Shown here one piece after another: positions 1-64,000 of a DNA stretch of 64,000 bases. How positions within the stretch are numbered: position 1 is the stretch's first letter; every line of letters starts with the position of its first letter. The notes beneath the pieces were generated by a model that searched no databases, was not told the DNA's origin, and saw only the letters and a program-made list of their open reading frames with translations. Both the position numbers and the translations under genes were made by a program. The DNA lies in assembly GCA_045660295.1 (NCBI GenBank), contig JAZRDN010000035.1, forward strand, positions 1,228 through 65,227, in the 5' to 3' direction. This stretch comes from Eubacteriales bacterium (GTDB taxonomy: Bacteria > Bacillota > Clostridia > Oscillospirales > CAG-272).

Positions 1-1
1 C

Positions 2-493
2 TTTGAGAGCGTGGCGGCTTACAGAGAACATCTTCGCAAGTTGCTTCAGGAGGAATACGACGCCGAGTATGAGCTTGAAAAATATCAGCTTATGTGGGCG
101 CAGGTGCTTGAAAACGCGACTGTGATAGAGCTGCCCGAAAGACAGGTCATGTATTACTATACCTCTGAGCGTAGCGTCTATGAGGTCTACGCCGCCGAAA
201 ACGGATATACCTATGAGGAGCTGCTTGAGCAGGTTGGTATTACCGACGAGTATATGATGGAGGTAATGCAGGACCGCGTTAAGGAGGAGATAATTTTCTA
301 CTCCATAGTAAAGGCTGAAGGTATCGAGGTAACGCAGGAGGACTATGCTAACGGTCTTATTGAGTATGCCGCGGCTCAAGGAATGTCCGAGTCCGCGCTG
401 GTTGAGGAGTACGGAGAGGAGTATATCAAGGAATGTGTCCTTTTTGATAAGCTTATGTATGCCCTCGCTGAACAAACGACATTTGTAGAATAA
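2..493 (+). CDS. 3' part of a chaperone-like protein (trigger-factor C-terminal / PrsA-SurA-type helical arm); 5' end lies outside the window
   Basis: Frame is open from the window edge to the stop at 491-493. Sequence is acidic and helical (..YELEKYQLMWAQVLE..EEIIFYSIVKAEGIEV..). Hairpin plus T-run follows. Confidence 0.4.
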   Translation, partial: FESVAAYREHLRKLLQEEYDAEYELEKYQLMWAQVLENATVIELPERQVMYYYTSERSVYEVYAAENGYTYEELLEQVGITDEYMMEVMQDRVKEEIIFYSIVKAEGIEVTQEDYANGLIEYAAAQGMSESALVEEYGEEYIKECVLFDKLMYALAEQTTFVE

Positions 494-499
494 AAAATA

Positions 500-526
500 G
501 GCTGTACCGAAAAAGTACAGCCTTTT
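500..526 (+). terminator. Rho-independent terminator
   Basis: Stem ggctgtac (500-507) / gtacagcc (515-522), followed by tttt. Confidence 0.7.
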
Positions 527-551
527 CTATTGAAGATGTTGGGCTAAAACA

Positions 552-578
552 AAGGCGACGGCGTTTTGCCGTCGCCTT
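552..578 (-). terminator. Rho-independent terminator downstream of the GH4 remnant
   Basis: 11-bp stem aaggcgacggc / gccgtcgcctt. The T-rich tract lies on the minus strand (ttgttttagcc). Confidence 0.6.
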
Positions 579-648
579 GAATTATGTGGGATGGTTGTTT
601 TCAGCTACGCTTGGTGCGCTGACCGTTTTGCCGTCGCGCCTTCGCGAT

Positions 649-782
649 TTAGTGGTATTCGGGAAGCCAGCCCTTGTGAGCCTCAATGAGGTCGTCGCGG
701 AGCGCGTCACACATCAGCGAGTCGCCTATGACGTTCTTGGCAAACACCGTGCTTCCAGCGCCCATAAATGTGATTTTTCCAT
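649..782 (-). pseudogene. Remnant of a family-4 glycosidase (alpha-galactosidase / 6-phospho-glycosidase type): frameshifted start plus large internal deletion
   Basis: ATG at 782-780 is 1 nt out of frame (A5 run 774-778) with ..KITFMGAGSTVFAKNVIGD... That frame stops after about 40 codons with the tail ..LIEAHKGWLPEYH. Confidence 0.55.
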
Positions 783-819
783 AAAATTCGTCCTCATTGC
801 GTTAATTTCCAAAAATCTG

Positions 820-848
820 TTGATTTTTTTGTTTTCTTGGATTATAAT
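820..848 (+). promoter_or_regulatory. Sigma-A-type promoter
   Basis: TTGATT (820-825), 17-nt spacer, TATAAT (843-848). Confidence 0.5.
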
Positions 849-865
849 ACAATTATATAACTGCT

Positions 866-1078
866 TTGATGCTTGAAAATATAATTATATTGCCTTTTTT
901 AGAGGTTACATATATCATTGACTTGCGTGTCCGTAAATCAATAGAATTGCTTGAGGAAGGGATTTCCGTAACCGAGGCGGCACTCTCATCGGGCTTTTTC
1001 GATTCAAGCTATTATACCAAAATGTTTAAGCGCTATATGAATTGTACGCCCGGAGAGTACGTAAAGAATATTCGCTGA
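866..1078 (+). pseudogene. AraC/XylS-family regulator fragment (only the C-terminal HTH remains)
   Basis: 70-aa ORF. ..ISVTEAALSSGFFDSSYYTKMFKRYMNCTPGEY.. matches the second AraC HTH. No sensor domain and no first HTH. Confidence 0.6.
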
Positions 1079-1163
1079 TATTGCTAATTGTTTACAAAAA
1101 TACGGTTGTATTTTTCCTCTGATTGTTGTATTATAGAAATGATAAAATTTATGGAGATGTGAC

Positions 1164-2054
1164 ATGTTCGGATACGTCAAGGCTGATAAGCCTCAGCTCA
1201 GAGTAAGAGAATATGAATATTACAGAGGCGTGTATTGCGGTCTTTGCCGTGCGCTTGGAAAATGCGGCGGTCAGTGCGCGCGCATGACGCTGAGCTACGA
1301 CTTTGCTTTTATGGCGCTTGTCCGTATGGCGATAGAGGGAAGCTCGCCGTCTTTCAAAGGTCGCAGATGCTTCGTTCACCCCTTTAAGAAGCGCCCGATG
1401 GCGGAGATAGACGGCACGCTTGAATTCTGCGCCGCCGCGTCGGTACTGCTTTCCTATCATAAGCTGCGCGACAATATTTCGGACGAGAGGGGAATAAAGC
1501 GCTTCCGCGCCCGAGCGGCAAGCCCGTTTTTAGCGGTTATGAAGCGCAAGCCTTCAAAGAAGTATAAGGCGCTTGAAAATAAAATGCTAAAATCGCTCTC
1601 CGAGCTTGCCGAGCTTGAAAAATCAGAGCTTGAGCCGTCGGTAGACCGTCCCGCTGAGCTTTTCGGAGAACTGCTTGCCGATATCATGGCAGAGGGGCTT
1701 GAGGGAAGCGGCGAAAGGATAGCGCGCAAAATAGGTAAGCATATCGGAAAATGGATATACATTGTCGATGCCGTGGACGATTATGAGGAGGACGTGAAGC
1801 GCTCGCGTTATAACCCCATCGTGGGCATTTGCGGTAAGGATGGCATTTCCGAGGATATGCGTGACCTTCTTAAAAACGCGCTGACGGGCGAGCTTGTGGA
1901 GGCTGAAAAGGCCTTTGACCTGATAGAATACCCCGACAGTGATATAAAAGAAATAATTTCGAATATAATCTATCTCGGTATGCCTAAGGCGGCAAAAGAG
2001 ATAATTAACAAGTTAGATAGAAAGGAAGCTAGTGTCAATGACAGACCCTTATAA
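1164..2054 (+). CDS. DUF5685-like protein with an N-terminal Cys motif
   Basis: 296 aa. [36 protein letters not shown].. recalled as DUF5685. Its 3' end overlaps the next gene by 17 nt. Confidence 0.7.
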
Positions 2055-2670
2055 AATACTTGGGGTGTCGCCTGCCGCCACCGACGACGAGGTGAAAAAG
2101 GCGTATCTTGCCTTGGCGAGAAAGTACCACCCCGATAAATATACCGATACCGACCTTGCTGACTTGGCATCCGAAAAAATGAAAGAGGTCAACGCGGCGT
2201 ATGAGGAAATACAGAACATGCGCCAGAACGGCGGCTCGCAGACAGGGAACGCCTATGAGCAGGGCGGATACAGTGGAGCTTACGGCGGAAGCCGACAAAG
2301 CAGTGACAGCCGCTTTGCCGAGATAAGAAGGCTCATCAACATGGGGTATATCGACGAGGCTGAAAGAAGGCTTTCGGAAATGGGTATCCCCGACCGTACC
2401 GCCGAGTGGAAGTTCCTTATGGGAACAGTGTGCGTCCGCAGAATGAGATATGCCGACGCTGAAATGCACTTTAATAACGCTTGCAAGGACGACCCGTATA
2501 ATATCGAATACCGCATGGCGCGCGATAATCTTCGTAACCGCACCGCGGGATATGGCGGAAGCTATCAGACGGGCAATGTGGGCGGAAACGGGTGCGACTG
2601 CTGTAGCTCGCTTATTTGCGCCGATTGCTGCTGTGAGTGTATGGGCGGCGACCTTATCAGTTGTTGCTGA
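2038..2670 (+). CDS. J-domain protein with TPR-like segment and C-terminal poly-cysteine tail
   Basis: J domain [25 protein letters not shown] aaaggaag lies 9 nt before ATG 2038. Tail [26 protein letters not shown]. Confidence 0.85.
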
Positions 2671-2682
2671 CGGGGGAGCAAG

Positions 2683-3219
2683 ATGAAAAGAAAAACTCCC
2701 GTCAATAAAACCCGTGCTCTGGCGCTTTGCTCGGTGTTCTCGGCGCTTGGTGTTATAATTCTGTATATGGGCGCGCTTGTGGAGGTGCTTGACCTTTCAA
2801 TGGCGGTGGTGGCTTCGCTTCTTGTGATAATAGCCGTTATTGAGCTTGGCGGAATGTACCCATGGCTTATTTACGCCGTTACATCGGCGCTCTCATTGCT
2901 TTTATTGCCAAATAAATTTGCCGCCATAGTCTATTTTGCCTTTGCTGGCTTTTACCCCATATTGAAAGAGAAGATAGAGCGCATCAAGGGGTTTGTATGC
3001 CTTGCTTTAAAGCTTGGAGTGTTTAACCTATGCCTGCTTGCTATGTTTGGCGTCGCCAAGGCGCTTACCTTGCCGCTTGTTTTTGAATTTTCCGTATGGA
3101 TAATTGTCATATCGCTTAACCTCGTTTTCGTTTTTTACGATTTTGCGCTTACAAGGCTTATCACCGCTTATATTTACGTCTGGCGCAAAAAACTGAAAAT
3201 TGACAAATGGAAATTGTAA
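2683..3219 (+). CDS. Polytopic membrane protein, family not recognised
   Basis: 178 aa with about 5 hydrophobic spans. SD gggggag precedes the ATG. Starts 13 nt after the J-protein stop. Confidence 0.7.
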   Translation: MKRKTPVNKTRALALCSVFSALGVIILYMGALVEVLDLSMAVVASLLVIIAVIELGGMYPWLIYAVTSALSLLLLPNKFAAIVYFAFAGFYPILKEKIERIKGFVCLALKLGVFNLCLLAMFGVAKALTLPLVFEFSVWIIVISLNLVFVFYDFALTRLITAYIYVWRKKLKIDKWKL

Positions 3220-3225
3220 GCTGTA

Positions 3226-3254
3226 TTGACAAAATCTAATTTTAAGAGTATAAT
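3226..3254 (+). promoter_or_regulatory. Sigma-A consensus promoter
   Basis: TTGACA (3226-3231), 17-nt spacer, TATAAT (3249-3254). Confidence 0.65.
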
Positions 3255-3293
3255 TTTATCAACCGCTGAAATCACATAACGGAGGGAATAACA

Positions 3294-3554
3294 ATGGTAA
3301 AAATAACTGTAAAGATCGAGGGCATGATGTGCCCCATGTGTGAGGCGCACGTTACCGAATGTGTAAAGAAAAATTTCAAGGTGAAAAGCGTTGTTTCTTC
3401 TCATAAGGAGGGCGAGACTGTTATAGAAGCCGCCGAGAGCATCGACCATGCCGCGCTTCAGAGCGAGATCGAAAAAACTGGCTACAAGGTGATTGAAATT
3501 TCCGAAGTGGTCTTGGCAAAGAAAGGCTTTTTCGCCTCGTTGTTTAAGAAATAA
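3294..3554 (+). CDS. Heavy-metal-associated (HMA) domain protein, CopZ-like
   Basis: 86 aa. The GMMCPMCE motif (MxCxxC) lies in a beta-alpha-beta-beta-alpha-beta sized domain. SD ggaggg upstream. Confidence 0.85.
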   Translation: MVKITVKIEGMMCPMCEAHVTECVKKNFKVKSVVSSHKEGETVIEAAESIDHAALQSEIEKTGYKVIEISEVVLAKKGFFASLFKK

Positions 3555-3562
3555 AACCAAAT

Positions 3563-3597
3563 AAAAAAACAGGCACTTTTAAGTGCCTGTTTTTTTA
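3563..3597. terminator. Bidirectional rho-independent terminator
   Basis: Stem acaggcac / gtgcctgt flanked by an A-run (3563-3569) and a T-run (3591-3597). Lies between convergent genes. Confidence 0.8.
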
Positions 3598-3606
3598 TCA
3601 TTTCAA

Positions 3607-4599
3607 TCAGCCTGCCACGTTTGTGGTATCTGTAGTATCGTCATCTGCTACAGGTGCTTCGGTCGTAAGCCAGCCCGAGCTTGCGTAGCAAGTTACGTTG
3701 TTGTAAATAACCTTGCTCCACACTATGCCTTCCTCGTCAGCTTCCTTTGCGATGCCGATGCGAAGAAGTTTTGTTCCAGGAGCAGCCGTGTAGAGAACCT
3801 TGCTTTCAGAAGCGCGAGTGGGAAGGGTACGAAGATTAATTCCATCTTCTACCGCCACGCCGTTGTGCACGGTCTCAACGTAAACGTATTCGTTTACCAC
3901 TGTAAAGTCATCTTCCTCCGGCATATCTTGTGGTTTTGTCTCGGAGAGATAAGTGGTGCTTGCGTAGCAAACCTCACCATTGTAGAGCAGTCTGCTCCAG
4001 ATAGTTCCGAATTCGTCCTCTGTGGTGGCAATGCCTGTTCTGTCAAGCTCTGTTCCGTAGGGAAGATATACAACCGCATCAGCACTTGCCGCGGGCTTCT
4101 TTCGAAGATTCAGCGAGCCTTCGGCAACGATGTATACTGTGTCTGTCTTGTCATCAAACTCAAGCGGAGCGTGTGTGGTAAGATAATCTGAGTGTGCGTA
4201 GCAAGTCTCACCCTTGTAAGAAATCATGCTCCACTCAGCGTTGTATCCAATTCTGGTGACCTGTTCGCCCTCGTTCATAAAGTATTTTGGCTCATTATTT
4301 AAAGTGGAGGGCACTGTGCGAACGTTGAGTGTCTCTGTTCCGTATACGTAAACAGTTTCGTTTACCTCGGTGAACTGGGGACCCTGAGGTTCGTCAGTTT
4401 CGGGAGCAGTGCCGCTTGTTTCACTTGTATCCTCGGTTTCATCGCCTGTGTTTTCGGGCTCGTTGGTTTCGGGTGTATCTACAATGGGATCGGTGTCGTT
4501 TGTGCTTGAGTCTTCCGTGTCTACGGGAGGCTTACAAGCAACGAGGGAAAATATCATAATGAGTGCGAGTGCAAGAGCTAAAATTTTACGCATCTTCAT
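3607..4599 (-). CDS. Lipoprotein with three SH3b-like repeats
   Basis: Lipobox ..IFSLVAC, then an acidic Thr/Glu/Pro linker. Three repeats of the form ..LNVR/LNLR/INLR..G..V(C)YA...YL. Confidence 0.8.
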   Translation of the reverse strand: MKMRKILALALALIMIFSLVACKPPVDTEDSSTNDTDPIVDTPETNEPENTGDETEDTSETSGTAPETDEPQGPQFTEVNETVYVYGTETLNVRTVPSTLNNEPKYFMNEGEQVTRIGYNAEWSMISYKGETCYAHSDYLTTHAPLEFDDKTDTVYIVAEGSLNLRKKPAASADAVVYLPYGTELDRTGIATTEDEFGTIWSRLLYNGEVCYASTTYLSETKPQDMPEEDDFTVVNEYVYVETVHNGVAVEDGINLRTLPTRASESKVLYTAAPGTKLLRIGIAKEADEEGIVWSKVIYNNVTCYASSGWLTTEAPVADDDTTDTTNVAG

Positions 4600-4690
4600 A
4601 CTTCCTTTCTTTTAGAGGTTTTCTTATAAAAATTATACCACAACAAAACTACACTGTCAAGCAAAAATATGCCTCAAAGCGTAAAAATTT

Positions 4691-5125
4691 TTATTTTTCG
4701 ATATAACTTTTCAAAAATTTCACAGCTTGCGCGTAGCCCTCAAAGCCCAGACCGCAAATAGTCTTTACCGCCACCATTGACACGTAGGAATGTTTTCTGA
4801 ACTCCTCGCGTGAATTGATGTCGGAGAGATGCACCTCAACCGTGGGGATAGACACCGCCTTGAGCGCGTCAAGAATCGCCACGCTTGTGTGGGTGTAAGC
4901 GGCGGGATTGATGATTATGCCGTCAAAAACGCCGTAAGCCGCCTGTATTTTGTCTACAATAGCCCCTTCGTGGTTTGATTGGTAAAGCTCGACCCCAACG
5001 CCTTCCGCGGTACAGGCGTCCTTTATGAAGCTACGGAGCGCCTCGAAATTCTGTGAGCCGTATATGTCAGGCTCGCGAAGCCCGAGAAGATTGAGATTTG
5101 GACCGTTTATTACAAGAAATTTCAT
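4691..5125 (-). CDS. aroQ: Type II 3-dehydroquinate dehydratase
   Basis: 144 aa. N-terminus MKFLVINGPNLNLLGLREPDIYG. Confidence 0.95.
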   Translation of the reverse strand: MKFLVINGPNLNLLGLREPDIYGSQNFEALRSFIKDACTAEGVGVELYQSNHEGAIVDKIQAAYGVFDGIIINPAAYTHTSVAILDALKAVSIPTVEVHLSDINSREEFRKHSYVSMVAVKTICGLGFEGYAQAVKFLKSYIEK

Positions 5126-5133
5126 AATTCACC

Positions 5134-6369
5134 TCAACTGTTGTGATAAAGCTTGATTATTTCGTCCGCCGTTTCCTCAAGCGGGCGGTTGTTGTCTACC
5201 TCTATGTCGCAGAAGGCGCGGTAAAGGGGAAGTCTGCGCTCGTAAAGCTCGTGAAGATCGGTCGTCTGCGAGATCGGTCTGCCGTCGGTGGGCAGATCGA
5301 CTATGGCGCGGTTTACGTAGAACACCCTGCCATTCTGACAAAGCGGCTCGCGGTTTTCTGGTCGGGTGACCACGCCGCCGCCGGTTGCGATTATCTTTCC
5401 GCTCTGCTTGCCCGCCTCGCAAACGCAGGCGTGCTCAAGGGCGCGGAAATAGCTCTCGCCGAATTTAGCGAATATTTCGGGGATTGTCATTCCCGCTTTT
5501 TTTACTATTAAAGCATCGGTGTCTATGACCTCACGCCCTGACTTTTGAGAAAGAAGCTCGCCAAGCGAGGTCTTGCCGCAGCCGGGCATTCCGATAAGCA
5601 CTATGTTTCCTGTCTCGGCGGCGATCATGTTGGTTATTCTGTCAATTTCGCTGTCGTCAATTTTCTTGTCAAGGAATATCTCGCAGGCGCGCTTTGCCTG
5701 CGCTACAAGCATGCAAAGACCGTTGATGCAGGGAATACCCAAGCGCTCCGCGTCAAGCAGAAATTTGGTCTTTGCGGGGTTGTATATCATGTCAAGCGCA
5801 CCCTCGCAGGCGGGGAAATCCGCAAGATCGACCGCCGACGCGCCGTTTTGGGGGTACATTCCCACAGGTGTAGTGTTTACGATGACCTCGGCGTCTCTGT
5901 GCTTGTACAAATTGCTGTAATTGTCCTTTCCGCTTCGCGAAATCACAATGACCGCCCTTGCGCCTCTGTCGGCACAGACCGTGCGCGCGGTCTCCGAAGC
6001 GCCGCCGCTGCCGAGGATCAGCACCTTTTTGCCCTCTATCCTTATTCCGCTTTTGTCTATCATGTAGGAAAAGCCGAAATAGTCGGTGTTGTCTCCGCGC
6101 AGACCACCACTTTTGAGATGCGTTATCGTGTTTACCGAACCGATGCGCTTTGCCTCGTCGGTTATTTCCTCAAGATATGGCATTACGGTCTTTTTGTAGG
6201 GGATAGTGACGTTCATTGCGTCAAATCGGTCAGAGGCGAGAAATCCCGCCACGTCATCCACGGGCATTTCAAAAAGCTCGTAGGTGTAATCGGCAAGCTC
6301 TCGGTGTATCTGTGGAGAAAATGAGTGTCCCAGATGCTCACCTAAAAGTCCGCATTTTATCTTTTTCAT
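5134..6369 (-). CDS. aroE/aroK: Fused shikimate dehydrogenase / shikimate kinase
   Basis: N-half has HSFSPQIH and NTDYFGF (AroE). C-half has P-loop GMPGCGKTS plus DTD (AroK). Both sit in one 411-aa frame. Confidence 0.9.
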   Translation of the reverse strand: MKKIKCGLLGEHLGHSFSPQIHRELADYTYELFEMPVDDVAGFLASDRFDAMNVTIPYKKTVMPYLEEITDEAKRIGSVNTITHLKSGGLRGDNTDYFGFSYMIDKSGIRIEGKKVLILGSGGASETARTVCADRGARAVIVISRSGKDNYSNLYKHRDAEVIVNTTPVGMYPQNGASAVDLADFPACEGALDMIYNPAKTKFLLDAERLGIPCINGLCMLVAQAKRACEIFLDKKIDDSEIDRITNMIAAETGNIVLIGMPGCGKTSLGELLSQKSGREVIDTDALIVKKAGMTIPEIFAKFGESYFRALEHACVCEAGKQSGKIIATGGGVVTRPENREPLCQNGRVFYVNRAIVDLPTDGRPISQTTDLHELYERRLPLYRAFCDIEVDNNRPLEETADEIIKLYHNS

Positions 6370-6382
6370 GTTTTACCTCGGT

Positions 6383-6655
6383 TTATTTGCCGTTTTTTGC
6401 GATAAGCTCGTCCTGATACGCGCGGGACTGCTTGAGGATTTCAAGATATATCTCGTGGGTATAGCCGCTCATATCACCCGAAAGCCAGGCTATCTTTTCA
6501 AGCAACGCCGTCTCTCTTGCTTTGTCAAGCACCGGCATACCGTTTGCTATCTTGTAAGCGGCTACCTCGGCGCTTACGCCCATGCGCAGGACAAGAAGCT
6601 TTACTATCTCGCGGTCAAGCGAGTCTATTTTTGTTCTGAGTTCACTGATTTCCAT
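6383..6655 (-). CDS. Chorismate mutase (AroQ class)
   Basis: 90 aa. LRTKIDSLDREIVKLLVLRMGVSAEVAAYK pattern. Confidence 0.85.
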   Translation of the reverse strand: MEISELRTKIDSLDREIVKLLVLRMGVSAEVAAYKIANGMPVLDKARETALLEKIAWLSGDMSGYTHEIYLEILKQSRAYQDELIAKNGK

Positions 6656-7853
6656 TTTGCGACGCCTTTCTTTGCTTTTTTGAATACTGTATAAGGTAGA
6701 TTATCGAGACTAACAGCACCGTGGGGAATACAGCCGAAATTACGAACGAAAGCTTAATGTCTCCGCCGAAGGCGTCGGCAACGCTTCCCGCAATAGAAGG
6801 TCCTATCATGCACCCGAAGTCACCGAGAAGCGCCAGAAAAGCAAACATCGAAACTCCGCCGCCCTGAATCATACCCGCCGCGTTGCTGATGTTGCCCGGC
6901 CACAGTATGCCTACCGAGAGACCGCAGATGCCGCACGCCAGAAGCGAGATCATCGGAAACGGAGCGATTGCCGCCGTCAGATATGAGGCTATGCAGAGCA
7001 GAGCGCTGAAAAGAATAAATTTTTTCAGACTTATTTTAGAGCTGAACCTTGCGTAAAAGACACGCGCCGAGCCCATGAGTACCGCAAACACGAAGGGACC
7101 GAGCAGATTTCCAAGCTCTCTTGAAACTCCGAGTCCGGCCTCGGCAAATGCCGCCGCCCATTGTGCCATGGTCATTTCCGCCGCGCCCGATACTAACATC
7201 ATTATGCCAATGACCCAGAATATCTTGTTGCCAAGATAGCTTCTGCCGTTCCCGTCGGGCTCGTCCTTGGGAAGGGGGTAGAGGGGAACGATACAGAAAA
7301 GCACTGCGCCCGTGATAGGAATTATTGCCCAAAGAGCCGAGAGGATTCGCCAATGCTCAATTCCCACGGTTGAGAAATATACGGTCGAAAGCAAAATAAC
7401 AACCGCCTGCCCCCAGCAATAGAAGGAGTGCAAAAGGCTCATGTATGATGACTTTTTCTTTGGCGGTGTGGGACAAGCCTCGACTATGGGGGTGATAAGC
7501 ACCTCAACGAGACCGCTTCCGATACTGCTTACCACCGTTGCAAGCATAAGACCAACGTATGGGGGCATGATAAACGGCAAAAATCCCAAGCCCGAAATGC
7601 CGAGAGCGGTGAGTATGTGCGCCGCGGTTATAAAGAAGCGGACGTTCATTTTTTCAGAAAACCTCGCCGCCAGCAGGTCAACTAAAAGCTGAACCAGAAA
7701 GCAGACCGCGATAAGCGAGCTTATTGCCGTCAGCGAAAGTCCGAACTGCGTGCCGAAGGTTATGTAAAGCAGAGGCGGAAAATTAATAGTGAGCGCTTGC
7801 GTGGCATAGCCCACAAAGCCCGCCGAAATGGTTGATTTGTAGTTTAATTTCAT
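6642..7853 (-). CDS. MFS transporter
   Basis: 403 aa with about 12 hydrophobic spans. Embedded in the aro operon; overlaps the chorismate mutase start by 14 nt. Confidence 0.8.
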   Translation of the reverse strand: MKLNYKSTISAGFVGYATQALTINFPPLLYITFGTQFGLSLTAISSLIAVCFLVQLLVDLLAARFSEKMNVRFFITAAHILTALGISGLGFLPFIMPPYVGLMLATVVSSIGSGLVEVLITPIVEACPTPPKKKSSYMSLLHSFYCWGQAVVILLSTVYFSTVGIEHWRILSALWAIIPITGAVLFCIVPLYPLPKDEPDGNGRSYLGNKIFWVIGIMMLVSGAAEMTMAQWAAAFAEAGLGVSRELGNLLGPFVFAVLMGSARVFYARFSSKISLKKFILFSALLCIASYLTAAIAPFPMISLLACGICGLSVGILWPGNISNAAGMIQGGGVSMFAFLALLGDFGCMIGPSIAGSVADAFGGDIKLSFVISAVFPTVLLVSIIYLIQYSKKQRKASQNGNQ

Positions 7854-7855
7854 TT

Positions 7856-8968
7856 TTAGTTTGCCTTTTCGTCAAGTATTGCGTCAAGTATTGCTATAGC
7901 CGCCGCCGCTTCGATTACGGGAACGGCGCGCGGAACGATGCAGGGGTCGTGTCTGCCCTTGATGACCAGCTTGGTGTTTTCGCGCCTTGAAAGGCTTACG
8001 CTGTCCTGCTCCTTTGCGATAGACGGAGTGGGCTTTATTCCCACACGGAAGATTATCGGCATGCCGTTGCTCATTCCGCCCGAGATACCACCGCAGTTGT
8101 TGGTGCGAGTTCTTATTTTATCACCGTCCATGAAGTATGGGTCGTTGTTCTCCGAGCCGAAAAGCTCCGCAGAGCCAAAGCCCTTGCCAAACTCAATAGC
8201 CTTTACCGCGGGGACTGAGAAGATGATTGAGGAAATTCTGCCCTCAAGTCCCGCAAACATGTGCTCGCCTACGCCAATGGGAAGCCCTATAACGGCACAT
8301 TCGATTATGCCGCCTACCGAGTCGCCGTCCATGCGCGCGGACTCAATGACCTCTTGCATCCTCTCACCTGCCATAATGGAAAGGGTGGGGAATTCGTGCT
8401 CCGAAAGGGTGTCAAAGTCCTTTTCGTTTACCCCGCAAGGGTCAAACTCGATATCCTTTTCGCCCTTGACCGAATATATGTGCGCGGCTACCTTTATGCC
8501 CATTTTTTCGAGTATTTGCAGACAGATGCCGCCTACGATGCACATGGGGGCAGTGAGTCTGCCCGAAAAATGTCCGCCGCCGCGCAGGTCTACGCCCTCG
8601 CCGAATTTAACACGCGCGGGGTAATCGGCGTGAGAGGGGCGGGGAACATCAACGAGATTTGAGTAGTCGCCTGAGTGCATGTTGGAGTTTCTGATGATTG
8701 CCTTGAACGTAGTGCCGTCAAGGGTGGCTGTTCCGGAAATGTCATCGCCATCGGGGCAAACGCCCGACAGGAATATCGGCTTGTCAGCTTCCTTTCGAGC
8801 GGTGGAATATTTGTTGTTACCCGGCGCGCGGCGCTTCATAAAGGCAAGCAGAGCCTCAACGTCAAACTCCGCACCCTTTGGAAGTCCCTCGGCTATAACG
8901 CCTATTTCGGGGTCGTGAGAGCCGCCGTATATAGAGATTTTGAGATTGTTTCCGTAGGTAGTAGCCAT
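7856..8968 (-). CDS. aroC: Chorismate synthase
   Basis: 370 aa. Motifs RPSHADY, GGGHFSGR and GRHDPC. Confidence 0.93.
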   Translation of the reverse strand: MATTYGNNLKISIYGGSHDPEIGVIAEGLPKGAEFDVEALLAFMKRRAPGNNKYSTARKEADKPIFLSGVCPDGDDISGTATLDGTTFKAIIRNSNMHSGDYSNLVDVPRPSHADYPARVKFGEGVDLRGGGHFSGRLTAPMCIVGGICLQILEKMGIKVAAHIYSVKGEKDIEFDPCGVNEKDFDTLSEHEFPTLSIMAGERMQEVIESARMDGDSVGGIIECAVIGLPIGVGEHMFAGLEGRISSIIFSVPAVKAIEFGKGFGSAELFGSENNDPYFMDGDKIRTRTNNCGGISGGMSNGMPIIFRVGIKPTPSIAKEQDSVSLSRRENTKLVIKGRHDPCIVPRAVPVIEAAAAIAILDAILDEKAN

Positions 8969-8976
8969 TTTTCCTC

Positions 8977-9558
8977 CTATATGAGTTGCGCTATATCAAT
9001 GCTAAAATCATTTTTAAGCATGTCGTGAAGCAGCTTTACGGGCAGACCGACCACGTTGAAGTAGTCGCCCTCAATGCCCTTTATCCACATTGACGCAAGC
9101 CCTTGAATGGCGTATGCGCCCGCCTTGTCGTAAGGCTCGTCGGAATTTACGTATATTTCCTTGTCGGAGTCCGACAGTATATCGAAAATAACGTGCGTGG
9201 TCTCGCTTGAAACCACCGCTTTTTCGCGCGTGATAAGCGCGATTCCGCTTATCACGTCGTGCTTGCTGCCCGAGAGCATGTCAAGCATGCGCTTTGCGTC
9301 GCTCTTGTCGCGGGGCTTTCCGAGGATTTCTCCGCCGCACGCCACTACGGTGTCCGAGGCTATTATAAGCGTGTCGTTGTCCTTAAGAATATCCGCAACC
9401 GCGCGCCCCTTGCGCATCGCCAACTCTTCAACGTAGGCGCGAGGGTCGGTAAGGGCGCAGTTTTCGTCTGTGTCCGCGGTGATTATTTCAAATTTAATAC
9501 CCAAGTCGGCGAGAATCTCACGCCGTCTGGGGGATTTTGATGCCAATATAAAATTCAT
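8977..9558 (-). CDS. maf: Maf-like nucleoside triphosphate pyrophosphatase
   Basis: 193 aa. ILASKSPRRREIL and AGAYAIQG motifs. Confidence 0.9.
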   Translation of the reverse strand: MNFILASKSPRRREILADLGIKFEIITADTDENCALTDPRAYVEELAMRKGRAVADILKDNDTLIIASDTVVACGGEILGKPRDKSDAKRMLDMLSGSKHDVISGIALITREKAVVSSETTHVIFDILSDSDKEIYVNSDEPYDKAGAYAIQGLASMWIKGIEGDYFNVVGLPVKLLHDMLKNDFSIDIAQLI

Positions 9559-9560
9559 TG

Positions 9561-10865
9561 CTAATTTCCTTTGCTCAATTTCTCGAAGGCCTCCCAGAAT
9601 TTCGGGTAGGATTTTGCAACCGCCTGCGCGTCGCTTATTGTTACCTCACCGTCGCAGACCGTAGAGGCGACAGCCGCCGCCATAGCTATTCTGTGGTCGT
9701 TTTCGGCGTGTACGCTTCCGCCCTTCAAATTTGGCTTTCCGTTTATGATAAGTCCGTCAGCGGTCTCTTTTATGTCAGCGCCGAGGGCAGAGAGCATGTT
9801 TGTTACCGATATAAGTCGGTCGCTTTCCTTAATTCTCAGGCGCGACGCACCGTAAATAAGCGTTTCGCCATCACTTACCGATGCCACTACCGCCAATATC
9901 GGCACAAGGTCGGGAATCTGCGTGGCGTCTATTCTGATTCCGCGCAAGGGGCGGTGCATTACTGTTACTTGGTCGCCAGACTCAATAACGTCAGCGCCGA
10001 ATTTTTTCAAAAGCTCAAGAATCCTCATGTCGCCTTGGCGAGAGCCTAAGTTCAGCGAGGTAACCGTAACAGGCTTTTTGCCGATAGCGCCCGCGCATAG
10101 CCAGAAGGCGGCGTTTGACCAATCGCCCTCGACACGCAGGTCAGCGGGCGCGCGGTAATCCATACTCACGGGTATCTTGTATTTAGCGTTTTCGCCGTTG
10201 TCTCGGTTTGGATATCCTTCCTCAAAGTTTACGCCAAACTCGGCAAGCGCGTCAAGCGTCATATCTATGTATGGCGCAGATTCTATGTCTCCCGTCAGCG
10301 TAAGTGAGCTTTCAAGCTCCTCCGCGGGCGCGCCGTTGTATTTGTAGATAAGAGGAAGCGCAAACATAAGTCCGCTTACAAACTGCGATGATATATTTGC
10401 GGCGACAGTGTAGTCGCCGTGGCGGAGAGCACCGCTTGTCAAAAGGGGATTTGTGCCTTGCGGCGACATTGACATTCCGCCCTGCTCAAGCTCCTCGAAC
10501 ATGGGCGAGAGGGGTCTTTGGGGCAGTCTGCCGTGCATAACGAAGGTGGCATCGGCACCGATAGCCGACGCTATTGGAAGCAGGAAACGGAGCGTTGAGC
10601 CCGACTCGCCGCAATCAAGCACAGCGCCGTTGTTTACTCGGCGTATGGGGGTGACGTGATAAAGGTCGCCGTAGCGCACGATATCCGCGCCCAGAGCGTT
10701 CAGACACTCGGCGGTGGCGCATATGTCGGCGTTGGTGTCCTCGCACACTACGTCGCTTTCGCGGTCGGCAAAGGCGGCACAGATAAGAAGTCTGTGCGCC
10801 ATTGATTTAGACGATATTGCTTTTATTTTGCCCCCCAGCGTGGGGGCGTTCAGCTTTATTTCCAT
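9561..10865 (-). CDS. aroA: 3-phosphoshikimate 1-carboxyvinyltransferase (EPSP synthase)
   Basis: KSMAHRLL, RIKESDR and DHRIAMA motifs. I chose ATG 10865, downstream of the aroB stop, over the track start at 10913. Confidence 0.92.
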   Translation of the reverse strand: MEIKLNAPTLGGKIKAISSKSMAHRLLICAAFADRESDVVCEDTNADICATAECLNALGADIVRYGDLYHVTPIRRVNNGAVLDCGESGSTLRFLLPIASAIGADATFVMHGRLPQRPLSPMFEELEQGGMSMSPQGTNPLLTSGALRHGDYTVAANISSQFVSGLMFALPLIYKYNGAPAEELESSLTLTGDIESAPYIDMTLDALAEFGVNFEEGYPNRDNGENAKYKIPVSMDYRAPADLRVEGDWSNAAFWLCAGAIGKKPVTVTSLNLGSRQGDMRILELLKKFGADVIESGDQVTVMHRPLRGIRIDATQIPDLVPILAVVASVSDGETLIYGASRLRIKESDRLISVTNMLSALGADIKETADGLIINGKPNLKGGSVHAENDHRIAMAAAVASTVCDGEVTISDAQAVAKSYPKFWEAFEKLSKGN

Positions 10866-10878
10866 GTTAAAATTCCTT

Positions 10879-11928
10879 TTAAAGTCCCAGCGCGATAAAA
10901 TCGCGGATATCATCGGTGCTCATATCGTGAACGTAGCTATCACCGATAGCGCGGGGAAGAATAAATGAGATAGTTCCGCCCATGCGCTTTTTGTCGCCCG
11001 CGGCAACCGCTGCAAGCTCGTCCGCGGTGAATTTACAGCTTGTGGGAAGCGAATAGTCGGCAAGCATTTTTTCTATTTCCGTGGGAACGGTTGCCTCGCA
11101 AATTCCCGATTTCGCCGACGCGCGTGCTACGATAGCCATGCCGATGGCCACTGCAGAGCCATGGGATATCCCGAACTCGGAGCATATCTCGACCGCGTGT
11201 CCTACCGTATGTCCGAGATTGAGCAGACGGCGCTCGCCGTGGTCTCGCTCGTCGCGGTTTACTATGTCTCGCTTGTTCGAAACGCAGTTAGCGATAATAT
11301 CCTCTATCTGCGGTTTTATGGGCTTTTTCAGCTTCTCAAAGAGAGGCGCGTCGTTGATAACGCCGTACTTGATGACCTCAGCGCAACCGTCGGCAAAGAT
11401 GTCGGCAGGGAGCGTGTCAAGAGTCTCGTAATCGCATATAACAAGGCTTGGCTGGTGGAACGAGCCAACAAGATTTTTGCCCTCGGGAATATTTACAGCG
11501 GTCTTGCCGCCCACAGAGGAGTCAACCGCCGCAAGCAGTGTGGTGGGTATCTGAACGAATTTGATTCCGCGCAGATATACCGCCGCCGCAAAGCCCGTAA
11601 GGTCGCCCACAACTCCGCCGCCCAGGGCGATAAGAAAGTCGGAGCGTGTCATGTGATTATCAGCAAGGAAACCGAGAAGCGCACCGAGGTTTTCCATGCT
11701 CTTGGAAGCCTCGCCGTGGGGAATAACGAATTTTATCGGCTCATAGCCCGCATCCTTGAGCGACCTTTCAAGCGCCGCGCCGTAAAGCGCGTCAACCGTG
11801 TCATCGCTGACGATAGCCACGGCGTGCTTGCCAAGGTTCTCCATGCAGAGCCTTCCCACGTCCGCGAGTAATCCCTTTCCTATTATTATATCGTATTTTA
11901 TTGATGCTTCAACCTTAATCTTTATCAT
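10879..11928 (-). CDS. aroB: 3-dehydroquinate synthase
   Basis: 349 aa. GGGVVGDLTGFAAA and LNLGHTVGHA motifs. Confidence 0.93.
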   Translation of the reverse strand: MIKIKVEASIKYDIIIGKGLLADVGRLCMENLGKHAVAIVSDDTVDALYGAALERSLKDAGYEPIKFVIPHGEASKSMENLGALLGFLADNHMTRSDFLIALGGGVVGDLTGFAAAVYLRGIKFVQIPTTLLAAVDSSVGGKTAVNIPEGKNLVGSFHQPSLVICDYETLDTLPADIFADGCAEVIKYGVINDAPLFEKLKKPIKPQIEDIIANCVSNKRDIVNRDERDHGERRLLNLGHTVGHAVEICSEFGISHGSAVAIGMAIVARASAKSGICEATVPTEIEKMLADYSLPTSCKFTADELAAVAAGDKKRMGGTISFILPRAIGDSYVHDMSTDDIRDFIALGL

Positions 11929-11986
11929 TTGCCGTCTACCTTTTCTTTAAGAATCCTGCCCTCGCGGAGAATGTTGCGCAAGCGCT

Positions 11987-12036
11987 CAAAATTAAACAAA
12001 AATCGGAACCCTCGGTGTTTTTACCGATAGATTCCG
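11987..12036 (-). terminator. Intrinsic terminator inside the aro leader (attenuator, segments 3:4)
   Basis: Minus strand: CGGAAUCUAUCGGU (12036-12023) / ACCGAGGGUUCCG (12016-12004), followed by AUUUUUGUUUAAUUUUG. Confidence 0.75.
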
Positions 12037-12115
12037 CAAATTAAACTTATAAAAATCCATCAAAAAGCACCTTTATTATCAGTTGTTATAGTAATAAAGG
12101 TAAAAATAAGATTTT
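12026..12115 (-). promoter_or_regulatory. Alternative-pairing segments of the aro leader (1:2 hairpin and candidate 2:3 antiterminator)
   Basis: ACCUUUAUUA (12101-12092) pairs with UAAUAAAGGU (12078-12069). AAAAUCU (12115-12109) pairs with GGAUUUU (12058-12052). GAUGGAUU (12061-12054) can instead pair with AAUCUAUC (12033-12026). Confidence 0.5.
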
Positions 12116-12135
12116 GCGAAAATCGAAGACTTCAT
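12079..12135 (-). CDS. Candidate Tyr/Phe-rich leader peptide of the aro operon (MKSSIFAKSYFYLYYYNN)
   Basis: GAGG (12145-12142) lies 6 nt before the ATG. 18 codons, 5 Tyr plus 2 Phe, then three consecutive stops TGA TAA TAA. Sits between the promoter and the terminator. Confidence 0.6.
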   Translation of the reverse strand: MKSSIFAKSYFYLYYYNN

Positions 12136-12166
12136 AACAAACCTCATTAAAACTTTTGATACAGTT

Positions 12167-12195
12167 AGTTTATCACCTTTTTTGTTGATTGTCAA
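12167..12195 (-). promoter_or_regulatory. Sigma-A promoter of the aro leader/operon (extended -10)
   Basis: Minus strand: TTGACA (12195-12190), 17-nt spacer, TGaTAAACT (-10 at 12172-12167). Confidence 0.6.
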
Positions 12196-12298
12196 TAGAA
12201 TTTTTCATTTTTGGCAATCTGTCAAAAACAGCCATTTTAAGAACGGATTTTTTGGTTTGTTTGCACAAATAAACAAGTCGGCATTTTGGCAAAATGAC

Positions 12299-12327
12299 TT
12301 GACAAAAGCGCTCGTATATGTTATAAT
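12299..12327 (+). promoter_or_regulatory. Sigma-A promoter (extended -10) for the CorC-family gene
   Basis: TTGACA (12299-12304), 17-nt spacer, TGtTATAAT (-10 at 12322-12327). Confidence 0.65.
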
Positions 12328-12364
12328 AGTCAAAATATTATTTTTTGGAGGTAGATTATCTATT

Positions 12365-13678
12365 ATGGAACCTGACAGTATAGCGAAGATAGTATTTATT
12401 GCGATACTTGTAGTATTCAGTGCATACTTCTCGGCTACCGAAACAGCGTTCTCCACACTCAACCGCATCAGGTTGAAAAACGCAGCCGACAACGGCGACA
12501 AAAAGGCGGGCAAGGTCTTAAAGCTTGCCGAGAACTACGATAAGCTCATTACGACGGTGCTTGTCGGTAACAACATCGTAAACATTCTTGCTTCTTCTAT
12601 CGCAACCGTGCTTTTTATAAGCATATTGGAGTACAACAATCTCGGTTCTACGGTGTCAACAGTCGTTATGACAGTAGTGGTTCTTATTTTCGGCGAGGTT
12701 TGTCCCAAGAGCCTTGCTAAGGAATCACCCGAAAAATTCGCGAAATTTTCCTATCCCTTTATTTCTTTCCTTTGCGTGGTATTCGCTCCCGTATCGGCTA
12801 TTCTTATAGGAATACGTAAGTTGGCATCTATGCTCATTAAAACCAAGGACGAAAACGTTATCACAGAAGAAGAGATACTCACATTCGTTGAGGAAGCAGA
12901 GCTTGAGGGCGGTATCGACGAGCAGGAAAGCGAGCTTATCCGAAGCGCGGTAGAATTCAATGACCTCGAAGCGCAGGAAATACTCACTCACCGAGTTGAT
13001 ATTGTCGCAATAGCCGACGACGATGAGCTTGAAAAGATAGACACGCTTTTCCGCGAAACAGGCTTTTCCAGACTTCCCGTGTATAACGATACCATAGATA
13101 ATATTACGGGTGTAATTCACCATAAGGACTTTTATAACAACGTAAAGACAGGTGAACGCACACTTGACGAGATAGTTAAAAAGGTTGTCTCGGTACATAA
13201 ATCTATCAAGATAGGAGACCTTCTCAGACTTCTCCAAAAAGACAAGAGCCATATTGCGGTGGTCGCTGACGACTACGGTGGAACGCTGGGTATTGTCACA
13301 ATGGAGGACATTATCGAGGAGCTTGTCGGTGAGATATGGGACGAACACGATGAGGTGGTCGAGGAGATAGTACAGCTTGAGGAAAACAAGTACAAAATAC
13401 TCTGCACCGCGCCCATAGATAAGGTTTTTGAGTTGTTTGATATTGATGAAGAAATTGACGAAGCGTCGGTCGGCGGCTGGGTCATGAGCGAGATGAACAG
13501 GATTCCCGAGGAGGGCGAGACGTTCAGCTACAAGAACATCGACGTTGTCGTAACCAAGACCGAATCCAGACGAGTTGTTGAAATAGAAGCAACTGTCAAT
13601 CCCATAGACGACGAGGACACTAAGGAACCGTCGAAGGAAATTGACGAATCCAAGGCAGAAAGCGAAGTCAACAGTTAA
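12365..13678 (+). CDS. HlyC/CorC (CNNM) family transporter: DUF21 membrane domain, CBS pair, CorC_HlyC domain
   Basis: Start chosen at ATG 12365 (GGAGG at 12347-12351). The track ORF start at 12182 would run through the promoter. C-terminal acidic tail. Confidence 0.88.
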   Translation: MEPDSIAKIVFIAILVVFSAYFSATETAFSTLNRIRLKNAADNGDKKAGKVLKLAENYDKLITTVLVGNNIVNILASSIATVLFISILEYNNLGSTVSTVVMTVVVLIFGEVCPKSLAKESPEKFAKFSYPFISFLCVVFAPVSAILIGIRKLASMLIKTKDENVITEEEILTFVEEAELEGGIDEQESELIRSAVEFNDLEAQEILTHRVDIVAIADDDELEKIDTLFRETGFSRLPVYNDTIDNITGVIHHKDFYNNVKTGERTLDEIVKKVVSVHKSIKIGDLLRLLQKDKSHIAVVADDYGGTLGIVTMEDIIEELVGEIWDEHDEVVEEIVQLEENKYKILCTAPIDKVFELFDIDEEIDEASVGGWVMSEMNRIPEEGETFSYKNIDVVVTKTESRRVVEIEATVNPIDDEDTKEPSKEIDESKAESEVNS

Positions 13679-13685
13679 AATATTG

Positions 13686-13716
13686 AGGCGTGAGCAATGC
13701 TCACGCCTTTGTTTTG
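13686..13716 (+). terminator. Rho-independent terminator
   Basis: Stem aggcgtgagc / gctcacgcct followed by tttgtttt. Confidence 0.75.
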
Positions 13717-13721
13717 CGCGC

Positions 13722-13752
13722 AAAAAAGGAGCTGAATTTCAGCTCCTTTTTT
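13722..13752. terminator. Bidirectional terminator (serves ftsH)
   Basis: aaaaaa-ggagctgaa-t-ttcagctcc-tttttt. Confidence 0.8.
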
Positions 13753-13754
13753 AT

Positions 13755-15902
13755 TTAGTTGTCTTTTTTATCGTCGCTATCGGAAGAATCTGTATTTTCA
13801 TCAGAGCTTTCGGGTTGCTCTTTTGCCTGTTCTCTTTCGACCTTTTGAACTCTGCCATATTCGTCGATAACGATGTCAAATTCTCTGTCGTCCGTGCGTT
13901 CGTGAGACTCAGCTTCAGCTGCCGCTTTTTCGGCTTCTTCCTTCTTCTGCGCCTCAAGCTCCTGGGCGCGCTTGGCGTTTTCCTCCCTACTCTTGCGCTT
14001 CTTTTCGGCTCTCATTTCGTCAAGCTCTTCAATTGTGGGATTGCCCTCCATTGCCGCCTTGAACTGATCGCTGTCCATTATCTCGTACTTCACAAGGAAG
14101 TCGGCGATAAGGTGAAGCTTTTCGATGTTTTCTTCGAGAGTCTTTATGGCAAGGGCGTATCCGTCGTTTACAAACTTCTGTATCTCGGAGTCTATTATTG
14201 CCGCCGTAGCCTCGGAATAGCTCTTGTCAGCCGAGAAGTCTCTGCCAAGGAACACCTCGCCCTGCTCGGACGCATAGTTCACAGGGCCAAGCAGGTCTGA
14301 CATGCCAAGCTGTGTTACCATCTTCTTTGCGGTTGCCGTAGCGCGCTGAATGTCGTTGGAAGCGCCGCCCGAAATGTCGTCAAAAATAATCTTTTCCGCC
14401 GCGCGTCCGCCAAGAAGCATCGCAATCTTTTCACAAAGCTCCTGCTTGTAAACACTGTATCTGTCCTCGGCGGGGGGATTGAGCGTGTAGCCAAGCGCCT
14501 TTCCGCTGGGGATAATGGATATCTGCTGAACGGGGTCCTGTGTGGGCATGCAGTAAGCGAGAATCGCATGTCCCGCCTCGTGGTATGCTGTCTTTTTGCG
14601 CTCGGAATCCTTTATCTTCATCGATTTTTTCTTGGGTCCCGCGATGACCTTGATAAACGCTTCACTGATATCGTCAGCGCCGATAAGAGTCTTGTTGCGT
14701 CTTGCGGCAAGAAGGGCAGCCTCATTAAGCAGGTTTGCAAGATCAGCACCCGTAAAGCCTGCCGTGGTTTTTGCTATTTCCTTAAAGTCAACGCCCGCCT
14801 CAAACTGCTTGTTTCGGCTGTGGACCTTGAGAATTTCCTCACGTCCCTTGATATCGGGATAGTTTACCGTTACCTGTCTGTCAAAACGACCGGGGCGCAA
14901 AAGCGCGGGGTCGAGAATATCGGGGCGGTTTGTCGCCGCGATAACTATAATGCCCTCGTGAGAGCCAAATCCGTCCATCTCCACAAGGAGCTGGTTGAGT
15001 GTCTGCTCACGCTCGTCGTGACCGCCGCCGAGACCCGCGCCTCTGTGACGTCCAACCGCGTCAATCTCGTCTATAAAGATGATAGAAGCGGGGGCTTTGC
15101 GCGCGTTGTCGAACAAATCGCGCACACGCGAAGCGCCGACACCCACATACATCTCAACAAAATCTGAGCCCGAGATAGAGAAGAAGGGAACACCCGCTTC
15201 TCCCGCAACAGCCTTTGCGAGCAAGGTCTTACCCGTACCGGGAGGGCCTACGAGAAGCACGCCGTGGGGAATTTTCGCGCCAAGCGCGGTGAATTTTTCA
15301 GGCGCCTTGAGGAAATCAACTATTTCCTGAAGCTCTGCCTTTTCCTCGTCAGCTCCCGCTACGTCGGAGAAAAGAACTTTGTTTTTATCGTTTGTGGGCA
15401 TCTTCACGCGAGCCTTGCCGAAGGAATTGAGCTTGCCGCCCGCGCCCTTGCCTGCCTGATTCATCATAACTACCCAAAGCACGATGAATACTATTATAAT
15501 AAGAACGTAGGGGAGAATGCTTGCCCACCAAGGAAGCACAGGCTCGGGCAGGTAGTCGTATTTCTCCAGATTCGTATTGTTCTTTATATATTCCTCAACA
15601 AGAGACTGGAAAAGAGAGAGATTGCTGAGCTGATATTCGACCTTGACCAGCTTTGCGCTGTCGTATGTGAGGAGCTTTCCGTCCTCTCCGTAGGTCGCGC
15701 CCTCTCCCGCTACCTCCATTGTAAGGTAATGGTTTTCGTCAACCTCGAAATTGATTACCGCGTCCTTTTCAAAATAGCCGATAACGTCGCTGAGAATGGG
15801 ATCCTCGGTAGTTTTGTTGTTTCCCATCAGCGCGGCTACCGAAAGTATTATCACGGCAAACAGTATGATGTAAAAAATTATGACCTTGAAGTTATTCTTC
15901 AT
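13755..15902 (-). CDS. ftsH: ATP-dependent zinc metalloprotease FtsH
   Basis: Walker A GPPGTGKT and zinc site HEAGHA. N-terminal TM pair. About 100-aa charged C-terminal extension. Confidence 0.97.
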
Positions 15903-15930
15903 TATAGCCTCCTTTGGCGGTTTTATATAT

Positions 15931-16094
15931 TAGGTCACCTCTAAAAACTCACGCGAGGCGAGCGGCGAGGGGATTTTTTGTCAGTCTAAACAAAAATTCG
16001 CGCGTATAGTTGACCCTATGCGAAGAATTTTTGTGACGAATGACGTAAAAAGCACCGCCGATTCGTCCGTCGTTGAGCTTTTAGATGTGACCTA
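15931..16094. repeat. Long imperfect inverted repeat / rod-like hairpin in the tilS-ftsH spacer
   Basis: Outer arms 15931-15953 / 16071-16094. Inner helices 15975-15983/16041-16051, 15991-15999/16025-16033 and 16003-16009/16016-16022. Loop ttgacc. Confidence 0.65.
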
Positions 16095-16140
16095 TAGCTC
16101 ACATTAGCATATGTGAAAACTAAGGATTTTATCCTGATTT

Positions 16141-17523
16141 TTAATTGTAAAAGAAGGTGACCTCCACAAGGTTGTCTTTTTTGTTTTCTCCGTCGCGGAG
16201 CGCGATGTTCGGTATCCAGACTATGCCGTCTTGGTCACAAAACACGGGGAGCGACGCTCTTTCTTCCAGTGTCAGCTTCTTTTCGCAATAAAGCTTTTTC
16301 AGCTTTTTGTGCACGCCGCCGTGAAGAATTTTGTCTCCGTCTTTTTTGGGGCGCGCGTACAAGCCTTCAACTATTGTATCAGAAGATATGAAAGCTATTG
16401 TTGATTTTTTGTAAATATTTTTCAGTTTATCGTGTATTTTATCTGAATTTTCGGTGTTCCTTATGAAAACAGCCGCGTCTATGTGGGGAATAAGGTTTTC
16501 GCCAAATCCGAGCCGCAGACTGTAGGCTATGCCGTCAGACTTTTCTTCCTGTGTGAGCACGACGTGACCGCTTTCAATTACCGCTCTCGTTTTATTGGGG
16601 AGAGACACCTCTGAATGGGGAACACGATTTTTTGCCAGCGAAAGAACGTCGGATATGTGCACCGTGCTCACTTCAAAAAACTCGTTAAGGATCAGCGACA
16701 CCGTACGCGCGGCAACCGCTCTGTCAAGAAGCGCGAAGCCGTCAAGTGGCAGAGAATACCTGTCGTCAACCGAGTCAAGGTACTCACGGGCACAGCTTTC
16801 GATAAATCTGTCATCGCCTTTGATAAGCTCGCTCATTCTGCCGATGTTTGAGATGGCGTTTTCGTTTATCTTCAAAAGCTCGGACAGAATATTGTTCCTT
16901 ATTCTGTTGCGCGAATAGGCAACGTCGGTGTTGGTTCCGTCGGTGACGTATTCAATGCCGTTTTCCTTGCAGTAAGCGAGAATTTCGTCCTTGCTTGCCT
17001 TCAGCAGAGGTCTTATTATCCTGCCGCCCGAGAAATCACGAACGGCGGGGATTCCGCAGAGTCCGTGCAGACCGCAGCCGCGCGAGAGATTGAATATCAC
17101 CGTCTCGGCGTTGTCGGTGGCGTTGTGCGCCGTGGCAAGCAGAGGGATAGAGTTCTCGCGCATTATCTTTTCAAAAAAGCCGTATCTTACCTCGCGCGCT
17201 TCTTCCTCAAGCCCGCGTTTGTGCTCCTTGGCAAGCGCGGGAACGTCTGCCTCAAGCAGATAAAAGGGAAGCGAGTAGCGCTCCGCCAGACCGCGGCAAA
17301 AATCGCGGTCGCGCTCGGCGTCCAAGCCGCGTATCATGTGGTTTACGTGAGCCACCGAGAGCCGCGCGCCGTTCTTTTGGCAGTATTCATTGAGTGCCGC
17401 AAGCAACGCGGAGGAGTCCGCGCCACCGGAAAGCGCAAGCAGAATAGGGGTGTCGGGCGGCATTTCCGAAAGAATATGCGGAGCGGTGAATTTTAGCTCT
17501 AATGACATTTTACTGTTCTTCAA
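16141..17523 (-). CDS. tilS: tRNA(Ile)-lysidine synthase
   Basis: PP-loop LALSGGADSSAL, 460 aa. An alternative ATG at 17508 would remove the 14-nt overlap with dnaB. Confidence 0.92.
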   Translation of the reverse strand: MKNSKMSLELKFTAPHILSEMPPDTPILLALSGGADSSALLAALNEYCQKNGARLSVAHVNHMIRGLDAERDRDFCRGLAERYSLPFYLLEADVPALAKEHKRGLEEEAREVRYGFFEKIMRENSIPLLATAHNATDNAETVIFNLSRGCGLHGLCGIPAVRDFSGGRIIRPLLKASKDEILAYCKENGIEYVTDGTNTDVAYSRNRIRNNILSELLKINENAISNIGRMSELIKGDDRFIESCAREYLDSVDDRYSLPLDGFALLDRAVAARTVSLILNEFFEVSTVHISDVLSLAKNRVPHSEVSLPNKTRAVIESGHVVLTQEEKSDGIAYSLRLGFGENLIPHIDAAVFIRNTENSDKIHDKLKNIYKKSTIAFISSDTIVEGLYARPKKDGDKILHGGVHKKLKKLYCEKKLTLEERASLPVFCDQDGIVWIPNIALRDGENKKDNLVEVTFFYN

Positions 17524-18850
17524 GGCGATCCTCCGCCTTGGTCATAAACTTGGTGTATCTTCCTATCCAGCCCATTTCGACCGTACCGGTAGAGCCGTGA
17601 CGGTTTTTCTGTACGATGACCTCGGCAACGCTGGCGTCCTGAGAGTTGGCGTCGGTCTTGTAATATTCGTCTCTGTAGAGGAACATTACCACGTCGGCAT
17701 CCTGCTCGATAGCACCCGAGTCACGAAGGTCGGAAAGCATAGGCTTTTTATCCTGACGGGATTCGGGTCCTCGCGAAAGCTGAGTACAGCAGATAACGGG
17801 AACGTTAAGCTCCTTAGCCATTATCTTAAGTGAACGCGATATTTCCGAAACCTCTTGAACTCTGTTGTCATTGTGTGAATCACTCTGCAAAAGCTGGAGA
17901 TAGTCTATGATAACGAGACCGAGATTTTTTACTCGTCTGAGCTTTGCTTTCATAGCGGTTACGGTGACGCCCGTGGTGTCGTCAATAAGAATGTCGGCGC
18001 TCGCCAGCTTTGAAGAAGCCTCGGCGATCTTGTCCCAATCGTCGGGCGAAAGACGACCTGTACGCAGGTTTACGCTATCCACCATAGCCTCACTGGAAAG
18101 CACACGGGAAACAAGCTGCTCACATGACATTTCGAGTGAAAACATGCAAACAGTCTTTTTGGTCTGAATAGCAACGTTTGTACCTATATTAAGACAGAAA
18201 CTGGTTTTACCCATACCGGGACGCGCACCTACGAGGATAAGGTCGGAATTACCCATGCCCGCAAGCATGTTGTCAAGTCCCGAAAATCCTGTTTTTGTAC
18301 CCGAAACTTCGTCGGGTCTGTCCTGAAGGTCCTTAAGGTGTCCGTGAACGTCCACAAGAACCTCGCGGATATGCTTAAAGCCCTTGGTGTCACGCCCCTG
18401 AGCGATAGAGAATATCTTTCTCTCTGCGGCGTCGATGATGCTTTCAACCGAGTCCTGCTCGCTGAAAGCTGTTTCCTTTATTTCGTCGCTTATAACGATA
18501 AGCTGGCGCAAAAGGCTCTTTTCCTTGACTATTTTTGCGTAGTCCTTGATGTTGAGCGCACTGGGAACCGCCTCGCATATGGATTTGAGATATTCCTCGC
18601 CGCCCGACTTGTCGTATATACCCTTTTGGACCAGCATGTCGATAAGGGTTACGATATCTATGTCGTGATTAAGCAGGAAAAGCTCGTGAATACCCAGATA
18701 TATCTGTCTGTGCGCCTCCTCGTAAAAGTCGTCGGCGCTTATGATGTCGGCGACGGTGTTGACCGAGGCGGGGTCAATAAGTATAGAGCCGAGAAGCGAT
18801 TGCTCGGCGATAAGCGAAAAGGGAAGCTTTGGGGTAAGCTCGTCGTTCAT
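17510..18850 (-). CDS. dnaB: Replicative DNA helicase
   Basis: 446 aa. N-terminus LPFSLIAEQSLLGSIL; Walker A GARPGMGKTSF. Confidence 0.96.
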   Translation of the reverse strand: MNDELTPKLPFSLIAEQSLLGSILIDPASVNTVADIISADDFYEEAHRQIYLGIHELFLLNHDIDIVTLIDMLVQKGIYDKSGGEEYLKSICEAVPSALNIKDYAKIVKEKSLLRQLIVISDEIKETAFSEQDSVESIIDAAERKIFSIAQGRDTKGFKHIREVLVDVHGHLKDLQDRPDEVSGTKTGFSGLDNMLAGMGNSDLILVGARPGMGKTSFCLNIGTNVAIQTKKTVCMFSLEMSCEQLVSRVLSSEAMVDSVNLRTGRLSPDDWDKIAEASSKLASADILIDDTTGVTVTAMKAKLRRVKNLGLVIIDYLQLLQSDSHNDNRVQEVSEISRSLKIMAKELNVPVICCTQLSRGPESRQDKKPMLSDLRDSGAIEQDADVVMFLYRDEYYKTDANSQDASVAEVIVQKNRHGSTGTVEMGWIGRYTKFMTKAEDRLEEQ

Positions 18851-18884
18851 TTTCGTTAAAATTCCTTCCTGAAATTATGAGGGA

Positions 18885-19331
18885 TCACTTGTCGGAAACG
18901 AGAAGATTTATCTTTCCGACCACGTCGGTGTAGAGCTTGACCTCAAGCTCGTACTTGCCGTAAGCCTTGATAGGTGTCGGAATGTTGATCTTTTTCTTGT
19001 CAACCGTTATTTTGTGGGAAGCCTCAAGCGCGTCCGCAACGTCCTTTGAGGTGATAGAGCCGTAGAGCTTTCCGTCAGCTCCGCTCTTGGATACCAGCTT
19101 TACGATGATTCCCTCAAGCTTTGCGGCAATTTCCTTGGCCTGCATTGTCTCAACCTCTATCTTGTGCTTCTGGGAAGCCTCCTTGTTCTTTACCTCGTTA
19201 AGCGCCTTTGCGTCTGCGGGGATAGCCAACTTTTTGGGGAGAAGGAAGTTTCTCGCGTATCCGTCCGAAACCTCGATTATCTGGTCCTTTTTGCCCTGAC
19301 CTTTTACGTCCTGTGTGAGAATAACTTTCAT
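18885..19331 (-). CDS. rplI: 50S ribosomal protein L9
   Basis: [32 protein letters not shown]; 148 aa. Confidence 0.96.
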
Positions 19332-19364
19332 TTTTGTATTTCCTTTCTGTTGTTACGTGTATTA

Positions 19365-21437
19365 TTACAGATTGTCAAGATACTCGTCTATGGCGTTCTT
19401 CAAACGCTCAAGAGTCTCTCGCATATCCTTGCTGGGCACCTGTGCGCCCGCGATGTTGAAGTGTCCTCCGCCGTTCAGCTTTTCAAGGATAAGCTGGACG
19501 TTCACCGCACCGTTTGAGCGCGCGGAGATGTGAATGATATTGTTTATGGGAACGAGAGCGAAGGACGCGTCTACGTTCTTGACCGTAAGGAGCTTATCAG
19601 CCGCCTTTGATGCCGCGGTTCTGTCGTCACCGCTTCCGCTTCCGGGGCTGGTGGTGATAGCGATGGTGTCGCGGTAGATCATGACATTGGAGTTGAATTT
19701 AGCCTCCGCGCTGAAGTCGTTGAAGTCCTCATTGAAGAATGTGTAAGCGATCTCGGAGTTGCCGCCCTCGCCGCGCAGATAAAGTGCCGCCGCAAAGGTA
19801 CGTACTCCCGTGGAGCGTGTAAAGTTCTTGGTGTCTACCATGATACCCGAAAGCATTACGGTGGATTCTTCATTGGTAAGCGTTCCCACGGGGAGACACT
19901 GCTCAAGAATTTCTGTGACAAGCTCGCACGCCGAGGAAGCCGAGGGGTCGATGTAGTTTATAATGGGCTGCTTGTTGAGCTCCGAGGTCTTTCTGTGGTG
20001 GTCGATTATAACAAGGTTGTGCGCGTTTTCGGCAATCGCCGGTTCTTCGAGAATGGCGAAGTTGTTAGCGTCCACGACGATAAGCAGGGTATCGGAGCGT
20101 ATAAGGTCCATACCGGTAGCCGAGTCAACGAAAATGTCCTTGTAGGCTTCAAGCTCCAACAGCTTTTCGGAGCAGTTTCCAAATGAGTTATTGAGAGTCT
20201 CACGGTCTGTGTTGAGGATTATCTTTGGGGAAACGCCGCAGTGCATGCAAAGCCTCGCAACGCCGACACATGAGCCTATCGAGTCGAAATCGGGGTTTTT
20301 GTGCCCCATGATGAGTACGTTGCCCGAGGTCGAAATGAGCGAAAGAAGCTGATTTGCGATAACTCTCGCCAGTACCTTGGTGCGCTTCTGGATATTCTTC
20401 GTGCGTCCACCGAAGAATTCAAGTCCTGTTTGTCCGCGGAGAGCGACCTGGTCGCCGCCGCGCTGAAGTGCCATGTCGAGCGCGGTCTGCGCGCCAAGCT
20501 CAAGCTCAGCCATGTTTTCACCTATGCAGGATATTCCTATGGACACGGTGATGGGCATGCTGTTGTCTCCAAGACGTATGTTTCTTATTCTTTCAAGTAT
20601 ATCGAATTTATTCGCAACACATTCGAGCAGCTTGTGCTTTTCAAATACCAACAGGAACTTGTCGCGGTCGTACTCACGCATGAGAGCGTTAAGGCTCACC
20701 GCCCATTCCTTGATTACGTTTTCGGCTTCGTTCGCCGCCTCGCGGCTGCTGACTCGCACGTATTGAGCAAGCTCCTCAAGGTTGTCGATAACGACGTATG
20801 CAACAACGGGGGCTTCAGCCTCTACCTTTTCCTTGATAGCCGAGAGCTCTGTGATGTCGGTGAACACCGAGAGATAGTAGGCTTTGCCCACCACCGTCAT
20901 TTCGTAGCTTCTCGCCTCGAACCTCTTGTCTTTTATTTCAACTACGGTCACCGCCGCCTCGCGTGCGGTGTTCATTATAGCTGCAGACGCCTCGTCCGCG
21001 GTTATAGGCGTATTGGATTTTGCAAGCTCGTCGGGGGCTATCTGGCAAAGCTCGCTTATGTTTATTCCAAAAATATGGCGCTTGCGCCCAGAGAGGGCGA
21101 ACATTTCGTCGTTGTACCATATTACTTTTCCGTTTTTGTCGGTTATGGTCAACGGAATGTTGATCTGTTGAACAAGATCAGACATAGCGGTGCTCAGTGC
21201 TATGTTCTCGCGTGAACGCATTTTCTTTCCTATGGAGTGCTGCCTGTTAATGAACAGCATTGCGACTATTGCCGCTATATATACCGAGAGGAAAACTATT
21301 CCCACGATCTCGTTGTACATATTGTCAAGGACGCAGATAACGGTATAAGCCGCAAGCAGGAAAACTCCCACGAGAATACATATCCAAGTGGAGGCGGCAA
21401 ACTGTCTGGAGTCTCTGAAGTCTTTTTGAGTTTTCAT
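19365..21437 (-). CDS. gdpP: GdpP-type cyclic-di-AMP phosphodiesterase (TM-PAS-degenerate GGDEF-DHH/DHHA1)
   Basis: Two N-terminal TM spans. DHH motifs GHKNPDFDSIGS, VVDAN, IDHHR and GGGH. Synteny with yybS and rplI. Confidence 0.88.
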   Translation of the reverse strand: MKTQKDFRDSRQFAASTWICILVGVFLLAAYTVICVLDNMYNEIVGIVFLSVYIAAIVAMLFINRQHSIGKKMRSRENIALSTAMSDLVQQINIPLTITDKNGKVIWYNDEMFALSGRKRHIFGINISELCQIAPDELAKSNTPITADEASAAIMNTAREAAVTVVEIKDKRFEARSYEMTVVGKAYYLSVFTDITELSAIKEKVEAEAPVVAYVVIDNLEELAQYVRVSSREAANEAENVIKEWAVSLNALMREYDRDKFLLVFEKHKLLECVANKFDILERIRNIRLGDNSMPITVSIGISCIGENMAELELGAQTALDMALQRGGDQVALRGQTGLEFFGGRTKNIQKRTKVLARVIANQLLSLISTSGNVLIMGHKNPDFDSIGSCVGVARLCMHCGVSPKIILNTDRETLNNSFGNCSEKLLELEAYKDIFVDSATGMDLIRSDTLLIVVDANNFAILEEPAIAENAHNLVIIDHHRKTSELNKQPIINYIDPSASSACELVTEILEQCLPVGTLTNEESTVMLSGIMVDTKNFTRSTGVRTFAAALYLRGEGGNSEIAYTFFNEDFNDFSAEAKFNSNVMIYRDTIAITTSPGSGSGDDRTAASKAADKLLTVKNVDASFALVPINNIIHISARSNGAVNVQLILEKLNGGGHFNIAGAQVPSKDMRETLERLKNAIDEYLDNL

Positions 21438-21458
21438 TTTGTCACTCCTTTTCTTGTC

Positions 21459-22589
21459 TTAAGAGTTTTTTATGCCGCGCTGTTTGTTTATTCTCAGGGT
21501 CGTAATGACGCCCGCGGCGGCAAGCGGATAGAGCAGAAAAGCTCCGCAGTACATGAACGATAAGATGATAATAACGGTTTTGAATATGCTCGGCTTGCTT
21601 CCCCCGGCGCGCGTGGTGGCGATAAACGAGAACAGTCCCACGAGCATAAAGGCGGGGGAGAGTATCAGATTGAGATTTTCCATCGATACAGCGAATATTC
21701 GCATAGCGTTCGAGTCACCGAACGAGAAGAATATGAATACAAAGGATATGATGTATAGCCACGCCGATACCGACGAGAGAATGAAAACGACTTCCTGCCT
21801 CTCGGGGGCTTTTCCAAGCGATTGACGGATTATCATGTGCAGATAGCTTGCTACGAACGCGGTTATATTGGCGCTGATGATGTACATTGCGGGCATAAGC
21901 GTAAACACAAGCTCCGCCGTTGATACGACAGTGTCAACTGACACGGCTTCGGCGTATTCGGTCCCCATAGCGGATATCATGCTGTTGAAGGTCTCGGTAA
22001 CGGTTGTCGAGAAATTGGAGCGCGCGGACTCTATAAAGGCTTTCACGTCAGTGCCGAACTCAGCGTATGCCGAGAGGGCAACAGGGATAAGCGCGGTTAC
22101 GAGAAACGTTACCGACGCGGCGCATATCGACGATACACGCGGAACTCTTTTTGACGAGCATACCGCAAACGCTATTGCCGCGGGAAGCGCGGAGAATACC
22201 GATATCGCTTCTATCGGCGAGCCTGTAACGGCGAATGCCACAAGGTAGGATGCCGCCGAGAATATTATGAATACCGCGCGGCTTCTCTTACTTCCGCAAA
22301 GCATCGCTCCGCCTGCCGCCGCCGAAACGACGAGGCTGATTATGCGTGCCAGCGAGTTTATTGATAACGTGGCGAACATCGCTGCCGTAACTATGACTAT
22401 GATCGTAAAGTCAACTCTTTTTTGGCAGATCTTATACGCGCACAGTATAAAAAGCGCGGTGTTGACGCAGGCAAGTATGACCGAGGGAATAGCCAAGTAC
22501 GCCATAAAGCATGCGACTGCCAGTCCTGCGAGAACAGTCTGTGCAAATTTTATTTTTGTTTGGGTCGGAGTTGTGTTGCCGTTGTTCAT
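21459..22589 (-). CDS. yybS: YybS-family (DUF2232) polytopic membrane protein
   Basis: 376 aa and highly hydrophobic. Sits immediately upstream of gdpP, as in B. subtilis yybS-yybT. Confidence 0.7.
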   Translation of the reverse strand: MNNGNTTPTQTKIKFAQTVLAGLAVACFMAYLAIPSVILACVNTALFILCAYKICQKRVDFTIIVIVTAAMFATLSINSLARIISLVVSAAAGGAMLCGSKRSRAVFIIFSAASYLVAFAVTGSPIEAISVFSALPAAIAFAVCSSKRVPRVSSICAASVTFLVTALIPVALSAYAEFGTDVKAFIESARSNFSTTVTETFNSMISAMGTEYAEAVSVDTVVSTAELVFTLMPAMYIISANITAFVASYLHMIIRQSLGKAPERQEVVFILSSVSAWLYIISFVFIFFSFGDSNAMRIFAVSMENLNLILSPAFMLVGLFSFIATTRAGGSKPSIFKTVIIILSFMYCGAFLLYPLAAAGVITTLRINKQRGIKNS

Positions 22590-22632
22590 TGCAGCTCCTT
22601 TGGAAAATATTACAATATTACTTCAGCTTATT

Positions 22633-22661
22633 AGTATACCATAAAAAAGCCGATTTGTAAA
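22633..22661 (-). promoter_or_regulatory. Sigma-A promoter (extended -10) of the yybS operon
   Basis: Minus strand: TTTACA (22661-22656), 17-nt spacer, TGgTATACT (-10 at 22638-22633). Confidence 0.55.
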
Positions 22662-22752
22662 CATCAAACGCAACTTTTCCTTGAAATATATGTGTAAATT
22701 TTTTTGCGCGGGGAAATTTTTTAAAAAATCCAAAAAAAATTTAGAAAAACTA

Positions 22753-22781
22753 TTGCAAAAGGAAAAAATTTGTGGTATACT
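22753..22781 (+). promoter_or_regulatory. Sigma-A promoter (extended -10) of the rimP-nusA-infB operon
   Basis: TTGCAA (22753-22758), 17-nt spacer, TGgTATACT (-10 at 22776-22781). A/T-rich UP-like tract upstream. Confidence 0.65.
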
Positions 22782-22805
22782 ATACAGGTAATATCATTCA
22801 GTATG

Positions 22806-22827
22806 AGAGTGGGCGTGAGCCCACTCT
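22806..22827 (+). promoter_or_regulatory. Leader hairpin (possible NusA-sensitive weak terminator)
   Basis: 9-bp stem agagtgggc / gcccactct with GUGA loop, then uaauuguu. Lies about 20 nt after the predicted TSS. Confidence 0.4.
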
Positions 22828-22871
22828 TAATTGTTAAGAAGGGGCATTTTAAAAATGCTGACGGGTGAACT

Positions 22872-23345
22872 ATGAAAAACGGAACAAAAAACGTTGCGGC
22901 AGTTGTGAGCGAGCTTATCGCCCCCGTTGCCGCGGAGCTTGGCTATTTCCTTTGGGACGTTGAGTTCGTCAAGGAGGGCGCGCGCCACATTCTCCGTGTT
23001 ACTATCGACTCGGAGGAGGGCATCAATATCGACGATTGCGAAAAGATGCACCGCGCTATCGACCCTGTGCTTGATGAGGCTGACCCCATAGAAAACGCCT
23101 ATTATCTCGAGGTAAGCTCTCCGGGAATAGAGAGAGAGCTTCGCACAGACGCTCATATTCTGGCGTGCATCGGAGAGACAGTAGAATTAAAGCTCTACGC
23201 TCCTGTGGACGGCACGAAGGCGTTTTCGGGAACTCTTGCGGGCTTTGAGGACGGCAGGGTGTCGGTGGATATCGGCTCGGCTGTAAAGAGCTTTGACCGC
23301 AAGGACGTTGCGAAAATAAAAACAGTATTTGATTTCGGAGACTAA
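22872..23345 (+). CDS. rimP: Ribosome maturation factor RimP
   Basis: 157 aa. ..LGYFLWDVEFVKEGARHILRVTID.. Located upstream of nusA. Confidence 0.92.
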   Translation: MKNGTKNVAAVVSELIAPVAAELGYFLWDVEFVKEGARHILRVTIDSEEGINIDDCEKMHRAIDPVLDEADPIENAYYLEVSSPGIERELRTDAHILACIGETVELKLYAPVDGTKAFSGTLAGFEDGRVSVDIGSAVKSFDRKDVAKIKTVFDFGD

Positions 23346-23373
23346 TAAAAAGAAATTTGAAAGGAAAAAAGAC

Positions 23374-24399
23374 ATGAACAAGGAATTTTTTGTTGCCCTT
23401 GAAATGCTCGAAAAGGAAAAGGGCATTCCAAAGGAGTATATGCTCGAAAAGGTCGAGGCGGCTCTCGTTCAGGCGTTCAAGAAGGAGTACGGTAACAACA
23501 CTAACGTGCGCGTCCTTCTTGACCCCGTTAAGCAGGACGTAAGAGTTTACCAGCAGAAAGAGGTGGTTGAGGTGGTCGAAAACCCCGAGACCGAGATTTC
23601 TCTTGAGGAGGCTAAGTCGCTGAGCAAAAGAAACACCGTCGGAAAGATAATTGAGTTTGAGGTCAAGACCAAGGATTTCAGACGTCTCAGCGCGGGCGCG
23701 GCTAAGTCGGTTATCATTCAGGGTATCCGAGAGGGCGAACGCAAGGCGGCTCAGCAGGCGTATGAGAACAAGAGAGAAGAAATAATCACCGCGACCGTCA
23801 ACAAGATAGACTTTGAGACAGGAAACGCTATTCTCGATACAGGAAACGGAAACGCGGTGCTTCTTAAGGGCGAGCAGATCCCCGGTGAGGAGTACGAGGT
23901 CGGTCAGAGAATAAAGGTGTTCGTAATGGAAGTAAACAAGGAGCTTAAGGGTCCGCTCGTTACACTTTCCAGAGTTCATCAGGGACTTGTAAGACGTATG
24001 TTCGAGCTTGAGATTCCCGAAATCACCGACGGCGTTGTAATGATAAAGGGCGTTGCCCGCGAGGCAGGCTCGAGAACCAAGATCGCGGTTTACTCACGCG
24101 ACGAGGACGTTGACGCGGTAGGAGCTTGTATCGGTAATCACGGAATGAGAATTTCGGCTATCGTTGACGAGCTTTGCGGAGAGAAGATAGATATCGTTAA
24201 GTACAGCGAAAGCGCCGAGGAATATGTTGCGGCGGCACTTGCGCCCGCGCAGGTGGATTCCGTGGTAATGACGGGAGAAAGAAGCTGCAGAGTTATCGTT
24301 GGCGCGGATCAGCTTTCGCTTGCCATCGGTAAAGAAGGTCAGAACGCGAGACTCGCGGCAAGACTTACAGGCTTCAAGATAGATATTAAGACTGAGTAA
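23374..24399 (+). CDS. nusA: Transcription termination/antitermination factor NusA
   Basis: Start at ATG 23374 (MNKEFFVALEMLEKEKGIPKEY). S1 and KH regions are recognisable. The track start at 23329 overlaps rimP. Confidence 0.95.
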   Translation: MNKEFFVALEMLEKEKGIPKEYMLEKVEAALVQAFKKEYGNNTNVRVLLDPVKQDVRVYQQKEVVEVVENPETEISLEEAKSLSKRNTVGKIIEFEVKTKDFRRLSAGAAKSVIIQGIREGERKAAQQAYENKREEIITATVNKIDFETGNAILDTGNGNAVLLKGEQIPGEEYEVGQRIKVFVMEVNKELKGPLVTLSRVHQGLVRRMFELEIPEITDGVVMIKGVAREAGSRTKIAVYSRDEDVDAVGACIGNHGMRISAIVDELCGEKIDIVKYSESAEEYVAAALAPAQVDSVVMTGERSCRVIVGADQLSLAIGKEGQNARLAARLTGFKIDIKTE

Positions 24400-24402
24400 G
24401 CT

Positions 24403-24678
24403 ATGGAACGCAAGAAGAAAAAAATCCCCGAGCGTCAGTGTCTTGGATGTAATGAGCATAAGCCGAAAAGCGAGCTGCTTCGCGTGGTCAGAGATCCCGA
24501 GGGGCACGTAAGCCTTGACTTTAAGGGCAAGGCAAGCGGCAGAGGCGCATACATATGCCATGATATTGAATGCCTGAAAAAAGCCCGTCGTGCAAAACGG
24601 CTGGAAAGGAATCTCGAGTGTGAGATTCCCGAGGCGGTATACGATGAAATGGAAAGGGAACTTAGTGAAAATGTGTAA
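24403..24678 (+). CDS. ylxR: YlxR/RnpM family RNA-binding protein (DUF448)
   Basis: 91 aa. RQCLGCNEHKPKSELLRVV..GRGAYIC motif. Confidence 0.9.
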   Translation: MERKKKKIPERQCLGCNEHKPKSELLRVVRDPEGHVSLDFKGKASGRGAYICHDIECLKKARRAKRLERNLECEIPEAVYDEMERELSENV

Positions 24679-25000
24679 TTCCCAAACAAACGATAATTCA
24701 CAAAAGCTTCTCAGGCTTCTCGGACTTGCCGCGAGAGCGGGTAAGCTGGTGTACGGAACACCCATGGTATGCGAGGAGCTGAAAAAAGGAAAGAAGGTTT
24801 ACTTTGTGTTTGAGGCGTCGGGAACGTCGGATAACACACACAAGCGAATAGGCGACAGATGCAGATTTTATAACGTGCGTCTGATTGAGGTAGGACTTAA
24901 CACCGAGGAATTTGCCCATTTGCTTGGAAAGAGCGGAGAGCTTGCGGTGGCGGCATTGACCGATGCGAGCTTTGCGCAGGGAATAGAAAAGCTCATATAA
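24671..25000 (+). CDS. ylxQ: L7Ae-family ribosome-associated protein (YlxQ-like)
   Basis: ..LLGLAARAGKLVYG...FEASGTSDNT.. ATG 24671 overlaps the ylxR stop by 8 nt. The track start at 24590 lies inside ylxR. Confidence 0.8.
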   Translation: MCNSQTNDNSQKLLRLLGLAARAGKLVYGTPMVCEELKKGKKVYFVFEASGTSDNTHKRIGDRCRFYNVRLIEVGLNTEEFAHLLGKSGELAVAALTDASFAQGIEKLI

Positions 25001-25123
25001 AAATCATTAAGTCTTGGACACCATTTCGGAGTGAAGCAACGCATGGAGGCCCAGGCGAAAAAAGAATTGCTTCGGAAAACTCGGCATTGCGCCGCAAACA
25101 CCAAAGAAAGGTAGGGTAACAAT

Positions 25124-27937
25124 ATGGCAAATAACCCACAGTTTAAGATTAATCAGATAGCAAAGGATCTCGGTAAAAAGAGTAAGGATATAGTTGAAGT
25201 TCTGGTTGGCAAGGGTATAGACGTTAAGAACTCGCAAAAGACCCTTGAGGCAGAGGAATTCGATATTCTCTTTGATACTCTTACAAAGGAGCATCAGATT
25301 ACCGAAATCGAAAATTACATCGACGGAATAACCTATATTCCCGCAAAGGAGAAGCCTGTGGAAAAGGCGCCCGAAAAAGCGCCCGAGGCGGTTGCCGAAA
25401 AGGCAGAGGAAAAGCCCGCTCCCAAGGCTCCCGAGGTAAAGCAGGAGGAGAAGTCCGCAAAGAAGGCGGAAGCACCTGCCGAGCCTGTTAAGAAGGAAGA
25501 GGCAAAGAAGCCTGCTCCGGTTAAGGAAGGAGCTCAAAAGCCTTCGGCTGAGGTCAAGACCTCGCCTGAAGCGTCCAGAGCGCCCAAGGCTCCCATGCAG
25601 ACAAAGAAGCCCGAAACGCAGAGCGCTCCTCAAAGACCCGCTCAGCCCAACGGCGACAGAACTAATAACGCTCACCGTCAGGGAGAATTCAGACAGAGAG
25701 ACGAGCGCCCCTTTGAGAAGCGTGACGGTCAGTTCCGCGATAACAGAGACAATAGAGATAACAGAGACAACCGCGGCGGTCGCGATAATCGCGACGGATT
25801 TGGCGGACGCCAGGGTCAGCAGGGCGGAAAGCCCCAGAATAACCGTCAGGGCGGCTTCTCTCCCATGAAGGATAAGGACGAGAGCTATCAGAACGCTCCC
25901 AGAGAGAAATTCCAGCCCCAGCAGATCATCAGAGCGCAGACTCCCAAGGGAGGCAATCCCAACCAGAAGAAGGGCGGAACGCGTATCGTTGATATGAGAG
26001 ATTCCAACGTGGACCTTTCCAAGTACGACGATAAGCTGACATCGTTCGTATCTGAAACTGTTGCAGACCTTCGCGGAGGAAACCAGCAGTTTAAGAAAAA
26101 GAACACAAGCGGTCAGATGCAGAATAACCGCAATAATAACTTTAAGAAGAACAAGAAGCCCTCGACTCCCGCACAGCCTGTTAAGAAAGTGCCCGTAAAC
26201 GTAAGCATTCCCGATGAGATCGTTGTTGGTGAGCTTGCTTCGCGCCTTAAGATAACCGCGGCAGAGGTTATTAAAAAGCTCATGCTTATGGGCATGATGG
26301 TGACTATCAATCAGACTATCGATTACGATACAGCTTTCCTTGTTGCCGATGAGCTTGGCGCAAACGTTACCAAGGAAGTTGTTGTTACCATTGAGGAAAG
26401 ACTCTTTGACGAGACCGAGGACAGCGAGGAATCTCTTGTTTCCCGCGCGCCTGTCGTCTGCGTTATGGGTCACGTTGACCACGGTAAGACCTCGCTTCTT
26501 GACGCAATCAGAGATACACACGTTACCACAGGTGAGGCAGGCGGTATCACACAGCATATCGGCGCTTACCGCGTAAAGGTAAAGGGACAGGATATCACCT
26601 TCCTTGATACCCCCGGTCACGAGGCGTTTACCGCAATGCGCGCAAGAGGTGCTCAGGCTACCGATATAGCTATTCTCGTGGTGGCGGCTGATGACGGTAT
26701 CATGCCCCAGACTGTAGAGGCTATCAACCATGCCAAAGCGGCAGGTATTGATATTATCGTAGCAATAAACAAGATGGATAAGCCCACCGCTAACCCCGAC
26801 GCGGTAAAGCAGGAGCTTACAAAATACGACCTCGTTCCCGAGGAATGGGGCGGCGACGTTATTTGCGTACCCGTTTCGGCGCTTACGCATCAGGGTATCG
26901 ACGATCTTCTTGAAAACGTGCTTCTCGTTGCCGAGGTTAAGGTGCTTAAGGCTAATCCCAACCGCCGCGCAAAGGGTATCGTAATCGAGGCTAAGCTCGA
27001 TAAGGGCCGCGGACCTGTTGTAACCCTTCTCGTTCAGAACGGTACGCTTCACGTTGGTGATGTTGTTATCGCGGGAACGGCGGTAGGTCGCGTCCGCGCT
27101 ATGACAGACCATACGGGACGTCAGCTTTCCGAGGCTGCTCCCTCCGTGCCCGTTGAGATAATCGGTCTTGCCGAGGTTCCCACTGCGGGTGACGAGTTTA
27201 ACGCCGTTGCCGATGAGAGAATGGCACGTGAGCTTGCTGACAACAGACGTGATAAGGCTAAAGAGGAAGAGTTCAAGGCTAACAGCCGCGCAAGCCTCAA
27301 TGACCTGTTTAATCAGATTTCCGAGGGCGTTAAGGACCTTAACATCATCGTTAAGGCTGACGTTGTGGGTTCTGCCGAGGCGGTCAAGGCTTCGCTTCAG
27401 AAGATATCCAACGAGGAGATAAGAGTAAGAGTTATCCACTCGGCAGTAGGCGGTATCAACGAGGGTGACGTAATGCTCGCGGCGGCTTCCAACGCAATCA
27501 TCGTAGGCTTTAACGTCCGTCCCGATAAGGGCGCTATGGATTCTGCTGAGAGACAGAGCGTTGAAATTCGTACGTACCGCGTAATTTACGAGGCTATCGA
27601 GGAGATCACCGCGGCTATGAAGGGTATGCTTGCTCCCAAGTTCAAGGAAACGGTTATCGGTCATGCCGAGGTTCGCCAGACTATCCACGTTCCGGGTGTC
27701 GGTACTATTGCGGGATCTTACGTTCAGGACGGAAAGATTGCCAGAAACGCTCAGATCCGCGTAGTGCGTGACGGCGTGGTTATCTTTGAGGATAAGATTT
27801 CGTCTCTTAAGCGTTTCAAGGACGACGCGCGTGAGGTGGCATCAGGCTACGAGTGCGGCGTAGGACTTGAAAAGTTCAACGACATCAAGCTTGGCGATAT
27901 TCTCGAAGCGTTCGTTATGGAAGAGATAGAACAATAA
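25124..27937 (+). CDS. infB: Translation initiation factor IF-2
   Basis: 937 aa. G domain [19 protein letters not shown] and NKMD. Low-complexity Lys/Glu/Pro and RDN-rich N-terminal region. Confidence 0.98.
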
Positions 27938-27950
27938 CTCATATTTCATC

Positions 27951-27983
27951 AAAAAAGCTGTCCAAACAAATGGACAGCTTTTT
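27951..27983. terminator. Bidirectional terminator after infB
   Basis: aaaaaa-gctgtcca-aacaaa-tggacagc-ttttt. Confidence 0.8.
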
Positions 27984-28065
27984 ACTTTATTTCTTGCTCG
28001 AAGGTCTTGAATTCAGGGGTGTCGAAAAACTCAACAAGTGATATGCCAAAACCGTCACAGAGCAT
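27982..28065 (-). pseudogene. C-terminal remnant of an XRE-family HTH protein
   Basis: 27-codon ORF MLCDGFGISLVEFFDTPEFKTFEQEIK resembles the last helix and tail of Cro/CI-type repressors. A stop codon lies directly upstream of the ATG. Confidence 0.35.
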
Positions 28066-28094
28066 TTATTATGGACTAATTATAGCCTTTTTTG

Positions 28095-28123
28095 TTGAGA
28101 AAATGGGCTATATATGGTACAAT
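28095..28123 (+). promoter_or_regulatory. Orphan sigma-A promoter (extended -10) flanked by GGCTATA/TATAGCC half-sites
   Basis: TTGAGA (28095-28100), 17-nt spacer, TGgTACAAT (-10 at 28118-28123). Half-sites at 28081-87, 28106-12, 28126-32 and 28134-40. Confidence 0.55.
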
Positions 28124-28129
28124 CAGGCT

Positions 28130-28259
28130 ATAAATAGCCTTAGAAATAAAATTTGACCAGTGGTTTTAAAAAACACTCAATAATGTCTCAACAAATCGGT
28201 TGGTGAAACTACAAACAGAAAACACAGGCGGTCGCATAAAGCAACCGCCTGTGTTTTTG
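28130..28259 (+). ncRNA. Candidate ~125-nt small RNA, or leftover 5' UTR, between the orphan promoter and a terminator
   Basis: No ORF longer than 7 codons and no SD between the promoter and the hairpin at 28222-28254 plus T-run. Convergent with ygiQ. Confidence 0.3.
28222..28259. terminator. Bidirectional terminator (ygiQ and the candidate sRNA)
   Basis: 11-bp stem acacaggcggt / accgcctgtgt, with ttttt on the plus strand and a T-rich tract on the minus strand. Confidence 0.8.
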
Positions 28260-30224
28260 CTATTTCTTTTTTCGTTTTGTTGGCTTTGATGTCGAATTTT
28301 TCTGTGATTTGTCGTTTGAGCCTTTTTTAGATGTTTTGCCAACGTAACTTTTTTGCGCAGTTGGCTTTTTATTTCCGTAACCGCTTTTTGCGGAGTGATT
28401 TGCGCCGTTGCGGTTTGTGCTCTGCGCCGCGGGCTTTACGAGGCACTCCTTGCCGTAGCCGATAAGGTCGGTGCGTCCCGCCTTGGTCAACGCCTCGCGG
28501 ACGAGGTCGGCGTTTTGCGGTCGGTTATACTGCAAAAGCGCACGCTGAAGCTGTTTTTCGTGGTAGTCTGTAACAACGTAGACGGGCTTCATCGTAAGCG
28601 GGTTAAGACCCGTGTAGTACATTACCGTCGAAGCAGTTCCAGGGGTGGGATAAAAGTCCTGCACCTGCTCGGGCGCGTAATTGTCGCGTTTCAGGCAGAG
28701 CGCCAGCTCGATAGCGCAGTTGAGGTTGGAGCCTGGGTGGCTTGACATAAGATAGGGAACGAGATACTGCTCCTTGCCAAAGCTCTTTGTAAGCTCAAAA
28801 TAGCGCTTTCTGAATTTTTCGTAAACTTCAAAATTTGGCTTGCCCATGCAGGCAAGCACCTGCGACGCGCAATGCTCCGGGGCGACCTTAAGCTGACCGC
28901 TGACGTTGTCGCGTACCAGCTTTTTGAAAAAGGCGTCGCTTTTATCCTCAAGCAGATAGTCAAAGCGTATGCCCGAGCGGATAAACACCTTTTTTATCTT
29001 CGGAAGTCTTTCAATTTCCTCTATAAGACGAATGTATTCGTCGTGTGAAACCTTGAGATTTTTACAGGGGGTGGGTGCGAGACACTTGCGGTTGGCGCAT
29101 ACGCCGTCCTTTAGCTGCTTGTCACAGGCGGGGTATCTGAAATTCGCAGTAGGACCGCCCACGTCGTGGATATAACCCTTGAAGCCGTCAAGCTCTGTGA
29201 CCTTTTTCGACTCTGTTACCACGCTCTCTATGCTTCGTGAGCGAACCGTGCGTCCTTGGTGAAATGCCAGCGCGCAGAAGTTGCAACCGCCAAAGCAGCC
29301 GCGGTTGTGGGTTATCGAGAATTTGACCTCCTCGATAGCGGGAACACCGCCGTCCTTTATATACAAGGGGTGAAAATCGCGCATATAGGGCAGGGAGTAC
29401 ACCTTGTCCAATTCCTCGCGCTCAAGCGGCGGCATGGGCGGATTTTGCACTAACATCTTGTCGTCGTAATATTCGATTATGGCTTTTCCGCTTATTGAGT
29501 CCTGATTTTTGTACTGAACTCCGAAAGCCTCGGCGTATTTGCGCTTGTCGGCTTTAAGCTCGTTGAAATCAAACTCGCCCGCTACGTCGTAATGTACCTT
29601 TTCGCCGCGCTTGCAAAGGTATACCGAGCCGCGCACATCGCGTATTTTCTTTATCGGCACGCCTCTGTCAAGAAGCTCGGCGATTCTTGTGAGAATGTTC
29701 TCTCCCATGCCGTATGTGAGAATATCGGCACGGCTGTCCACTAACACCGAACGGCGAATTTTGTCATCCCAGTAGTCGTAGTGTGCGAAACGTCTGAGCG
29801 AGGCTTCAAGCCCGCCTATGATTATCGGTACGTCGCCGTATGCCTCGCGTATTCTGTTGCAGTAAACTATCGTGGCGCGGTCGGGGCGCGCGCCCATTTT
29901 ACCGCCGGCGGAATAATAGTCGTATGATCGTTTCTTTTTTGAAACAGTGTAGTGAGCCACCATGGAGTCAATATTTCCCGCGGTTACAAGGAAGCCGAGG
30001 CGAGGTCTGCCGAACTCGCGGAAGGCATCGCAGCTCTTGTAGTCGGGTTGAGCGAGTATAGCTACCTTAAAGCCCTTGCTTTCAAGCACGCGGGAGATGA
30101 TAGCCACGCCAAAAGACGGGTGATCGACGTAAGCGTCACCCGTAACGTATACGAAGTCGGGACGGTCCCAGCCGTACTCCGCCATTTCGGCGCGGTTGAT
30201 AGGTAAAAATTTATTTTCCTGCAT
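28260..30224 (-). CDS. ygiQ: YgiQ-family radical SAM protein (UPF0313)
   Basis: 654 aa. N-terminus ..FLPINRAEMAEYGWDRPDFVYVTGDAYVDHPSFG..; CFGGCNFC cluster; Lys-rich tail. Confidence 0.9.
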   Translation of the reverse strand: MQENKFLPINRAEMAEYGWDRPDFVYVTGDAYVDHPSFGVAIISRVLESKGFKVAILAQPDYKSCDAFREFGRPRLGFLVTAGNIDSMVAHYTVSKKKRSYDYYSAGGKMGARPDRATIVYCNRIREAYGDVPIIIGGLEASLRRFAHYDYWDDKIRRSVLVDSRADILTYGMGENILTRIAELLDRGVPIKKIRDVRGSVYLCKRGEKVHYDVAGEFDFNELKADKRKYAEAFGVQYKNQDSISGKAIIEYYDDKMLVQNPPMPPLEREELDKVYSLPYMRDFHPLYIKDGGVPAIEEVKFSITHNRGCFGGCNFCALAFHQGRTVRSRSIESVVTESKKVTELDGFKGYIHDVGGPTANFRYPACDKQLKDGVCANRKCLAPTPCKNLKVSHDEYIRLIEEIERLPKIKKVFIRSGIRFDYLLEDKSDAFFKKLVRDNVSGQLKVAPEHCASQVLACMGKPNFEVYEKFRKRYFELTKSFGKEQYLVPYLMSSHPGSNLNCAIELALCLKRDNYAPEQVQDFYPTPGTASTVMYYTGLNPLTMKPVYVVTDYHEKQLQRALLQYNRPQNADLVREALTKAGRTDLIGYGKECLVKPAAQSTNRNGANHSAKSGYGNKKPTAQKSYVGKTSKKGSNDKSQKNSTSKPTKRKKK

Positions 30225-30386
30225 TTAAGCTCCTGAATTTTATTTATCGTTGCGTTTTATTTTAAAAATTTTTCTTAGTATAGGCGAGAGAAAGCTTGGT
30301 GATTTGACTATTACTATCTTCATATAAAAGCAGTCCTTTCAATAGGTTTCAATGCTATTATATGACCAAAAATTATCACTTGACAG

Positions 30387-31010
30387 TTAATCTTTGCTTT
30401 CTATTATATAAAGTCCGCCTTTTTTTACGCTTACCAGCGCGCAGTTTTTGAGAATTTCATTGGAGACCGCAAACTGGTTCGTGCGAGTGAGCTTGGCGTT
30501 CTTTAACGGATATTTACAGCCCTCAAGGCTTACTCCCTTTACGTTTTCGTCCGCGGCGATAAGCGAAAGATATTTGAAAAGACTTTTGGGAACAAGCTCG
30601 CTTGTGCGCTCAATGTAACGGGCACGGTTTTTTCCGTCGGTTATCATCGCGCGGATGCCCATGCTCCAAAGCTTTTCAAGAATAGCGAGATTTGAAAGAG
30701 TGTGGTCGAGCCTTCCGCCAAGACCGCCGATTATAGTTATAAAATCGGCGCCCTGCTCAAGAGCAACGTCTACCGCAAGCTGAGTGTCGGTAAAATCCTT
30801 TTCGGCGGGGACTTCTATTATCTCGGCTTCACGGGGAAGCTCGGCTTTGTCGCCCGAATCAAAATCGCCTACGGCAAAATCTATGCTAACGCCCAGCTTT
30901 TTTGCGTTTTTGTATCCGCAATCGGCGCTTATGGATATATCTCCGCCCTTGGGAAAGTCGGTTATCCCGTCGGGGAATATCTCGCCGCCAACGTATATGA
31001 ATGCTTTCAT
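30387..31010 (-). CDS. thiN: Thiamine diphosphokinase
   Basis: 207 aa with the ..FAVGDFDS.. motif. Positioned after rsgA, as in B. subtilis. Confidence 0.88.
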   Translation of the reverse strand: MKAFIYVGGEIFPDGITDFPKGGDISISADCGYKNAKKLGVSIDFAVGDFDSGDKAELPREAEIIEVPAEKDFTDTQLAVDVALEQGADFITIIGGLGGRLDHTLSNLAILEKLWSMGIRAMITDGKNRARYIERTSELVPKSLFKYLSLIAADENVKGVSLEGCKYPLKNAKLTRTNQFAVSNEILKNCALVSVKKGGLYIIESKD

Positions 31011-31020
31011 TTGTGACCTC

Positions 31021-32007
31021 TTATTTCTTCCAATCGGTTTTGTTTTTCAAGACCTCGTATATCTCAACGAAGCTGTCGTGGCGCGATTTGGCGATATCAC
31101 CGCGTTTTACCGCCTCAAGTATGGCGCAACCGTCCTCCTTGGTGTGTGAGCATTTGGTGTATTTGCAAAGTCCTATATAGTCGTCGAACTCGCGCACCGT
31201 AAGCGGCAGGTCCTCTTTTTTGAAAAAGTCGAAATGCTCAAAGTCAAGCATCGAAAAACCGGGGGTGTCGGCAATATAGCCCTCGCCGCCGTTACATTCG
31301 TGGGTGAAAAGCTCAACGTGTCGGGTGGTGTTTTTTCCGCGCTCTATTTTATGGCTTATCTCGCCCGTGTCAAGCGAAAGATCGGGAAAGAGCTTGTTCA
31401 TAAGAGAGGATTTTCCGACTCCCGAAGCCCCCGCGAACGCCGCTATCTTGCCCGCGAGATTGGCTTTTATAAAGCGTGAAAGCTCCTCTAAGCCCTCGTC
31501 CTCAAACACGCTGATAACAAAGACCGTAAAGCCCGCCTTTTGGTATATTTCCTTTATCCTCTCGGCACTGTCGGGGTCAAGCTCGCATTTGCCGATGATG
31601 ATGACAGGCTCTATTTTGTTGAACTCCGCTATTGAGATAAGCTTGTCCACAGTCGAAAGAATCGGCGTGGGTGAGGCTGAAGCCATTGATATGAACATGT
31701 AATCAAGGTTTGCCAAGGGCGGTCTTATAAGCGCGCTTTTGCGGTCGATGATCTCGGATATCATGATCTCGCCGGCGCTTTTTTTGTTGCTCGTGTTTTC
31801 TTCCTCAAGCGCCTTGAGTGTTCTGTCGTTAAAGACTATTTCCACCCTGTCGCCCACAAGAGGGGATATGTTGCTGTGTCGGAATTTACCGCGCGCGCGG
31901 CAGGGAAGAAGCCTGCCGATAGCTGAAGGCTCGTCCGAGGCGGTGACCAAAACGTAGTAGAGTCCGCCAACGCCTTTTATTATTCTGCCTTTTGCCTTGT
32001 AATCCAT
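31021..32007 (-). CDS. rsgA: Ribosome small-subunit-dependent GTPase A
   Basis: GASGVGKSSLMN P-loop. C-terminal CKYTKCSHTKEDGC zinc motif. Confidence 0.93.
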   Translation of the reverse strand: MDYKAKGRIIKGVGGLYYVLVTASDEPSAIGRLLPCRARGKFRHSNISPLVGDRVEIVFNDRTLKALEEENTSNKKSAGEIMISEIIDRKSALIRPPLANLDYMFISMASASPTPILSTVDKLISIAEFNKIEPVIIIGKCELDPDSAERIKEIYQKAGFTVFVISVFEDEGLEELSRFIKANLAGKIAAFAGASGVGKSSLMNKLFPDLSLDTGEISHKIERGKNTTRHVELFTHECNGGEGYIADTPGFSMLDFEHFDFFKKEDLPLTVREFDDYIGLCKYTKCSHTKEDGCAILEAVKRGDIAKSRHDSFVEIYEVLKNKTDWKK

Positions 32008-32034
32008 TCTGTGTTCTGCCTTTCGTAAAATTGG

Positions 32035-33495
32035 CTATTCTGTTTCGGAATATCCGTCGCTGACAAAAAGAGTTGCCTCTTTTGAGGATTCTGTGTTAGC
32101 GAAGGGAAGCGTGGCAAAAACACGCCCTTTTCCTATGTATTCATGCGGCGCGCTCTCAACGCTGACCTCACAGCCGTAGCTTTCAAGAAGCGACATTGCT
32201 TCCTTGACGTCCATAGCGATGACGTTTGGCATGGTCTCGGGAAGCGGAAGATAGGCGACCTTAACGGTTATCTCGCATTTTTCTCCGTCCTTTAGCTTTA
32301 CCTTACTGCCCCCGATGGGGTTTTGAGATACTATTTTTCCGCCGTTTTCGGCGTTGTCGGTGTATACCGCCGTAATGTCGTAATAGCGCATGTCAAGACC
32401 GAGTGAAGCAAGCTCGGAATACACGGTGCCATCAAGCTCGGGCACTCTGACGTATTGGTGTAGATTTCGCTCGTTCATAAGGGCTATTGAGAGAATACCC
32501 AACGCCATGACCACCGAAACCAACAGCGCGCAAAGTCCGCCCACCACGCCAGATGGAATGCTGAAATCACGCAAATAGTTTATTATCTTTTCCTTTAGCG
32601 GTACAGGCTCTGTGCTTTCGGGAGTGGGATTTTCCAGCTCGTATATCGCGTCTAGCATTTCCTCTGCCGTCTGATATCTGTCCTCTACACGCTTTTCCAT
32701 TGCCTTGAGGATTATGTATTCGATCTCGGGGGCTACCGAGGGGTTTGCGTGTGAGGGAGCGGGGGGAATCTCGTTTATGTGCTTTGAGGCTATCTCAGAC
32801 GCCTTTTCATACCCTAAAAAGGGAAGCGTTCCCGTCGCCATTTCGTACATCATCACACCAAAGGAATAGATGTCGCTGCGCCCGTCAAGCGGCTTTGCCT
32901 CAGCCTGCTCGGGGCTGACGTAGTGCACGGTGCCGATAGCTACCTCGGCAGGTTCCTCGCCGTCCTCAAGGTCGATTATTCTTTTGGGAAGCGGCTTTGA
33001 GATTCCAAAGTCCATAAGACGCACCGAGCCGTCGGCGAGGACTACCACGTTGTGGGGCTTGATATCACTGTGAACTATGCCCTTTGCGTGTACCTGCGCC
33101 AGCGCCGAAAGAGTGGGCTTGATAATGTCGAATATCTCTTTTTTAGGAAGCGCGCCCTTGCTTAAAATATGCTTTTTGAGGGTTATGCCCTCAACGTATT
33201 CCATTATGAAATATTTTGGAGAGCCGTCAAGGCACTTGTCGTATATTCTTACTATGCCGGGGTGAGAAAAGAGTGAGAGAATTTCTACCTCCTGCTCAAA
33301 TCTTTTTACAGCCTCGTGGTTGCTTTCGTACTCGGGGAGCAGCATCTTCATTGCCACAGTGCGGTCCTCGACACTGTCGTATACGCCGTATACGATAGAG
33401 CTTCCGCCCGAGCCGACAACGTTTATTATCTCATATCGGTCGCCGAAAACACGACCGATGTTGTTATCATGCTTTTTTGCCATTTTCACCCTCAC
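32035..33495 (-). CDS. prkC: Ser/Thr protein kinase with a TM segment and two PASTA-like repeats
   Basis: Kinase motifs HSDIKPHN and DFGIS. One TM span, then an extracellular region of about 150 aa. 4-nt overlap with the phosphatase gene. Confidence 0.92.
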   Translation of the reverse strand: MRVKMAKKHDNNIGRVFGDRYEIINVVGSGGSSIVYGVYDSVEDRTVAMKMLLPEYESNHEAVKRFEQEVEILSLFSHPGIVRIYDKCLDGSPKYFIMEYVEGITLKKHILSKGALPKKEIFDIIKPTLSALAQVHAKGIVHSDIKPHNVVVLADGSVRLMDFGISKPLPKRIIDLEDGEEPAEVAIGTVHYVSPEQAEAKPLDGRSDIYSFGVMMYEMATGTLPFLGYEKASEIASKHINEIPPAPSHANPSVAPEIEYIILKAMEKRVEDRYQTAEEMLDAIYELENPTPESTEPVPLKEKIINYLRDFSIPSGVVGGLCALLVSVVMALGILSIALMNERNLHQYVRVPELDGTVYSELASLGLDMRYYDITAVYTDNAENGGKIVSQNPIGGSKVKLKDGEKCEITVKVAYLPLPETMPNVIAMDVKEAMSLLESYGCEVSVESAPHEYIGKGRVFATLPFANTESSKEATLFVSDGYSETE

Positions 33496-34268
33496 GCAAG
33501 CTCAACCATAGTTAAGGTAATGTTGTCACTGCCGTCGTTTTTCTTGGCAAGGTCAACCAGCTTGTTTACACGCTCCTCAACAGTGAGAGAAGAGTCCATT
33601 ACTATAGCCGAGCACTCCTCCTCGCTTACGCCGTTTGAAAAGCCGTCGGTGCAGAGAAGAATTTTTGTTTCGGCGACCTCGGCATCGGAGAGGGGGAAGG
33701 TGTCAACGTCGGGCTGGCAGGTAACGTCTATGCCTATGGCGCGCGTGATAAGATTACGCTTTTTGGACTTTTTAGCCTCCTCGAGCGTCAGCTTGCCGAT
33801 GTCTATCATGTGTTGAACGTATGAGTGATCCTTGGACACCTGAAGAATGTCTTTGGTATCAACAGTGTAGAGTCTGCTGTCGCCGATATTAGCCCAGCTT
33901 ATCTTCCTTCCGCCGTTCTGTATAAGAGCCGCCACGAGAGTAGTGCCCATGCCCTCGGCAATATCCGCCTCCTCTTGCTTTTTGATAACGCGGTTGTTTG
34001 CGACTGTTACGGCGTTTGAAAGGATAACGTCAGCCTCGCGGTCTGAAAGCGTGAGTATTCCTTTTTTTATATGGGACTTGCAAAGCCTTTCAAGCGCGTC
34101 CGAAAAGCTGTCAAGGGCAAGTTTTGCCGCAACGTCGCCGCAGTCAAGACCGCCCATGCCGTCGCAAACGACGATAAGAATGGCGTTGTCGGCTATTTGT
34201 CTTATGCCGAATGCGTCCTCGTTGGTTTTTCTTACGTTGCCTATATCGCTTCTTCCGAATACTTTCAT
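33492..34268 (-). CDS. prpC: PP2C-family Ser/Thr phosphatase (Stp/PrpC)
   Basis: ..RKTNEDAF.., ..CDGMGG.., ..GDSR.., ..DGSDNIT.. motifs. Confidence 0.93.
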   Translation of the reverse strand: MKVFGRSDIGNVRKTNEDAFGIRQIADNAILIVVCDGMGGLDCGDVAAKLALDSFSDALERLCKSHIKKGILTLSDREADVILSNAVTVANNRVIKKQEEADIAEGMGTTLVAALIQNGGRKISWANIGDSRLYTVDTKDILQVSKDHSYVQHMIDIGKLTLEEAKKSKKRNLITRAIGIDVTCQPDVDTFPLSDAEVAETKILLCTDGFSNGVSEEECSAIVMDSSLTVEERVNKLVDLAKKNDGSDNITLTMVELA

Positions 34269-34281
34269 ATAAAGTCCTTTC

Positions 34282-35358
34282 TTACCTATCCGCGCCTGTT
34301 TTCATGGAGTTTCTGCGCAGCTGACCGCAGGATGCGTTTATATCAGAGCCTAATTTGCGGCGCACAGTCGCGCGTATTCCGCGTCGCTCAAGAGTTGCCG
34401 AAAATGCGGCGATCGCTTTTTTGCCCGAGCGTATAAAATCGCGCTCCTCAACCTCGTTTACGGGTATGAGATTAACGTGTATGGGCATGGTGTCGGTCCT
34501 TGAGCGGAGCTTGGAGTTAAGAAGCGCGGCAAGCTCCTCCGCGTCCTCCTTCGAGTCGTTTTTGCCCGAAATGAGAGTGTATTCAAACGAGATCCTTCGC
34601 CCTGTTACCGCAAAATACTCGCGGCAAGCGTCAAGGAGCTCGCTTATACCGTATTTTCTGTTTATCGGCATTATCTCCGAGCGCTTTTCGTCGTTTGAAG
34701 CGTGGAGAGAGATGGAAAGCGTAATGGGGAGATTTTCGCGCGCAAGGTCGTGGATCTTCGGCACTATTCCGCAGGTGGAGAGCGAAATGTGTCTGTAACC
34801 GATGTTGAGTCCGTCCTTGTCGCCCACAAGACGCAGGAATTTTATCACGTTGTCGTAGTTGTCAAGCGGCTCGCCTATTGCCATCATGACCACGCCCGAA
34901 ATGCGTTCGCCAAGGTCTCGCTCGGCGGCGATTATCTGTCCAAGAAGCTCCGAGGGGGCAAGGTCGCGCGCTCTGCCGTCAATGGTTGAGGCGCAGAAGC
35001 GGCACCCCATTCTGCAACCGACCTGAGAGGAGATGCAGATAGTGATTCCGTGCTCGTAGCGCATTACTACCGACTCAATGCAGTTGCCGTCCGAGAGCGC
35101 GAAAAGGTATTTTACCGTTCCGTCGATAGCCGATACCAGCTTTTTTTCAATTGTCGGGAAGGAGTAGTAAGCAAGCTCGGATATCTTAGCCTTCGTCGCC
35201 TTAGAGATATTGGTTATCTCGTCAAGCAAAAGCCCCCTGTGCATTTGGGTAAAGAGCTGTGAGGCGCGGTATTTCGGCTCGCCCGCTTTTTCAAAAAATT
35301 CTACCAGCTCGTCCTTGTCAAGCGAGAGCAGATCGATTTTTTTCGTGCTTTCTTCCAT
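34282..35358 (-). CDS. rlmN: 23S rRNA (adenine2503-C2)-methyltransferase RlmN
   Basis: Radical SAM CRMGCRFC. Start taken at ATG 35358 (MEESTKKIDLL..), forming TAATG with the rsmB stop. The track start at 35469 lies inside rsmB. Confidence 0.92.
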   Translation of the reverse strand: MEESTKKIDLLSLDKDELVEFFEKAGEPKYRASQLFTQMHRGLLLDEITNISKATKAKISELAYYSFPTIEKKLVSAIDGTVKYLFALSDGNCIESVVMRYEHGITICISSQVGCRMGCRFCASTIDGRARDLAPSELLGQIIAAERDLGERISGVVMMAIGEPLDNYDNVIKFLRLVGDKDGLNIGYRHISLSTCGIVPKIHDLARENLPITLSISLHASNDEKRSEIMPINRKYGISELLDACREYFAVTGRRISFEYTLISGKNDSKEDAEELAALLNSKLRSRTDTMPIHVNLIPVNEVEERDFIRSGKKAIAAFSATLERRGIRATVRRKLGSDINASCGQLRRNSMKTGADR

Positions 35359-36662
35359 TAGTTTACCTTTCTGAGTTTGGCTATAAAGAATCCGTCTGTT
35401 CCATGGTCGTACGGATTCAGTGTAAGCATGCCGTTTTGTGAACTTATTTTGCCTATATTGAATTCGCAAGGCTCAAACTCGGGGTGAGCCGCGAGGAATT
35501 TTTTTACGTTAAGCTCGTTTTCTTCGGGGAGCAGTGTGCAAGTGGAATAGAGGAGCACACCGCCTGTTTTGAGATACCTCGACGCGTTGCAAAGAATGTC
35601 GTACTGTATCTGCGGTAAGCCCGCCGAGTCTTTCGGGTCTTTGTATCTTATTTCGGGCTTTTTCGCCACAACTCCGAAGCCCGAGCAGGGAACGTCGCAG
35701 ATTATTTTGTCGGCGAAGTCCTCAAGGCGTTCGTCAAACACGCGCCCATCGCGTGCCTCGGTCTTGATTATCGTAATGCCAAGCCGCTTTGCGCCATTTT
35801 CCACAAGCGAGAGCTTGTTTGCGTGAAGGTCAAAGGAGTATATCTCGCCCTTGCTGTTCATTTCTATCGCCGCGCCGAAGCTCTTTGAGCCGGGGCAGGA
35901 GCAGACGTCAATTACTCGGTCGCCCTCTTTTGCGCCGAGTGCCAGCACGCAGAGCTGTGACGCCTCGTCCTGTACAAAGCAAAGCCCATCGTCAATTCCC
36001 ACCGCAGGGGGCGAAGCTCCGTTTACCGTGACTCCGCAGGGCGAAAGCGGTGCTTCCTTGGCGTCTATTCCTTTTTCGAGAAGGTTCCCGATAAGCTCCT
36101 CGCGAGAAGTTTTCAGCGTGTTTACGCGCAATGTCATACCGCCCTCGCGGCAGAATGCAGCAAGAATATTTTCGCATTTTTCAAATCCGAAGATATCGCG
36201 AAATTTTTCGCAGAGCGCCACGGGGAAGGAGTAAGTCACTGAAAGATATTCTATTGGTGACTTTTCCTTGTCGGGGAATTTTATTTCGTCTTTTTTTCTT
36301 ATGTAATTGCGGAGTATGGCGTTGGCGAAGCCGCGGCTGCGCGCGGGGCAAATCTCAACGCTTTCGTTTATTGCCGCGTGAGGTGGTATCTTGTCAAGAT
36401 AAATAAGCTGATAAAGCCCCATGCGGAGAATATTTCTGATGTTTAATTCTATTTTTGAGGGTGAAAGCGAGGAGAGCGAGTCTATGATGTAGTCAAGCGT
36501 GATCTTGCGCTCGATAACGCCGTAAACCAGCACGCAAAGCAGGGAGCTGTCCTTTTCGTCAAGTCCGTGTGTCTTTATTGCGTTGTCTACGGCTATATTT
36601 GAATACTGCCCCGCCTTCATGGTTTTGTTAAGCAGGTCAAGCGCCAGCTTGCGAATATTCAT
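35358..36662 (-). CDS. rsmB: 16S rRNA (cytosine967-C5)-methyltransferase RsmB
   Basis: NusB-like N-terminus plus SAM-binding DVCSCPGSKS and catalytic ..DVPCSG.. / ..YSTCT.. motifs. Confidence 0.92.
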   Translation of the reverse strand: MNIRKLALDLLNKTMKAGQYSNIAVDNAIKTHGLDEKDSSLLCVLVYGVIERKITLDYIIDSLSSLSPSKIELNIRNILRMGLYQLIYLDKIPPHAAINESVEICPARSRGFANAILRNYIRKKDEIKFPDKEKSPIEYLSVTYSFPVALCEKFRDIFGFEKCENILAAFCREGGMTLRVNTLKTSREELIGNLLEKGIDAKEAPLSPCGVTVNGASPPAVGIDDGLCFVQDEASQLCVLALGAKEGDRVIDVCSCPGSKSFGAAIEMNSKGEIYSFDLHANKLSLVENGAKRLGITIIKTEARDGRVFDERLEDFADKIICDVPCSGFGVVAKKPEIRYKDPKDSAGLPQIQYDILCNASRYLKTGGVLLYSTCTLLPEENELNVKKFLAAHPEFEPCEFNIGKISSQNGMLTLNPYDHGTDGFFIAKLRKVN

Positions 36663-36680
36663 GACTTTCTCCTTTCTTTT

Positions 36681-37616
36681 TTATTTCAAAACGTCTCCGA
36701 TGTTTACTTTTCTGCCGCGTATAAATTCAGCGGCGGTCATTCTGCCCTTGCCCTCGGGAAGTACGCCCGTAAGCGCTATTTTTCCCTTGCCGCAGGCAAT
36801 CACTATTTCGCCGTCAAGTGCCACAACGCTTCCCGCGGGTTTGTCGGATACGGAATCGCGGTCGGCAATGCGCGCCGAGGTTATCTTAAGCAGCTTTCCG
36901 TCAGGCGTGTGCGTAAAGGAAAGCGGAATGGGCGAAAGACCTCTGATAAGGTTGTGAAGCTCTTCTGCCGATTTGGAGAAATCAAGCAGACAGTCGGACT
37001 TTTCTATTTTTGCGGCGTAAGTGGAACGCGAGTCGTCCTGCTTCTCTCTCTTTGCATCGCCGTTTTTGATAAGCTGGACGGTTTTTATAAGCGCGTCAGC
37101 GCCGCAAACAGCGAGCTTGTCGTGAACACTTTCAAAATTGTCGTCGTCGGTTATCTCGACTTCGGACTTTAAAAGCATATCGCCTGTGTCTATACCTACG
37201 TCCATATGCTGAATTGTCACGCCCGTTACCTTTTCGCCGTCGATGATCGCGCGTTGCATGGGCGCAGCACCCCTGTATTTGGGCAGGAGCGAGCCGTGGA
37301 CGTTGATACAACCGTATTTCGGGAAATCAAGCACGCTCTTTGGCAGTATCTTGCCAAAGGCGACTACTACGATAAGCTCGGGGGCAAGACGCGCAAGAAG
37401 CTCCGCAAACTCCTCGTCTTTAAGGGTAGACGGCTGATATACGTCAAGTCCGTTTTCAAGAGCAAACTGTTTAACGGGGGGCGGGGTAAGCGTGTATCCG
37501 CGCCCCTTTGGCTTGTCGGGCTGTGTGATAACTCCTACTATATCCTCACCGCTTTCGTAAAGCGCCTTGAGGGTTGGAATAGCGAAATCGGGAGTTCCCA
37601 TAAAAAGAATCTTCAT
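36681..37616 (-). CDS. fmt: Methionyl-tRNA formyltransferase
   Basis: MKILFMGTPDFA..; HGSLLPKYRGAAPMQ. Confidence 0.95.
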   Translation of the reverse strand: MKILFMGTPDFAIPTLKALYESGEDIVGVITQPDKPKGRGYTLTPPPVKQFALENGLDVYQPSTLKDEEFAELLARLAPELIVVVAFGKILPKSVLDFPKYGCINVHGSLLPKYRGAAPMQRAIIDGEKVTGVTIQHMDVGIDTGDMLLKSEVEITDDDNFESVHDKLAVCGADALIKTVQLIKNGDAKREKQDDSRSTYAAKIEKSDCLLDFSKSAEELHNLIRGLSPIPLSFTHTPDGKLLKITSARIADRDSVSDKPAGSVVALDGEIVIACGKGKIALTGVLPEGKGRMTAAEFIRGRKVNIGDVLK

Positions 37617-37629
37617 ATTTACATATCTC

Positions 37630-38145
37630 CTATCGTGAGCGTCTCTTGCGGCGAGGCTTTTCCCCGTCCTGCGGGATTTTGTCCTCGGGGGCGCGGCGGC
37701 AGAACATCACCTTGCCGTCAAGGTGATCGATCTCGTGAGAGAGCGCCTTTGCAAGAAAGCCCGAAGCGTTTATTTCACATTCCTCGCCCTTGCGGTTGAG
37801 ATGGCGAACGGTTATGCTCATGGGTCTGTCGGTATAAAGCCACTCGTCGGGGAAGGAGAGACATCCCTCCTCTGTGTACTGGTGTCCCGAAAATGCTATG
37901 ATCTTGGGGTTGATAAGCTCGATAAGCTCCTGCGAGTCCTCGGGTGTCTCGCCCTCGTATTCGATTATGGCGATCTTGCGAAGCACGCCGACCTGAGGGG
38001 CGGCAAGTCCCGCGCCGCCCGCGGCGGTAAGAGTCTCGCGCATGTCGTCAAGAAGTCTGATTATTCTTGGGGTTATCTCCTCGACCTCGCGGCATTTTTT
38101 ATTTAAAATTTCGTCGCCGCGTGTTACTATCTTAAGTTTAGCCAT
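37630..38145 (-). CDS. def: Peptide deformylase
   Basis: GLAAPQVG, EGCLS and HEIDHL motifs. Confidence 0.95.
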   Translation of the reverse strand: MAKLKIVTRGDEILNKKCREVEEITPRIIRLLDDMRETLTAAGGAGLAAPQVGVLRKIAIIEYEGETPEDSQELIELINPKIIAFSGHQYTEEGCLSFPDEWLYTDRPMSITVRHLNRKGEECEINASGFLAKALSHEIDHLDGKVMFCRRAPEDKIPQDGEKPRRKRRSR

Positions 38146-38156
38146 TTTGTTATCTC

Positions 38157-40643
38157 CTATAAATTTGTGGGATTGAAGTCAATCGACAAGGCGGTCTTGT
38201 TTTTTGCTTCGATTCCGAATTTTATGAGTATGCGCGAGAACAGCTCTCGGCATTTTTTGTTCAGCTTGCATTTGATCACCATTCTCATGCGGTATTTTTC
38301 ATCCACCTTGTATACAGGTGCCTCAAAAGGTCCAAAGACCACGAAGGGCAGATCGGGGTAATCCTTGGTGGCGAGAATTTTAAACTCGTCGTATATGCGC
38401 TTTGCCGCCATGGCAAGCTCGTTTTCGCTTTGCGATACTATGTTGAGAAGCGCTATGTCACAGTAGGGGGGGAATTCAAGCAGCTTGCGGAGCTTTATCT
38501 CACGCTCAAAGAAGGTGTCGTAATCCTGCGCGCAGGCGAGCTTTATTATCTCATGGTCGGGGTTGTTGGTCTGAATGATGGCGTACCCCGCCTTTTTCGC
38601 ACGTCCCGCTCTGCCGATGACCTGCGTGAGCATGGCGAAGGTTCGCTCGGCGGCTCTGTAATCGTCAAGATAAAGCGATGAGTCGGCAAGCAAGATTCCC
38701 ACCAGCGTAACGTCAGGAAAATCGTGCCCCTTTGTCACCATTTGCGTTCCAAGCAGAATATCGGCCTCGTGACGTCTGAATTTGCCAAGAAGCTCGTCGT
38801 AGGAGCTTTTCGTTGCGGTGGTGTCGGTGTCCATGCGGAGAATTTTCGCGCTTGGCAAAAGCTCGGAAAGCTCGTGCTCAACGCGTTGCGTTCCGTAGCC
38901 CATAAAGGCGATGTGCTCGCTTCCGCAGTCGGGGCAGGTCTTGGGTACGGGCATTCTCATTCCGCACCAGTGGCAGATAAGCGTTCCGTCGTTGTACGTG
39001 CCTTTTTTCGTGTGGTAGGTCATAGAGACACTGCAACGAGGGCACGAAACCGCGTTGCCGCATGCGCGGCATGAGGCGAAATGATTGTAGCCTCTGCGGT
39101 TGAGGAACAAAATCGACTGTTCCTTCCCATTGTAGTTGTCTATAAGCGCGCGCGCCATGGTCTCGCCCATAGGAGTCATGTTGCCCGAGCGAAGCTCGTG
39201 CCTCATATCCGAGATAATGACCTCGGGCAGGGTAGCGCCGCCAAAGCGCTTGGTAAGGCGCAAAAGCGTGTATTTTCCCTCAAGCGCCTTTTGGTAGCTC
39301 TCCACCGACGGCGTAGCCGAGGCGAGAAGCATTACCGCGCTGTTTTCAGCGCATCTGAAGCGCGCGATGTCGCGCGTGTGATATTTTGGGTTCTGGTCTG
39401 ATTTATAGGTGTGCTCCTGTTCCTCGTCAATGATTATCATGCCGAGGTTTTTAACAGGCGAGAACACCGCCGAGCGAGTTCCGATGACCACGTCGGCGCG
39501 CCCCTCTTTTATGAGTGTGTAGGTGTCGATCCGCTCGCCCTGAGAAAGTCCCGAATGGACTACCGCTACCCGCTCGCCGTAGCGTGAGCAGAATATGCCC
39601 AGAGTTTGCGGCGTGAGCGATATTTCGGGCACGAGAATGATGACTCCGCGCCCCTTTGAAAGCGCGTGGTCTATGGCGGCAAGCATAACGCTTGTTTTTC
39701 CGCTTCCCGTGATGCCGTACAATAGCGCCGCCGCGGGCTTCCTTGAGTCAAGCATACCGCAAATAGACTCGTAAGCCTTTTGCTGCTCGTCGTTTAACTT
39801 TATCTCGCGGTTGTCTACGTTTTCGGGTGTCTCGTAAGGGATTCGGTATGAAATTTCCTTTTTCGCCTTGATAAGTCCCTTTTCGAGTAAGCTCTTAAGC
39901 TGGGCTTTCGTGGCTTTCGCCGCCTTGAGAATATCGTTTTCACTCATTTCTCCGAATTCCGAGAGGGCGGTGTATATTGCCCATGCCTTTGGCGAGCGCG
40001 GAATGTCGGGGTTGTTTTTTGAAAACAGCTCGGCTCTTGCCGCGGTTTCGTCAGCCGCCACCGAATATGACAGACTTTCTATTCCCGCTGAGCTGCTTTT
40101 GACCTTCAGCTCCTGCTTTACGTATCCGTTCTCGCTCAGCTTTTTGAGCTTGGCGGACGAAGATGCCCCGAATTTTGCCTTTATACTGCTCAGAGACGCC
40201 TTTTTGCGGCTCTTTACGTAGTCATAGACAAAAAGAGTCTGCGTGTCAAGTCCTTTCGGATTGTCAGGCAGAGTTTTTTCGGTTACCGAAAAATATTCCT
40301 CAAATCTGGACATGGCGGCTGAGGGGAGCATTGCGTGTACGGCGTCGCCGTAGGTGCAAAGCGTCATTTCCTTCATAAATCCGCATAGTCTAAGCATTTC
40401 ACCGCTGAGCGAAACGTCACGCGGACACACCGAGAGCATCGGTTTTACGTCGGCGTAATCGGAGCTGTCGGCAAGCCCGACAACAAGAGCCATATAGCGC
40501 TTGTTGCCGTTTCCGAAGGGGACTGTTACAAAGCTACCCACGTCCACAAGCTCGCGCATGTCGGGTGGGATAAAATAATCGTAGGGTCTGTCTATGCAAT
40601 AGGGCAGATCCAGAATACATACCTTGACGTATTGCTTGCTCAT
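38157..40643 (-). CDS. priA: Primosomal protein N' (replication restart helicase PriA)
   Basis: 828 aa. Walker A GITGSGKTS; DEEQE; Cys4 zinc motifs CRACGN..CPRC / CHWCG..CPDCG. Confidence 0.95.
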   Translation of the reverse strand: MSKQYVKVCILDLPYCIDRPYDYFIPPDMRELVDVGSFVTVPFGNGNKRYMALVVGLADSSDYADVKPMLSVCPRDVSLSGEMLRLCGFMKEMTLCTYGDAVHAMLPSAAMSRFEEYFSVTEKTLPDNPKGLDTQTLFVYDYVKSRKKASLSSIKAKFGASSSAKLKKLSENGYVKQELKVKSSSAGIESLSYSVAADETAARAELFSKNNPDIPRSPKAWAIYTALSEFGEMSENDILKAAKATKAQLKSLLEKGLIKAKKEISYRIPYETPENVDNREIKLNDEQQKAYESICGMLDSRKPAAALLYGITGSGKTSVMLAAIDHALSKGRGVIILVPEISLTPQTLGIFCSRYGERVAVVHSGLSQGERIDTYTLIKEGRADVVIGTRSAVFSPVKNLGMIIIDEEQEHTYKSDQNPKYHTRDIARFRCAENSAVMLLASATPSVESYQKALEGKYTLLRLTKRFGGATLPEVIISDMRHELRSGNMTPMGETMARALIDNYNGKEQSILFLNRRGYNHFASCRACGNAVSCPRCSVSMTYHTKKGTYNDGTLICHWCGMRMPVPKTCPDCGSEHIAFMGYGTQRVEHELSELLPSAKILRMDTDTTATKSSYDELLGKFRRHEADILLGTQMVTKGHDFPDVTLVGILLADSSLYLDDYRAAERTFAMLTQVIGRAGRAKKAGYAIIQTNNPDHEIIKLACAQDYDTFFEREIKLRKLLEFPPYCDIALLNIVSQSENELAMAAKRIYDEFKILATKDYPDLPFVVFGPFEAPVYKVDEKYRMRMVIKCKLNKKCRELFSRILIKFGIEAKNKTALSIDFNPTNL

Positions 40644-40681
40644 AACAGTCCTCCTTTCGAAAAAATTCAGGCAATCAGTGA

Positions 40682-41023
40682 TTATTCTTCTTCTGCCGCC
40701 GTAACCTCGTCCTCAAGCGTGGGAAGCTCGGTGGTCTCAACATCTTCCTCTGTCTCCACGGGAACAGACTCAACTATCTTGTAATCGCCCTTGTGGATGC
40801 GGTTGATAGCTATCTTTACAGCCTTTTCGTCCTTAAGCTCCTTGTCGATCATGTTTACCATAGACTTTTCGCTTTCCTTTGCGCCCGCAACTGCCTTTTC
40901 GGCAGCCTCGCGCTGTTTAACGTACTCGTCGGTAACTATGCGCGCGCACTTTGCCGTAGCGATAGCAAGCTGGTATCTGTTGAATTCGTCCTTTGTAAGT
41001 TCGCTGAATGTGGGGTAGATCAT
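40682..41023 (-). CDS. rpoZ: RNA polymerase subunit omega (long form with acidic tail)
   Basis: ..NRYQLAIATAKCARIV.. Located between gmk and priA. Confidence 0.85.
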   Translation of the reverse strand: MIYPTFSELTKDEFNRYQLAIATAKCARIVTDEYVKQREAAEKAVAGAKESEKSMVNMIDKELKDEKAVKIAINRIHKGDYKIVESVPVETEEDVETTELPTLEDEVTAAEEE

Positions 41024-41065
41024 TTGTTTATCTCCTTTGTGAATTGTTATTTATTTTGATAAGTA

Positions 41066-41707
41066 TTAGTTTTCAAGAAAATTTTTCGCCGCGTTTTTGT
41101 TGCGCTTGGATGCAAGCTGCTCGGCGCGGACTATGGCGAGGATATCCTCGGCGCATTTTTCAATCTCGTTGTCGTTGTTGTAAACGATGTAATGGTATTT
41201 GTTTGCCTGCGCCACCTCTTTTTTCGCCTGTGCGAGACGCGCGAGGATCTTGTCCTCGGTTTCGGTAGCTCTGCCGCGAAGGCGCTCCTCCTGCTTCTTG
41301 TGAGAGGGGGGGAGAAGCATAATAAGTACAGCGTCCTTGCGCTTCTTCTTTATTTTCATAGCGCCCTGTACCTCTATCTCAAGAATGAGGTGCTTTCCGC
41401 TTTCTATTACGTTTTCAGCCTCGGATTTCGGCGTTCCGTAATAGTTTCCGCAGTACTTCGCGTGCTCCAGAGTGTCGCGGTTTCTGATGCGCTCCTTGAA
41501 TTCCTCATGAGAAATATAGTTGTAATCCTTGCCGGCGATCTCTCCGTTACGGGGGGCTCTGGTAGTTATGGATACGGATTTTATAAAGCCGTATTTTTCG
41601 GTGAGAATTTCGGTTACCTTTCCTTTTCCGCTTCCCGCGGGACCCGAAATAACTATAAGCAGTCCTTTTTCAGCCATAATATCATCCTTTTCTGTGTTTG
41701 TTGTCAA
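41066..41707 (-). CDS. gmk: Guanylate kinase
   Basis: P-loop GPAGSGKG; ..TTRAPRNGE.. Confidence 0.94.
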   Translation of the reverse strand: MTTNTEKDDIMAEKGLLIVISGPAGSGKGKVTEILTEKYGFIKSVSITTRAPRNGEIAGKDYNYISHEEFKERIRNRDTLEHAKYCGNYYGTPKSEAENVIESGKHLILEIEVQGAMKIKKKRKDAVLIMLLPPSHKKQEERLRGRATETEDKILARLAQAKKEVAQANKYHYIVYNNDNEIEKCAEDILAIVRAEQLASKRNKNAAKNFLEN

Positions 41708-41710
41708 AAG

Positions 41711-41986
41711 TTATTCTTCTTCCTCGTCGTCACTTTCCTCGCCGCTGTTTTCAAGGCGGTTGGAAATTGTTTCGGTCTGTATAGCCGAAAGAATAACGTG
41801 CTCGGAGTCGGTTATGATCACCGAACGGGTTCTTCGTCCGCAGGTAACGTCAATGGCTCTGCCATCGTCCTTGGCGTCCTGAACCAAGCGCTTTACGGGC
41901 GCGGAGTCGGGGCTTGCCAGCGCCACCACTCTGTCGGCGGCGACCATGTTTCCAAAGCCTACGTTTATAAATTTCATGTGGGACAC
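41711..41986 (-). CDS. remA: RemA/YlzA-family (DUF370) regulator
   Basis: ..[28 protein letters not shown].. followed by an acidic tail. Confidence 0.88.
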
Positions 41987-41992
41987 CTCGCT

Positions 41993-42877
41993 TTACTCGA
42001 TGTTTTGTATCTGCTCGCGTATCTTCTCGATCTCGGTCTTTACGTCAACCACGTGGTGAGCTATTTCCGAGTTGGAGCACTTTGAGCCGATAGTGTTTAT
42101 CTCTCTGTTCATTTCCTGAATAAGGAAGTCGAGCTTGCGTCCGACGGGTTCTTTCAGCTCGCAAATTTCGGAGAACGCCTTGAAGTGCGAACGCAGACGC
42201 ACCAGCTCCTCGTCAATGGCAACTCTGTCGGCGAATATGGCGCACTCTGTGAGAATACGGTTTTCGTCGATGGTTATTTTGTTGTCGGCAAGCATTTGAG
42301 TGAGCTTATCATGGAGCTTTGCCTGATAAGAGCTTATGTCGTTTGCCGAGAGGGCTTCTATCTTGCAAACGGTGTTGCTGATGTTCTCGACCTTTGACCT
42401 AAGGTCAGCCTCTATGTTTGCGCCCTCGCGCTCGCGTCCGTCAAGGAAGCTGTCAACCGCGGGGGACAGAACTGTAAGCAGGTCCTCCCAGTCCTTTTCC
42501 ATATCCTCCTCGGGCTTCTTTACCGTGAATATCTCCTTGTTTGCCGCTACGCTCATAACGCTGATGTCATCGCGCAGTCCGTGCTCATCGCGAAGCTCGT
42601 AAAGTGCCTTGAGATAGGGGCGGAGATAAGAGAGGTCAAGGGCGATTTCAACGCCGTCCGCGTCAACTACCTCAACGCCTATGTAAACGTCAACCTTTCC
42701 GCGCGAGATACCCTTGGATTGGAGATAGGGCTTTATCTTTTCCTCAAGGAAAGAGAACACGCGTGAAATTTTTACCGAACAGTCAAAGTATCTGCTGTTG
42801 ACAGAACGTATCTCAACGGTAATATCGCGTCCGTTTACCGTCTCCTTGGCTCTGCCGAATGCGGTCATGCTTTTCAT
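41993..42877 (-). CDS. yicC: YicC/YloC-family endoribonuclease-like stress protein
   Basis: MKSMTAFGRA.. N-terminus. C-terminal ..DFLIQEMNREINTIGSK.. motif. Confidence 0.9.
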   Translation of the reverse strand: MKSMTAFGRAKETVNGRDITVEIRSVNSRYFDCSVKISRVFSFLEEKIKPYLQSKGISRGKVDVYIGVEVVDADGVEIALDLSYLRPYLKALYELRDEHGLRDDISVMSVAANKEIFTVKKPEEDMEKDWEDLLTVLSPAVDSFLDGREREGANIEADLRSKVENISNTVCKIEALSANDISSYQAKLHDKLTQMLADNKITIDENRILTECAIFADRVAIDEELVRLRSHFKAFSEICELKEPVGRKLDFLIQEMNREINTIGSKCSNSEIAHHVVDVKTEIEKIREQIQNIE

Positions 42878-42921
42878 TATATCAAACCACCTTGTTAGTA
42901 AATTATAGACATATATAATAT

Positions 42922-42950
42922 ATTGTAATACTTTTTTGTCTTTTTGTCAA
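42922..42950 (-). promoter_or_regulatory. Sigma-A promoter of the yicC operon
   Basis: Minus strand: TTGACA (42950-42945), 17-nt spacer, TACAAT (42927-42922). Confidence 0.55.
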
Positions 42951-43030
42951 CCGAAATTGCAATTTTCCCTCTATATTTATAAAAAATTTTCGATTTTTTT
43001 GAAAATAAGAGAAAAATTTTGCAAATCCTA

Positions 43031-43059
43031 TTGCAAAATGTGAAAAAATGCGATATAAT
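43031..43059 (+). promoter_or_regulatory. Sigma-A promoter of efp
   Basis: TTGCAA (43031-43036), 17-nt spacer, TATAAT (43054-43059). Confidence 0.6.
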
Positions 43060-43124
43060 AATGTGTAATTATAAATACTTTGCGGCAAGCGCCGCATACT
43101 TTAAACATTTGGAGGTTTATTATT

Positions 43125-43682
43125 ATGGTAGTAGCCGGCGATTTCAAAAACGGAATTACTTTTGACATGGAGGGAAATGTATATCAGGTTATCGAGTTCC
43201 AGCATGTTAAGCCCGGTAAGGGAGCGGCTTTCGTCCGCACAAAGATCAAGAACGTTATTACAGGTTCTGTAATTGAGAGAACGTTCAGCCCCACAGATAA
43301 GTTCGAGAACGCTTATATCGAGAGAAAGGATATGCAGTATTCCTACAATGACGGTGATCTCTATTACTTCATGGATCAGGAAACTTACGATATGCTTCCC
43401 CTTAACAGCGACAAGCTTCCCGACAACTTCAAGTTTGTTAAGGAAGAAATGGTTTGTAAGATCGTTTCCTACAAGGGCAACGTGTTCGGAGTAGAGCCTC
43501 CTACATTCGTTGAGCTTGCGGTTACAGCAACCGACCCCGGTTTTGCAGGAAACACCGCTACAAACACACTCAAGCCCGCGACACTTGAGACAGGCGCTGA
43601 GATCAAGGTTCCCCTCTTTATTAACGAGGGTGACGTTCTTAAGATCGACACAAGAACAGGCGAGTATCTCTCCCGCGCATAA
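43125..43682 (+). CDS. efp: Elongation factor P
   Basis: Start ATG 43125 after GGAGG. ..[18 protein letters not shown].. Confidence 0.96.
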
Positions 43683-43715
43683 GGTTGCCTGAATTTTCTG
43701 AAAGGAACTGAAATT

Positions 43716-44192
43716 ATGAATCTTATTGAAAAATCCGCATATATCAAGGGTCTTGCAGACGGTCTTGATTATGATAAGACAACTAAGGAGGGCAAGCTTA
43801 TCGCGGCTCTTCTTGATATGGTTGACGTAATGGCGAAGCGCATCGAAACTCTTGAGGACTCTGTTGACGAGCTCAACGAGTACATCGAGGAGATCGACGA
43901 GGACCTTGGCGAGGTAGAGGAATACCTTTGCGAGGACGACGAATACGAGTGCGACGGCAATTGTGAGGATTGTGACGAGTGCGAGGATTGCGATGAGTGC
44001 GATTGCTGTGACGAATGTGACTGCTGCGACGACGAGGAGTATTATGAAATAAAGTGCCCCTCCTGCGGCGAGATCGTATATTTCGACGAGGACATCGATC
44101 CCGAGGATCTTGTTTGCCCCAACTGCCACGAAAAGTTCGCTTGTCTTGTTGACGAGGATGACCTTAAGTTGGTTGACGGTGAGGACAAGTAA
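43716..44192 (+). CDS. Highly acidic protein with Cys/Asp/Glu cluster and C-terminal zinc ribbon (recalled as CD1247-N-domain-like)
   Basis: 158 aa. CEDDEYECDGNCEDCDECEDCDECDCCDECDCC, then CPSCG..17..CPNC. Confidence 0.75.
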   Translation: MNLIEKSAYIKGLADGLDYDKTTKEGKLIAALLDMVDVMAKRIETLEDSVDELNEYIEEIDEDLGEVEEYLCEDDEYECDGNCEDCDECEDCDECDCCDECDCCDDEEYYEIKCPSCGEIVYFDEDIDPEDLVCPNCHEKFACLVDEDDLKLVDGEDK

Positions 44193-44207
44193 TTATTGAA
44201 TTTAATT

Positions 44208-44236
44208 AAACGGCGGCGCTTGTGCCGCCGTTTTTT
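44208..44236 (+). terminator. Rho-independent terminator
   Basis: Stem cggcggc / gccgccg followed by tttttt. Confidence 0.8.
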
Positions 44237-44510
44237 ATGGAGAAAAATATGGAAGAACGTGTTATTTGCGGTCTGCGATGCGTGGTGCGATATCCCGAAA
44301 ATTTTGATAGCGGTAAGAAATATGGTGGAGGGAATAAACAAACGCGTCGGCAACTCCAAGCTGACTGTTTATCCCGATACCGAACACAACGCGGGGGATC
44401 CTACGTACAGTAATCCCGAGGTTTGGGCGTGGATGCTCTCGCAAAGACGTGTGAAAAAAGACACCACCGACGGCGGCGTCTCTGATATGGATAGCAAAAG
44501 ATTTGGATAA
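44237..44510 (+). pseudogene. Remnant of an alpha/beta-hydrolase (carboxylesterase/peptidase-type) gene with internal deletion and frameshift
   Basis: N-terminal piece ..RVICGLRCVVRYPENFDSGKKY.. in one frame. C-terminal piece ..KLTVYPDTEHNAGDPTYSNPEVWAWMLSQRR.. in another. Catalytic core missing. Confidence 0.5.
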
Positions 44511-44536
44511 ATTGTGTTTTGATTGATACCGTTAGC

Positions 44537-44578
44537 AGACCTGTATCTTGCTCACAGCATAGATACGGGTCTTTTTTG
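44537..44578 (+). terminator. Rho-independent terminator
   Basis: 12-bp stem agacctgtatct / agatacgggtct (one G-U pair) followed by tttttt. Confidence 0.75.
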
Positions 44579-44660
44579 TGGTTTGTTTGGAATTTTCGGT
44601 AATAATATTTTTGCTTGATATAACGACAGGTTAAAAAAATATGAATTTTTAAAAATTCTA

Positions 44661-44689
44661 TTGATATTTTCAATAGTTTGTGTTATAAT
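44661..44689 (+). promoter_or_regulatory. Sigma-A promoter (extended -10) of the hemolysin-III gene
   Basis: TTGATA (44661-44666), 17-nt spacer, TGtTATAAT (-10 at 44684-44689). Palindrome ctattga-N5-tcaatag spans the -35. Confidence 0.6.
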
Positions 44690-44737
44690 AACCTCGAAAT
44701 ATAGTTTTCAAAACCATATCAAAAGGAGACGTTAAAC

Positions 44738-45418
44738 TTGTCAAACAGAATTGCGCTTAAGGACAGAGCGTTGCCCGTGTATACAAAGGGCGAAGAAATT
44801 TTCAATATGGTGTCGCATATCGTGGGCGGTGCGTGGGGAATCGTGGCGCTTAGCGTTTGTATGGCGATATCAATCTTCAAGGGAGATATCGCGGGATTTA
44901 TCTGCGGCTCGGTGTTTGGGATTTCTATGATATTGCTCTATACCGTTTCAAGCGTTTATCACGGATTGCGAACCAATATGGCTAAAAAGGTCTTTCAGGT
45001 TATAGACCACTGTACCATATACCTGCTGATAGCGGGAACTTATACGCCGATGCTGGTTTGCAGTCTCTCGAAGGGCTATCCCATCGAGGCGTGGATAACC
45101 TTTGCGGTTGTGTGGAGCTTTGCGGTGATAGCTACCGCGCTGACGGCGATAGACCTTAGAAAATATAGAGTTTTCAGCATGGCGTGCTATATCGGCATGG
45201 GCTGGGCGATAATTTTTTCAATAGATAAGATGTACCGCTCAATAAGCACCGCGGGATTCTGGCTTTTGCTCGGAGGCGGAATACTTTATACTGTTGGCGT
45301 TATCTTTTATAACGCGGGAAAGAAGAAGAAATATTTTCATTCTATCTTCCACCTGTTCGTGCTGGCGGGAAGTATAGCGCAGAGCTTCAGCGTGTTTATC
45401 GCGCTGTGGGCGGCATAA
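44738..45418 (+). CDS. Hemolysin III / PAQR-family membrane protein
   Basis: TTG start after AAGGAG. 7 TM spans. ..SHIVGG.., ..SSVYH.., ..DHCTIYLLIAGTYTP.., ..HLFVL.. motifs. Confidence 0.9.
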   Translation: MSNRIALKDRALPVYTKGEEIFNMVSHIVGGAWGIVALSVCMAISIFKGDIAGFICGSVFGISMILLYTVSSVYHGLRTNMAKKVFQVIDHCTIYLLIAGTYTPMLVCSLSKGYPIEAWITFAVVWSFAVIATALTAIDLRKYRVFSMACYIGMGWAIIFSIDKMYRSISTAGFWLLLGGGILYTVGVIFYNAGKKKKYFHSIFHLFVLAGSIAQSFSVFIALWAA

Positions 45419-45460
45419 TAATGAAAAGCGGATGTCGCAACGCGACAGCCGCCTAATTAT

Positions 45461-46435
45461 TTACTCGTCCTCATTTTCGTTCTTTTTGTTTTTTACCTTT
45501 TTGCTTACGACCAGTCCGATAACCGTGCCGCCACCTATGATAACCGCGAGAACGAGGATCGTGGGAAGCGCCGATACAAACCAGACCGCAAAGTCCTGGC
45601 AGTTGTCCGCAAAGTTCTTCCAGCTCTGCTTGAACGAGTTGGCAATGCGTGTGCCGAAGCTGGTCTTGGGAGTGGGCACCTCAACGTATTCTTTAACCTC
45701 ATCGAGATTGATGATCACAGTCGAGTAGGAGACCTTGTTATCGTAAATGTTAAGCTGGGTCTTGTTGGCCTCTATCTCCTCTATCGTCTTGTAAAGTCTG
45801 TCCTTTATTTCAAGCACCTCGGATACGTCCTTCGCCATTGTAAGCATTTCCTCGTAAGCCTTTCTTTCGGCTTCAAGCACCTCAATTCTTGCCTTCGTGT
45901 CGTAATACTGCGCGGTCACGTTCGACATTGAGGAGGACTGGGAGGTAATGTTTATCATGTTGCCTACCTCGCCAAGGAAAGCGTCGAGGTTTTCGGCGGG
46001 GATACGGAGCGTCATACGCGCGCTGCGCGTGTAGTAGTCGCCCGAATAATAGCTTCTGCCCGAGCTTGTGACTGATTCCTCATAACCGCCGTTCTGCTTG
46101 AGCGCTGCCAGAATTCCGTCAAGCGACTTTTCGTATTCCTTGGTCTGAGCGCTTATGTTGACGTTTTTGATTATCTTTTCACTGTAATCGCCGTTGTTCG
46201 CGCCAGTGCTTGAGTCTAAGACCTTCTCGCTCTCATAATACTTATTATATCCGCTACCCGAGACGTAACCGTTGTCGTAGCCGTATTCCATATCAAGTGA
46301 GGGCATCATTGCTTCGCCGGTCGAGGTGAGCATATCGCGGATTTGTGAAGAGTCCTCTTTAACAGCTCCGCAGGAAGCGAGAAGCGAAAGAAGAAGTATA
46401 AAAACAAGCGTGCAAATCAAAATTTTCTTTTTCAT
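45461..46435 (-). CDS. Lipoprotein with coiled-coil region and C-terminal TM anchor (DUF4349-like)
   Basis: Lipobox LLASCGA. ..TLRIPAENLDAFL.. then a coiled coil. Terminal hydrophobic span plus a basic/acidic tail. Confidence 0.65.
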   Translation of the reverse strand: MKKKILICTLVFILLLSLLASCGAVKEDSSQIRDMLTSTGEAMMPSLDMEYGYDNGYVSGSGYNKYYESEKVLDSSTGANNGDYSEKIIKNVNISAQTKEYEKSLDGILAALKQNGGYEESVTSSGRSYYSGDYYTRSARMTLRIPAENLDAFLGEVGNMINITSQSSSMSNVTAQYYDTKARIEVLEAERKAYEEMLTMAKDVSEVLEIKDRLYKTIEEIEANKTQLNIYDNKVSYSTVIINLDEVKEYVEVPTPKTSFGTRIANSFKQSWKNFADNCQDFAVWFVSALPTILVLAVIIGGGTVIGLVVSKKVKNKKNENEDE

Positions 46436-46533
46436 AACAAAAACCTCCGTTTTTAGTTTTCATTCATACAGACGGCATTTTTTTGAAAAAGTTCCCAAAA
46501 ATCGAAAATATTTTTAAATTTTTTATAAAACGC

Positions 46534-46576
46534 AAAAAAGTGCGAACACACTGCCCAAACGACAGTATGTTCGCAC
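46534..46576 (-). terminator. Rho-independent terminator of the oxidoreductase operon
   Basis: Stem gtgcgaaca / tgttcgcac with an inner actg/cagt helix. T-run on the minus strand (complement of 46534-46539). Confidence 0.7.
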
Positions 46577-46636
46577 AATTTAATTAAGTCTTAAGAGAAT
46601 TTTTGGGAGCTTTAAGCTATCCGTTCGCTTTCTCTA

Positions 46637-47815
46637 TTATACCTCGGGGATTGTGATCTCGATCTCGTGACCAAGCTCTGCGGACTTGCAGATACCGTCA
46701 AGGATAGCCTGGTTGATAACGATCTGAGAAGAGGGAATAGGAGCTGTGCCGCCATTCTTGCAAGCGTCGATGAACGCGCGAACCTTCTTCTCGAAGAGAG
46801 AAGCACCTTCGTTCTTCTGAACGGGGATCTCTGTGCAAACCTGAGAACCGCCAACCTCGTGGTAGATCTTAAGAGGACCGCCGATAGAACCGTTCCAGCA
46901 CTCTGTGGAGGGGATACGGAGACCGCCCTTTGTACCAAGGATAAGCGCGTCGCCCGCGGTATCCATGTTCATAGCCCAAGAAATTCTGAAGTCGAGGATA
47001 ATGTCGCCCTCAAGACGAACGAAGCCTGCGGCGAAATCGTCAACACCGAACTTCTCAGCGTACTCGGGATGACCGCTCTTTACGTAGGTAGAGTAGTTGG
47101 GGTCAGTTCCGAAGAACGCGGACTTGTAACCTGTAACCGTAAGAGGCTTGGGATAACCGATAGCGTTAAGGAGCATATCAAGAGAGTAGCATCCGATATC
47201 ACCGAGAGCGCCGATACCGCCTGTTTCCTTCTCGATGAAGGTTGTACCGAAGGGGGTGGGAATACCGCGACGGCGTCCGCCACCTGTCTGGATGTAGTAG
47301 ATCTTACCAAGCTCGCCGGACTCTACGATCTTCTTGATCATCTTCATGTTCTCGTCAAGTCTGGGCTGGAAGCCGATAGAAAGGATCTTTCCGCTCTTCT
47401 TCTCTGCCTTCATAACCTCAACAGCCTCCTCAAGGGTAACTGTGAAGGGCTTCTCAAGAAGAACGTGGAGACCGTTCTCAAGAGCGTAGATAGCGGGAGC
47501 GGCATGCTGGCGGTTGTATGTACAGATAGTAACCGCGTCAAGATTAAGAGACTTGTCGTCGATCATTTCCTTGTGGGATGCGTAATCGGTCTTAACACCC
47601 TCAACACCGCCGTCCTCAAAGAACTTAGCAGCCTTGCCGGGGATAAGGTCGCAACCTGCAACGATCTCTACGTCGGGCTGGTTCTTAAGAGCCTTGAGGT
47701 GAGATCCTGCGATCCATCCGCATCCGATAAAACCGATACGGAATTTCTTGCTTGTGTCAATTTTTGTTTCTGTGTGCACTTCTTTAAAAGCGTCAAGATT
47801 TTCATTGATTGCCAT
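46637..47815 (-). CDS. Gfo/Idh/MocA-family NAD(P)-dependent oxidoreductase
   Basis: Start ATG 47815 after GGAGG. Rossmann motif ..FRIGFIGCGWIAGSH.. and ..EKPF.. motif. Confidence 0.88.
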   Translation of the reverse strand: MAINENLDAFKEVHTETKIDTSKKFRIGFIGCGWIAGSHLKALKNQPDVEIVAGCDLIPGKAAKFFEDGGVEGVKTDYASHKEMIDDKSLNLDAVTICTYNRQHAAPAIYALENGLHVLLEKPFTVTLEEAVEVMKAEKKSGKILSIGFQPRLDENMKMIKKIVESGELGKIYYIQTGGGRRRGIPTPFGTTFIEKETGGIGALGDIGCYSLDMLLNAIGYPKPLTVTGYKSAFFGTDPNYSTYVKSGHPEYAEKFGVDDFAAGFVRLEGDIILDFRISWAMNMDTAGDALILGTKGGLRIPSTECWNGSIGGPLKIYHEVGGSQVCTEIPVQKNEGASLFEKKVRAFIDACKNGGTAPIPSSQIVINQAILDGICKSAELGHEIEITIPEV

Positions 47816-47851
47816 GATATTTTTCCTCCAAAAATAAATTTGTTTCAAAAA

Positions 47852-48667
47852 TCAATATCCTATTGATTCGAGGTACTTGCGGCTCTTCTCGATGCACTCG
47901 AGAGAGGTGAGATCCATGCTGGGCTTATCCTGCTCGACAACTACCCAGCCCGCGCCTGCGAACTTGGCAGCCTCTATGATGGGCGGGAAGTCCTGAAGTC
48001 CGCTTCCTACAGGGCGGAACTCGAAGCCCGAGGGTCTTGTGGGAACCTTCTTTTCGATGCCGATAAGCTCGTACATGTCGTCGGACCTTTCACCGTAGAA
48101 GTCCTTAAGGTGAACTACGGGAGCGCGTCCTGCGTACTTCTTAACGTACTCTGCGGGTTTTTCGCCGCCTACGTTTACCCAGCATGTGTCTATCTCTGTC
48201 TGGAGATAGTCAGCGGGAATGGCGTCGTAAAGAATATCGAGAGCGTACTTGCCGTTGATGGTGATGAACTCAAAGTCATGATTGTGATAAAGGAGAGTAA
48301 GACCGTTTTCGTGAGCCTTTTTACCGATCTCGCTAATGTCCGCTATGGTCTGCTCCCAGCCCTCTGCGCCGGGGCGGTCAGCGGAATTGAGATAGGGAAC
48401 AACGATGTACTTGCAACCGAGAGTTGAGTAGTCCTTGATAACCTTGTCGCAATCCTTTCTCAGGTCAGCCAAAGCAACGTGAGCCGATATCGGAACAAGA
48501 CCGATCTCGTCGCACATAGCCTTAACGTCCTCAGCGGAATTACCATAGAGACCTGCGAACTCAACGCCGTCGTATCCCATATCCTTGATTTTCTGAAGTG
48601 TGCCGCGCATATCCTGCTCTGCGAAGTCGCGGACAGAGTAAACCTGAACAGCTACTGAAAGAGCCAT
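47852..48667 (-). CDS. Sugar phosphate isomerase/epimerase (xylose-isomerase-like TIM barrel)
   Basis: 271 aa. ..YDGVEFAG.., ..YHNH.., ..HLKD.. pattern. Confidence 0.85.
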   Translation of the reverse strand: MALSVAVQVYSVRDFAEQDMRGTLQKIKDMGYDGVEFAGLYGNSAEDVKAMCDEIGLVPISAHVALADLRKDCDKVIKDYSTLGCKYIVVPYLNSADRPGAEGWEQTIADISEIGKKAHENGLTLLYHNHDFEFITINGKYALDILYDAIPADYLQTEIDTCWVNVGGEKPAEYVKKYAGRAPVVHLKDFYGERSDDMYELIGIEKKVPTRPSGFEFRPVGSGLQDFPPIIEAAKFAGAGWVVVEQDKPSMDLTSLECIEKSRKYLESIGY

Positions 48668-48755
48668 ATCAAAAAACCTCCATTAATTCTTTTTTTATTG
48701 CCCAAAAGATTCAAAACACGTTATCTACGTCTCAAAATCTTCCGTAATTAATTTA

Positions 48756-48784
48756 ATTATAAGACATATTATGCGTTGATGCAA
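48756..48784 (-). promoter_or_regulatory. Sigma-A promoter of the isomerase-oxidoreductase operon
   Basis: Minus strand: TTGCAT (48784-48779), 17-nt spacer, TATAAT (48761-48756). Confidence 0.55.
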
Positions 48785-48852
48785 GTCATATCGAGTCAAA
48801 AACAAGACAAATATTGCTATTAATAAAATTTGGCTGTGATTTTGCCGTCAAC

Positions 48853-48881
48853 TTGACAAAAGGGAGATAAAGTGATATTAT
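48853..48881 (+). promoter_or_regulatory. Sigma-A promoter (extended -10) of the SPFH-tmk unit
   Basis: TTGACA (48853-48858), 17-nt spacer, TGaTATTAT (-10 at 48876-48881). Confidence 0.6.
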
Positions 48882-48912
48882 TATATTACAACGGCTAAAG
48901 GAGGTAAATTTT

Positions 48913-49872
48913 ATGTTTTGGTTGGTTGTATCTTTGGTTATTACGCTGTTTTTGTTCCTTATGTTCGGATTGAATAAGGGCGGAAAATGGAGATGTAACA
49001 AAAAGCAGTTTGTAGCAATCGTCGGATTGCTTCCCATTCTTTGCGGAATGATAGCTATCGTACCTACGGGTCACACGGGTATTCTCACCACCTTCGGTAA
49101 GGTTGAGGACGTTACTCTTGAGGCGGGACTTCACATCAAGGCGCCCGTGCAGGAGGTCGTTGCTATGGACAACCGCACGCAAAAGAGAATGCTTGACCTT
49201 AAGTGCTTCTCAAGTGATATTCAGGAAGTGTCTATAAAATACTCCATAAACTATCAGATACAGAAAAGCAACGCGCAGACTATCTACAAGACTATCGGAC
49301 AGAACTACTACGAGGTAGTAATGGACCCGAGAATTCAAGAGGCTGTAAGAAGCGTCATCGCCAATTACACCGCCGAGAGTCTTATCGAGCAGAGAGAGGT
49401 GCTCTCGCAACAGATAACGGCTATTCTTATTGACGAGCTTGGTACATATAACATCGAGGTAGTAAATACCGCTATTGAGGATATGGATTTCTCTGATGCG
49501 TTTACGCAGGCGGTAGAGGATAAGCAGGTCGCTCAACAGCAGCTTCTTAAGGCAAAGACCGAGCAGGAGCAGCTTACAATGGAGCAGGAGGCGCAGGCAC
49601 AGCGTCAGGAGATCGCCGCTGAGGCAGAGGCTAATATTGCGATCATTCAGGCGAATGCCGACAAGGAGGTTCTGAAAATACAGGCTGACGCGGCGGAGTA
49701 CGCCGGACAGAAGGACGCGGCGGTAAACGAGGCTCTCGCCAAATCACTTACCGACGTGCTTTTGCAGTATTACGAGATCAAGCAGTGGGACGGCAAGCTT
49801 CCCGAATATCTCGTGAGCGGAGTTGACGGTGTAAGCCCCATTCTCGGTTCTGTAAATACTAAAGGCGAATAA
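48913..49872 (+). CDS. SPFH/band-7 (prohibitin-like) membrane protein
   Basis: N-terminal TM, SPFH core (..GHTGILTTFGKV..), and a C-terminal Ala/Gln/Glu coiled coil. Confidence 0.88.
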   Translation: MFWLVVSLVITLFLFLMFGLNKGGKWRCNKKQFVAIVGLLPILCGMIAIVPTGHTGILTTFGKVEDVTLEAGLHIKAPVQEVVAMDNRTQKRMLDLKCFSSDIQEVSIKYSINYQIQKSNAQTIYKTIGQNYYEVVMDPRIQEAVRSVIANYTAESLIEQREVLSQQITAILIDELGTYNIEVVNTAIEDMDFSDAFTQAVEDKQVAQQQLLKAKTEQEQLTMEQEAQAQRQEIAAEAEANIAIIQANADKEVLKIQADAAEYAGQKDAAVNEALAKSLTDVLLQYYEIKQWDGKLPEYLVSGVDGVSPILGSVNTKGE

Positions 49873-49891
49873 AAAGTTTAATTGAGGGTAA

Positions 49892-50530
49892 ATGACGATG
49901 TCGGAAAACAAAAGAGGACGATTTATAGTAATTGAGGGAATAGACGGCGCGGGAAAGACTACGCAGATAGAGCTTCTTGCCGAAAAGCTGCGCGCCGAGG
50001 GCAGAACGGTGCATATTACCGCAGAGCCTACCGCTTCGGTAAGCGGAGGGCTTCTTCGTGACGCGCTGGGCGGAATATCCAACAGAACGGCGTGTGAAAT
50101 GGCGGCGCTTTTCGTGCTGGACCGAATTTTTCACAACGTAAATCCGGGCGGCATAAACGCTATGCTTGAGAGAGGGATAGACGTGATCTGCGACAGATAT
50201 TATTATTCCTCACTGGCTTATCAGGGTAGTCAGACCGATTTTGAGTGGGTAAAGAACATGAACCTCGGCTGTCCCGAGATAAGGATACCCGACCTCTGCA
50301 TCTTCCTTGATCTCGCTCCCGAGGAAAGCCTTAAGCGCATCTCCAAGGGGCGTACCACTACCGAGATTTACGAGAAGCTCGACACGCTTGAAAGCGTCAG
50401 AAAACGCTTCTTTGACGTTTTTGAGCTTTTGCGCGAGCGTGACAATATCAAAATAATCGACACCACGGGCGACTCTATCGAGGCGGTGGCGCAAAAGATC
50501 TCCGAGGCTGTGGAGAGTTTCAGCTTTTAA
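49892..50530 (+). CDS. tmk: dTMP (thymidylate) kinase
   Basis: FIVIEGIDGAGKTTQ P-loop; ..DRYYYSSLAYQG.. Confidence 0.93.
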   Translation: MTMSENKRGRFIVIEGIDGAGKTTQIELLAEKLRAEGRTVHITAEPTASVSGGLLRDALGGISNRTACEMAALFVLDRIFHNVNPGGINAMLERGIDVICDRYYYSSLAYQGSQTDFEWVKNMNLGCPEIRIPDLCIFLDLAPEESLKRISKGRTTTEIYEKLDTLESVRKRFFDVFELLRERDNIKIIDTTGDSIEAVAQKISEAVESFSF

Positions 50531-50551
50531 AATTTGAATAAGATCAAAAAG

Positions 50552-50601
50552 ATAACCCCCTTGACGCGCCTGCTGTAAAGCAGGTATGCCAAGGGGGTTA
50601 T
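50552..50601 (-). terminator. Long hairpin terminator (T-run on the minus strand)
   Basis: 12-bp outer stem ataacccccttg / caagggggttat with nested cctgct/agcagg. The minus strand continues cttttt. Confidence 0.65.
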
Positions 50602-50649
50602 GATTAGACTAATGGTTTTTTGTTGTGTTGATTATATGATTTTAGTTTA

Positions 50650-52317
50650 TTAATAATCTTTGATTGTTTTAGTTTCTAGCAACGCTAAAGCATCGTCCAA
50701 GTCGGTTGTAGTGAACTCAACAGAAAATCCATCATTGTCAATTAATATAAGAGTAACTGGACTGTTTATATACTTGAAATGTAAATACCACGTCCATTGA
50801 TCTCCACCATAATGCCATGTAATAGCGATTTTATCATTTAAAGTTCCTGAAACAATCTTAACCCTGTCGCAAGTAGACTCACCATTGCCTTCGGTAAAGT
50901 TATATACATATCCTTCATCAAAATCTATAATCCAATATACATCATAAGTGCCACCCTTGTTTTTGTATGAGAAGATACCTGAATTTCCTTTTTTCGCCGT
51001 TTCATAATCATTGGTAGAATAGTAAACAGGAGACGGAACTTCGGGAGTTTCATACTTATAGTACACAAGATAAATGGTTGAGTTAGCATCAAATTTGTCG
51101 CCCTGCTCGAACTCGGTATCTCCAAAAATCCATTCTGTAATATCAATATAATAAATGGTATCAGCGGCAGACTCAGTTTCCGTTTTAACGGTTTGGTATT
51201 TGAATTTAGTAAAGCCCATTTCACGGAAACTTTTCTCTGCATCCTTATAGTTTATTCCCTTAAAATCATCTGCACTCATTGTTAAGACAATTTCGGTTTG
51301 TTGAGTGTCAGATGTGTTTTCCTCAACCTTTTCACCGCCGATACTCAACACATCGTAAAAAATCACCCAAGAACCAAGAGCTTTTGTAGGCTCCGCCGTA
51401 ATTTGTCCCACAATGGTATTGCCCTTTCCAACATCAAGTTCTTCTTCGGAAATGAAATTCAAGTGTTCACCAGCCCAACAGTTAATCCCCAACACTGAAT
51501 TTGGTTTGTATTCATTCACATCAAATTGAACAATTGCACCCTTAACATTTTCTCCCTCGTTAAGTGCAGCCTCAAAAGAAGCGGCGTCAGAATAATCCAA
51601 TGTATACTCTGTTCCGCCACTCTCCTCGATGTGGTCAGGCTTTTCGTTGTTACTTTCGGGAACTCTGAACTCCATAGAAAAAGTGTTAAACCCCTCATAA
51701 TTTAAAGAAACCTTATAGCCCTCGACATTCGTTGCGGAATATACCGTGTCATATTCGTAGGAGTCTATAGTAAAGCCTGCGGCGACACAAGCCCCTTTAT
51801 AGAGCATATAGGTATCCTTGGTTGTCTCACCAACATAAAGGAAGAAACCTTTTTCGTTCTGCCAGTTGAAATAACCGACCTTAGATTCCGGAACAGGAAG
51901 CCCACCAGTAACAGCATAAGCAGGCAAGACAAATGTTTCCATAGGAATGGGAGCCTTTAATGTAATGTGCAGTTGGTCTTGGCTATCATTGTAATAGAGC
52001 GACAGATAATATCCTTCTCCGTTATACGCATAGAAAGAATTACTTAAAGCTTCAACTTCAATGTCAAATCCTTTTTCCTGTTCGCACCAACGTTGATACT
52101 CTAAATATTGGTTTTGAGAAATTTTATAAACGTACACTAACAAATCATCGTCGTCATTGGAAACGATTTTCATAAGGTTAGACTGGGGTTCTGGAAGTAC
52201 ATAACCGAGCCTAATATTAATCCAATCAATTTCTTCAGCATCAGGATTACATGCAGTAAGTAGACAAAGCAACATTAGGGTCGCAAGTAGCAGAGATATA
52301 AGTTTTTTCATTGCCAT
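50650..52317 (-). CDS. AT-rich gene for a large lipoprotein with a duplicated N-terminal domain, family not recognised
   Basis: Lipobox LLTAC. Two ~95-aa repeats (..YLEYQRWCEQEKGF.. / ..YMLYKGACVAAGF..). 20-21 G+C per 60 nt, against 29-33 in neighbouring genes. Confidence 0.75.
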   Translation of the reverse strand: MAMKKLISLLLATLMLLCLLTACNPDAEEIDWINIRLGYVLPEPQSNLMKIVSNDDDDLLVYVYKISQNQYLEYQRWCEQEKGFDIEVEALSNSFYAYNGEGYYLSLYYNDSQDQLHITLKAPIPMETFVLPAYAVTGGLPVPESKVGYFNWQNEKGFFLYVGETTKDTYMLYKGACVAAGFTIDSYEYDTVYSATNVEGYKVSLNYEGFNTFSMEFRVPESNNEKPDHIEESGGTEYTLDYSDAASFEAALNEGENVKGAIVQFDVNEYKPNSVLGINCWAGEHLNFISEEELDVGKGNTIVGQITAEPTKALGSWVIFYDVLSIGGEKVEENTSDTQQTEIVLTMSADDFKGINYKDAEKSFREMGFTKFKYQTVKTETESAADTIYYIDITEWIFGDTEFEQGDKFDANSTIYLVYYKYETPEVPSPVYYSTNDYETAKKGNSGIFSYKNKGGTYDVYWIIDFDEGYVYNFTEGNGESTCDRVKIVSGTLNDKIAITWHYGGDQWTWYLHFKYINSPVTLILIDNDGFSVEFTTTDLDDALALLETKTIKDY

Positions 52318-52330
52318 TTCTCCTTATCCA

Positions 52331-53245
52331 TTAGTGTTTTAAAAGTTTTATGTCAATTTGCGAAAGAATGATTGCGATGAACATTAACACACATCCCACA
52401 AGTTCGCGTCCCGACATCATCTGACCGAGGATTATCGCTCCCGCTACGGTCGCTACAACCGACTCAAAGCTCATGATAAGCGAAGCAACCGTGGTCGATG
52501 ACGAAAGCTTCTGTCCAATGACCTGAAAAGTGTAAGCCACACCGCAGGAGAGCACGCCCGCGAAAAGGATAGGACCAATGACCTTAATGATAAGGTCGGG
52601 GTGGAAGCCACCCTCAAAAATAAACGTCATAACACATGCGAGCAGCCCCGAAAAAACGAATTGCAGGCAAGAAAGCTTTACGCAATCGGATTTTTGAACG
52701 AAATGGTCCACCGAAAGAATATGGAAGGCGAAGGCTACCGCGCAGAGAAGCGTTACTATGTCGCTGAATTTCACCGAAAAGCTCTCGGTGCCCACGCAGA
52801 GCAGATAGAGCCCCGCTATAGCGAGCACGATACATGCGTATATGTGCGGTTGTATCTTCTTTTTGAGAAGAAGCCCGATTATCGGTACGAAGATTATGTA
52901 CATAGCCGTGATAAAGCCTGCCTTGCCGGGATCTGTGCCAAGCGCCATGCCGCCTTGCTGGAGACAAGCCGCTATACAGTGGCAAAAGCCGCATACAAGA
53001 CCGCCGATAACAAGGTGTTTGTTCTCGGCTTTCGTCGGCTTTAAGTAGGTGCCGTTGGACTTTTTTATTCCGTCCGTAGCGAGAATGACCGGGATAAGCA
53101 CTATCGCACCGATAAGCGTGCGCACGGCTTGAAATTCAAAGGGACCGATTATCTCTGCGGCAATGTCCTGCGCCACAAAGGTGCATCCCCAGATAATAGT
53201 TGCCACTAACAGGAAAAGATTTCCCTTAAGGTCTTTTGCGTTCAT
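52331..53245 (-). CDS. DMT/EamA-family transporter
   Basis: 304 aa, 10 TM spans, two EamA-like halves. Confidence 0.88.
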   Translation of the reverse strand: MNAKDLKGNLFLLVATIIWGCTFVAQDIAAEIIGPFEFQAVRTLIGAIVLIPVILATDGIKKSNGTYLKPTKAENKHLVIGGLVCGFCHCIAACLQQGGMALGTDPGKAGFITAMYIIFVPIIGLLLKKKIQPHIYACIVLAIAGLYLLCVGTESFSVKFSDIVTLLCAVAFAFHILSVDHFVQKSDCVKLSCLQFVFSGLLACVMTFIFEGGFHPDLIIKVIGPILFAGVLSCGVAYTFQVIGQKLSSSTTVASLIMSFESVVATVAGAIILGQMMSGRELVGCVLMFIAIILSQIDIKLLKH

Positions 53246-53263
53246 GATGATTCCTTTACTTTG

Positions 53264-53743
53264 TTACTTGTGATATTTTGTTCCCTTGATAATGTTCAGC
53301 GCGCGGTAGATTATCTCAAGCAGCATCACGCGCATGAGCTGGTGGGGAAATGTGAGCTTGGATACCGATAATTTGAGGTCGCAAGCCGCCTTGAGCGACG
53401 CGTCTATGCCGTGCGAGCTTCCGATAATAAGGCAGATGCAACCGCTTGTTTGCGCCGTTTCCTCAATTTTTGCGGCAAGCTCCTCCGAGGAAAACTGCTT
53501 GCCCTCAACGCACATAGCGATTTTATATGCCTTTTGCGGAATCGCCTTGGTTATCCTCTCTGCCTCGTCTGCGAGAGCGCGGTTTATGTCGCTTTCCGAC
53601 GGGTTTTCGGGGAGCTTGTATTCTTTAAGCTCGATTATTTCAAGGCTGCAAAATGACGAAAGTCGCTTGGAATATTCGGCAATGGCGTCCTTGAGATAGC
53701 TCTCCTTTAACGAGCCGACCGAAATTATTTTAATGCCTAACAT
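53264..53743 (-). CDS. rlmH: 23S rRNA (pseudouridine1915-N3)-methyltransferase RlmH
   Basis: MLGIKIISVGSLKESYLKDAIAEYSKRL..; C-terminal ..LTFPHQLMRVMLLEIIYRA... The track start at 53761 is a GTG inside the upstream gene. Confidence 0.9.
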   Translation of the reverse strand: MLGIKIISVGSLKESYLKDAIAEYSKRLSSFCSLEIIELKEYKLPENPSESDINRALADEAERITKAIPQKAYKIAMCVEGKQFSSEELAAKIEETAQTSGCICLIIGSSHGIDASLKAACDLKLSVSKLTFPHQLMRVMLLEIIYRALNIIKGTKYHK

Positions 53744-54534
53744 TGCCCCTCCGTTTCGCACACGAGCTTGGTTACTTCAAACTGATCGGCAACCGCAAGA
53801 TTGAACTCGGGGTCACCGATGACCGCCGAGACCTCGTCGTAGGCGAGCTCGGGGGTGTTGTTTTCCTCGCTGATGTGCGCTAAAAGAATATTTTTTGTGC
53901 CACTTTCCACAAGCTTTGCCGAAAGCAGAGCGCAATCGGTGTTGCACAGATGTCCGCGCCTGCCGAGAATACGCTTTTTTAGGTCGTAGGGATAGCTTCC
54001 GTTTTTTAACATCTCCACATCGTGATTGGCTTCCAGCACTACCGATTCGCACCCCATAAGTCCCGCCAAAATCTCGTCGGTGACATAGCCGATGTCGGTA
54101 GCAAAGCCTATCTCACGCCGCTTGCCGTTCTCCTCAAAGCTTATGTGATATCCCACGCTGGACATGCTGTCGTGTGGTGTTGGAAATGACGAGACGCAGA
54201 GTCCTTTTATCTGCTCGTTAAAAAGCGGAGTGTGAGTGATTATGTTTTCGGTGACGTGCGGCAAGCCAAGCGAAATCAGCTTTTGTGCCGAACGTTCGGT
54301 GATGTGTACCGGAATAGGGTGCTTTTTTAAAAGATTTTCAAGTGCCGATATATGGTCGGAATGCTCGTGGGTTATGAAAATAGCGTCGATGTCGGCGGGG
54401 GTAAGCCCCACCTGGGCAAGTGCCTTGGTCAGCCTCAGTGCGCTTTTTCCCGCGTCTATGAGAATGTTAGCTCCGCCCGCCGATATCAGCGTGGAATTGC
54501 CCTTCGAGCCTGAGTACAGTGATATTATCTTCAT
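53737..54534 (-). CDS. MBL-fold metallo-hydrolase (YycJ/WalJ-like)
   Basis: ..ILIDAGKS.., HEHSDH motif. Sits upstream of rlmH, as in Bacillus. Confidence 0.88.
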   Translation of the reverse strand: MKIISLYSGSKGNSTLISAGGANILIDAGKSALRLTKALAQVGLTPADIDAIFITHEHSDHISALENLLKKHPIPVHITERSAQKLISLGLPHVTENIITHTPLFNEQIKGLCVSSFPTPHDSMSSVGYHISFEENGKRREIGFATDIGYVTDEILAGLMGCESVVLEANHDVEMLKNGSYPYDLKKRILGRRGHLCNTDCALLSAKLVESGTKNILLAHISEENNTPELAYDEVSAVIGDPEFNLAVADQFEVTKLVCETEGQC

Positions 54535-54911
54535 TTTTGTAAATAGGAAAGAATACCTTGCAGGACGTAGATGTCAAGCACCTCAAGGAAAAAGGTGGCT
54601 ATCATTGGAATGAGGATAAGAAGCGCCTTTTTGGATTTTTGACGGCGTGCCGTGTAATTGTCCATAAATTCCTTTTTCTGCTCTGCGCTCCACTCCTTGG
54701 GGAGCATGTCTGAGGTGAGCTTTGTGCCTGCCAAGCCGCGGTTGTAAAGTATATACCATACAGCCGCCGAAAGCGTGATTACGCTGTAAATCACGATAAC
54801 CGCTATGTAAGCGCCCACGCTCAGCTCCTTCATGGCTCTGAAAATCAGTATAGCTAACAGTGTAAGGCAGACAAGACCGCCCGCAAGTCCGAAATTGAAT
54901 TTTGGTTTCAT
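54531..54911 (-). CDS. Small membrane protein (3 TM), unknown function
   Basis: 126 aa. Start abuts the kinase stop, and its own stop overlaps the MBL start by 4 nt. Confidence 0.6.
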   Translation of the reverse strand: MKPKFNFGLAGGLVCLTLLAILIFRAMKELSVGAYIAVIVIYSVITLSAAVWYILYNRGLAGTKLTSDMLPKEWSAEQKKEFMDNYTARRQKSKKALLILIPMIATFFLEVLDIYVLQGILSYLQK

Positions 54912-56195
54912 TTATATAACCTTGATGGCTCCGCGGGGTCTGATGCGGAGAATGATGCACGAGCCCTCGCCGAACGCCGCATCCATTATCGCACGGAAGC
55001 TCTCTGCGTCAGCGGCAGGAACGAATGCCTGAATAGTGCCCGCAAATCCACCGCCGTGCACGCGCCAAGCCGCCTTTTTGTCGGCAAGATAGCCCTCGGC
55101 AAGGCAAAGCGCCAGCGAGAGTCCCTGCTCGGATACGTTCTTGGTGGTGTATACGTTTTGGAGATAGCAGAACGAGGAGCGTCCCGAGCTCTTTACTCCG
55201 TCAAAGAATGCGTCAAGGTCGCCCGACTTGAGAGCGTTTGTCTGATTGTAAACTCGCTCGTTCTCGTTGAAGAAGTGGAATGCGCGGAGAATAGCTCTGT
55301 CGCCAAGCTTTTCACGCAAAACAGGAATCTCTTTTGCCACAGTCGCCGCGTCAAGCTCGCGAAGAACGCTCTTGCCGAAGTGAGCGGCAACGCTCTTCAT
55401 TTCAGCGGGAACAGAGGCGTAGTCGTCGGTAAGGTCGGCGTGATTTCCGCCCGTGCTTACGATACAGAGATTGTATCCCGCGGCTGTGATGTCAAAATCA
55501 AGCTTTTCGATAGCAGGCTCTTTTGTGTCCTTGAAATCGATAGCAACGATACCGCCGCAAGCGCAGGCAACCTGATCCATAAGTCCGCAGGGCTTGCCGA
55601 AGAATACGTTCTCGGCGTACTGGGAGAGCTTTGCTATTTCAACGTTGTCAACGCTTCCGTCGTTGTACATGTGGTTGAGAATATTTCCTATCATGTCCTC
55701 AAACGCCGCCGAGGAAGAAAGACCCGAGCCCTTAAGAACGCTGGATGTGGTGTAAGCGCAGAAGCCGCCTATCTTGTGACCGTTGTTAGTAAATCCGCGG
55801 CACATACCTGCGATTATGGATTTAGACGTGCCGAAGAGTTTTTCGTCGGGAGCGTTGTATTTTTCAAAATCAACTGTATCCTCAGAGAAGCCCTCGGATT
55901 TTACCTTGATAACACTGCCGTCAAGCTTTGCGGCAACCGCGATTATGTCAAGGTCGATAGAAGCGGCAATAACTCTGCCGTGGTTGTGGTCTGTATGGTT
56001 TCCCGAAATCTCGCTTCTGCCCGAAACAGAGAATATTTCCACGTTCTCAAGTGCCCCGTAGAGCTTTTCGAACTCGTCTATGGCAGAGAGATATCTCTCG
56101 GTCTGCTTGGCTACGTTAGCCTCTCCGTAAAGCTCGATAAGTGTGTTGTTTATGCTTCCGCTCTTTATAGCGGAACGAAGCTGGTTAATGTTCAT
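54912..56195 (-). CDS. GHMP-family sugar kinase, galactokinase-like
   Basis: 427 aa. ..GRSEISGNHTDHNHG.. in place of GEHTDY; GLSSSAA motif; ..RVHGGGFAGT.. Confidence 0.8.
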   Translation of the reverse strand: MNINQLRSAIKSGSINNTLIELYGEANVAKQTERYLSAIDEFEKLYGALENVEIFSVSGRSEISGNHTDHNHGRVIAASIDLDIIAVAAKLDGSVIKVKSEGFSEDTVDFEKYNAPDEKLFGTSKSIIAGMCRGFTNNGHKIGGFCAYTTSSVLKGSGLSSSAAFEDMIGNILNHMYNDGSVDNVEIAKLSQYAENVFFGKPCGLMDQVACACGGIVAIDFKDTKEPAIEKLDFDITAAGYNLCIVSTGGNHADLTDDYASVPAEMKSVAAHFGKSVLRELDAATVAKEIPVLREKLGDRAILRAFHFFNENERVYNQTNALKSGDLDAFFDGVKSSGRSSFCYLQNVYTTKNVSEQGLSLALCLAEGYLADKKAAWRVHGGGFAGTIQAFVPAADAESFRAIMDAAFGEGSCIILRIRPRGAIKVI

Positions 56196-56231
56196 TGTAA
56201 AAGTCCTTTCACAAAAAAAGTGTACAAAGTC

Positions 56232-56260
56232 ATTGTATCATATTTTTTGTGTTTCGACAA
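56232..56260 (-). promoter_or_regulatory. Sigma-A promoter (extended -10) of the kinase operon
   Basis: Minus strand: TTGTCG (56260-56255), 17-nt spacer, TGaTACAAT (-10 at 56237-56232). Confidence 0.5.
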
Positions 56261-56265
56261 GACCT

Positions 56266-57402
56266 TTAGAAAAATTTAATTGATTTTATTGTTTTTTTGA
56301 GTCCTACGTCTCCCGTAAGTGTGTCGATTCCGAATAGCAGGAGCAAGGTCGGCTTTTCTTTTTGCTCGTATAGAGGAATAAGAATTTCCGCAAGCGGCTG
56401 ACGGAGATATCGTGGATCAATGAGGTCAATGTCGTAGTGGCGCGCGAGAAAGGGAATAAGCGAGTTGGCAAAGCTGTCTTTTATTACGGCAAGCCTCGGT
56501 TTGCCGCCGCTTTCTATGCGGAGATGCGCCTTGTTGCCGCCGAGAAAAAAGTCGTACTGTGAGCTTCCCTTAAGCGCCGAGGTGTCGTAAATCCACGATT
56601 TTTTGCCCGTGCTCACGTCGCTCACGGTTATTTCGCCATCGCCGTCATACCTCATGGCGGTGATTTTGTCGGGGGTGGCGGTGGGGAACAGCGATGCCGA
56701 ATACGACGTGCCGAAAAATGAGTCGCTTACCGTCTCGGCTTCAAAATCCGAGAGGGGATAGGGCGTGTAACCCAGAGAGTTGCCAAGCTCGCGGTAGGCG
56801 TAATAAGCGCCGAGTGTAGTCCAATGGTGGTCGGTCTTGTAAAAAACATACTCTCCTGCCTCGGCTTTTTTCCTCAAAAGCTCGGTTGCGGTTGCGGCGT
56901 TGTGCTGTTCTGTCAGCGCCCACTCTTTTTCGCCGCTTGCGAAAGGCGCGGGGCAGAAGTATTCAAGCACGTCCTCGGCGCGCGGAGCGCAGAAAAACAC
57001 CGAGTCAACGCCGTAGATTTCCGCTTTGTCTCGAATGGCATCAATTGCCGCCAGATTTGCCTTTAGCATATCAAGCTCGGCGTATTCCAGTCTCTTTACG
57101 AGATTTTTGTTTTGGGCGAGCATAACGCCGTTGCTCTCTAACTTTCCCAAGCCCAATTCGTATGACGAATTAAGCGTCAGCAGGGAAGTGCGCAAAGGAA
57201 ATTGGTCGGCGCAAAAATCCGAAAAGCCCTTGGTGTAGCTCCCGTCAAGCAGAGAGCCTGCCGATAATTCGGGCGTTTGTGCCAGAATCCTGTTTTCGGT
57301 GACCGAAAAATCCTTGGTGGGTAAAAACAAAAACGCTGTCCAGACAGCAATGACGACACCTGCGTACAGCGCGCAGAGAGTAAATGATAGCTTTTTTGAC
57401 AT
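56266..57402 (-). CDS. DHHW-family protein (AlgX/AlgJ-like SGNH-fold, membrane-anchored)
   Basis: ..FYKTDHHWTTLGAYYAY.. Start at ATG 57402 (MSKKLSFTLCALYAGVV.. signal anchor). The rest of the track ORF up to 57816 runs across the divergent gene. Confidence 0.82.
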   Translation of the reverse strand: MSKKLSFTLCALYAGVVIAVWTAFLFLPTKDFSVTENRILAQTPELSAGSLLDGSYTKGFSDFCADQFPLRTSLLTLNSSYELGLGKLESNGVMLAQNKNLVKRLEYAELDMLKANLAAIDAIRDKAEIYGVDSVFFCAPRAEDVLEYFCPAPFASGEKEWALTEQHNAATATELLRKKAEAGEYVFYKTDHHWTTLGAYYAYRELGNSLGYTPYPLSDFEAETVSDSFFGTSYSASLFPTATPDKITAMRYDGDGEITVSDVSTGKKSWIYDTSALKGSSQYDFFLGGNKAHLRIESGGKPRLAVIKDSFANSLIPFLARHYDIDLIDPRYLRQPLAEILIPLYEQKEKPTLLLLFGIDTLTGDVGLKKTIKSIKFF

Positions 57403-57484
57403 GATAACCGCCTTTTTGAAAAATGATATCACGGTTATTTTTAGCCTTAAGGCGGTGTTGTATTCGGAATAAAGCCCCGAACTG

Positions 57485-57513
57485 TTGACTTTGTTTGGTG
57501 GGTGTGTTATAAT
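57485..57513 (+). promoter_or_regulatory. Sigma-A promoter (extended -10)
   Basis: TTGACT (57485-57490), 17-nt spacer, TGtTATAAT (-10 at 57508-57513). Confidence 0.6.
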
Positions 57514-57538
57514 TGAAACACAGATTGGAGTGATAAAA

Positions 57539-58102
57539 ATGAAAAAAAGAGCCGCAATAATATTGAGCATAAGCGCGGTAGTGCTTTTGATATGCGTCCT
57601 TGTGCCGTCCGGAGTTTTGGGGGCGTCAAAGAATGAGTCTGTGGGTATAATCGGCGGCGCTGACGGACCTACGGTTATAATGATAACGGGGGCGTTTTGG
57701 GACGGAGTTCTCCCTTCTTTCATAACTCTTTCTCTGTCTACTGTTTTGTGCGGTCTGTTCTGCTTGCTCTTTTCAAAAGCCGTCAAAGAGCATTGTGCGC
57801 TTAAAACAAGCGGCATCGCGCTTAGCCTATCGGCGTGCGCTTCGCTTTTCTTTTACTGTGCTTTGCTTTTCGCTTCCTGCTTTATTATGACCTCGCCCGA
57901 CAAGCACCCCGTAATTCTTCCGTTGAGTATCCTTGTTGGCGCCCTTGCCGTGGTTGCTTTTGTCCTGCTTTTGACAGTTTACGTGAAATCGCGCGCTCAA
58001 AAAACAAGTGCCAAGGGTGTTTTGATTGATATTCTTCTGTTCCTTTCGTATTTGTTGCCGTTTTTCTTAGTATTTGATTTTGTCCGCAACTTGATAGCGT
58101 GA
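57539..58102 (+). CDS. Polytopic membrane protein with a GIIGGADGPT motif
   Basis: Start ATG 57539 (MKKRAAIILS..) after GGAG. 187 aa with about 5 TM spans. The motif is reminiscent of Na+-decarboxylase beta subunits. Confidence 0.65.
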   Translation: MKKRAAIILSISAVVLLICVLVPSGVLGASKNESVGIIGGADGPTVIMITGAFWDGVLPSFITLSLSTVLCGLFCLLFSKAVKEHCALKTSGIALSLSACASLFFYCALLFASCFIMTSPDKHPVILPLSILVGALAVVAFVLLLTVYVKSRAQKTSAKGVLIDILLFLSYLLPFFLVFDFVRNLIA

Positions 58103-58134
58103 AAAAATCTGACTCATTGGAGTCAGATTTTTTC
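58102..58134. terminator. Bidirectional terminator
   Basis: aaaaa-atctgactc-attg-gagtcagat-tttttt. Confidence 0.8.
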
Positions 58135-58142
58135 TGTTATTA

Positions 58143-58377
58143 AAAGCCTTCAAAGCCGCCGAAAGGGAATGGCGCACACAAAGCGAGTTTATGCAGGTGG
58201 CGGCTATCAGAGCGGTCTACGACATTATTTTTCAAATCCATAGCGAATATAAAAAGGCGTACGTGCCAGACGCGCATTTGCGCCTCATAGCCCCCGGCAC
58301 TTGAAAAAATTTCCGCCGAGTTCACCCAAAACGAAATATCGGTTGCCGAACTCGCCGCGCTTTGCAATGATAAATAA
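58143..58377 (+). pseudogene. AraC-family regulator remnant (linker region plus start of the HTH; frameshifted and truncated)
   Basis: ..FKAAEREW..AVYDIIFQIHSEYKK..LRLIAPGT-stop at 58302. The +1 frame continues EKISAEFTQNEISVAELAALCNDK-stop. Colinear with residues ~115-190 of the AraC gene at 60727. Confidence 0.5.
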
Positions 58378-58413
58378 AGGCAATATCAAACCTTTGTGGA
58401 ATGATATTGCCTT
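58377..58413. terminator. Hairpin terminator, copy A of a repeated element
   Basis: 12-bp stem aaggcaatatca / tgatattgcctt. Shares aaaggcaatat...ggaatgatattgcctt with 61527-61564. Confidence 0.75.
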
Positions 58414-58419
58414 AGTTTT

Positions 58420-60540
58420 TTAAAGTGTGTTTTTGTGTCCTATCAAAAAGTGGATAAGTCCGTTTATGTGCTCGCCAAGAAGATAGGTTCCGTTTTCATC
58501 TGTGACGAGCTTAAAGCGGCTGTCGTACTCGGGGGTGAATTTGGTGAATGTTGCTGTTGAAACAGCGCACTCGCAACCCTTTTCGGGGAAAAGGCGAACG
58601 GTGGCGTCTTTAAGTCCGCTTAAACGTATGGCGCGTCTGTAACGTGCGTTTACAGGAGGAGCCTCGCGGCAGGTTACAAATCCGCTTTCCTGCTCTACAT
58701 ACGCACGGCATTCTCTTTGCTCACCGCGGCTGAATCGGTATGCCGACTTGCCTTGTATCATTTCAGCGTCACAACCGATGAGAATAGGCGCTCCGAGTGG
58801 AAATCTGAATTTAGCGTCGGTGGTTGTGTTGGAGTTGTAAACCGAGAAAATAAGGGCGTTGTCCCGTCGGGAAATAGCCATCGTGGGGGGCTTTACAGTC
58901 TCCTCTTTTTTGGAAAAATCAATTTCATATCCAAGAGGTGCCAAAGCCGTTCTTATATCGCTCGGGCTTTTCTCAACGTCGATTTTTGTAAGCCCTTTAA
59001 AAGCTTTAACCGTGTTGAGCTTTTCGCTTGTGCCGTACATTATCACGTTTATACCATGCTCCCCAAAGGCGGTAAGCCTGTCAAGTACATTTGTGTTTTC
59101 GGGTACGGGTGATATCAAAATGCTGTTTTTGTACAGCAACTCGCTGTGCTTCAAAAAATTATCCGTAGAAACTACCGTGCAAAGCGGAAAGCCTTCGTTT
59201 ATGGCATCGCATATGTAGTTGTCACCGAGATTCATTTCTTTTAGCGTTGATGCGTCATCCGAGGTGGTATACTCGCGCATTGGATATACCCACACAAGCG
59301 GGGCAGGGGAATCTGCGGCGTTCTTTTCGGCTTTTAACAGATGCGGGAGAGGCTCGTTTACGCAATTGTCGGGCATATTACCGTGTGAGTTGTCTATGGC
59401 AAGAATATTCAAGGAGTTTGCCGACTCAACCTCGCCCTCAGCGTTTATGCGTGTAATCGCCATTGGCAGATAGATGTCACAGGGCGAGCCGTCGTATCGG
59501 TCGTACCAGGGGGAGTTCAACCACCATGGGTCGTGAATGTAATATCTGAACGGAAATCTTTCGTTTGGAAGCTCGCATATTCTTGTCATGTGCCCCATTA
59601 CTTCCAGTCCATAGTTGTCGTTCAATGCCGCCCAAGGAGAGTTTGGCGGCGCGGTGATATCCAAATCGGCATTATAGATGTCGTAAAGCGGAACTCCGTC
59701 GCTTGCGTAGTCTATGCCCACCGAATTGTTTGTTCCTCTTGTTTCGAGGGGGAACGAGCAATTTTCTCTGAACAGCTTCCAGAATTTAAAGACGTTTGCT
59801 TTGGTTTCGGTAAGCTTTTCGGGATAGTATTTTTCGCCGTCAAATATCTTTCCCGTTTTATCCCACGGATTTGCGCTGAAGCCGAGACCGTTTGAAAGCC
59901 AAAGATAATCAAATCCCATATCTGCAAGGAAAATTTCCGATTGCTTGCCCAGAAAAACGCCAAACGGGGTGTCTTGCGGGATTCCGTGAGGATATGCCGC
60001 GTATTCGCGTGTGTCTGCGTCAAGCAGTGCCGTTGCGTCAACAAAACCAAACTCACCGTCAAGTACAGTGCCCGAGCATATTTCTTGGTGTCGGTTGTAT
60101 TTGAAATCCGATTTTGTAAATTCGGGACCTATATCAAAGGTTTCTCCAACACGGATGATTGCATCGGGAAATGCCTTTTTTCCCTCGTCCTTCAAGGTAG
60201 ACACTATCTTTTTGAGAATAGCATAGGTCATTTTTGGTGCGTTTTTCAGGTATGAGTGTGTGCGGGCGTGAAGCGAGGTCTCAAGCGGTTCGTCTTCCGC
60301 TAAGAACGGCTTGTTAGCCGTGCCCCAAAAGCGCCCCCATTCAAATTCGTCTTCAAGTCTTCCCGCGTAATCGAGAATTTCGCTTCCGTCGCTTGTCCAA
60401 AGCATGACAGATATGCTTTCTCTTTCCTTCAAAAGCGGACGCCATTGCGAAAAGATCTGCGCGCAGACGTTTCTTATATACTCATCGTCGGTTTGCTTAA
60501 AGGGTTTAAGACTCATTTCAAGCGTAATATTTCGAAACAT
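58420..60540 (-). CDS. Large cytoplasmic protein of unrecognised family (possible carbohydrate-active enzyme, by context)
   Basis: Start ATG 60540 (MFRNITLEMSLKPF..) after GGAGAAAG. 706 aa with no signal peptide. Divergent from the AraC gene. Confidence 0.7.
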   Translation of the reverse strand: MFRNITLEMSLKPFKQTDDEYIRNVCAQIFSQWRPLLKERESISVMLWTSDGSEILDYAGRLEDEFEWGRFWGTANKPFLAEDEPLETSLHARTHSYLKNAPKMTYAILKKIVSTLKDEGKKAFPDAIIRVGETFDIGPEFTKSDFKYNRHQEICSGTVLDGEFGFVDATALLDADTREYAAYPHGIPQDTPFGVFLGKQSEIFLADMGFDYLWLSNGLGFSANPWDKTGKIFDGEKYYPEKLTETKANVFKFWKLFRENCSFPLETRGTNNSVGIDYASDGVPLYDIYNADLDITAPPNSPWAALNDNYGLEVMGHMTRICELPNERFPFRYYIHDPWWLNSPWYDRYDGSPCDIYLPMAITRINAEGEVESANSLNILAIDNSHGNMPDNCVNEPLPHLLKAEKNAADSPAPLVWVYPMREYTTSDDASTLKEMNLGDNYICDAINEGFPLCTVVSTDNFLKHSELLYKNSILISPVPENTNVLDRLTAFGEHGINVIMYGTSEKLNTVKAFKGLTKIDVEKSPSDIRTALAPLGYEIDFSKKEETVKPPTMAISRRDNALIFSVYNSNTTTDAKFRFPLGAPILIGCDAEMIQGKSAYRFSRGEQRECRAYVEQESGFVTCREAPPVNARYRRAIRLSGLKDATVRLFPEKGCECAVSTATFTKFTPEYDSRFKLVTDENGTYLLGEHINGLIHFLIGHKNTL

Positions 60541-60648
60541 TATCTTTCTCCTGTCGGATTTAAGTTTATTTAATTTTATGTTAGCATAATATGACAGACA
60601 TTTCAAGCGAAAATTTGCCCATTTATAGGACAATCTGCTCATTTTGCA

Positions 60649-60678
60649 TTGACAAATTAAAAGTGTATATGGTATAAT
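60649..60678 (+). promoter_or_regulatory. Sigma-A promoter (extended -10) of the AraC gene
   Basis: TTGACA (60649-60654), 18-nt spacer, TGgTATAAT (-10 at 60673-60678). Confidence 0.6.
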
Positions 60679-60726
60679 ATTTCCTACGGCGAGTAAGATA
60701 ATTTGCGCCGAGGAATAGGGTGATGA

Positions 60727-61524
60727 ATGTTGTTTTCAAACAATTTTTACGTGAATATAAAAAAGGTACATATTGCTCATAAATGCACCATGTGCAGGAC
60801 GCATAAATGCGAATACCCCGACGGCAGAAAATCCTATGGAGTGATATACTCCATTTCGGGAAATGTCGAATTCAGATTCCATTCGGGGGAACGTGTCGCC
60901 TTATCGGACGGGCAAGCGCTTTTTATCTCACCCTACACGGCGTATTCGGTCATAACCGATAAAGAATTTATTCATTATACGGTCAATTTTGATATATACG
61001 AGAGCGAATCCCGACCGGAAGAGCTTGACAAGCCCTACTGCCTTTTAAAGGACAGTAATACGGGGCAGCTTGAGTCGGTATTCAAAAAGCTGGTAGGCAT
61101 ATGGAGCCGAAAAAAAGTAGGCTATGAGATGCTGGCTGTGGGATGTCTTTATGAGCTGCTCTTCCTTTTGTATTTTTCTTGTGTTGACCAAAAGAATACC
61201 GAGTCATACCGCCGATTGGCACCCGCTAAGGAATATATAGAACAGCATTTCGATGGCGATATAAGCTTGGCGAAATTGGCATATCTTTCGGATATGAGTG
61301 TGACCAATTTCAGAAGGGAATGGAAAAAAATTTATACCGAGTCTCCTCTTCAATATCGTGACACAATTCGTGTACAGCACGCTAAAGAGTACCTGACCTA
61401 CGGGTATTATACCGTGGCGGAAATAGCCGCAAGATGCGGGTTTGATGACGTGAGTTACTTTATCCGCTTTTTCAAAAAGAAAACCGGTGTCACTCCCGGC
61501 GCGGCAAAAAAACATATCCTGTAA
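60727..61524 (+). CDS. AraC-family transcriptional regulator (cupin sensor plus two HTH)
   Basis: 265 aa. C-terminal ..ISLAKLAYLSDMSVTNFRREWKK.. and ..VAEIAARCGFDDVSYFIRFFKKKTGVTPG.. Confidence 0.9.
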   Translation: MLFSNNFYVNIKKVHIAHKCTMCRTHKCEYPDGRKSYGVIYSISGNVEFRFHSGERVALSDGQALFISPYTAYSVITDKEFIHYTVNFDIYESESRPEELDKPYCLLKDSNTGQLESVFKKLVGIWSRKKVGYEMLAVGCLYELLFLLYFSCVDQKNTESYRRLAPAKEYIEQHFDGDISLAKLAYLSDMSVTNFRREWKKIYTESPLQYRDTIRVQHAKEYLTYGYYTVAEIAARCGFDDVSYFIRFFKKKTGVTPGAAKKHIL

Positions 61525-61526
61525 AA

Positions 61527-61564
61527 AAGGCAATATTACCCGATTTTCGGAATGATATTGCCTT
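61527..61564. terminator. Bidirectional hairpin terminator, copy B of the repeated element
   Basis: 12-bp stem aaggcaatatta / tgatattgcctt with T-runs on both strands. Lies between AraC and spoIVB. Confidence 0.75.
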
Positions 61565-61596
61565 TTTCTTATTTGCCGTGCGCTTTTCGCTTTGCT

Positions 61597-62799
61597 TTAC
61601 CCCTCAAGCTCACCTATTTGATTCAGCATATTCTCAATAAATATGCCGTATCCCCTCGTCGGGTCGTTGACCAGAACGTGCGTCACCGCGCCGACCAGTT
61701 TGCCGTTTTGGATAATGGGAGAGCCGCTCATTCCCTGAATGATACCGCCTGTCTTTTCAAGAAGGGCGGGGTCTGTAACCTTGACGTTGAAGCACTTGCC
61801 GCCGTCGGCGTTTTTGTTGATGTCCGATATGCATACGGTATAGGCGTGCATACCCGTATCGTCAAGCGTGCAATAGATAGTCGCTTCGCCCTCTTTAAGC
61901 TCTCCCTTGAGTCCTATCGGCAGAGCCTCGGAGAGGGGATTGGCGAGCGGCTCGGTAAACACGCCGAACACTCCGCAATCTGTGTTTTGTATCATTGAGC
62001 CGAGCTTTGTCTGTTTGAAAAATCCTTTTATTTCACCCGGAGCGCCGCTGAGACCCTTTTCAATTCCGCTGATAGTTACGTCTACCACCGCGCCGCGACG
62101 CATGGGGATAAGCGAGCCTGTCTCGGTGTCACAGATCCCGTGTCCGAGTCCCGCAAAAACTCCGCTTTCGGGTACGATAAAGCTGACCGTGCCTATGCCC
62201 GCTCCGCTGTCGCGTATCATAATTCCGGTTTTGTATTTTCCGTCGCCGTGGCTTTTTATGGGAGTGACCTTGACATCGTGCGAGCTGCCCTCACGCATAT
62301 AGGTAAGCGTTATTTCGGATCCGCGCGACGCGTCTATAGCATCGCTTAATGAGCTTGTGCCGCCCACCGCTTTGCCGTTGATGTGGGTGATAATGTCGTG
62401 GAGTCTGAGCCCTGCGTCCTTAGCTGGATTTACCTCGCCCGCGTCTGTCTCAACGTCGCAAAAGCCCGCTACCATGAGTCCGTCGGTAAAAAATTTAACG
62501 CCAAAGGGCATGCCGCCCGGAATGAGCTTGGTATCCTTATAATAAGAGGTCAGCCCAACCGTTTTCAGCGGTAAAAAATCAAAAAGTCTGTATTCGGCGC
62601 AGGATATATCATCTCTGTTATCAAACTTTAAGGACGATGCTTCGGCATATAAAAATACCGGAAGCTCATCGCCCTCAAAATAAGATACGTTGTCGGGAAT
62701 TATATAGTCGTATACCCCGAGGATGCCGACAAGTAAGATAAGAAGTGACAAAGTAAGCACCGAAACGGTTTTGAAAATCCTTTTTTTCGATAATTTCAT
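61597..62799 (-). CDS. spoIVB: Stage IV sporulation protein B (S55 serine peptidase with PDZ domain)
   Basis: 400 aa. N-terminal anchor, PDZ (..LHDIITHINGK..), and ..GIIQGMSGSPIIQNGKLVGAVTHV.. catalytic Ser motif. Confidence 0.92.
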   Translation of the reverse strand: MKLSKKRIFKTVSVLTLSLLILLVGILGVYDYIIPDNVSYFEGDELPVFLYAEASSLKFDNRDDISCAEYRLFDFLPLKTVGLTSYYKDTKLIPGGMPFGVKFFTDGLMVAGFCDVETDAGEVNPAKDAGLRLHDIITHINGKAVGGTSSLSDAIDASRGSEITLTYMREGSSHDVKVTPIKSHGDGKYKTGIMIRDSGAGIGTVSFIVPESGVFAGLGHGICDTETGSLIPMRRGAVVDVTISGIEKGLSGAPGEIKGFFKQTKLGSMIQNTDCGVFGVFTEPLANPLSEALPIGLKGELKEGEATIYCTLDDTGMHAYTVCISDINKNADGGKCFNVKVTDPALLEKTGGIIQGMSGSPIIQNGKLVGAVTHVLVNDPTRGYGIFIENMLNQIGELEG

Positions 62800-62903
62800 C
62801 GCTTGTCTTCCTTGTTAAAATTGTTGCTTGCGCAATATTAATGTTTGCACGCAGTATGCTTTTAATGTGTAACAAATTTGATTTGAAAAACCAAATTTTA
62901 ATC

Positions 62904-62933
62904 TTGCGCGATTGGTACTTGATGTGCTATAAT
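62904..62933 (+). promoter_or_regulatory. Sigma-A promoter (extended -10)
   Basis: TTGCGC (62904-62909), 18-nt spacer, TGcTATAAT (-10 at 62928-62933). Confidence 0.5.
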
Positions 62934-62988
62934 AGTTATAATATATGTAAAACCGGCTTTTTTCATACTTTCCGAAAAAGGAGATATT

Positions 62989-63744
62989 ATGATAACCGAT
63001 GCAGAAAAAGGCAGATTTTCCGAAATTTGCCGAGATATAATAAACCGAGTTCATGAGCGTAGCGGTATAGGCACGTATAATGAAAAGATAATCCACCTCG
63101 TTCTCAAAAAGTTTTTTTGCGAGGACGAGAGTCGTCACGAGGTGAAGGAGGGGCGCTTTGTAGCCGATGCCGCCACCGACGATAGGATATTCGAGATACA
63201 GACAGGCGGATTTTACCCGTTGAAAAAGAAAATATCCTCATACCTTGAGGATACCGACAAAAAAATAACAGTTGTTTGCCCTATGAACGCTAAGCGCCGC
63301 ATGATATGGGTGAATGCCGAAAGCGGTGACATGGGCGAGCCTCGCCGAGTCACGCCGGGCAGACCGAAAGCAAAGTTTTTGCGTGAGCTTATGTGGATAG
63401 CCCCGATTATAGATTTTTCGCGCATGGAGTTTAAGCTTGTGTTTCTTGACGTTGATGAATATAAGCTTCTTGACGGACTCGGCGCGGAGAAAAAAATAAA
63501 GGCGACCAAAATCGACCGCATACCCAAAGAGCTGGTCGATATAGTCACCCTTGACAGCAGGGAAGCGCTTGCCGCGTTTTTGCTGCCCGAAAAGCTGCCT
63601 CGCGAGTTCCGCATAAAGGAGTTTGAAAAAGCTACGGGTCTGCAAAAAAAAGGAGTGTCCGCAGGTCTCCGCGCCCTTGAGCAGCTTGGCATCATAGGGC
63701 GCGAAAAACAAGGCGGACGTGTAACATACCGTATTATGATCTGA
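62989..63744 (+). CDS. Uncharacterised protein: PD-(D/E)XK-like N-terminal half plus C-terminal winged-helix-like region
   Basis: 251 aa. E32 .. D60 (FVADAAT) .. E69-I-Q71 (IFEIQTGG). C-terminal ..GVSAGLRALEQLGIIGREKQGGRVTY.. Confidence 0.6.
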   Translation: MITDAEKGRFSEICRDIINRVHERSGIGTYNEKIIHLVLKKFFCEDESRHEVKEGRFVADAATDDRIFEIQTGGFYPLKKKISSYLEDTDKKITVVCPMNAKRRMIWVNAESGDMGEPRRVTPGRPKAKFLRELMWIAPIIDFSRMEFKLVFLDVDEYKLLDGLGAEKKIKATKIDRIPKELVDIVTLDSREALAAFLLPEKLPREFRIKEFEKATGLQKKGVSAGLRALEQLGIIGREKQGGRVTYRIMI

Positions 63745-63981
63745 TTACTTAACGATAAATCTTTCGATTTTTGTGAGGAGCTCCTCGGGCTTGTCGGAAT
63801 AAACAGTAAGCCTGATGGGAGAGAGCAGATCAAGGCTGAAAATACCCATGATGGATTTGCCGTCAACGATGTAACGACCCGACTGAAGATCGATTTCGTC
63901 CTCGAAAGCCGCAACCGCGTTTACAAAATCGCGGACGTCGGAAATTGTGGCGAGCTTGATGTTTGTTGTAGTAGTTTTCAT
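63745..63981 (-). CDS. HPr-like domain protein lacking the phosphorylatable histidine
   Basis: 78 aa. ..VDGKSIMGIFSLDL.. matches the HPr Ser46 region. The His15 position reads ..ISDVRDF... SD aaaggagac upstream. Confidence 0.65.
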   Translation of the reverse strand: MKTTTTNIKLATISDVRDFVNAVAAFEDEIDLQSGRYIVDGKSIMGIFSLDLLSPIRLTVYSDKPEELLTKIERFIVK

Positions 63982-64000
63982 AGTAGTCTCCTTTCGTAAA

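Follow-up and report, generated by a model that had tools for sequence, protein, structure and literature searches.

A candidate Tyr-sensing leader-peptide attenuator family upstream of aromatic amino-acid operons in uncultured Clostridia

The locus

The window analysed here, which is a stretch of 64,000 nucleotides (64 kb) of contig JAZRDN010000035.1 from an Eubacteriales bacterium, carries on its minus strand a shikimate operon that was delimited from the ORF list and Pfam matches. The operon is preceded by a promoter and a short leader ORF, and the features are as follows.

12167..12195, minus strand: sigma-70-type promoter, with -35 TTGACA (12195-12190), a 17-nt spacer and an extended -10 TGaTAAACT (12175-12167)
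12142..12145, minus strand: Shine-Dalgarno GAGG, 6 nt 5' of the leader ATG at 12135
12079..12135, minus strand: leader ORF MKSSIFAKSYFYLYYYNN, 18 codons plus TGA (12081-12079), then TAA TAA
12088..12108, minus strand: putative regulatory codon run, codons 10-16, TAT TTT TAC CTT TAT TAC TAT (Y F Y L Y Y Y)
4691..11928, minus strand: operon proposed to be controlled by the leader, made up of the genes below
11928-10879, minus strand: aroB
10913-9561, minus strand: aroA
9558-8977, minus strand: maf
8968-7856, minus strand: aroC
7853-6642, minus strand: MFS transporter
6655-6383, minus strand: chorismate mutase (CM_2)
6369-5134, minus strand: aroE-aroK fusion
5125-4691, minus strand: aroQ

The promoter scored 10 of 12 matches plus the extended TG in a promoter scan of the window, with its -10 hexamer at 12172-12167, and transcription probably starts near 12160, about 7 nt past the -10. 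Six of the seven codons at 12108-12088 (codons 10-16) are aromatic, and this run is proposed to be the site at which the ribosome stalls. Seven-codon windows with at least six aromatic codons occur twice in the 64 kb, whereas shuffled sequence would give 0.27; the second run, at 3568 on the minus strand, was rejected, as it is the T tract of a bidirectional terminator. A chance origin of the leader run is excluded, because these two runs stand against an expectation of 0.27, the other being a T tract, and because the element is conserved on many contigs. When the sequence was read, the promoter, Shine-Dalgarno sequence, leader ORF, aromatic run and terminator were all located at the minus-strand coordinates given in the original prediction, and the chorismate mutase that it had assigned to the operon corresponds to the CM_2 gene at 6655-6383.

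Conservation of the leader in relatives

Sixteen distinct leaders, that of the window and 15 others from uncultured Eubacteriales and Oscillospiraceae, lie upstream of the homologous operon and share a promoter, a Shine-Dalgarno sequence, an ATG and an in-frame ORF of about 18-21 codons. In the relatives with printed upstream sequence, TTGACA-N16/17-TGnTAAACT is found ahead of the leader, with TATAAT in L011. The ATG is present in 16/16 leaders, and 15/16 have an SD-like motif 6-10 nt ahead of it. Codon 10 opens the Tyr/Phe run in 15 leaders and codon 11 in the remaining one, L132; the stretch ahead of the run keeps a length of 9 codons in 15 of the 16, though the N-terminal codons diverge. 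Each run contains 5-8 aromatic codons out of 8, and the family as a whole uses TAT 50 times, TAC 33 times, TTT 23 times and TTC once (83 Tyr versus 24 Phe codons). Substitutions within the run remain among Tyr and Phe codons, including at positions beyond the core helix. Alignment of orthologous upstream regions, which the original prediction had proposed as a check, thus recovered both a conserved Tyr/Phe-rich mini-ORF and compensatory changes among relatives.

A covariance model (R1) was built from 9 distant relatives, with the window and its close kin left out. R1 matched the window at 12135-12052 on the minus strand (47.8 bits, E about 9e-9), and this leader element was its sole significant match within the 64 kb. 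All known members were recovered by R1 in a specificity set of 100 loci, and among about 76 chance pattern matches it matched only L075, which itself lies upstream of DAHP synthase. L075 and L119, two more distant Phe-rich variants, were recognised through R1, and L013 was recognised directly among the metagenome pattern matches. The pattern used for the metagenomes, TTTATTWYTWYN{5,25}ATAAARGTGMTTT, was too permissive, with at least 120 matches, nearly all of the listed ones by chance. The leader moves together with the operon, since its upstream neighbour varies between contigs (CNNM, HTH, DegV, radical SAM, ABC transporter).

Predicted pairings in the leader

Four helical elements and a U tract can be drawn in the leader transcript.

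12068..12102, minus strand: 1:2 inner hairpin, 12102-12092 : 12078-12068, with the stop codon in the loop and 3' arm
12052..12115, minus strand: 1:2 outer helix, AAAAUCU 12115-12109 : GGAUUUU 12058-12052, which encloses the inner hairpin
12014..12071, minus strand: antiterminator (2:3), GGUGcUUUU-UGAUGGAUUUU 12071-12052 : 12035-12014
12004..12036, minus strand: terminator stem-loop (3:4), CGGAAUCUaUCGGU / AAAAAC / ACCGAGGGUUCCG, -16.0 kcal/mol
11987..12003, minus strand: terminator U tract AUUUUUGUUUAAUUUUG, with a deletion junction in its 3' part, near 11993/11992

In 14/14 folded leaders the aromatic codons fall within a 1:2 hairpin, and both a long antiterminator and a terminator followed by a U tract are present; the alignments of leaders contain compensatory changes in all three helices. 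The covariation counts come from 14-16 related sequences in roughly two clades, and therefore represent few independent covariation events. The stop codon of the leader ORF is positioned just 5' of segment 2, at 4-13 nt ahead of its start in the eight leaders counted by hand, which is within the ribosome footprint; in L075 and L119, whose ORFs of 32 codons read through segment 2, it lies just 5' of the terminator.

The inner pairing between segments 1 and 2 was in place as originally predicted, with ACCUUUAUUA (12101-12092) paired with UAAUAAAGGU (12078-12069) in its core. The minimum-free-energy fold of 11985-12120 consists of this inner hairpin and the terminator (z = -3.1), and 84.9% of the cells of the 1:2 helix are paired in alignment A2, against 40-56% with slid partners. 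Compensatory changes were found at column pairs 40/73, 45/68 and 47/66 of A2, and a synonymous TAT-to-TAC change is offset by an A-to-G change in the 3' arm of the 1:2 helix. The outer AAAAUCU:GGAUUUU pairing, which would tie up segment 2 in its distal half, also exists where it had been predicted and appears in the minimum-free-energy fold of the sub-sequence, and one of its column pairs (28/84) covaries (GC 8, UA 5, AU 1). In the window's clade, however, this helix is no better than shuffled or non-cognate pairings: its duplex energy is -5.3 versus -6.8 +/- 2.6 for shuffles, which is not above chance, and 1903 of 10000 permutations of cognate partners were equally good. It is stronger, as judged by duplex energy, in distant relatives. 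The inner hairpin and the antiterminator have just 4 nt (GGUG) in common, so the two exclude each other fully only if the outer helix forms as well. In the window's clade this outer helix is weak and lacks statistical support, and a high basal level of read-through is possible.

The antiterminator had been predicted as an 8-bp pairing of GAUGGAUU (12061-12054) with AAUCUAUC (12033-12026). This pairing exists, but it is only part of a helix of about 20 pairs (12071-12052 : 12035-12014), in which the partner of segment 2 is the terminator 5' arm, the loop and the first 4 nt of the 3' arm. With segment 1 removed and the terminator 3' arm truncated, this helix is the minimum-free-energy structure, at -15.2 kcal/mol versus -8.7 +/- 2.8 for shuffles. 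A homologous helix was obtained in 10/10 leaders folded under these conditions, and the antiterminator core is 91.7% paired across 14 leaders, against 36-61% when slid. Duplexes of segment 2 with its cognate segment 3 have an energy of -16.3 kcal/mol versus -12.8 kcal/mol for non-cognate ones, and only 6 of 10000 permutations were as good.

The intrinsic terminator, predicted to lie about 75 nt before aroB, was borne out as the stem-loop at 12036-12004 with its U tract, and it too carries compensatory changes. Its stem sequences diverge between clades yet remain complementary; pairing in the top 5 pairs stands at 87%, and GC/UA and GC/AU exchanges are seen there. The full-length MAFFT alignment (A1) misaligned the terminators because of variable spacer lengths, and in alignment A3 segment 2 is joined to the terminator with the spacer removed. 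Column 48 of A3 covaries both with its antiterminator partner (column 7) and with its terminator partner (column 36), as is predicted for two mutually exclusive helices. The column counts cover the antiterminator core and the terminator top; the distal half of the antiterminator and the outer terminator stem differ in register between clades. A simple terminator scanner reported no site at the window terminator but listed the homologous terminator of L011, and the miss is tentatively attributed to a bulged A at 12028 in the stem.

The antiterminator (-15.2) and the terminator (-16.0) are nearly isoenergetic in the window, which is the expectation for a kinetic switch. Constrained folding, another of the proposed checks, yielded the alternative structures, but at equilibrium, even with the aromatic codons kept unpaired as under a ribosome, the terminator stays the minimum-free-energy structure and is never replaced by the antiterminator, which emerges only when the terminator 3' arm is withheld from the fold. 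The switch would therefore have to be kinetic, and a thermodynamic flip between the two structures is not claimed.

Deletion of aroF and tyrA in the window genome

Between the U tract and aroB lies the end of another gene.

11925..11992, minus strand: tyrA (prephenate dehydrogenase) 3' remnant, ...ERLRNILREGRILKEKVDGK and stop codon, which contains the aroB ribosome-binding site

The stop codon of the remnant overlaps the aroB ATG. A tblastn comparison with TyrA gave 82% identity across the last 22 aa of the remnant, blastn homology to the tyrA ends of relatives begins at window position 11992, and only one base differs from the end of L140 tyrA over the aligned stretch printed. In all relatives with an identified leader, it precedes aroF (DAHP synthase), and the order behind it is aroF-tyrA-aroB-aroA followed by the remaining genes; in relatives with readable upstream DNA, aroB follows tyrA (the exceptions are L139, which is too short, and L010, which is without a DAHP synthase match). 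In the window genome, about 1.8 kb, comprising aroF and all of tyrA except its last 66 nt, has been deleted, which fused the terminator tail to the tyrA end. The attenuator is now 75 nt ahead of aroB. The original prediction of a leader in front of the shikimate operon holds here, but the native position is before aroF-tyrA-aroB, and the leader stands directly before aroB only because of the deletion, which was seen in none of the relatives examined. On the physiological side, the native first genes, encoding DAHP synthase and the prephenate dehydrogenase of the Tyr branch, are a good fit, as is the inclusion of chorismate mutase in the operon.

The leader of the window genome could be a non-functional relic, with the aroF-tyrA deletion signalling decay of aromatic biosynthesis, although this is unlikely. 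DAHP synthase, the first committed enzyme, and TyrA were found neither at the locus nor elsewhere in the 64-kb window, and because tyrA is retained in the closest relative with readable upstream DNA, the loss looks recent. The state of the remaining locus speaks against a relic: 8/8 downstream genes have kept their full length as intact ORFs and match Pfam families strongly, and all leader elements are intact. The window-specific substitutions preserve or improve pairing, as with A12028, through which a U-G pair of the relatives' antiterminator is replaced by U-A. Moreover, the deletion is placed so precisely that both the terminator and the aroB ribosome-binding site survived, and the genome may encode a further DAHP synthase or TyrA elsewhere.

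Proposed mechanism and alternatives

The leader has the anatomy of an attenuator, namely a translatable ORF with a regulatory codon run, the 1:2, 2:3 and 3:4 helices and a U tract, and it probably attenuates transcription through the translating ribosome (leader-peptide type), with charged tRNA-Tyr as the main signal and charged tRNA-Phe as a secondary one. The aromatic pathway is most likely switched on by this attenuator when Tyr or Phe is low. At the level of sequence, the trpL/pheL-type logic of 1:2, 2:3 and 3:4 pairing put forward in the original prediction is supported by the conserved parts and compensatory changes in the 16 leaders and 2 distant variants, from which we infer that the ORF is translated, that ribosomes stall, that transcription terminates and that the outcome depends on amino-acid supply.

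According to this model, the 18-codon leader ORF would be translated once transcription has begun near 12160. When Tyr and Phe are plentiful, the ribosome would pass codons 10-16 and reach the stop codon (12081-12079), where its footprint would reach over GGUG (12071-12068), with which segment 2 begins. Once the ribosome is released, segment 1 (12102-12092 and 12115-12109) would pair again with segment 2 (12078-12068 and 12058-12052) and thereby leave segment 3 free for segment 4, and the terminator (12036-12004) with its U tract would stop transcription, with a terminated leader transcript of about 165 nt as the predicted product. Under a shortage of Tyr-tRNA or Phe-tRNA, the ribosome would stall in the run and occupy segment 1. 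The freed segment 2 (12071-12052) would then pair with 12035-12014 (terminator 5' arm, loop and first 4 nt of the 3' arm), so that the terminator is blocked and RNA polymerase enters the operon.

Very unlikely, by comparison, is a reading in which the leader acts as a structured, non-coding regulator, be it a riboswitch or an attenuator that binds a protein or a tRNA, and in which the small ORF just happens to lie in a U/A-rich hairpin. The UAU, UAC and UUU codons do build the 5' arm of a conserved hairpin, and because aromatic codons are U/A-rich and partly constrained by this hairpin, part of their conservation could be structural. Control by T-boxes or by TRAP and other RNA-binding proteins is, moreover, usual for aromatic amino-acid genes in Firmicutes. 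An incidental ORF would not, however, explain why codons 10-11, which are outside the core helix, vary only among TAT, TAC and TTT, why the ATG is invariant and accompanied by a Shine-Dalgarno sequence, why the 9-codon spacing is kept despite N-terminal drift, or why the stop codon always lies just 5' of segment 2 or, in L075 and L119, of the terminator. No conserved unpaired pocket and no large multi-stem fold is evident.

Searches for known RNA families also argue against a non-coding regulator. Rfam 15 gave no match at the gathering threshold in the window, and nothing relevant either in 11800-12800 at E up to 10 or in 8 relatives at E up to 0.1; the Phe_leader, Trp_leader, His_leader, Leu_leader and Thr_leader covariance models likewise did not match the leader. 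A T-box (RF00230) was rejected, in agreement with the original prediction that no T-box signature is present, because neither an Rfam match nor the T-box core motif was found in the 237-nt leader. A TRAP-regulated leader was rejected because the 5 scattered GAG/UAG triplets in these 237 nt form no repeat array and hence no TRAP site. TRAP leaders have nine to eleven (G/U)AG repeats, 2-3 nt apart, that overlap the antiterminator, and T-box leaders have a specifier loop and a conserved T-box sequence and sense by binding of uncharged tRNA. Both types resemble the Clostridia leader in that a 5' leader chooses between terminator and antiterminator and induces at amino-acid limitation, but they sense by uncharged tRNA or the TRAP protein, whereas the Clostridia leader is proposed to sense through translation of its ORF.

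The least probable explanation, although peptide-dependent stalling systems exist and the C-terminal half of the peptide is well conserved (YFYLYYY, YYYFYYYY), is a nascent-chain arrest peptide that senses free Tyr/Phe in the ribosome (TnaC-like), or a control of translation or mRNA stability instead of termination, since induction of a biosynthetic operon is expected from starvation and not from excess, cognate codon runs are the hallmark of tRNA-charging sensors (trpL, pheL, hisL), the free interchange of Y and F in the run and the unconserved flanking residues speak against a specific arrest sequence, and the U tract behind the hairpin in every member, located 30-75 nt upstream of a first gene whose Shine-Dalgarno sequence is uncovered, points to intrinsic termination.

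Relation to known leaders

Documented leader-peptide attenuation is mostly proteobacterial and actinobacterial, and the control of amino-acid operons in Firmicutes is usually ascribed to T-boxes or RNA-binding proteins. The classical leader peptides that are known carry runs of Trp, Phe, His, Leu, Thr or Ile/Val codons. As a putative tRNA-charging attenuator, the Clostridia leader resembles E. coli pheL-pheA and trpL-trpEDCBA (RF01859, RF00513) in its short ORF, its run of product codons, its 1:2/2:3/3:4 pairings and its terminator, and in the proposed manner in which a ribosome stalled on hungry codons frees segment 2 for the antiterminator. It differs from them in that it has no sequence or covariance-model similarity to them (no Rfam match), would sense mainly Tyr (83 Tyr versus 24 Phe codons), and has an antiterminator that pairs with the terminator loop and both arms. 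Its target is the common shikimate pathway plus tyrA and not the terminal Phe or Trp branch, and its host is an uncultured Clostridia lineage and not a proteobacterium. The Clostridia leaders are a new family that uses a known mechanism, not a new mechanism, and the mechanistic understanding of attenuation is unchanged by them.

The closest functional analogue, compared by description, appears to be C. glutamicum aroR upstream of aroF, for which ribosome-mediated attenuation by a leader peptide is described (Neshat 2014, as cited in PMC11802643). Its aromatic codons are Phe-Tyr-Phe, and the reported response is to limitation of Phe, not of Tyr (PMC11802643). In both cases an aromatic leader peptide precedes an operon that begins with DAHP synthase. 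In that account, aroR is actinobacterial and has only three aromatic codons, whereas the Clostridia family has a Tyr-dominated run of 5-8 and also precedes tyrA. Another analogue is uORFC-13-1, a candidate uORF that in Acholeplasma (wall-less, Mollicutes) occurs exclusively before aroF and is otherwise confined to some environmental sequences (Brewer et al. 2021, PMC8632094). It has a comparable promoter, ribosome-binding site, start codon, Phe-coding U run and adjacent intrinsic terminator, but its U run is described as giving "at least one" Phe codon, and on this description it is set apart from the Tyr-rich Clostridia family (PMC8632094). The original prediction had called such a leader unusual and uncharacterised. 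The family does appear to be undescribed, with no published description of the Clostridia Tyr/Phe leaders found in the literature and no Rfam match, but the analogues aroR (PMC11802643) and uORFC-13-1 (PMC8632094), as these sources present them, make it less unusual.

Our judgement is evenly divided on whether these leaders represent the first well-supported, mainly-Tyr leader-peptide attenuator family, widespread in uncultured gut/rumen (Oscillospiraceae-like) Clostridia and replacing T-box/TRAP control there, with the window genome as a natural rewiring in which a recent deletion of about 1.8 kb has put the remaining shikimate genes under an intact Tyr sensor. If so, Rfam-based annotation misses a regulator of aromatic amino-acid synthesis in many uncultured gut/rumen Clostridia. 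The deletion, which is private to the window genome, bears on the prediction of aromatic auxotrophy from metagenome-assembled genomes. The compact 18-codon part is a possible Tyr/Phe-responsive switch, and a Tyr-dominated sensor would be added to the known leader peptides. In the distant variant L119, aroB follows aroF with no tyrA and the run is Phe-rich, which hints that codon content follows operon content.

Structure of the leader before aroB

The minus-strand element upstream of aroB is quite probably a functional attenuator in which the translating ribosome senses Tyr and Phe. The original prediction of such a mechanism, made from the sequence alone, is supported with three corrections. 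When the minus strand was read directly from 12400 to 11850, every leader element that had been proposed was found in its place.

Elements of the window leader, from sequence reading
12195-12190, minus strand, promoter -35 element TTGACA
17 nt, minus strand, promoter spacer
12175-12167, minus strand, extended -10 element TGaTAAACT
12145-12142, minus strand, Shine-Dalgarno (SD) sequence GAGG
12135, minus strand, leader start codon ATG
12108-12088, minus strand, aromatic run YFYLYYY
12101-12092 / 12078-12069, minus strand, hairpin arms ACCUUUAUUA / UAAUAAAGGU
12081-12079, minus strand, leader stop codon TGA, followed by TAA TAA
12036-12004, minus strand, terminator stem-loop
12003-11987, minus strand, U-rich tail

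The encoded peptide is MKSSIFAKSYFYLYYYNN, and a promoter scan also recovered the leader promoter (10/12 matches, with the TG). When the window leader was folded, its minimum-free-energy structure contained both the hairpin and the terminator, and the fold of 11985-12120 has z = -3.1, with equally good folds in 1 of 200 shuffles. The terminator stem was not called by a terminator scanner, which is attributed to the bulged A at 12028. The 64 kb holds two runs with at least six aromatic codons in seven, where 0.27 would be expected. The other one, FFIWFYF at 3568 (minus strand, 3548-3600), was rejected: it is simply the T tract of AAAAAAACAGGCACTTAAAAGTGCCTGTTTTTTT, a strong terminator that works in both directions. 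This terminator sits between the convergent genes for an SH3-domain protein (4599-3607, minus strand) and a small ORF (3294-3554, plus strand).

A leader family associated with DAHP synthase

Comparable leaders precede DAHP synthase in relatives' loci L001-L006, L008 and L011, in metagenome contig L013, in L132, L134, L136 and L138, which were reached via DAHP-synthase homologues, and in L141 and L143, which were reached via AroB homologues. With the window included, there are 16 distinct leader peptides.

Leader peptides of the relatives
L001, MKSSVFVKSYFYLYYYNN
L002, MKSQVFVKSYFYLYYYNN
L003, MKSSVFVKSYFYLYYSAKR
L004, MKSATFAKSYFYLYYYGEN
L141, MKSAMFVKSYFYLYYYNNR
L143, MRSSMFVKSYFYLYYYNN
L005, MNNVIFANKFYYLYFYCCR
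L006, MFSSAKAFAYFYFYYFYEK
L008, MFGCAFTFAYYYFYYYYEA
L011, MKNMTFTAAYYYDYFYFTRCK
L013, MFGSIFASAYYYFYYYYAE
L132, MTSGKFFAFAYYYFYYYYAK
L134, MHNSTFTFAYYYFYYFMD
L136, MLDARFAYGYFYFYYHYAA
L138, MNNASFAFAYYYFYFYYNE

All 16 leaders start with ATG, 15 have an SD-like motif 6-10 nt 5′ of it, and in 15 the aromatic run begins at codon 10; the sequence of the nine N-terminal codons drifts while their number is kept. The runs use TAT 50 times, TAC 33, TTT 23 and TTC once, and codons 10-11, which lie outside the core helix, are limited to TAT, TAC and TTT in the leader alignment. Selection on a translated Tyr/Phe run predicts such a codon pattern, and RNA structure alone does not. Because the gene 5′ of the leader varies by contig (CNNM, HTH, DegV, radical SAM, ABC transporter), the leader goes with its downstream operon. 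Not every member of the group carries the attenuator, since L009 (positions 1-413) has DAHP synthase-tyrA-aroB with no leader ORF upstream and, in the place of the leader, unrelated sequence with several GC-rich hairpins or repeats. L010 has no DAHP synthase match, and the L007 contig is too short to show whether a leader is present.

A deletion upstream of aroB in the window

When GTDB genomes were scanned with AroB, 11 loci were recovered from metagenome-assembled genomes of uncultured Eubacteriales, Oscillospiraceae and Clostridia. Immediately 5′ of aroB, every one of the 11 has the end of a coding gene whose product carries the conserved C-terminus ...REGR..KE..DG. This gene encodes about 280 aa in L001-L005 and L011 (ORF map), and its identity as prephenate dehydrogenase (tyrA) was confirmed by Pfam in other relatives. 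It is preceded by DAHP synthase in 9/11 loci; of the other two, L007 ends too early to show this and L010 gives no match. In the window, 11992-11925 are what is left of the 3′ end of tyrA (by tblastn, the final 22 aa are 82% identical), and this remnant differs by one base from that of the closest relative, L140. Homology 5′ of 11993 is to the DNA that precedes DAHP synthase in L001-L004, at 74-80% along about 650-730 nt.

The two homologies meet near 11993/11992 (minus strand), within the U-rich tail of the terminator. Compared with the relatives examined, the window genome has therefore lost about 1.8 kb, comprising aroF and all of tyrA except its last 66 nt, and what remains of tyrA, next to aroB, is now fused to the terminator tail. 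It is uncertain whether the junction has microhomology, which would amount to at most 5 nt. The closest relatives found, L139 and L140 (AroB 94% aa, 90% nt), keep tyrA sequence before aroB (the last 143 codons in L140); no relative examined shares the deletion, and neither DAHP synthase nor TyrA is encoded elsewhere in the 64-kb window. A private deletion that fuses an intact attenuator to aroB is the unexpected feature of the window. The proposed position of the attenuator before the shikimate operon is supported, but the gene order in relatives indicates that the native target is aroF-tyrA-aroB and that the leader is aroB-proximal here through deletion.

Alternative pairings of the leader RNA

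Segments 1-4 of the leader are predicted to form an anti-antiterminator (1:2), an antiterminator (2:3) and an intrinsic terminator (3:4). A bipartite 1:2 helix was predicted in 14/14 leaders folded. In its inner hairpin, aromatic codons pair with sequence at and just 3′ of the stop codon (12102-12092 with 12078-12068 in the window); in its outer helix, ORF codons about 6-9 pair with distal segment 2, as AAAAUCU (12115-12109) with GGAUUUU (12058-12052) in the window, UUUCACAGC with GCUGUGGAAA in L011, and UUCGCAA with UUGCGGA in L005. On A2, the codon-aligned MAFFT alignment used for the 1:2 column counts, 84.9% of cells are paired versus 40-56% with slid partners. Two-sided changes occur at column pairs 40/73 (CG 6, UG 5, UA 2), 45/68 (UA 11, CG 3), 47/66 (AU 11, UA 2) and 28/84 (GC 8, UA 5, AU 1); at 45/68, a synonymous TAT-to-TAC change is offset by a compensating change in the 3′ arm. 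Scored by duplex energy, the outer helix does no better than chance in the clade of the window (-5.3 kcal/mol vs -6.8 +/- 2.6) but is stronger in the distant clade (-8 to -13).

For the antiterminator fold, the sequence beneath a ribosome positioned on the last aromatic codon was taken out, and the terminator 3′ arm was limited to its first 4 nt. In 10/10 leaders so folded, the minimum-free-energy structure pairs segment 2 with the terminator 5′ arm, the loop and the start of the 3′ arm; four later leaders entered the antiterminator column counts and duplex tests only. The window helix, GGUG-c-UUUU-UGAUGGAUUUU (12071-12052) with 12035-12014, has an energy of -15.2 kcal/mol, compared with -8.7 +/- 2.8 for shuffles. 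The antiterminator pairing originally proposed, GAUGGAUU:AAUCUAUC, is present, but constitutes only the middle of this longer helix. On A3, in which segment 2 is joined to the terminator with the spacer removed, the nine core pairs common to both clades are 91.7% paired versus 36-61% when slid. Segment 2/segment 3 duplexes average -16.3 kcal/mol for cognate, -12.8 for non-cognate and -7.6 for shuffled partners, the cognate mean being reached by only 6 of 10000 permutations.

Terminator stems differ in sequence between clades and keep complementarity (e.g., CGGAAUCU.UCGGU, GAAGCCU..CGGUG, GGACGCUC.GCAGU, GGCUGUGCAGU and CCGAGUGUCAACAGU); pairing across the top five pairs is 87%, and both GC/UA and GC/AU exchanges occur there. 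At A3 column 48, C changes to U along with G to A at the terminator partner, column 36, and along with either G to A or a wobble G-U pair at the antiterminator partner, column 7. Such three-way covariation would be expected for two alternative helices with a common strand. Alignment of orthologous leaders, which had been suggested as a check, thus yielded both a conserved Tyr/Phe-rich mini-ORF in 16 leaders and compensatory changes in segments 1-4.

Antiterminators (-14 to -23 kcal/mol) and terminators (-15 to -21) have comparable energies. The alternative structures do form in constrained folding, another suggested check, but with the ribosome footprint masked the terminator wins at equilibrium in every sequence, which implies that the decision would have to be kinetic, as in other attenuators. 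With the last Tyr codon (12090-12088) in its A site, a ribosome would leave 12071 onward free, and on reaching the stop codon it would overlie GGUG; by hand count, the stop codon lies 4-13 nt 5′ of segment 2 in eight leaders. GCUUUUUG, right after the inner hairpin, may make the polymerase pause and so keep transcription in step with translation.

Covariance-model search and distant members

R1, a covariance model trained on nine distant leaders only (L005, L006, L008, L011, L013, L132, L134, L136 and L138), matches the window at 12135-12052 (minus strand) with 47.8 bits (E about 9e-9) and has no other significant match in the rest of the 64 kb. Over 100 loci it recovered all known members, and among roughly 76 chance pattern matches in this set it matched L075 alone. 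L075 (1163-1252, minus strand) and its relative L119 (about 5550-5800, plus strand) both lie upstream of DAHP synthase. Their 32-codon ORFs, MNVILFAAIYFSFYFFFSENKIKVISLAAKTT and MNTILFVAIYFYFYFFFKQNKIKVISLAAEKI, are Phe-rich (IYFSFYFFF and IYFYFYFFF), span segment 2 and stop just before the terminator; both are distant members of the same family. In L119, aroB directly follows aroF with no tyrA, which suggests that leader codon content may follow operon content.

Relation to known attenuation systems

No match to Rfam 15 reached the gathering threshold anywhere in the window (1-64000), whether tRNA, riboswitch or T-box, and nothing relevant was found around the leader at E up to 10 or in eight relatives at E up to 0.1. 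The leader has neither a T-box core nor a TRAP-type triplet array; the absence of a T-box signature noted earlier was thus borne out by both the Rfam and core-motif searches. The mechanism proposed here is that of trpL and pheL. Leader peptides are rare but reported in Firmicutes, with His leaders in bacilli (Naville and Gautheret, PMC2965389). The nearest analogues for aromatic genes are Corynebacterium glutamicum aroR (Phe-Tyr-Phe), which according to the account in PMC11802643 (citing Neshat 2014) responds to Phe limitation, and uORFC-13-1, a candidate in Acholeplasma (PMC8632094); both precede aroF, as does the leader in the relatives that carry it. Escherichia coli aroF is tabulated as 'attenuator sensing tyr-tRNA' in PMC2659441 (citing Camakaris et al., 1980). 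The literature searched yielded no description of the Clostridia family, in keeping with its being called uncharacterised, but aroR and uORFC-13-1 are functional analogues.

Operon and neighbouring genes

The minus-strand genes after the leader are, in order, aroB, aroA, maf, aroC, an MFS transporter gene, a CM_2 chorismate mutase gene, whose presence had been noted earlier, an aroE-aroK fusion and aroQ.

Additional features near the leader and operon
8977-9558, minus strand, Maf-like nucleotide pyrophosphatase gene lying between aroA and aroC of the shikimate operon
6642-7853, minus strand, MFS transporter gene within the shikimate operon, between aroC and chorismate mutase
12368-13678, plus strand, CNNM/CBS/CorC gene (putative Mg/Co efflux), divergent from and upstream of the aro leader
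12299-12327, plus strand, promoter of the CNNM/CBS/CorC gene, TTGACA-17-TG-TATAAT, perfect consensus (12/12)

The aroA-maf-aroC order is identical in L141, and a CNNM gene is divergent to the aro leader also in L001-L004 and L141.
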